Position numbers and translations under genes: made by a program | The notes under the pieces: model-generated | What the model was told of the DNA's origin: nothing | The model's input: only the letters and a program-made list of their open reading frames with translations | Database searches by the model: none | In this document: one piece after another, positions 1-26,182 of the stretch | How the letters are laid out: the number at the start of each line of letters is the position of its first letter | How positions within the stretch are numbered: the stretch's first letter is position 1 | DNA from: a virus | Virus genome (UHGV): UHGV-2131677 | Direction: 5' to 3' (one strand) | Length of the DNA: 26,182 nt

Positions 1-151
1 CACTCCTTTTAAGACAGTTTTGACTGGCTGTGATAAAGGTTAAACCTTCCAGCAAGGGGAAGGTCAAGAAATTAATCTTGTTGATTTGAAAAGGATTTTT
101 AAATCAATATCTTCCAGTGTCCACGTAGTGTCCAAATATTCGAGAAACATA

Positions 152-180
152 AAGCCCGCACTGTTAAGCGCGGGCTTTTT
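152..180. terminator. Rho-independent terminator hairpin (AAGCCCGC / GCGGGCTT stem, T-run on the plus side, T-rich on the minus side) immediately downstream of the methyltransferase stop
   Basis: Inverted repeat aagcccgc...gcgggcttttt read directly; sits 1 nt after the minus-strand stop codon at 182-184. Confidence 0.5.
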
Positions 181-181
181 C

Positions 182-946
182 TTATGCTGCTGCGGGGATC
201 AACTGCGCCTGACGCAGTCGTTCCACAGCAACATCAAAATAGTGCGGGCTTGTCTCGATGCCGATGAATTTGCAGCCTGCTTTCAGTGCAGCTACGCCCG
301 TGGTTCCCGAACCCATGAACGGGTCAAGGATTGTGCCGCCGTCGCCTGCTGTCCTGACCAACTCTGCCATCAGCTCTTCCGGTTTTCCGGTCGGATGCAG
401 TTTCTTTTGTGGTTTAACCTGGTGTGTCATGCAGCCGTCAAACGGGCCGTTCGGGGATTTACCCAGATGACCTTTGCTGCCCCAGACCATGAATTCGCAC
501 TGATGCCGGAAATACCCGGTGTGAGGCGCTCGCGCCGCCCTTCCTTTGTTCCAGACAACAATGCCGCGCCAGGTAAAGCCACTGACCTGAAAAGCATCGG
601 TCAGGGCGGGTAATTGTCGCCAGTCGGAAAATACCAGAGCATACCCTCCCGGCCTGACGGCGTGGTATGCCTGCATCATCCACAACTGCATCCAGTATGC
701 CCATGAATGGGCATCCATGTTTTCACCTGCGAAGCCCTCAAAGTGATGAAGACTCTCATCGTTTAGATATTTTGCGTGGCTGCCCTGGCAGGTGCGTCCG
801 GCTTTGTGTGTCGCGCCGGAACTGTAGGGTGGGTCGGTGATGAGCGCGTCCACACTGTCCGGCTCAATATGTGGCAATACTGTCAGTGCGTCGCCGCAGT
901 ACAGACGGGTGTTTTCGGTTACGATGCGTTGTTGAAATCCGGTCAA
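182..946 (-). CDS. DNA N6-adenine (or N4-cytosine) methyltransferase, beta-class
   Basis: Translation has catalytic motif IV (ALITDPPY) N-terminal to AdoMet motif I (ILDPFMGSGTTGVAA), the beta-class order. Start uncertain: TTG at 946 preceded by GGAG at 8 nt is preferred; GTG at 1000 overlapping the ogr stop (GTGA) is the alternative but adds an odd hydrophobic N-terminus. Confidence 0.85.
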   Translation of the reverse strand: MTGFQQRIVTENTRLYCGDALTVLPHIEPDSVDALITDPPYSSGATHKAGRTCQGSHAKYLNDESLHHFEGFAGENMDAHSWAYWMQLWMMQAYHAVRPGGYALVFSDWRQLPALTDAFQVSGFTWRGIVVWNKGRAARAPHTGYFRHQCEFMVWGSKGHLGKSPNGPFDGCMTHQVKPQKKLHPTGKPEELMAELVRTAGDGGTILDPFMGSGTTGVAALKAGCKFIGIETSPHYFDVAVERLRQAQLIPAAA

Positions 947-996
947 AGATAAAACTCCAGAATCAAAAGAATACAGAAACAAAAACAGGCATGTGC

Positions 997-1254
997 TCAC
1001 ATTACCGGAAACGGCAGTGACAACTGCGCATCACCCCGGTGAGACGCAGGCAGGCTTTGCCACGGAATATCCTGTGAAGTGCTGCCATAACGTTTAACCG
1101 TGAGTTTGTCGAAACTCTCCAGCGTCGAGAAGGAGAGACTGCATTCCGGGTTGTTGCACTGGCAGAGTTTCCAGCGGACAGTTCCGGTATCGTTCGCGGC
1201 GCGACTGGTGCGGGTGCGTGTGCTCGCACCACAAAAAGGACACGGAAAAGACAC
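997..1254 (-). CDS. ogr: Ogr/Delta-family zinc-finger late transcription activator
   Basis: CPFC...RTSR...CQCNNPEC...FSTLES matches the P2 Ogr Cys4 pattern (CPLC...RTSR...CQNVNC...FITYES). Start placed at GTG 1252-1254 with AAGGAGG 8 nt upstream, which puts the first Cys near the N-terminus as in Ogr. Confidence 0.8.
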   Translation of the reverse strand: MSFPCPFCGASTRTRTSRAANDTGTVRWKLCQCNNPECSLSFSTLESFDKLTVKRYGSTSQDIPWQSLPASHRGDAQLSLPFPVM

Positions 1255-1304
1255 GACGAAGACCTCCTTTTTCGTGAAGGCGAATCGTCGTGATTTTATT
1301 CCGG

Positions 1305-2438
1305 TTATTCCTGTTGTGCTATCCATTCAGGAATTTTTAATTCCATCTCAAGCCGCGTGGTGAAGCCGCTGTCGTCGATGTTGTGCTCCACCTTCGCCAG
1401 CACCCAGTCTTCCGCGTCGATGTCGCTCTTGAAACCGGATACCGTGCCGCGCATTTCGGGGTACAGGTCGGGGCGACCGCGTGCCAGTGTGATGGAGAAC
1501 TCAGCCGCACCGCGCTGTAGCTGCTGCCACTTTGCCGCAGCGGCACGGCGTGCGGCCTCCTCGTTTTTGAAGGTTTGGCGCATGACGTACACATTGCCGT
1601 CTGCGCCCTCCATGTAATCCCCCTCGCGGCTGCTGCTTTTCTCCTTTTTTGTTTTTTGGGCAGAACCACGTTTCTTCACGCTGACTTTTTTCTTTTTGCC
1701 ATAGTCCAGGTCCAGCCAGTAAGCTCGTACCCCCGTGTACGCCTGCCGGTCTGCAATGCGGAAGTGATGGCTGTCACCGCTGCTGCGGGTGATGGCGAAT
1801 GAGGGCAGCGGCTTTCCGCTGGCGCTCACCCCCTGTCCGGGCACGATGAAAAGCAGTGCGCCGTTCTTGACGGTGGCGATTGCTCCCAGCATGTCTGCCA
1901 TACGCGTGAGGAACGAGATGTCGCTTTCCTCCGTCTGGTCGGCGTGGTCGATTTCCAGCCCTGCCAGTGAGGCGCTGATTTGCGCTTTCAGCCCGTAGCG
2001 GTACGCGATGGCAGAAACAACCTGTCCCACCGTCACGTCATGCCAGGACACTTCACGCTTCACGTTGAACTCCTGGCGGAAGTCTGCGCTGCTGGCCGTA
2101 ATGGTGAGTCTGTCCGGCGGTCCCTCGTGTGTCACCTCGTCAACGATGAACGCTCCCTTGTCCGTCAGCGCCTCACCTTTCCAGCCCAGCGCCAGCCCCA
2201 GCTTCTGCCCTCGCTTCGGGAGACGCACGCCGCCGTCGCTGTCGTCAATCGTGAGGGTTAACTGGTCTGCCTCAAATCCCCGGTTGTCGGTCATTGCCAG
2301 CGAGATGACCCGTCGGGTTAACGCCTCGTTTTCCTCTTTTTTTCCGGTTTCCGCGTTGTCAGTTGTGACGGAAAAATCCGGTATCTTCACGCACTCTGCC
2401 AGCCCGGCGAGGTATCCGTTAATGCCCGAAAAGTTCAT
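1305..2438 (-). CDS. D: Tail protein D (late control gene D family)
   Basis: Full-length similarity to P2 gpD recalled from memory; start ATG at 2436-2438 (MNFSGINGY) with GGAG 8 nt upstream; contains an internal Lys-rich insertion. Confidence 0.9.
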   Translation of the reverse strand: MNFSGINGYLAGLAECVKIPDFSVTTDNAETGKKEENEALTRRVISLAMTDNRGFEADQLTLTIDDSDGGVRLPKRGQKLGLALGWKGEALTDKGAFIVDEVTHEGPPDRLTITASSADFRQEFNVKREVSWHDVTVGQVVSAIAYRYGLKAQISASLAGLEIDHADQTEESDISFLTRMADMLGAIATVKNGALLFIVPGQGVSASGKPLPSFAITRSSGDSHHFRIADRQAYTGVRAYWLDLDYGKKKKVSVKKRGSAQKTKKEKSSSREGDYMEGADGNVYVMRQTFKNEEAARRAAAAKWQQLQRGAAEFSITLARGRPDLYPEMRGTVSGFKSDIDAEDWVLAKVEHNIDDSGFTTRLEMELKIPEWIAQQE

Positions 2439-2601
2439 CCCGCTTTCTCCGTCTGTGTCTTCGTCCTGCAAATCATTTCACACACGCGAAATACACCGCG
2501 AGCCGCGCATGTTGTAGGAGAGCGGCGAGAAGGGGCGGCGCGTGAATGTCGGGGTGTTTTTCGGGAGGATAGTGCCACAGAAAAAACACCAGGAGGTGCT
2601 C

Positions 2602-3783
2602 ATGAGTGAAACACGCTTTCACGGCGCACGCGTCAAAGAAAACACCGACCTCGTGACCGCGATTAATGACATTGATTCCAGTGTCATCGGTATCGTGGCT
2701 ACGGCGGACGATGCAGACAGCGACGCGTTCCCGTTAAACAGGCCCGTACTGATCACCCGCGTGGTGAATGTGCTGGGTAAGGCAGGCACAACAGGCACGC
2801 TGTACAAAACGCTCAAGGCGATTTCCGACCAGACCAGCCCGAAGGTTATCGTGGTGCGTGTGGCAGAAGCCGGAGAGGAAGGTGAGACACAGGACCAGCT
2901 TGTCATCGGTGGTTCGCAGGCTGACGGCAGCTACACGGGCATGTATGCCCTGCTGGTTGCCGAACAGGATGAGAGCATTGGTTACCGCCCGCGTATTCTG
3001 GCGGCTCCCGGCCTTGATACCGAAGCTGTCACATCTGCCCTGTGCGTCATTGCGGACAAGCTCCGCGCCTTTGTGTACGCCGGATGTAACGGCTGTGACA
3101 CGATGGCGGAGGCAATCACTTACCGCGCTAAGTTCTCCGCGCGTGAGCTGATGCTGCTGTGGCCTGACTTCATTGCCTACAACCCGGTGAGCGGAAATAA
3201 CGAAACATTTCCGGCTGCGGCGTATGCGTGCGGGTTGCGTGCGCGGATTGACAGTGAGCAGGGCTGGCACAAGTCACTGTCCAACGTGGCGCTGAAAAAT
3301 GTGCTCGGTATGTCGCAGCAGGTGTTCTGGTCTTTGCAGGCTGAAGACAGTGATGCGAACAACCTGAACAACAAGGAAATCACCACGATTATTCGCCGTA
3401 ACGGCTTCCGCTTCTGGGGGAACCGTACTGCCGAAACCAGCGACTACATCTTTGAGGTGTACACGCGCACAGCGCAGATTCTGGCAGATACCATCGCTGA
3501 GGCGCAGTTCGAAACCATTGACGAACCGCTGACCCCGGCGAACGTGAAGGACGTGATTAGCGCCATCCGCGCAAAACTCAATGCCCTGGTCACCGCCGGA
3601 AAACTTATCGGTGCGGAGTGCTGGTATGACGTGCTGGACAACGGCACGACGGATTTACGTCAGGGGCGCGTGCGTATCCGCTACAAGTACACACCAGTGC
3701 CGCCGATGGAAGACCTGACGCTGTACCAGACCTTCACGGATGAGTATTTCGACTCCGCTTTTGCAACGCTGGGAGGTGCGTAA
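2602..3783 (+). CDS. FI: Contractile tail sheath protein FI
   Basis: Strong collinear similarity to P2 gpFI (e.g. RAKIDxEQGWHKxLSNV, IRRxGFRFWGNRT, YxYTPVPPxExLTL); ATG 2602 with AGGAGG upstream. Confidence 0.95.
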   Translation: MSETRFHGARVKENTDLVTAINDIDSSVIGIVATADDADSDAFPLNRPVLITRVVNVLGKAGTTGTLYKTLKAISDQTSPKVIVVRVAEAGEEGETQDQLVIGGSQADGSYTGMYALLVAEQDESIGYRPRILAAPGLDTEAVTSALCVIADKLRAFVYAGCNGCDTMAEAITYRAKFSARELMLLWPDFIAYNPVSGNNETFPAAAYACGLRARIDSEQGWHKSLSNVALKNVLGMSQQVFWSLQAEDSDANNLNNKEITTIIRRNGFRFWGNRTAETSDYIFEVYTRTAQILADTIAEAQFETIDEPLTPANVKDVISAIRAKLNALVTAGKLIGAECWYDVLDNGTTDLRQGRVRIRYKYTPVPPMEDLTLYQTFTDEYFDSAFATLGGA

Positions 3784-4299
3784 ATGGCTGTACCACGTTA
3801 CGTTCGCCAGTTCACGCTGTTTGTGAACGGCAAAAACAAAATCGGCACGGTGACAGGCGTCACTCTGCCTAAACTGACCCGAAAAACCGAAGCCTATCGC
3901 GGTGGCGGGATGCTGGGTGCGGTGCATATTGACCTCGGACTGGATGACGGCGCACTGGATGCCTCATTCACCACCGGCGGTGTTGAAAAAGAGTTGCTCC
4001 AGGAATACGCCACTGACATTAACGAAGTGGCGCTGCGCTTTGTGGGTGAGCTGTTCACCGATGGTGAGGAAAGTCAGCTCCTTGAGGTGGAGATGCGCGG
4101 ACGCATCACGGAAATCGACCGTGGCGAAACCAAACAGGGCGACACCACACAGTACACCTTCGCCGTCAAAAACACCTACTACAAGGAGTCGGTGGATGAC
4201 AGCGATGTGACAGAAATCGACCTGCTGAACTTCATCTACAAAAAAGACGGCCAGAACGTCTTTGGTGACCGCGTGAGTTCGGCGCTCGGTCTGAACTGA
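3784..4299 (+). CDS. FII: Tail tube protein FII
   Basis: Similarity to P2 gpFII (LPKLTRKxExYRGxGM, DLGLDDxAL); start ATG abuts the FI stop (TAAATG). Confidence 0.95.
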   Translation: MAVPRYVRQFTLFVNGKNKIGTVTGVTLPKLTRKTEAYRGGGMLGAVHIDLGLDDGALDASFTTGGVEKELLQEYATDINEVALRFVGELFTDGEESQLLEVEMRGRITEIDRGETKQGDTTQYTFAVKNTYYKESVDDSDVTEIDLLNFIYKKDGQNVFGDRVSSALGLN

Positions 4300-4311
4300 C
4301 AGTATTAACAG

Positions 4312-4330
4312 GGCGGCACGCCGTGCCGCC
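4312..4330 (+). other. GC-rich inverted repeat (GGCGGCACG C CGTGCCGCC) in the FII-E intergenic spacer; possible mRNA stem-loop
   Basis: Perfect 9-bp inverted repeat read directly; no following T-run, so not a canonical terminator. Confidence 0.4.
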
Positions 4331-4344
4331 ACAGGAGAAAGAAA

Positions 4345-4728
4345 ATGGCAGCAAAGAAAGATGACATCATGAACGACGACATCATTGCAGAGGACACCGC
4401 TGTGGAAAGCGCAGAGACCGCAGGGGAAAAAACGGGTGTGCAGTTATCCTGCCCGGTGGTGCGTGGCGAGCGCGTTATTGACTTCGTGGAGATTGGCGAG
4501 GAAATTCGTCAGGCAGGTTCACTGCGCGGCCTGTCGCTGATTGAGGTGCTGAACCTCAAAACAGACCCGGTGATGACGCTGCTTTCACGCGTGACCACAC
4601 CACGCCTGAAGCTGGCAGAAATTCAGTCACTGTCCACCGGTGATTTCGTGGCGCTGGCTACTCTGGTGGCGAATTTTTTGGCTCCCACGGAGTCTGCGAA
4701 ACCGTCCGTGGCGGTGACGGAAGCGTGA
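4345..4728 (+). CDS. E: Tail assembly chaperone E
   Basis: Position after FII, size (127 aa), acidic N-terminus, and slippery heptamer near its 3' end as in P2 gene E. Confidence 0.85.
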   Translation: MAAKKDDIMNDDIIAEDTAVESAETAGEKTGVQLSCPVVRGERVIDFVEIGEEIRQAGSLRGLSLIEVLNLKTDPVMTLLSRVTTPRLKLAEIQSLSTGDFVALATLVANFLAPTESAKPSVAVTEA

Positions 4729-4892
4729 TCACGCTGGCGAAGTTCGACCACGTTGAAGAACTGATCGCCGATATTGCAGTCGTGTTTAACTGGTCGCCCG
4801 GCGAGATATTCTCAATGCCTCTCGTCGAGGTGATGAGCTGGCGTGAGCGGGTGGCGCAACGTAGCGGAGTCCGCAACAGTGAAATCCCTTGA
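4345..4892 (+). CDS. E': Tail assembly chaperone E+E', product of a programmed -1 translational frameshift at TTTTTTG (4674-4680)
   Basis: Slippery heptamer T TTT TTG in the E frame; the -1 frame is open from 4680 to the TGA at 4890-4892 and encodes ...GSVITLAKFDHVEELIADIAVVFNWSPGEIFSMPL...WRER..., matching the conserved P2 E' extension. Confidence 0.7.
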
Positions 4893-7800
4893 TATTCGTG
4901 TCAGTTTTGGCGCAATCGACCGGCTGACACGTCCGACCGAAAACGCCCGCCGTCAGGTGGGCGCTCTCACTGAATCCCTTCAGAATACGCAGAACAACAT
5001 ACAGGCGCTCGACAGGCAGTCCAAGGTGTTCGAACGTGCCGCCGGAAATCTCAGTAAATACCGCGAACAGATTGCCCGCGCGGAGCAGAGGCTCGCCGGG
5101 CTGCGAAAGGCAGAGCAGGACGGCAAAAACCTCTCTGAAAAGCAGCGGGAGATGATGACGGCGCTGTCTGCACGTCTTGAGCGCCTGAACGAGCTGCGCA
5201 CGCGCGAACGCGAAAAACTTCAGGCGGCGGCAGGGGAAATGCGCAGACACGGCATTCTGCTTTCCGGTAGCAGCCGGACCATCGAAAGTGCCGTTCGCCG
5301 CACACAGCAGTACAACGAGCAGCTCGAGCGCGAACGGCAGGTGCTGGCTCGCGTGACGCAGGCACAGAACCGCTATGAGGCCGCGAAGGCTCAGGCGGAA
5401 AAACTGCGCAACACAGGGGCTGTGGCGATGGCGGCGGGTACAGGTGGCCTGTATGCGGCGCAGCGCATGATGGCTCCGGCGATGGAATCCGAACAGCACG
5501 GCGCGGTTATCGCTGCCGGTTCGGGGGAAGGCGCAGAGGATGGCGCACGTTACACTCACATCATCCGTAACATACAGGCTGACGGTCTCGCTGATTTTGC
5601 CGGTGCTGCGGAGGCCGTGAGTGCGGTACGCAGCACGCTCGGTGCGCTGGGCGACACCGGCGACCGGGAACTGGAGCGCATCAGTCGTCGTGCGCTGGAT
5701 ATGCAGACCGTCTTTGGTGTTGATGTGCCGCAGAGCATTCAGGCCGCTGCCATCATGATGAAGAACGGGCTGGCTGCCAGCAGTGACGAGGCTACTAACC
5801 TGATGACGGCAGGGATGCAGCGTATGTCCGCTGAAATGCGCGATGAACTGCCGGAAATTCTGCACGAGTATTCCACCCACTTCCGCAACATGGGCTTCAC
5901 CGGCAGCGAGACAATGAGTCTGCTGGTTGAGATGGCAAAGCAGGGCAAGTTTGCTCTGGATAAAACCGGCGATGCCGTGAAGGAGTTCAGCATCCGGGGT
6001 TCGGATATGTCGAAATCCAGTGTCTCAGCGTATGAGACACTCGGCCTGAATGCCGAACGGGTGTCTGCTGCCATTGCACAGGGGGGCGGCAACGCACGTC
6101 AGGCGATGCAGGTGACCGCCCGTGCACTGCTGGCCATCCGTGACCCGGCAGAGCGGGCGAACACGGCCATTGCGCTGTTCGGCACACCCGTTGAAGACCT
6201 CTCCGTTGACCAGATCCCGCGGTTCTTAAAGGCGCTGGCCGATGTCCGTGACAACCTGGGCGATGTCAGCGGCGTGGCAGACCGCATGGGGCAGACGCTG
6301 CGCGGTAATCTTTCCGGCGATGTTCAGGCCCTGAGTGGTGCGTTCTCAGGGCTACGCACGGACATCTTCGGCACAGTGACGGAGGATTTGCGCGGGCTGG
6401 TTCAGACGGTGAGCGCGTGGGTAACCCGGATGCGCGAATGGGTCGGAGAGCATCAGGCGCTGGTCAGAGTTCTGGTGCTGACCGGCGGGAGTGTTCTGGC
6501 GCTGTCTTCCACGTTCGGTGCGCTGTCGCTGACGCTCGGGCTGATTGCGGGGCCGCTGGCAAAACTGCAACTGGGGCTGGGACTGCTGACGGGGGGCGGC
6601 GGCATTGGTGGTGCTGTCCGGCTTGTGTCCGCGCTGGCACTGCGCCTGACGGGGCTGCCTGCGCTGTGGGCGCTGGTCACGGGGGCGGTGTCGGTACTGG
6701 GTGGCGCACTGGGTGCGCTGTTCAGTCCGGTCGGGCTGATCGTTGCCGCCCTGGTGGGCGGCGCGGTTCTGGTGTTGAAATACTGGGATCAGATCAGCGC
6801 GTTTTTTTCCGGCTTTTTTGCCGGAGTGTGGGAGGCGCTGCAACCGCTGCGGGAAGCCTTTGCATCGCTGGCTCCGGTGTTCGGGCTGATTGGTGACGGC
6901 ATCAAAGCCGCGTGGGAGTGGTTCACCCGCCTGCTTGAACCTGCAAACGCCTCAAAAGAGACGCTCGACAAATGTACCAGTGCAGGGGAGTCGTTCGGGA
7001 AAACGCTGGGGTGGGTCATTCAGAACATTGTGCTGGGGCCGCTGACGCTGCTCCTTGATGGCCTCGGTACCGTGCTGAAGTGGCTGGGTGTCATCCCGGA
7101 CGGCATCAAAGAGGCACAGAAGGAGACGCAAAAACTCCAGGAGAGCGCCGCAAAACAGTCCACACAAAAAGCGCCGGTTGCGTGGGAGTGGGATCCTGCA
7201 CAGAAAAAAATGGTGCAGAAAACATGGTCGTGGTCATCAGATGCAGCGGAAAACAACGGTGACAATAAACCTGCCCCTGCTGTTCCCGGAGAGGTGAGGG
7301 GAACGGCGGACAATCCGGTCGGCAAACCCGGCAGCAAATCCCCGCTGGATGAGGCATGGTTCCGGCAGGGGATACAGAAAACCGCCAACAATACAGGCGG
7401 GCTTCTTGAGGAAACACGCAGGCGCGTCGGTCCCGGCGATATTATTTTCAAAAATCTGCCCGGCCCCGAAATCATTCACGACGAGTGGAAAGCACCGCAG
7501 GTTATCCGGACAGTGCAGGCGGTATCGGCGGGCGGAGGAGTGGTGGATGCGCTGACAACGCTCTGGCAGAAACTCACCGGAAGACAGACTGCTTCACCCG
7601 TACCGGCCGTGAATATTCCTGCGCCGGTGGCGAATGTGGCGCATCAGGTGTCCGCACTGCCGCAGCCGCGTAACGTGACGGAGGGTATGACTGGTGCGGT
7701 GATGGCTTCCGCTCCCGTCGCGGAGGCTATCCGGCCCCCGTTGCGACCGGAATCGGCCAGAAGGGAAGCTGCGCCACAACCGCAGGCTGCTGCGTTTTCC

Positions 7801-7938
7801 GGTGAGATACATGTACATCTGCACAACGTCAACACACAGAATCCGCGCGAACTGGCAAAACTGGTTGGAGAGGCTGTCCGCGAAGAGATGCGCAGACAGG
7901 CGCGTACAGGCATGAACAGCTTCCGCGACAGGGACTAA
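4843..7938 (+). CDS. T: Tail tape measure protein T
   Basis: About 1030 aa, coiled-coil N-terminal part, long Gly/Ala/Leu-rich hydrophobic tract, located between E/E' and U. Start ambiguous: GTG 4843 (GAGGTGA upstream) or GTG 4879 (GGAG upstream). Confidence 0.9.
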   Translation: MSGWRNVAESATVKSLDIRVSFGAIDRLTRPTENARRQVGALTESLQNTQNNIQALDRQSKVFERAAGNLSKYREQIARAEQRLAGLRKAEQDGKNLSEKQREMMTALSARLERLNELRTREREKLQAAAGEMRRHGILLSGSSRTIESAVRRTQQYNEQLERERQVLARVTQAQNRYEAAKAQAEKLRNTGAVAMAAGTGGLYAAQRMMAPAMESEQHGAVIAAGSGEGAEDGARYTHIIRNIQADGLADFAGAAEAVSAVRSTLGALGDTGDRELERISRRALDMQTVFGVDVPQSIQAAAIMMKNGLAASSDEATNLMTAGMQRMSAEMRDELPEILHEYSTHFRNMGFTGSETMSLLVEMAKQGKFALDKTGDAVKEFSIRGSDMSKSSVSAYETLGLNAERVSAAIAQGGGNARQAMQVTARALLAIRDPAERANTAIALFGTPVEDLSVDQIPRFLKALADVRDNLGDVSGVADRMGQTLRGNLSGDVQALSGAFSGLRTDIFGTVTEDLRGLVQTVSAWVTRMREWVGEHQALVRVLVLTGGSVLALSSTFGALSLTLGLIAGPLAKLQLGLGLLTGGGGIGGAVRLVSALALRLTGLPALWALVTGAVSVLGGALGALFSPVGLIVAALVGGAVLVLKYWDQISAFFSGFFAGVWEALQPLREAFASLAPVFGLIGDGIKAAWEWFTRLLEPANASKETLDKCTSAGESFGKTLGWVIQNIVLGPLTLLLDGLGTVLKWLGVIPDGIKEAQKETQKLQESAAKQSTQKAPVAWEWDPAQKKMVQKTWSWSSDAAENNGDNKPAPAVPGEVRGTADNPVGKPGSKSPLDEAWFRQGIQKTANNTGGLLEETRRRVGPGDIIFKNLPGPEIIHDEWKAPQVIRTVQAVSAGGGVVDALTTLWQKLTGRQTASPVPAVNIPAPVANVAHQVSALPQPRNVTEGMTGAVMASAPVAEAIRPPLRPESARREAAPQPQAAAFSGEIHVHLHNVNTQNPRELAKLVGEAVREEMRRQARTGMNSFRDRD

Positions 7939-7951
7939 AGGAGACACAATT

Positions 7952-8410
7952 ATGATGATGATTTTCGGCATGTTTGTGTTTGAACTGAAAACACTGCCGC
8001 ATCAGCAGATCCAGCAGAGCAAAACATGGCGACATGTGAAAAATGAGCGCATAAACCGCTCTGCGGCCTGGCAGTATATCGGCGCAGGTGATGATCAGAT
8101 CACGCTGTCCGGTTTGCTGTACCCGGAAATTACCGGTGGTGAGGTGTCACTGACACTGCTGAACACTCAGGCCTACACCGGATGTCCCTGGCCGCTGATT
8201 GATGGCACGGGGCAGATTTACGGAATGTACGTGATTACGGGATTACAGACCACCCGCTCCGAACTGGATCGTTACGGAAAGGCAAAAAAGATTGAGTTTT
8301 CTGTCAGTTTTCAGCGGTGTGATGAGGATATGAGGGAGAAACTTCAGTCAGCTTCTGCGGGTGAATTACTGAACACGCTTAAAGACAAAATGGCGACAGC
8401 GGCATTCTGA
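7952..8410 (+). CDS. U: Tail protein U
   Basis: MMMIFGMFVFELKTLPHQQ... resembles the P2 gpU N-terminus (MMMVLGLFVF...), ...ITLSGLLYPEITGG...; AAGGAG upstream of ATG. Confidence 0.9.
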   Translation: MMMIFGMFVFELKTLPHQQIQQSKTWRHVKNERINRSAAWQYIGAGDDQITLSGLLYPEITGGEVSLTLLNTQAYTGCPWPLIDGTGQIYGMYVITGLQTTRSELDRYGKAKKIEFSVSFQRCDEDMREKLQSASAGELLNTLKDKMATAAF

Positions 8411-8420
8411 ATAAAAAGAA

Positions 8421-8441
8421 GGGAGTGTAAAAAACACTCCC
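8421..8441 (-). terminator. Hairpin terminator (GGGAGTGT-AAAAA-ACACTCCC), T-run on the minus-strand side
   Basis: Perfect 8-bp stem read directly; flanked by aaaaagaa on the plus strand, which is a U-tract on the minus strand; may also act weakly for the plus-strand U transcript. Confidence 0.5.
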
Positions 8442-8470
8442 TTATACCCGTTATGGAAGAAAAGCAAATG

Positions 8471-8498
8471 TTGTCAATACATTCTCACTATATATAAA
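8471..8498 (+). promoter_or_regulatory. Candidate sigma70 promoter (TTGTCA - 16 bp - TATAAA) inside the AT-rich island
   Basis: Hexamers read directly; AT-rich context makes chance matches likely. Confidence 0.25.
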
Positions 8499-8532
8499 TC
8501 GCCCGATGAAGGCAATGGTGATATTCGGGAAA

Positions 8533-8556
8533 TAAAAAAGCCCTCATAAAGAGGGC
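8533..8556 (-). terminator. Rho-independent terminator (GCCCTC-ATAAA-GAGGGC followed by a U-run on the minus strand)
   Basis: Stem plus aaaaaa immediately 5' on the plus strand, which is a T6 run 3' of the hairpin on the minus strand. Confidence 0.55.
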
Positions 8557-8586
8557 AACATGCATTGTGTGAAGATTTAAAGTTCT

Positions 8587-8721
8587 ATGTTCCGGAAGGG
8601 ATTATATTGGGTTGGCGTTATTGAAACAATATTTTTAATTATTATCGTCATCGATGAAAATGTTTCCTGCGATTTTGTTGCTCTGATTACAATTTTGTCT
8701 GTTACTGTATCTTTGTGGTAA
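8587..8721 (+). CDS. Candidate small hydrophobic peptide (44 aa, MFRKGLYWVGVIETIFLIIIVIDENVSCDFVALITILSVTVSLW); possible type I toxin-like membrane peptide
   Basis: Hand translation of the plus strand; two hydrophobic segments; weak RBS; below the 60-aa cut-off of the supplied ORF track; could be a chance ORF in AT-rich DNA. Confidence 0.2.
   Translation: MFRKGLYWVGVIETIFLIIIVIDENVSCDFVALITILSVTVSLW
8601..8629 (-). promoter_or_regulatory. Candidate minus-strand promoter (TTGTTT - 17 bp - TATAAT) that would drive a roughly 60-nt antisense RNA ending at the 8533-8556 terminator
   Basis: Perfect TATAAT (reverse complement of 8601-8606) with a TTG-containing -35 at 8624-8629; AT-rich context. 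Confidence 0.25.
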
Positions 8722-8744
8722 AAAAAAGCCCGCACGGGGCGGGC
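8720..8744 (-). terminator. Rho-independent terminator of the minus-strand tail-fibre operon (GCCCGC-ACGG-GGCGGGC followed by U8)
   Basis: Hairpin at 8728-8744 with an A8 run at 8720-8727 on the plus strand, which is a U-tract after the stem on the minus strand; 45 nt downstream of the G stop. Confidence 0.65.
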
Positions 8745-8788
8745 AAAGAATGTTTGCATGTGTATAACGCTGCGGGATTATAAATATA

Positions 8789-9352
8789 TTATGCCTTCTG
8801 TAAACCCCCCTTTGATGGCGATTCAGGCCATACCAGCGCATTGTAACAATCTTCATCAGTCACGGAAGTGAACGTCATCTGCTGAAGTTCCTTAATGTAT
8901 TCAATCCACGCAGCCAGGCTTCCTCTGTCTTCATCACTGATAGTGCCAAGCAACAACTCAGACTGCCAGATGCTGACTCTCTCTTTTGCCTCCGACAGCA
9001 GGATGTTTCGTTGTGATTCCGCTTTAGTCTGCCACTCCTCAGGAGACAATATACGGCGAACAATACTCTCACCGTCAAATATCCAGTTACCGTTAATATC
9101 TACGCCATCAGGCAGGCTTTCTGTTTCCGCCACTGATGCCCCCACAGGCCAGAGCGCTGAAACGTCATTTGATATGCTGACGATAATATTATTACTGTCA
9201 TAGACTACTTTTACTGTGTTCTCAGAAAACTGTTTCTGACATTCATACCAGTCATTACCGTTTTCATCCTGAAGGAATAAAACTCCAGCATCAATAAGCT
9301 CTCTTTTATCTTCTCCCGGCGTGTAGGAAGTGAAGTTTTTAAAATTATTCAT
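8789..9352 (-). CDS. G: Tail fibre assembly protein (chaperone)
   Basis: Immediately downstream of tail fibre gene H; start ATG 9350-9352 (MNNFKNF...) with AGGAGG upstream; size and position typical of Tfa/gpG. Confidence 0.85.
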   Translation of the reverse strand: MNNFKNFTSYTPGEDKRELIDAGVLFLQDENGNDWYECQKQFSENTVKVVYDSNNIIVSISNDVSALWPVGASVAETESLPDGVDINGNWIFDGESIVRRILSPEEWQTKAESQRNILLSEAKERVSIWQSELLLGTISDEDRGSLAAWIEYIKELQQMTFTSVTDEDCYNALVWPESPSKGGLQKA

Positions 9353-9366
9353 ATACTGCCTCCTTT

Positions 9367-12300
9367 TTATACTGATGCTGCTGTGTACCAGGTTCCGTTG
9401 ATACAATATTGGACGGGTCTGTAATAAACGCCCGCTATATTATCGGCAGAGTTGGACCCTGTATCCTGAACATTAATACCAGACAATACATGACCTGACG
9501 GGCACTGGAAATTCCATGTTTGCCAGTTGTTTACTCCATGATATTGCTGTGAACCAAGTCGAACATCTTTCACATAACGGGAATCAAAGTTACCGTAATC
9601 CGAGGGGTTAACACGCCCTGTAATATTTATGGTTTTATTACTTTGAATGCTGTCGGAGACAAAGCGCATAACATGGACGTTATTAGCATAAACGTCCAGA
9701 TTACCGTCGCCATTTTGTTTAAAGCCCGTGTCATTATCACCCAAAACAATCGAGTTACCGCCAAGAGCACTGGATGTTCCGATACCCAGTGCACCATTCA
9801 ATTGACCACCAGATAACGACAGTGCACCGACATCTCCCGCTGTAGGTTTTCGCGTTGTGGTATAAAACTCAGACCAGTCAGCCTCGAATCCGTAACCGTC
9901 ACGAGCAGAACGATAAAAAATACCGCCGTTATTATAATTAACGCGGAACTGGGCGGCGGGACAACTTCCTTCACCGATATTAAAATGAAGAATTAACGTT
10001 GATGCCCCACCAATAGTTGCGTTATAGGCTCCGCTACTCCAGTTCCATCCAACGGCTTTATCATTCGCAACGGTATCTCCTGTTTTTCCTGAAGCAAATG
10101 CACCAATATTTTTCGGCGTCAGGTTAATATCTGATGTTCCATCAAACGAAACGGAATTAATCTTTCTCGCGGTTTTCAGCTTTGTAGCCGTTGAGGCATT
10201 GCCGGACAGCTCACCAGAAAGGCCAGCACTGAATGTCTGTTTCGCGCCCCATGTCTGGGCTTCGTCGATAATTGGCACACGTCTTGCTGTGATCGTGCGG
10301 CTTCCCGGATTTCCTGAAATACGCACCATAAAAAAGCGGTAGTTGGCTTTACTTACAGTGCTGCGCCATACATGCATTGAGCGTCCCGTACCGGTATCAT
10401 CACTTGGGCCAACAGCGATGTTTATCAGGTTGCCATCAATAACGCCCCAGTCCATACCGTCGGGAATATTGGTCATGTTATCCAGCCGAACGGTTATCAG
10501 ACTGCCCGGCACAAAGTCGTAGGTCTGCCAGTCCAGGCTGGTGAGTTTTGCTGCTGCGCCACCGATACCCAGATTCAGGGGAAGTGAATACGAGGTGTAG
10601 ACTTCCCGCCATTCGCTCCATGAGCTGGCGGTATAGACTCGTTCATATGAGCGACCTTTCGTTGTCGTTCCTGTCCCTGTTGTGGTATAGCGTTGCAATA
10701 CGGCAACGTAATCAAAACGTCTGATAACCTCTAACACCCCTAGTAGTGTTGCACCGGATGAATCCAGCAATGGACCATTGCTCGCTTTACCCGTCACACT
10801 GTAAATACCAGGGTCGGTTAGATCATTCAAATCACCGTCATAAAAGCTGCTTGCAGTCTGGCTGCCGATTCTCAGCCACGGTTCCCACTGTGGGTTTGAT
10901 GCATCCCAGTTTGCAGCAAGGCAGCGGACATACATGTTCCCACGGCGAGTGGTATAACGCTGGGTATAACTGAATCCACCACCTTTCAGAACTTCAAGCA
11001 CCCCCTGCGCGTAACTACCAGCTTCTGGATAGTGCAACGCAAGAGAAGCTAACGTACTGGAACTGTTTCTCCATGTACCCAGGTTATCCTCCCCGGCCAG
11101 AAAATCGAGATCCATACTGTCATCCAGCGTTCTGGCCGTCCCCTGAACGTTACGCCATACGCTCCACGGACCGTCTGAACCATTCCATGTGCCAGAAAGG
11201 TTGCGCATATAAACATTGCCTGTTCTGGTGGTATAACGCTGCATTCCTGAAAAATTACCGCCATTGAATACCTCAAGAACACCGACTGCACCATCTTCAG
11301 GGAAATTTTTCTCAAGTGTTGCGTTGGTGGATGTGGATTTATACCAGACACCCACATAAGCCTTAACAGGACCAAACGTATTCAGATCAGCATCAACCGG
11401 CATTTCGCCGTTGTTTTTCATAAACGTCAGGCTGGTGACGCCAAGATTGTCACGGAATACGGATGCGTCAGGAATATCAGCGCCATTCGACGCTTTTTGC
11501 AAAGCCCCTTCCGCATAGTCGATAGTGTTGTTCAGTCCGAGGTACTGAATCACTGCTGCGACGGAGCTTTTGGCAAGAATATTGCGCCCCACCGCGGTTA
11601 TATCGGTCAGTGCAGCTGTGTCTGTGCTGGTGAAATAAGGCAGTTTGTTTGCGCCCGTAGCAAGCCTCGCCAGTGAGGTTAGCGTTGCATCAAGAGGCTG
11701 TTTGCCTGCCAGTGCATTGTTCATTGTTGTCGCAAAATTAGGGTCATCACCAAGTGCGGCTGCAAGTTCATTGAGCGTATCCAGCGCCCCCGGTGATGAG
11801 TCAACCAGGGCGGCAATGGCTGCGCGGACATAGGCCGTGTTGGCTATCTGCGTGTTGTTTGTGCCCTGTGCCGCAGTCGGTGCTGTCGGCGTGCCCGTCA
11901 GCGCCGGACTTTTGAGTGGCGCTTTTGTGTCATTAAGAGTCTTGATCGCTTTTGGCGTTGCTGCCACCGACTCGCTGTCGCTGTCCGTTGCACTGCTTAG
12001 CTGCGTGAAGCCCTTTTGCGTCAGTGAGGCATCCGGGTGACGGCGGGACTGCTCGTGCTCTGCAAGTTTGTCATCCACATAGTCCTGCGTTGCCATAATG
12101 GTTGTGCTGTCCACAGACAGGCTCACGGAATTAACGTCACTGATGATAATAATCATGCGACAGGTCATGGCGCGCCCGGAGCCTTCCGTGAGCAGGGGCT
12201 TGTAGCTTTCCGCCATGCTGGCAACCGCAATCAGTGTACCGGAGTTGTCATACAGCCCCAGCTCACGCATCCAGAAGCCACCAACTTCCGGCGGAATAAC

Positions 12301-12534
12301 CAGTTCCGCAATCACCTGATTCGGTGCTTTACTGTTTTGCGTGACTTTATTCAGCGCACCGCGCCAGACCTCATGAATCAGGGTCGTCTGTGAGGCTGAC
12401 GGTTCTGTCAGCACCCCGTCACCATCCCCCACGGCCATATGTGTGAGATTGACTTTCTGGCCCGATGTTGTAGTGGCTGCGGCCAGTTTTGCCGCACCGG
12501 CAGTTGTGATCACGGTTTTAAATCTGATGCTCAT
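9367..12534 (-). CDS. H: Tail fibre protein H (expanded, 1055 aa)
   Basis: N-terminal 300 aa closely resemble P2 gpH (MSIRFKTVITTAGAAKLAAA..., IAELVIPPEVGGFWMRELGLYD..., MATQDYVDDKLAEHEQSRRHPDASLT...); C-terminus ...INGTWYTAASV as in P2 H. Confidence 0.9.
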   Translation of the reverse strand: MSIRFKTVITTAGAAKLAAATTTSGQKVNLTHMAVGDGDGVLTEPSASQTTLIHEVWRGALNKVTQNSKAPNQVIAELVIPPEVGGFWMRELGLYDNSGTLIAVASMAESYKPLLTEGSGRAMTCRMIIIISDVNSVSLSVDSTTIMATQDYVDDKLAEHEQSRRHPDASLTQKGFTQLSSATDSDSESVAATPKAIKTLNDTKAPLKSPALTGTPTAPTAAQGTNNTQIANTAYVRAAIAALVDSSPGALDTLNELAAALGDDPNFATTMNNALAGKQPLDATLTSLARLATGANKLPYFTSTDTAALTDITAVGRNILAKSSVAAVIQYLGLNNTIDYAEGALQKASNGADIPDASVFRDNLGVTSLTFMKNNGEMPVDADLNTFGPVKAYVGVWYKSTSTNATLEKNFPEDGAVGVLEVFNGGNFSGMQRYTTRTGNVYMRNLSGTWNGSDGPWSVWRNVQGTARTLDDSMDLDFLAGEDNLGTWRNSSSTLASLALHYPEAGSYAQGVLEVLKGGGFSYTQRYTTRRGNMYVRCLAANWDASNPQWEPWLRIGSQTASSFYDGDLNDLTDPGIYSVTGKASNGPLLDSSGATLLGVLEVIRRFDYVAVLQRYTTTGTGTTTKGRSYERVYTASSWSEWREVYTSYSLPLNLGIGGAAAKLTSLDWQTYDFVPGSLITVRLDNMTNIPDGMDWGVIDGNLINIAVGPSDDTGTGRSMHVWRSTVSKANYRFFMVRISGNPGSRTITARRVPIIDEAQTWGAKQTFSAGLSGELSGNASTATKLKTARKINSVSFDGTSDINLTPKNIGAFASGKTGDTVANDKAVGWNWSSGAYNATIGGASTLILHFNIGEGSCPAAQFRVNYNNGGIFYRSARDGYGFEADWSEFYTTTRKPTAGDVGALSLSGGQLNGALGIGTSSALGGNSIVLGDNDTGFKQNGDGNLDVYANNVHVMRFVSDSIQSNKTINITGRVNPSDYGNFDSRYVKDVRLGSQQYHGVNNWQTWNFQCPSGHVLSGINVQDTGSNSADNIAGVYYRPVQYCINGTWYTAASV
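10596..11292 (-). repeat. Three tandem copies of a domain of about 45-50 aa (about 270-bp period) inside tail fibre H
   Basis: Protein repeats GVLEV-x-GG-FS-x-QRYTTR-GN-Y-R at about aa 417, 510 and 599; recurring DNA motif ggtggtataacgctg near 11230, 10950 and 10680. Confidence 0.6.
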
Positions 12535-12540
12535 GCTGTC

Positions 12541-13074
12541 TTATTCCTGCGGATAAATCGTAATAACATCGCCGTCATACACAACGCCGCCGGTATACAG
12601 GTATCCCTGAATATCCTGCATGATATTCAGGCCAACCAGATGACGGCTCACCGGGCGGGCATCGGCAATGAGTCTTTCCATTTCGGTGTACATTTCCTCT
12701 GTGATCCCCACATCCAGTACACCGATGTCCAGCCGGAAAGTCCCTGGCGTATCGCCGGTTTCCCACCATTCCGTCACGTTAATGACATAGCCAAAGGGTT
12801 CAACCACACGCCGGATGGCGCTGATGGTTCCCTTATGGCGGTGGATAGCCCAGGCATCACGGATCACCTGGCGCTTTGTTTCTTCCGTCCAGTCACGATC
12901 CCACCTGTCCACGGACAGCGCCCACGCCAGATAAGGCAGCAGGGCCACCGGGCAGGTGTCAGGATCCCAGAGCTGGTTAAGGCTGACAGGCAGTGCTGAC
13001 AACCGGCTTGTTCCCCGCTCCACGCAGCGCATGAAATCGCTGGCTGAAGGGGGGAGAAGTGATGGCTCACTCAT
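12541..13074 (-). CDS. I: Baseplate protein I
   Basis: Size (177 aa) and position after J; start ATG 13072-13074 (MSEPSLL...) overlapping the J stop. Confidence 0.85.
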   Translation of the reverse strand: MSEPSLLPPSASDFMRCVERGTSRLSALPVSLNQLWDPDTCPVALLPYLAWALSVDRWDRDWTEETKRQVIRDAWAIHRHKGTISAIRRVVEPFGYVINVTEWWETGDTPGTFRLDIGVLDVGITEEMYTEMERLIADARPVSRHLVGLNIMQDIQGYLYTGGVVYDGDVITIYPQE

Positions 13075-13963
13075 TGGTTCCCCCTGCGCTGACCGTGAAC
13101 GATGTGCAGTACGCTGACTGCACATCGCTGATAACAATATTCTGTGCGGGGCTGGTCAGTTCCACGCGCTGAACGCCCTGAACATGCAGTGCGGCCATGA
13201 TGGCGGAAAGCGCCACATCGCGACCGATTTTGCCCTGTTCGGCAAGCCAGGCCTCCAGATTGTTTCTGGCGGCATTCAGGATGGGTTCCGACTCCGGCCC
13301 CGGATAAAAGTAAAGCCGGGCATCAATCTGATACCGGATGATTTCTGCACCCTGCACCGTCAGGCGGTCACCGACCGGGCGAACGTCTTCGGCATTCAGC
13401 GCATTTCTGACCGTCGTCAGGAGTGCTTCGGACGCCGTACCGTCGCCTTCTGTGGACAGCACCGCCACCACCACTTCCGCCGGTGCTGGACTGGTAGCGC
13501 GCGCGTCCGCCACCTGACCGCTGGCACTGCGGGCAAAATATTCATACGCCCCGGTGGGACCGGCCACGCTGAGGCCATCGAATGCAGACTGCGCACGCAG
13601 CCGCAGGGCTGTGTCGCTTTCCATGACGGCCTCCGCGGTGTCCGTGGCAGGTGTGATGACCAGTCGCGCGGTGTTCATGTTGGCGGCGAGGTTATCCAGG
13701 TCGTCACCTGTGGAATGGCTCAGCATACAGGCCGCCGCCCCTTCATTAATTCGCTGGCGATGCAGCAGTTCACGCAGTGCAAATGCCTGAGCGATGACCG
13801 TGAGCGGTTCGGACTCCAGCGCCATGGCTGACCGGACGGCAGCCTGCTGTGTCTGTGGAAATGACGTAATGATGTCTTCTTTTACCTCCGCCAGGATGAC
13901 TTCAAAATCCGGCGTTTCAATAATCTGTGGTGTCGGCAGTTCCGACAGGTCAACGGCTGGCAT
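13067..13963 (-). CDS. J: Baseplate assembly protein J
   Basis: 298 aa, gpJ-like, start overlaps the W stop. Confidence 0.9.
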   Translation of the reverse strand: MPAVDLSELPTPQIIETPDFEVILAEVKEDIITSFPQTQQAAVRSAMALESEPLTVIAQAFALRELLHRQRINEGAAACMLSHSTGDDLDNLAANMNTARLVITPATDTAEAVMESDTALRLRAQSAFDGLSVAGPTGAYEYFARSASGQVADARATSPAPAEVVVAVLSTEGDGTASEALLTTVRNALNAEDVRPVGDRLTVQGAEIIRYQIDARLYFYPGPESEPILNAARNNLEAWLAEQGKIGRDVALSAIMAALHVQGVQRVELTSPAQNIVISDVQSAYCTSFTVSAGGTNE

Positions 13964-14315
13964 TGTCGCTCCTGAGTGTCAGTGTGTTCTGTACGGTTTC
14001 CAGGCTTTCTGTCAGTGTGCCGGTGAGGGTGATAACGGCTTTTCCGCCCGCCTCCCACTGAATGCCAACGGCATTCAGGGCGATGCGTGACTCCCACTGT
14101 GTCAGGGCAATCACCACGGCACTCATGCACTGAAGGCGGGTTGTGGCATTCATCGGTGCATCCAGCAAATCCGGCAGCAGGCTGCCGTATTCCCGGCGCA
14201 TCACCCGGCTGGCGAGCGGTGTCAGCAGAATATCCCTCACGCTGTTCCACAGATGGTCCGTATCGCTGAGCGTGCCGGTGGCTTCGGGGTTCATCCCCAG
14301 AAAACGTGCACTCAC
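13950..14315 (-). CDS. W: Baseplate protein W (gp25-like)
   Basis: 121 aa, position between V and J; ATGA overlap with the V stop. Confidence 0.85.
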   Translation of the reverse strand: MSARFLGMNPEATGTLSDTDHLWNSVRDILLTPLASRVMRREYGSLLPDLLDAPMNATTRLQCMSAVVIALTQWESRIALNAVGIQWEAGGKAVITLTGTLTESLETVQNTLTLRSDNASR

Positions 14316-14893
14316 TGCGGGCCTCCTGTGGTGTCGCCGCCGCTCTTCACGCCACTGTGTTTGTGCGTGTGCAGCGTCACTCCGTTGGAGGTGAAATCAC
14401 CGCCGCTGTGCGAGATATTGCCGCTCAGGGTTCCGCCTTCTGTCACCTCAAACGTTGCCGCTTTCAGATGGTTTGTGCAGATGACGGTGGGGGTGTCCAG
14501 CGTCACGCCCGTTCCGGCCTGAATGGTGGCGGTTCTGATTCCGGTGGCGCTCAGCGCGCCTGCGTCCGCATCGTAGCGGAACACAGCACCGTCAGGCGCT
14601 GTAACCACGATTTCCTTCAGGCTGCTGCCGGGTGCAGGATGTTCGCTGCTCCAGAGACTGCCGATGACGGTGGCAGTTACGGGGTCTCCATTGATACAGG
14701 CAATCATGACCTGTTCGCCCACGGCAGGCGGCAGCCAGACGCTGAACGCGCCCGCGCGTGGTGTGTTCCAGCGCAGCCAGTCGGTTTCCAGCTCTCCGCT
14801 GCGCACGCGAACGCGCCACGTGGTTTCGTCCACGGCAAAAATCACGCCCGTGCGGATGATGTTTGCAAGCAGCCGCATGATTTCCGCTGTCAT
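14312..14893 (-). CDS. V: Baseplate spike/hub protein V
   Basis: 193 aa, gpV-like with C-terminal His-rich tip (LHTHKHSG); ATGA overlap with the S stop. Confidence 0.9.
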   Translation of the reverse strand: MTAEIMRLLANIIRTGVIFAVDETTWRVRVRSGELETDWLRWNTPRAGAFSVWLPPAVGEQVMIACINGDPVTATVIGSLWSSEHPAPGSSLKEIVVTAPDGAVFRYDADAGALSATGIRTATIQAGTGVTLDTPTVICTNHLKAATFEVTEGGTLSGNISHSGGDFTSNGVTLHTHKHSGVKSGGDTTGGPQ

Positions 14894-15528
14894 CGTGCCG
14901 CACTCCTCAGGGAGCGGATAATCGTGTCATATACCAGGCGTTCGTCGGCTGCCGTGATACCCAGCAGTTCACGCACCGGGTAGGTGGTCATCACGCCCGG
15001 AGCCACCTCGTCGCGTAACCCTGCCTGATGCACGCGGGCAATCCGTGCCGCCAGGCCATCGAAGCCCACAACAGCGCCTTCCGCATCTGAGCGCATTTTT
15101 AACCAGCGGTATGTGCGAAGACGCGCGAACATCGGCGTGCTTTTTTTGCTGGTCTGGCGGGCAGACATGGACGATACAGCGATGTATCGCTCAATATCAT
15201 CACGGTAAAACGTCCTCAGCGCACCGCCACGGTCAGGGTCGCGCCCGATAATGGCGCGGCCTTTCCGGTAACGCTTGTGGCCCCACTGGCGTAACGTGCG
15301 CACTTCACCGTTCCATACAAATTTCACTTCACGGCGGGTGTGCATCACCTGCCGTTTTCGTGCCGGATACGGCGAGCCGTCTGCGTTCTTCTGTGCGCGG
15401 ATGCGCGCCTGCTGGCTCCGGCGCAGCGCCTGCCCGACAGCCCGCGCCGTGCGTGCCCGTCCGGCGGCGGAAAGCCCGCTCAGGATGTCGCGAAAAACCG
15501 CGTCCGTTTCATGCGTCGTCGTGTTCAT
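14890..15528 (-). CDS. S: Tail completion / virion morphogenesis protein S
   Basis: Similarity pattern to P2 gpS (LSxxGRAR...IRxxQ...DGxP); position between R and V. Confidence 0.8.
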   Translation of the reverse strand: MNTTTHETDAVFRDILSGLSAAGRARTARAVGQALRRSQQARIRAQKNADGSPYPARKRQVMHTRREVKFVWNGEVRTLRQWGHKRYRKGRAIIGRDPDRGGALRTFYRDDIERYIAVSSMSARQTSKKSTPMFARLRTYRWLKMRSDAEGAVVGFDGLAARIARVHQAGLRDEVAPGVMTTYPVRELLGITAADERLVYDTIIRSLRSAAR

Positions 15529-15991
15529 CCGTCAAATCCTTAAAGGTCACGTCCTCAACAATCAACTCCCCCCATGCCCCCGTCAGTGCGGCAGGCGGGC
15601 GGGGTTCCGGCAGGTGCGCCGGATACAGTTCACCCCGTTCATTGCGGCAGACTTTCACGCGCTCGCGCACGGGAATCTCCAGTAACAGGTCGGTGCTGTC
15701 GTCGTCATTGACGGCAACGGAAAACTTAACGTCCTGGTTTTTTTCCGGGTTAAGCAGCAAATCCGGCTGGTTGTGCATGAGCCAGACAATCAGCGGCAGC
15801 ATCAGCTCGTCGATGTGCCCCGGAAAATCCATGACGAAGGCCACGAGCGTGTAACGGTAGACAAATGTCGGGGTTTCACCGGTGGTCTCAATATTTCCGC
15901 TTTCTGCAAACACGGTGAGTTTTTCCGGATTCGCGCGACACCACCGGGATGAGGCGGTGAGGGCTTCGCGCAGACGGTTCATTTTCAGCAT
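15509..15991 (-). CDS. R: Tail completion protein R
   Basis: MLKMNRLREALT...RYTLVAFVMDF...LIVWLMHNQPDL resembles P2 gpR (MLKPDSLRRALTDA...RYTLNVIVTDF...LAWLRENQPDI); GGAG 5 nt upstream of ATG. Confidence 0.85.
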   Translation of the reverse strand: MLKMNRLREALTASSRWCRANPEKLTVFAESGNIETTGETPTFVYRYTLVAFVMDFPGHIDELMLPLIVWLMHNQPDLLLNPEKNQDVKFSVAVNDDDSTDLLLEIPVRERVKVCRNERGELYPAHLPEPRPPAALTGAWGELIVEDVTFKDLTDEHDDA

Positions 15992-16000
15992 GACTTCTCC

Positions 16001-16294
16001 TTACGGTCGCATCCGGCGTTGCTGTCCGGTTGCATTAATGGCTGCCTTGTCGGCGTTGCAGCTCTCCAGCGCGTCCAGCAGCCGGTCACTCCAGACGGCC
16101 AGTCCGCCCCACGTCAGCGGGCGGGGCAGGGAGGGGACCGGCGTTGGCTGTGTCAGACTTTCCGGCAGCGGTGCGTGCTGCGTCTGAGTGACCACGACGG
16201 GGCGCGGCGCGCTGTTGCAGGCGGTCAGCAACAGCGGCAGGCACATCAGCAGCCGCGCACGGATTTTCCCGGAGTGCGTTGCGTATCTCTTCAC
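16001..16294 (-). CDS. lysC: Outer-membrane spanin (o-spanin lipoprotein, LysC/Rz1-like), overlapping lysB in another frame
   Basis: Pro-rich lipoprotein: signal MKRYATHSGKIRARLLMCLPLLLTAC with lipobox LTAC when started at GTG 16292-16294 (AGGAGGGAG upstream); starts inside LysB and extends past its stop (overlapped architecture). Confidence 0.7.
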   Translation of the reverse strand: MKRYATHSGKIRARLLMCLPLLLTACNSAPRPVVVTQTQHAPLPESLTQPTPVPSLPRPLTWGGLAVWSDRLLDALESCNADKAAINATGQQRRMRP

Positions 16295-16532
16295 GGCGTT
16301 TTTCTCCCTCCTGATTCCGGTGCTGCTCTGCGGCGCGGACCTGCGCCAGCAGGCCGCTGATGCCCCGGAGTTCTGCATGAAGTGCATCCACGGCGGCATT
16401 CGTTCCCGCCAGCGCCTGTTCGTGATATTCACGACGTGCCCGTTCATGCCCTGCCTGCCAGGCCAGACGCAGCGACACCAGATACAGCGCCCCTGAAAAC
16501 AGGGCGACAATGGCGGCGGTGGTCAGTCTCAT
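16086..16532 (-). CDS. lysB: Inner-membrane spanin (i-spanin, LysB/Rz-like)
   Basis: N-terminal transmembrane segment (LTTAAIVALFSGALYLVSL) followed by a charged helical periplasmic domain; start ATG forms an ATGA overlap with the endolysin stop. Confidence 0.75.
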   Translation of the reverse strand: MRLTTAAIVALFSGALYLVSLRLAWQAGHERARREYHEQALAGTNAAVDALHAELRGISGLLAQVRAAEQHRNQEGEKRREEIRNALRENPCAAADVPAAVADRLQQRAAPRRGHSDAARTAAGKSDTANAGPLPAPPADVGRTGRLE

Positions 16533-17071
16533 TTCTGTTTCTCCACATCCCGCAGACACCAGGCGCGAAAATCGCTGCGGCGGTTAACCAGTCCCTGACT
16601 GCGCTTCCCGCCCGCATTCACAAAATCCGTGAGGCGGGTGCACATCAGCGCCCAGTTATGCGTCTGTGCCTGTTTCCAGATGGTGGTGCGCTGGCGCTTT
16701 CCGTTGTGGTCCTTAAACCACATCAGGCCGGAACAGCCCAGATTGAAGGCCGCGTCCGTCATCGCTTCGAAGGCCGACTGCGGCATGGCTGCTCCCTGAA
16801 AATTCTGGTTAATGCAGTTCTCCGCCCGCTGCATGTCATTCACCCAGCGACGGGCCACCTCCTGCTCGCTGTACAGGTGTTTCTGTACGTTTCCCGTGGA
16901 GCCGCAGCCCACGGTGGCAACACCCGCGATGTCCGTGTAGGGTGTGGCGCGGCAGTCTTCCCACGTGGCAATTTTTATCTGTGCCTCCTGTGAGGTGCGC
17001 AGTGCTTCGGGAGCCAGCGAGACACCCAGCGCCACAATCACGGCGGCGGCATATCGCTTAATGTTTTTCAT
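16529..17071 (-). CDS. Endolysin, T4/lambda-R-type lysozyme with N-terminal signal-anchor-release (SAR) or signal sequence
   Basis: Catalytic signature E...D...T in WEDCRATPYTDIAGVATVGCGSTG and P1 Lyz-like block AENCINQNFQGAAMPQSAFEAMTDAAFNLGC; N-terminus MKNIKRYAAAVIVALGVSLA is hydrophobic. Confidence 0.85.
   Translation of the reverse strand: MKNIKRYAAAVIVALGVSLAPEALRTSQEAQIKIATWEDCRATPYTDIAGVATVGCGSTGNVQKHLYSEQEVARRWVNDMQRAENCINQNFQGAAMPQSAFEAMTDAAFNLGCSGLMWFKDHNGKRQRTTIWKQAQTHNWALMCTRLTDFVNAGGKRSQGLVNRRSDFRAWCLRDVEKQK

Positions 17072-26182: not shown

Follow-up and report, generated by a model that had tools for sequence, protein, structure and literature searches.

Inverted FI-U tail block as the fixed gene order of P88-type P2-like prophages

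Gene order in described P2-like phages and in the window

In P2, the F operon consists of FI-FII-E-E'-T-U-D and the late promoters share the dyad TGT-N12-ACA (PMC3931495). Phages of the P2/L-413C/186 type (Peduovirus, Eganvirus), together with Kapieceevirus and Aptresvirus, carry FI-FII-E-E'-T-U-D-ogr as one co-directional unit after G, with D overlapping U. P88 and other members of Xuanwuvirus are organized differently: V, W, J, I, H, and G read one way, U, T, E', E, FII, and FI read the other way, and D and ogr read the first way again, with a spacer of ~157 bp between FI and D that holds a central TCT-N12-ACA dyad. The inverted block and divergent FI and D genes are also found in phiT5282H (Enterobacter, Novemvirus), 3LV2017 (Klebsiella, Reginaelenavirus), ST16-OXA48phi5.4 (Klebsiella, Reipivirus), and Serratia phage KSP20, and both P88 and phiSM are viable phages (PMC5285337, PMC6456863). 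In the literature searched, we found no statement that P88-type phages carry an inverted tail block; a paper on a Burkholderia P2-like phage reports the opposite strand for a methylase only.

The window, the whole 26,182-nucleotide stretch of viral DNA analysed here (UHGV-2131677), is a Peduoviridae (P2-like) prophage of the P88-type clade. It holds the P2-like gene set, namely the portal gene Q, terminase gene P, scaffold gene O, and capsid gene N together with R, S, V, W, J, I, H, G, FI, FII, E/E', T, U, D, and ogr, each detected above curated cutoffs in Pfam and PHROGs. Methylase, ogr, and D are on the minus strand, FI-FII-E/E'-T-U on the plus strand, and G-H-I-J-W-V on the minus strand (Table 1), so the strands and gene identities on which the original prediction of an inverted FI-U block was built hold up. 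Like the P2/L-413C/186-type phages, Kapieceevirus, and Aptresvirus, the window has the same gene set, the E/E' slippery site, and the Ogr activator, but its D is split off and diverges from FI. Frameshift reconstruction recovered the programmed -1 frameshift of P2 E/E', with TTTTTTG at 4674-4680, a -1 frame running to 4892, and a T start at 4879. The canonical F operon, co-directional after G with D abutting U, is not present: 163 bp separate D from FI, which is on the other strand, and U is convergent with G. The order instead agrees with the P88-type layout, in which V to G run one way, U to FI the other, and D and ogr the first way, with an FI-D spacer of 150-160 bp.

Similarity to P88 is uneven, with amino acid identities of 85% for FI, 76% for U, and 71% for D but just 37-40% for T and E. 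Against phiT5282H, 3LV2017, ST16-OXA48phi5.4, and KSP20, FI was 69-79% and D 65-70% identical, and the U/G cargo differed; phiT5282H further resembles the window in its short convergent U/G spacer and its D-ogr array. At the DNA level, the megablast match of P88 to the window was confined to the fibre gene, and protein identities ranged from 37% to 85%. ICTV genera are delimited in practice at roughly 70% genome-wide nucleotide identity, and the window probably belongs to a genus other than Xuanwuvirus. The fibre gene H showed 86-91% nucleotide identity to P2-type fibre genes across 9386-11451.

The methylase is the final gene of a D-ogr-methylase array at the prophage end, a position of variable cargo where a related locus (L111) and P88 have a hok/gef gene in its place. 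The gene for gpD is the part of the F operon that is split from the remainder in the window. Some gene callers start Ogr at 1254 (85 aa), and both 109-aa and 85-aa calls occur in identical loci. The flanks of identical loci carry copA-like, ybaP-like, ybaK-like, and ushA-like genes, which suggest an enterobacterium as host.

Table 1. Features of the window, with positions counted from its first nucleotide
Feature	Position	Strand	Evidence or remark
N6/N4 DNA methyltransferase, Dam-like	182-1000	minus	PHROG_67 7.6e-73, PF01555
Ogr/Delta-family zinc-finger late activator	997-1326	minus	PF04606, E=1.5e-11, above curated cutoff
gpD, tail/baseplate hub, 'late control D'	1305-2438	minus	PHROG_52 5e-149; PF05954 in identical loci
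FI-D divergent spacer, proposed bidirectional late promoter region	2439-2601		163 bp; conserved blocks over 76 distinct relatives' spacers
D-proximal conserved block CGCGTGTGTGAAATGAT, candidate D-promoter core (-10 region)	2472-2488	minus	~44 nt from dyad centre
TGT-N12-AGA dyad TGTAGGAGAGCGGCGAGA, candidate shared Ogr box	2513-2530		central in FI-D spacer
FI-proximal A/T block GAGGATAGT, candidate -10 region of PF	2565-2573	plus	~48 nt from dyad centre; conserved alignment columns
FI, tail sheath	2602-3783	plus	PHROG_23 1e-126; 85% aa identity to P88 FI
FII, tail tube	3784-4299	plus	PHROG_55; PF04985 Phage_tube in identical loci
E	4369-4728	plus	PHROG_103
E+E' (-1 frameshift product)	4369-4892	plus	TTTTTTG slip site 4674-4680; PF06528 on E' ORF in identical loci
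T, tape measure, 1019 aa	4879-7938	plus	PHROG_28 7e-110; PF10145 and gene call in L110
U, tail protein, final gene of inverted block	7952-8410	plus	PF06995 8e-40, PHROG_76
Convergent U/G spacer, AT-rich	8411-8788		378 bp; GC 0.36 vs 0.56 whole window
Hairpin, 10-bp stem	8419-8443		9 nt past U stop codon; -17.5 kcal/mol, z = -4.7
Terminator-like hairpin, then T6	8540-8556	minus	
GC hairpin, then T8	8728-8744	minus	just past G stop codon; candidate terminator of G-containing late transcript
G, tail fibre assembly chaperone	8789-9352	minus	PHROG_136 1e-59; PF02413 and gene call in L110
H, tail fibre	9367-12534	minus	PHROG_454, PHROG_381
I, J, W, V, S, R	beyond H	minus	
O start	20962		
Perfect TGT-N12-ACA dyad	21031-21048		centre of divergent P-O spacer 20963-21113
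P start	21114		

Distribution and origin of the inverted order

The departure from P2 order had been put down to a segmental inversion of ~6.3 kb, a lineage-specific arrangement, or an assembly artefact. Misorientation of the 6.3-kb block during contig joining has nothing in its favor except that departure, and we leave it virtually no chance because nine independent assemblies, two of them complete chromosomes, are collinear over both junctions. Public assemblies contain the exact FI protein in 236 blocks, and the eight loci with an identical FI protein that were read, the complete chromosomes CP080260.1 and CP068818.1 among them, all share one order and are collinear at both junctions at 92-100% nucleotide identity; a further locus, L016, matched the U-G junction at 86%. 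The same order recurred in ~90 related viral or genomic contigs and in the sequenced viable phages.

Using tblastn, we detected FI and D matches on opposite strands and ~200 bp apart in P88, 500465-2, P884B11, phiSM, PhiR44_2, Chuche, phiT5282H, Klebsiella phages, and KSP20. The inverted layout was present in every related locus with a D at least 53% identical (92/92); the locus counts came from a D search of viral contigs, whose best 80 matches all belonged to the inverted clade, and from genome contigs searched with D alone, which yielded 14 loci. Annotated records with the full inverted layout represent four ICTV Peduoviridae genera (Xuanwuvirus with P88, Novemvirus, Reginaelenavirus, and Reipivirus), and the clade also takes in prophages of Salmonella, Citrobacter, Klebsiella, Edwardsiella, and Providencia. 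Canonical P2 order was found in relatives with D at most ~52% identical, namely two distant loci and four annotated genera, this side of the comparison being six taxa picked from the phage collection. The co-directional order G-FI-FII-E-E'-T-U-D-ogr that had served as reference was seen in the annotated Yersinia phage L-413C (Peduovirus), SEN1, ST512-KPC3phi13.2, and Mana. The flipped block is thus the inherited, fixed gene order of the whole P88-type clade, and the outcome that the original prediction had set against itself, an orientation normal in related genomes, is what all 92 loci and the four genera display. Of its three options, the lineage-specific arrangement is the one that stood and the artefact was ruled out; the segmental inversion survives in part, as one probable ancestral event and not as an event in this genome.

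A strain-specific recent inversion, or a phase-variable segment that a site-specific recombinase inverts, would fit with the Gin/Cin-type DNA invertase that lies right at the G/U junction in some clade members (P88, 520873). In P88, however, the invertase repeats found by our inverted-repeat search (23822-23886 and 26862-26926) flank the tail-fibre segment, not the FI-U block. The same search over 900-9500 of the window recovered no inverted repeats pairing 2439-2601 with 8411-8788, this interval contained no ORF of invertase size, and no recombinase was found among the window ORFs scanned against PHROGs or Pfam; the original prediction had likewise noted neither inverted repeats at the junctions nor an invertase gene. 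More than 100 related loci were all in one orientation, and the divergence of the junction regions parallels that of the genes. The flanking inverted repeats, adjacent invertase, and pair of orientations that mark Gin/Cin/Hin-type invertible segments are therefore all missing here, and a recent or switchable inversion is highly improbable.

The inverted set was monophyletic, with the window inside it, in neighbor-joining (NJ) trees of both D and FI (bootstrap 100/100 each), which were simple trees with just six canonical taxa. Because of this monophyly, one ancient inversion in the ancestor shared by the clade would account best for the order, one breakpoint lying between G and the PF activator site and the other between U and D. 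Recombination of two different P2-like phages could instead have assembled the layout by module replacement, as the likeness of the block to P88 changes in mosaic fashion from gene to gene (FI 85%, U 76%, FII 64%, T 37%, and E 40% identical) and the fibre genes have clearly been swapped horizontally. Against such replacement, D and FI return the same monophyletic inverted clade, the dyad-to-FI distance equals that of Kapieceevirus and SEN1 (two of the four canonical relatives checked), and one event suffices for an inversion. We consider module replacement improbable, though it and a single inversion are formally inseparable on present evidence.

The FI-D spacer and a candidate shared Ogr box

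Late promoters that depend on Ogr or Delta have a dyad centred near -55 from the start site. The window encodes a cognate zinc-finger activator (PF04606), and its FI-D spacer contains a dyad one mismatch off the TGT-N12-ACA consensus (AGA for ACA). From the centre of this dyad, the FI start codon is 80.5 nt away and the D start codon 83.5 nt. Of the 76 unique FI-D spacers of relatives, 75 have one T[G/C]T-N12-ACA dyad at the homologous site, against a background expectation of 0.1 per spacer. The right half-site ACA was invariant among these, the left half-site was TCT rather than TGT in 51 of the 75, and the N12 was variable (44 variants, 42% mean identity). Dyad centres lay 80-88 nt from the FI ATG and 40-83 nt from the D ATG, with a median of 69 nt for the latter that is exceeded in the window. 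Over the whole window, plain TGT-N12-ACA was not enriched (6 matches vs 6.8 expected), and with one mismatch allowed there were 138 matches vs 123 expected; the motif count is uninformative, so only position and cross-species conservation carry weight.

To either side of the dyad, the spacer alignment is conserved in blocks. The D-proximal block, with alignment consensus CGCGCGCATGAAACCAT conserved at 75-90% or more, may be the -10 element of a D promoter, and the FI-proximal block may be the -10 region of PF. No sigma-70 consensus site was found in the FI-D spacer. We checked four canonical relatives: in Kapieceevirus and SEN1 a matching dyad precedes FI by 78-81 nt, in L-413C and Mana the sequence at this place resembles a dyad only imperfectly, and upstream of D all four lack one. 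This pattern suggests that the PF activator site, a TGT-N12-ACA-type Ogr box and itself a dyad, moved along with FI and after the inversion came to lie directly upstream of D. A lone Ogr-bound site in the middle of the ~155-bp spacer would then drive two divergent late promoters, PF for FI to U and a new PD for D and then ogr and the methylase. From spacer sequence and its conservation, we infer that one Ogr box serves both.

The divergent P and O operons provide an internal comparator for this arrangement. All 25 unique P-O spacers, drawn from 80 related loci, contained one central dyad, at a distance of 73-76 nt to the P start codon and 77-90 nt to the O start codon. As in the FI-D spacer, the P2-like PP and PO late promoters have a lone central dyad between divergent late operons, at similar distances to both start codons, and in Smp131 one palindrome has been assigned to both PP' and PO' (PMC3931495). 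The P-O arrangement is ancestral and universal, whereas the FI/D version is confined to the inverted clade, where it is known from sequence. The FI-D and P-O dyads of the window are alike at 13 of 18 positions, a likeness that was noticed post hoc; the resulting 13-position motif has 0-mismatch matches at those two sites only, but it was derived from the two dyads and is therefore not independent evidence. The single dyad between P and O appears to act like the one between FI and D.

D may alternatively be under a separate constitutive or early promoter, with the conserved dyad serving PF only. The frequent TCT left half-site, the looser spacing of the dyad to D than to FI, and the place of ogr after D are all consistent with this, and P2 ogr has its own earlier expression. 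The lack of a sigma-70 consensus speaks against it, as do the requirement for D, a structural tail protein, late in infection and the conserved D-proximal block, whose offset of ~41-48 nt from the dyad centre equals that of the O-proximal CATCATGA block in the P-O spacer. We regard a separate D promoter as unlikely and lean towards a shared site: the Ogr-box dyad would work either way, such that one inversion kept PF intact and gave D a ready activator site, with one Ogr complex co-activating both late promoters as at P/O. The original concern that D had lost its F-operon promoter may be answered by this conserved activator-type dyad, an answer read from sequence and not from a mapped promoter. 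We found no description of a shared divergent Ogr site for the P88-type clade in the literature searched.

The U-G junction and the meaning of the inverted order

U and G converge across an AT-rich island, in agreement with the original prediction. The hairpin nearest U has a T-run on the minus strand only, is preceded by an A-run on the plus strand, and is a possible end of the F transcript that could act as a two-way terminator. The F transcript would head towards the G-containing late transcript, and both would stop within this AT-rich spacer with its many terminator hairpins. An Rfam search of the U-G spacer returned nothing near the threshold of any family. A 60-aa ORF at 8577-8759 is probably not a gene; it has no Pfam match and spans a terminator hairpin. 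The contents of the junction vary across the clade: P88 carries an invertible fibre segment with a DNA invertase (and hok for the methylase), ST16-OXA48phi5.4 a DUF262 gene, and phiT5282H nothing, whereas the window has only the 378-bp spacer. The U/G spacer thus also appears to be a cargo hotspot.

We are confident that the explanation as a whole, which joins a clade-wide inherited order, one old inversion, promoter logic based on a shared Ogr box, and convergent transcript ends, is the best one for this locus. The window is a member of the already known P88-type arrangement, and with the inverted order being clade-wide, P2 is the wrong standard for gene order in these phages. When the FI-U block of an Enterobacterales P2-like prophage is flipped, this is a clade marker rather than an error or a rearrangement event, which is useful for annotation and quality control. 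The clade also illustrates that the P2 late regulon tolerates a split of the F operon, D appearing to have gained late control from the palindromic activator site of FI. If this is true, the FI-D spacer would be a natural case in which an activator site that works in either orientation allowed the split of an operon to be tolerated.

Gene order in the window and its relatives

ORF mapping and profile searches bore out every gene call of the original prediction, and together with the gene order of relatives they confirm its observation that the FI-FII-E/E'-T-U block is inverted. FI and D diverge across a 163-bp spacer, and U and G converge across an AT-rich spacer of 378 bp (GC 0.36), both as predicted. 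A renewed search of the junctions and the block likewise found no inverted repeat pairing the two junctions and no invertase gene within the block or at its junctions. Beyond H, the genes I, J, W, V, S, and R and the head genes continue on the minus strand, while P and Q lie on the plus strand, divergent from O.

Features of the inverted block, its flanks, and its junctions
Feature	Position	Strand	Basis or remark
Dam-like methylase (N6/N4)	182-1000	minus	ORF map, profile search
Ogr/Delta zinc-finger gene	997-1326	minus	ORF map, profile search
D	1305-2438	minus	ORF map, profile search
FI-side conserved block			A/T block; alignment
D-side conserved block			CGCGCGCATGAAACCAT; alignment
FI	2602-3783	plus	ORF map, profile search
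FII	3784-4299	plus	ORF map, profile search
E	4369-4728	plus	slip site TTTTTTG 4674-4680
E'	-1 frame, through 4892	plus	frame after TTTTTTG slip site in E
T	4879-7938	plus	ORF map, profile search
U	7952-8410	plus	ORF map, profile search
Strong hairpin	8419-8443		9 nt after U; -17.5 kcal/mol
Hairpin and T-run	8540-8556	minus
Hairpin and T-run	8728-8744	minus	directly after G
G	8789-9352	minus	ORF map, profile search
H	9367-12534	minus	ORF map, profile search

The co-directional order taken as canonical in the original prediction, G-FI-FII-E-E'-T-U-D-ogr, is present in the annotated records of L-413C (Peduovirus), SEN1 (Eganvirus), ST512-KPC3phi13.2 (Kapieceevirus), and Mana (Aptresvirus), in agreement with a published operon description (PMC3931495). 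The nearest phages by protein were the Xuanwuvirus members P88, 500465-2, P884B11, phiSM, PhiR44_2, and Chuche, along with Enterobacter phiT5282H, Klebsiella 3LV2017 and ST16-OXA48phi5.4, and Serratia KSP20; throughout this set, D matched on the strand opposite to FI, some 200 bp away from it. Annotated relatives from four ICTV genera carry V-W-J-I-H-G one way, U-T-E'-E-FII-FI the other way, and D(-ogr) the first way again. Searching 14 genomic loci and the best 80 IMG/VR contigs with the window's proteins (tblastn), we detected the inverted layout in all 92 loci whose D was at least 53% identical; the only two co-directional loci, from Methyloversatilis (D 42%) and Roseospira (D 33%), were both distant. 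The layout is thus not peculiar to the window, and the lineage-specific arrangement offered among the original options is correct. This gene order is already in many deposited genomes, though we found no paper commenting on it in the searchable literature library.

Three of the related records showed irregularities. The Trabulsiella odontotermitis record (NZ_JNGH01000101.1) places I and H on the strand of U through FI, with a J fragment at a distance of 10 kb and an interrupted D; either the locus has been rearranged once more or the prophage is degraded. A 226-kb contig titled Vagococcus sp. WN89Y (NZ_JBQPOM010000071.1) carries a P88-type prophage with an FI 84% identical to ours, and this assembly, labelled as a Gram-positive organism, is probably contaminated or mislabelled. 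Product names in Citrobacter phage Shae_phiSM (OR565851.1) seem displaced by one gene: the feature under the FI match is labelled 'late control gene D protein' and that under the D match 'ogr'.

Origin of the inverted layout

The exact FI protein occurs in 236 blocks of public assemblies. All eight of the loci we read, including the complete chromosomes CP080260.1 and CP068818.1, have methylase, ogr, and D on the minus strand, FI through U on the plus strand, and G and H on the minus strand, with both junction regions collinear at 92-100% identity; in an IMG/VR relative, L016, identity was 98% at the FI-D junction and 86% at the U-G junction. The same order and collinear junctions in independent assemblies rule out both an assembly artefact, as the original prediction had allowed, and a recent inversion. 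Because P88 and phiSM are plaque-forming phages (PMC5285337, PMC6456863), the inverted layout is functional.

Segmental inversion, another of the original options, fails as an in-place event in this genome and would be an older one. Inverted genomes formed one clade in neighbor-joining trees of both D and FI, with the most distant locus as root, in 100 of 100 bootstraps against a small canonical sample of six taxa and by a simple tree method. Within the clade, identities go down to 52-60%, a range that overlaps with the highest ones between inverted and canonical genomes (56-58%). The simplest reading is a single old inversion, or recombination to equivalent effect, in an ancestor whose clade today covers several genera of Enterobacterales phages. 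P88 has invertase repeats around its fibre segment only, so they give no support for an invertase as the maker of the big inversion.

Cargo and mosaicism

The AT-rich U/G spacer (8411-8788) contains three terminator-like hairpins and no match to an Rfam family. A 60-aa minus-strand ORF (8577-8759), with no Pfam match, spans one hairpin, and a near-consensus sigma-70-like site (TTTACA-16-TATAAT, 8804-8777, minus strand) is directed into the spacer; a small transcript may arise here. Cargo at this junction differs among relatives, with an invertible fibre segment and invertase in P88 and 520873, a DUF262 gene in ST16-OXA48phi5.4, and nothing in phiT5282H. The G/FI junction of P2 is a cargo hotspot, and this variation suggests that the U/G junction acts like it.

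At the DNA level, the window matched the phage collection in the tail-fibre gene only, with no match in the rest: the C-terminal part of H (9386-11451) is 86-91% identical to coliphage (P2-type) and Yersinia phage fibre genes. GC falls to 0.42-0.49 over 8500-11500, and the fibre and chaperone module looks horizontally exchanged. T is only 37% identical to its P88 counterpart, compared with 85% for FI and 76% for U on its flanks; its length ranges from 1019 to 1155 aa among related prophages L104-L111, which are otherwise 92-100% identical, and the only tandem repeat found in it is a short one (7704-7745).

At the end of the prophage, beside a host copA-like gene, the methylase gene shares bases with the stop codon of ogr; it is missing from P88 and the related locus L111, both of which have a hok/gef gene in its place. 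A DUF3800 gene (24464-25270, plus) lies in a low-GC island (0.42-0.47; low-GC stretch 24001-25500) between the portal gene Q and stbB-like/parM-like partition genes (25502-26177, minus), and is probably cargo adjoining cos.

A candidate Ogr box shared by FI and D

We found no sigma-70 consensus site in the FI-D spacer. Its centre is TGTAGGAGAGCGGCGAGA (2513-2530), one mismatch from TGT-N12-ACA, an element common to P2-type late promoters (PMC3931495). Taken alone, this dyad carries no significance, as the window shows no enrichment of the motif; comparison with relatives makes it significant. Exactly one T[G/C]T-N12-ACA dyad occurs at the homologous place in 75 of 76 distinct FI-D spacers of relatives (chance expectation, 0.1 per spacer); its centre falls 80-88 nt from the start codon of FI, and at a median distance of 69 nt from that of D. 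In these dyads the right half-site never varies and is mostly extended to ACAACA, and the inner 12-mers comprise 44 different sequences with a mean identity of 42%; conserved half-sites around a free inner spacer are the signature of a protein-binding dyad. On either side, at about 41-49 nt from the dyad centre, lies a further conserved block.

The window has one other divergent late region, the P-O spacer (20963-21113). Exactly at its midpoint stands a mismatch-free TGT-N12-ACA (21031-21048), which agrees with the FI-D dyad at 13 of 18 positions. The 80 relatives yielded 25 distinct P-O spacers, each with a single central dyad in the same geometry. Two further perfect sites (16705-16722 and 17657-17674) fall within coding regions, upstream in the late array of the minus strand. 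A 4-nt overlap of S and V (14890-14893) leaves no intergenic space where a separate PV promoter like that of P2 could sit.

Of the four canonical relatives, two (Kapieceevirus and SEN1) show a matching dyad 78-81 nt ahead of FI, and the other two (L-413C and Mana) show only imperfect dyad-like sequences at that place. In all four, D overlaps U and is preceded by no dyad. Taken together, the conserved FI-D, P-O, and canonical FI-upstream dyads suggest that PF, the late promoter of the F operon, and its candidate Ogr box travelled together with FI. As a dyad, the box may now also serve a D-ward late promoter. Late start sites would then be predicted about 50-60 nt to each side of 2521, near 2465-2470 towards D and near 2575-2580 towards FI, both dependent on Ogr. 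It is plausible on these comparisons that a shared Ogr box restored late expression of D. This apparent sharing is the one point beyond routine; it is conserved, easily testable, and of modest interest.

What the first reader, a model, noticed from the sequence alone, without database searches (positions are those of the whole stretch)
8411..8788. AT-rich island between U and G with a type I toxin-antitoxin-like layout: small hydrophobic ORF, antisense RNA promoter and three minus-oriented terminators
Seen: a 380-bp strongly AT-rich spacer holds three stable hairpin terminators (8421-8441, 8533-8556, 8720-8744), each with its U-tract on the minus-strand side. Only the rightmost is needed to end the G/H operon, so the other two imply additional minus-strand transcription units. 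A plus-strand promoter candidate (TTGTCA-16-TATAAA, 8471-8498) precedes a 44-codon ORF (8587-8721) encoding a peptide with two hydrophobic segments. A minus-strand promoter candidate with a perfect TATAAT (8601-8629) would produce a roughly 60-nt RNA ending at the 8533-8556 terminator, exactly antisense to the ORF start codon and leader. Inference: this matches cis-antisense type I toxin-antitoxin modules. The island occupies the slot equivalent to the P2 Z/fun hotspot next to the tail fibre genes.
Basis: partly seen in the sequence, partly recalled or inferred. Interest (0 to 1): 0.6.

Follow-up and report, generated by a model that had tools for sequence, protein, structure and literature searches.

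The report
Noncoding small-RNA island in P2-like prophage
The AT-rich spacer between two converging tail operons of an E. coli P2-like (P88-type) prophage is real and probably holds two or three small promoter-plus-terminator RNA units on the minus strand, but the proposed 44-codon toxin gene is not conserved, so it is more likely a cluster of prophage small-RNA genes than a toxin-antitoxin module.

Summary
Observation confirmed. Positions 8411-8788 are a 36-39% GC spacer between gpU (+) and the tail-fibre assembly gene G (-). It holds three strong intrinsic terminators, all oriented for the minus strand.

Interpretation partly supported. Its minus -10 TATAAT (8606-8601) and -35 TTG are invariant inside the most variable stretch of the island. 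The RNA body plus terminator 2 lies in a 120-bp block that diverges 2-6%, against 14-21% at 4-fold sites of the adjacent U gene.

The toxin half fails:
- ORF44 has ATG only in window-type variants and one other type, where a stop follows after 7 codons.
- Its stop codon is lost in every other type, and indels shift its N-terminal frame.
- Its body evolves at the neutral rate with no codon periodicity.
- It has no good ribosome-binding site, no Pfam/NCBIfam match, and no relatives outside this island.

Two further minus promoter-terminator pairs flank the antisense unit. The island occurs in 72 of 5426 complete E. coli genomes and is never annotated. It is missing from related prophages of other genera. 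It persists where G is only a remnant.

Best reading: a noncoding moron carrying candidate prophage sRNAs, not matching any Rfam 15 family. Expression is untested.

The parts
7952..8410 (+). gpU tail gene, last gene of the plus-strand FI-FII-E-T-U operon
   Evidence: Pfam PF06995, E 8e-40. Annotated 'phage tail protein' in homologous E. coli prophages.
8412..8443 (-). Terminator T1 (stem 8443-8419, tail to 8412), minus-oriented. It abuts the U stop codon. On the plus strand it has only a weak UUAU tail.
   Evidence: Scan. One compensatory G:C to C:G pair in two variants.
8412..8480 (-). Candidate small RNA C (~69 nt), inferred from promoter P_C to T1. Its 5' 20 nt lie in the conserved block.
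   Evidence: fold z -3.5. The transcription start is inferred, not shown.
8460..8581 (.). Conserved noncoding block. It has two tightly kept sub-blocks (8460-8505 and 8533-8581) around a near-neutral stretch (8506-8532).
   Evidence: 9% variable columns. It diverges 2-6%, against 14-21% at U 4-fold sites; binomial P 1e-6 to 2e-5.
8471..8498 (+). It is invariant but lacks the -7 T, and it sits back-to-back with P_C.
   Evidence: Direct reading. Not called by the scan. Invariant.
8487..8515 (-). Promoter candidate P_C: TTGCCT (TTGCCA in other variants)-17-TATAGT.
   Evidence: Scans of the window, L003 and L001. Hexamers kept in all variants.
8530..8556 (-). Terminator T2 (stem 8556-8540, U-tract 8539-8534).
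   Evidence: The stem is invariant in 9 variants.
8534..8593 (-). The first ~13 nt vary. The next 25 nt, UUAAAUCUUCACACAAUGCAUGUUG, are invariant except for the last two (GUUG is GCCG in the L050/L002 type), and are followed by T2.
   Evidence: The start is inferred from the -10 position.
8601..8629 (-). Promoter P_B: TTGTTT-17-TATAAT. The -10 and the TTG of the -35 are invariant, while the spacer has four unrelated alleles of 17-18 nt.
   Evidence: GGGATTATATT (8598-8608) is invariant where 56% of columns vary.
8587..8721 (+). ORF44, a hydrophobic 44-codon frame. Judged not a conserved gene.
8720..8744 (-). Terminator T3 (stem 8744-8728, U8 tract). It ends the G/H operon where G is intact.
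   Evidence: The A/T run varies between 7 and 9 among variants.
8720..8770 (-). Candidate small RNA A (~51 nt), from P_A to T3. This is the weakest of the three: its body diverges at about the neutral rate.
8777..8804 (-). Promoter P_A: TTTACA-16-TATAAT (11/12), overlapping the G stop codon. Other variants have TTTTCA-16-TATAAT.
   Evidence: TATAATCCC occurs only here and at P_B in the whole window; 0.05 expected.
8789..9355 (-). Tail-fibre assembly gene G. It is intact in the window but a remnant in most other carriers.
   Evidence: Pfam PF02413. Remnant status.

Best explanation
The island is a noncoding, AT-rich insertion (a moron in Hendrix's sense) at the convergent junction of the two tail operons of a P88-like (Xuanwuvirus, Peduoviridae) prophage.

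It carries up to three tandem minus-strand units, each a sigma-70 promoter followed 50-70 nt later by an intrinsic terminator:
- RNA A, about 8770 to 8720.
- RNA B, about 8593 to 8534.
- RNA C, about 8480 to 8412.

Because the late operons are silent in a lysogen, these would be the transcripts made from this region in the prophage state. The invariant single-stranded stretch of RNA B (AAAUCUUCACACAAUGCAUG) and the 5' end of RNA C would act as seeds for base pairing. The terminator hairpin plus U-tail is the usual Hfq-binding module. T3, together with T2 and T1 behind it, also stops G/H transcription from running antisense into the U operon. ORF44 is an incidental open frame in T-rich DNA.

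Shown: the sequence elements, their conservation pattern, and the lineage restriction.
Inferred: transcription starts, expression, Hfq dependence, trans targets.
For: Terminators and promoters:
- Three minus-oriented terminators are far above chance.
- Of the 9 promoter-like sites in 20 kb, 4 fall in this 400 bp, including the best one.

Promoter footprint for P_B:
- The -10 and the -35 TTG are invariant.
- The spacer exists in four unrelated alleles that keep a 17-18 nt length.
- TATAATCCC occurs twice in 26 kb, both on the minus strand and both 45-60 nt upstream of a terminator, where 0.05 is expected.

Conservation:
- The block 8460-8581 diverges 2-6%, against 14-21% at 4-fold sites of U; P about 1e-5 to 1e-6.
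- The stretches either side of the block are at or above the neutral rate.

Independence from G:
- In ST131-type prophages (L003), the tail-fibre module has its own terminator next to a second remnant of the U 3' end.
- In H1-type prophages (L001), a second remnant of the U 3' end likewise lies next to the swapped tail-fibre genes.
- In both, G is a remnant, yet all three promoter/terminator pairs are intact.

Distribution:
- Relatives in about 30 other genera have the same U-to-G convergence with only a 40-150 bp spacer and no island.
- T1 keeps its stem through a compensatory change.
- No CDS is annotated in the island in any of the 72 E. coli genomes.
Against: - There is no expression data of any kind.
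- The variants are few (about 5 haplotype groups) and mosaic. L106 is window-type to the right of 8460 but not to the left, so rate comparisons are approximate.
- The RNA A body is not more conserved than neutral sites.
- P_B has only 3/6 in its -35.
- Sub-block 8460-8505 is explained equally well by the invariant plus-strand promoter.
- No Rfam family matches.
- No phage mRNA target stands out above shuffled controls, and host targets could not be searched.
- T2 and T3 are invariant, so they give no covariation evidence.
Confidence: 0.5

Rival explanations
1. Type I toxin-antitoxin module. A plus-strand mRNA from about 8505 encodes the hydrophobic ORF44. RNA B pairs with its leader and start codon and blocks translation.

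A refinement seen here: a 6-codon mini-ORF (ATG 8560 to TAA 8580, MHCVKI), preceded by GAGGG in the T2 arm, ends 7 nt before the ORF44 ATG. This would allow hok/mok-like translational coupling that RNA B would cover.
For: - The layout is as described.
- The antisense promoter and RNA body are conserved.
- The plus promoter hexamers are invariant.
- Four of five haplotype groups keep an open frame through the hydrophobic body, despite a -1 and a +1 indel.
- The mini-ORF and its SD-like GAGGG are invariant by direct reading, though that is also explained by their being inside RNA B/T2.
Against: - ATG is replaced by CTG in 6 of 12 variants. Those have only a TTG in another position.
- L048/L047 has a stop at codon 8 and another inside the body.
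- TAA changes to CAA in all non-window types, so the frame runs through T3, with a C-terminus that changes with the A-run length.
- Variable sites fall 12/12/8 by codon phase, whereas U shows 1/8/4 with the excess at third positions.
- Divergence is 14-20%, equal to 4-fold sites.
- There is no SD before ORF44, by direct reading.
- No Pfam, NCBIfam or credible PHROG hit.
- No homologue in 5.8 billion clusters. One hit in 1.8 billion representatives is just another frame variant of the same island.
- The -10 TATAAA lacks the -7 T, and there is no plus-strand terminator.
Confidence: 0.12
2. Passive junction. The three hairpins are stacked terminators that insulate two convergent late operons. The rest is relic DNA left by tail-fibre module swaps, and the promoter-like hexamers are chance features of AT-rich sequence. 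No independent RNA function exists.
For: - The junction is convergent, and relatives also place one or two hairpins there.
- The region is a recombination scar, with duplicated U 3' ends and G remnants.
- Promoter-like hexamers are common in AT-rich DNA.
- RNA A and the ORF44 body evolve neutrally.
Against: - It does not explain why 25 nt upstream of T2 and the terminator-free 8460-8505 are four-fold more conserved than synonymous sites.
- It does not explain why an 11-nt stretch containing TATAAT is invariant where 56% of columns vary.
- In ST131-type prophages a separate terminator already ends the tail-fibre operon, so T3, T2 and T1 are redundant there yet intact.
Confidence: 0.2
3. Sense/antisense noncoding pair. 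A bidirectional promoter at 8471-8515 fires both ways. The plus RNA has no coding role. It pairs with RNA B (and RNA A, and the G 3' end), giving mutual degradation or transcriptional interference that tunes read-through between the two tail operons.
For: - The plus and minus -10 elements are adjacent (8493-8498 and 8492-8487), and the whole 8460-8505 stretch is nearly invariant.
- The plus RNA would be fully complementary to RNA B, by direct reading.
Against: - The plus -10 is non-canonical and is not called by the scan.
- There is no plus-strand terminator.
- The plus-strand fold of 8505-8600 is not better than shuffles (z -1.2).
Confidence: 0.1

Closest known systems
Prophage-encoded intergenic Hfq-type sRNAs: PasA-D of EPEC lambdoid prophages, plus (named from my own knowledge) IsrK of Gifsy-1, DicF and STnc100
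   Same: Short RNAs with their own promoter and intrinsic terminator, lying between phage structural genes, restricted to some lineages, and variable in sequence. 95.8-99.8% of Pas hits are adjacent to capsid or tail genes (Zhu, Shabalina, Storz, bioRxiv 10.64898/2026.05.13.724894).
   Different: - No sequence or Rfam similarity.
- The host phage is P2-like (Peduoviridae), not lambdoid.
- The units are 50-70 nt and arranged as a tandem array at a convergent operon junction.
- Expression and Hfq binding are untested here.
Cis-antisense type I toxin-antitoxin modules (hok/sok, ldr/rdl, ibs/sib)
   Same: A ~60-nt antisense RNA with its own promoter and terminator overlaps the leader and start of a small hydrophobic frame on the other strand. 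The region is AT-rich and sits in a prophage. A possible upstream mini-ORF resembles mok.
   Different: The toxin frame is not conserved in start, stop, frame or sequence. It has no SD and no family membership. The antisense unit is kept in variants where the frame is broken.
P2 morons at the Z/fun position, downstream of G (named from my own knowledge of P2)
   Same: AT-rich extra DNA next to the tail-fibre assembly gene. It is absent from close relatives and has its own promoter and terminator signals.
   Different: - It carries no protein gene.
- The junction is G facing U, because the FI-U operon is inverted as in P88.
- In P88 and the O103:H2 12009 prophage, this slot holds a DNA invertase and an invertible fibre segment instead.

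Membership tests
Type I toxin-antitoxin | Small hydrophobic toxin ORF kept open, with start and stop, across related elements | tested here: not met
   The start is lost in 6 of 12 variants. One type has a premature stop. The stop is lost in all non-window types. Indels shift the frame.
Type I toxin-antitoxin | Purifying selection or codon periodicity on the toxin frame | tested here: not met
   Variable sites fall 12/12/8 by phase. Divergence equals that of U 4-fold sites.
Type I toxin-antitoxin | Antisense RNA with its own promoter and terminator, overlapping the toxin mRNA | tested here: inconclusive
   The sequence elements are present and conserved. Transcription is not testable here.
Type I toxin-antitoxin | Membership of a known toxin family (Hok/Gef, Ldr, Ibs, TisB, ShoB, DinQ, ZorO and others) | tested here: not met
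   No Pfam or NCBIfam hit at E up to 1-10. No outside homologue.
Type I toxin-antitoxin | Toxicity of the peptide, relieved by the RNA | not testable with these tools
   This needs inducible expression assays.
Moron (independent transcription unit inserted between phage operons) | Present in some members of a phage lineage and absent at the same junction in relatives | tested here: met
   All of the ~73 E. coli prophages with this U lineage carry it. Forty-three loci from other genera have a 40-150 bp spacer or other cargo, with no homology.
Moron (independent transcription unit inserted between phage operons) | Deviant base composition, with its own promoter and factor-independent terminator | tested here: met
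   GC is 0.36-0.39 against about 0.5-0.6. Promoter and terminator scans.
Moron (independent transcription unit inserted between phage operons) | Expressed from the repressed prophage | not testable with these tools
   No transcriptome of a carrier strain was found.
Hfq-type trans-acting sRNA | Intrinsic terminator with a U-tail at the 3' end, preceded by a conserved unpaired stretch | tested here: met
   In RNA B, 25 nt that are invariant except for two positions in one variant type lie before T2, and its U6 tail is invariant. The 5' 20 nt of RNA C are conserved.
Hfq-type trans-acting sRNA | Identified mRNA target or Hfq binding | tested here: inconclusive
   No phage translation-initiation region pairs better than with shuffled RNAs. 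The host genome could not be scanned, and Hfq binding is not testable.
Any Rfam 15 family | Score at or above the gathering threshold | tested here: not met
   There are 0 hits at gathering. The best sub-threshold hit is 22.8 bits against 50, driven by the terminator.

The most novel reading that the evidence does not exclude
The island is a purely noncoding lysogenic-conversion cassette. It holds two or three previously undescribed sRNA families, carried by every E. coli prophage of this P88-like lineage (including those in ST131 isolates) and kept under purifying selection even after the neighbouring tail-fibre gene decayed. They are expressed in the lysogen and reprogramme host mRNAs through the invariant CACACAAUGCAUG-type seed.
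Probability: 0.3. Interest if true: 0.5.

Novelty: new member of a known kind. Interest (0 to 1): 0.33.

Why it matters
If the small RNAs are real, they would be among the first sRNA genes assigned to a P2-like (Peduoviridae) prophage. They would also be an example of a moron that carries only regulatory RNA. They sit in prophages of clinically important lineages such as ST131, so they could link lysogeny to host gene regulation.

The negative result matters too. A hydrophobic short ORF facing an antisense promoter in AT-rich DNA is not enough to call a type I toxin. Here, comparison of about a dozen variants separates a conserved RNA unit from an unconstrained frame.

Tried and rejected
- Rfam, at gathering and at E up to 10: nothing beyond terminator-driven noise.
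- Phage database with DNA, near and distant modes: no match.
- Plasmids: only a 27-nt terminator match.
- Pattern scans of viral and metagenome contigs added only near-identical variants. The T2 23-mer and a 14-mer seed were too unspecific, and L112 was a chance match.
- nhmmer profile of the island against all 230 loci: no homologue outside E. coli-type copies. L078 was inspected and is unrelated.
- Tandem-duplication origin of the three units: local alignment score 28 against shuffles of 20 +/- 2.8 (maximum 34), not significant.
- Targets in the phage: exact complementarity of 9-10 nt is at chance level, and duplex energies at 27 translation-initiation regions are not better than shuffled RNAs. 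The first duplex scan timed out.
- Derivation of the island from the P88 invertase region: no similarity.
- Minus-strand ORFs of 60, 73 and 25 aa: they run through terminators and are broken in other variants.
- Literature: no paper on sRNAs or type I modules at this locus. One search failed on a term that was too short.

Full report
**What the window is**

The window is the late region of a P2-like prophage. An almost identical prophage (99.7% over the query) sits next to prpB in E. coli SWHEFF_58. gpU, the tail-fibre assembly protein G, the tail fibre H and gpD are identified by Pfam. Unlike P2, the FI-FII-E-T-U operon is on the plus strand (2542-8410). It converges on G/H/I/J/W/V on the minus strand. 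The closest described phages by the U protein (76% identity) are P88 and other Xuanwuvirus members of the Peduoviridae.

**Check of the observation**

- The spacer 8411-8788 has GC 0.36-0.39, against 0.5-0.7 around it.
It finds six terminator-like sites in 8000-9400, against 1.3 expected.
- None of the three has a U-tract on the plus side.
- ORF44 (8587-8721) is present.
- The scan adds two further minus-strand promoters. TTTACA-16-TATAAT at 8804-8777 is the best match in 20 kb. TTGCCT-17-TATAGT lies at 8515-8487.
- So each terminator has a promoter-like site 50-70 nt upstream on the same strand.

**Distribution**

- The island is found in 72 of 5426 complete E. coli genomes, always downstream of this U lineage.
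- No CDS is annotated in it in any record.
- It is absent from the phage and plasmid collections.
- Forty-three loci from other genera encode a related U. Among these, the loci examined usually have the same U-to-G convergence, but their spacers are only 40-150 bp with one or two hairpins. None shows similarity to the island by BLAST or nhmmer.
- In P88 and in the O103:H2 12009 prophage, the same slot holds a DNA invertase and an invertible fibre segment.
- The island is therefore lineage-specific cargo at a variable junction.

**Comparison of variants**

Twelve distinct copies, plus three from metagenomes, fall into about five haplotype groups. Conservation is very uneven. As a neutral yardstick, 4-fold sites of the adjacent U gene differ by 14-21% between the window and the other groups.

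| Region | Divergence or variability | Note |
|---|---|---|
| Block 8460-8581 | 2-6% | P 1e-6 to 2e-5 |
| ORF44 body, 8626-8718 | 14-20% | at the neutral rate |
| 8581-8625 | 26-46%, with indels | 11 invariant bases within it |

- The invariant bases in 8581-8625 are GGGATTATATT (8598-8608). On the minus strand this is TATAAT followed by CCC. The CAA at 8627-8629, which is the TTG of the -35, is also invariant.
- The 17-18 nt spacer between them exists in four unrelated sequences.
- That pattern is the footprint expected of a working promoter.
- The RNA it would make starts near 8593. Its first ~13 nt are variable. The next 25 nt (UUAAAUCUUCACACAAUGCAUGUUG) are invariant apart from two bases in one variant type, followed by terminator 2.
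- TATAATCCC occurs only twice in the 26-kb window. Both copies are on the minus strand in the island, each upstream of a terminator; 0.05 copies are expected.

**The proposed toxin**

- ORF44's ATG is CTG in six of the twelve variants.
- The L048/L047 type keeps the ATG but has a stop after seven codons and another inside the hydrophobic body.
- The TAA stop is CAA in every non-window type, so the frame runs through terminator 3. Its end then changes with the length of the A-run (7-9).
- A -1 and a +1 indel replace the N-terminal 14 codons.
- Variable sites fall 12/12/8 over the three codon phases. The 3' end of U, used as a positive control, shows 8 of 13 at third positions.
- There is no Shine-Dalgarno sequence before the ATG.
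- Pfam and NCBIfam give nothing, although they contain the known type I toxin families. PHROGs gives only E 0.03-0.06.
- The word-indexed search of 5.8 billion clusters finds no homologue.
- A full HMMER pass over 1.8 billion representatives finds one protein. It is another frame variant of this same island.
- A defining feature of type I modules was therefore tested and not met.

A six-codon mini-ORF (8560-8580), preceded by GAGGG, ends 7 nt before the ORF44 ATG, which would allow hok/mok-like coupling. However, these bases lie inside RNA B and terminator 2, which already explains their conservation.

**Independence from G**

In most carriers G is only a remnant.

- In the ST131-type prophage (L003), the current tail-fibre genes end at their own terminator (3912-3898). 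This is followed by a second copy of the last ~65 nt of U, then about 300 bp of G remnant (70% identical to the window), and then the island.
- SWHEFF_58 (L001) shows the same duplicated U end.
- Tail-fibre modules have evidently been swapped by recombination through the U 3' end, trapping the island.
- The three promoter/terminator pairs are intact in all of these, although T3 no longer terminates any operon there.

**What remains uncertain**

- RNA A is weak. Apart from its -10 and terminator, it diverges at the neutral rate.
The two -10 elements are adjacent on opposite strands, so a bidirectional promoter cannot be excluded.
- The plus -10 (TATAAA) lacks the highly conserved final T, and no plus-strand terminator exists.
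- Hairpins T2 and T3 never vary. T1 shows one compensatory G:C to C:G change.
- Predicted folds are dominated by the terminator hairpins, with z -2.1 to -3.5.
- No Rfam family matches.
- No phage mRNA stands out as a target, and host targets could not be searched.
- No transcriptome of a carrier strain was found.
- The nearest published analogue is the Pas sRNAs of EPEC lambdoid prophages, which are also intergenic next to tail and capsid genes. They are unrelated in sequence and occur in a different phage type.

**Verdict**

The most likely reading (about 0.5) is a noncoding moron with two or three tandem minus-strand small-RNA units, of which RNA B is best supported, that also act as stacked terminators at a convergent junction.

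| Reading | Probability |
|---|---|
| Noncoding moron with minus-strand sRNA units | about 0.5 |
| Passive terminators plus relic DNA | about 0.2 |
| Type I toxin-antitoxin module | about 0.12 |
| Noncoding sense/antisense pair | about 0.1 |

This is a new member of a known kind (prophage sRNA genes or morons) and is of modest interest until expression is shown.

Noticed in passing
L003:3805-3925; L001:12820-12950; window 8330-8410: In most carrier prophages, a second, diverged copy of the last ~65 nt of gene U lies next to the current tail-fibre genes. The island and a G remnant are trapped between the two U ends. This looks like the scar of tail-fibre module exchange by recombination through the U 3' end.
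   Followed up: partly
window 8797-8807 (minus strand GGTTTACAGAA, the last codons of G and the -35 of P_A): This resembles one half of the P88 invertase crossover site TTATCTAAAACCTCGGTTTACAGGAA (L236, about 4190-4215). Only a half-site is present, and there is no invertase in the window. It may be chance or a relic.
   Followed up: partly
window 8560-8580 (+): A six-codon mini-ORF ATGCATTGTGTGAAGATTTAA (MHCVKI), preceded by GAGGG from the terminator-2 arm, is invariant in all variants. The conserved block ends within a base of its stop codon.
   Followed up: partly
window 8720-8727 and 8533-8539: The A/T runs of terminators 3 and 2 vary in length among variants (7-9 and 6-7). This shifts every reading frame that crosses them.
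   Followed up: yes
window 4843-7938 versus L001:7812-11639: The tape-measure gene is 1031 codons in the window but 1275 in the otherwise near-identical SWHEFF_58 prophage, and it has other lengths in other carriers.
   Followed up: no
viral contigs L052-L105: The exact 23-mer of terminator 2 (AAAAAAGCCCTCAYAAAGAGGGC) occurs in 54 otherwise unrelated viral contigs, far more than chance would give for a sequence of that length. It appears to be a widely recurring terminator.
   Followed up: partly
window 1305-2471 and 997-1326 (minus) versus 2542-8410 (plus): gpD and an ogr-like gene are on the opposite strand to FI-U, so the whole FI-U operon is inverted relative to P2. This arrangement is shared with P88-like phages and with relatives in many enterobacterial genera.
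   Followed up: partly
window 25330-25480: An intergenic stretch after the 24464-25270 ORF has a GC-rich hairpin (25435-25454) and AT-rich flanks. It was not examined.
   Followed up: no
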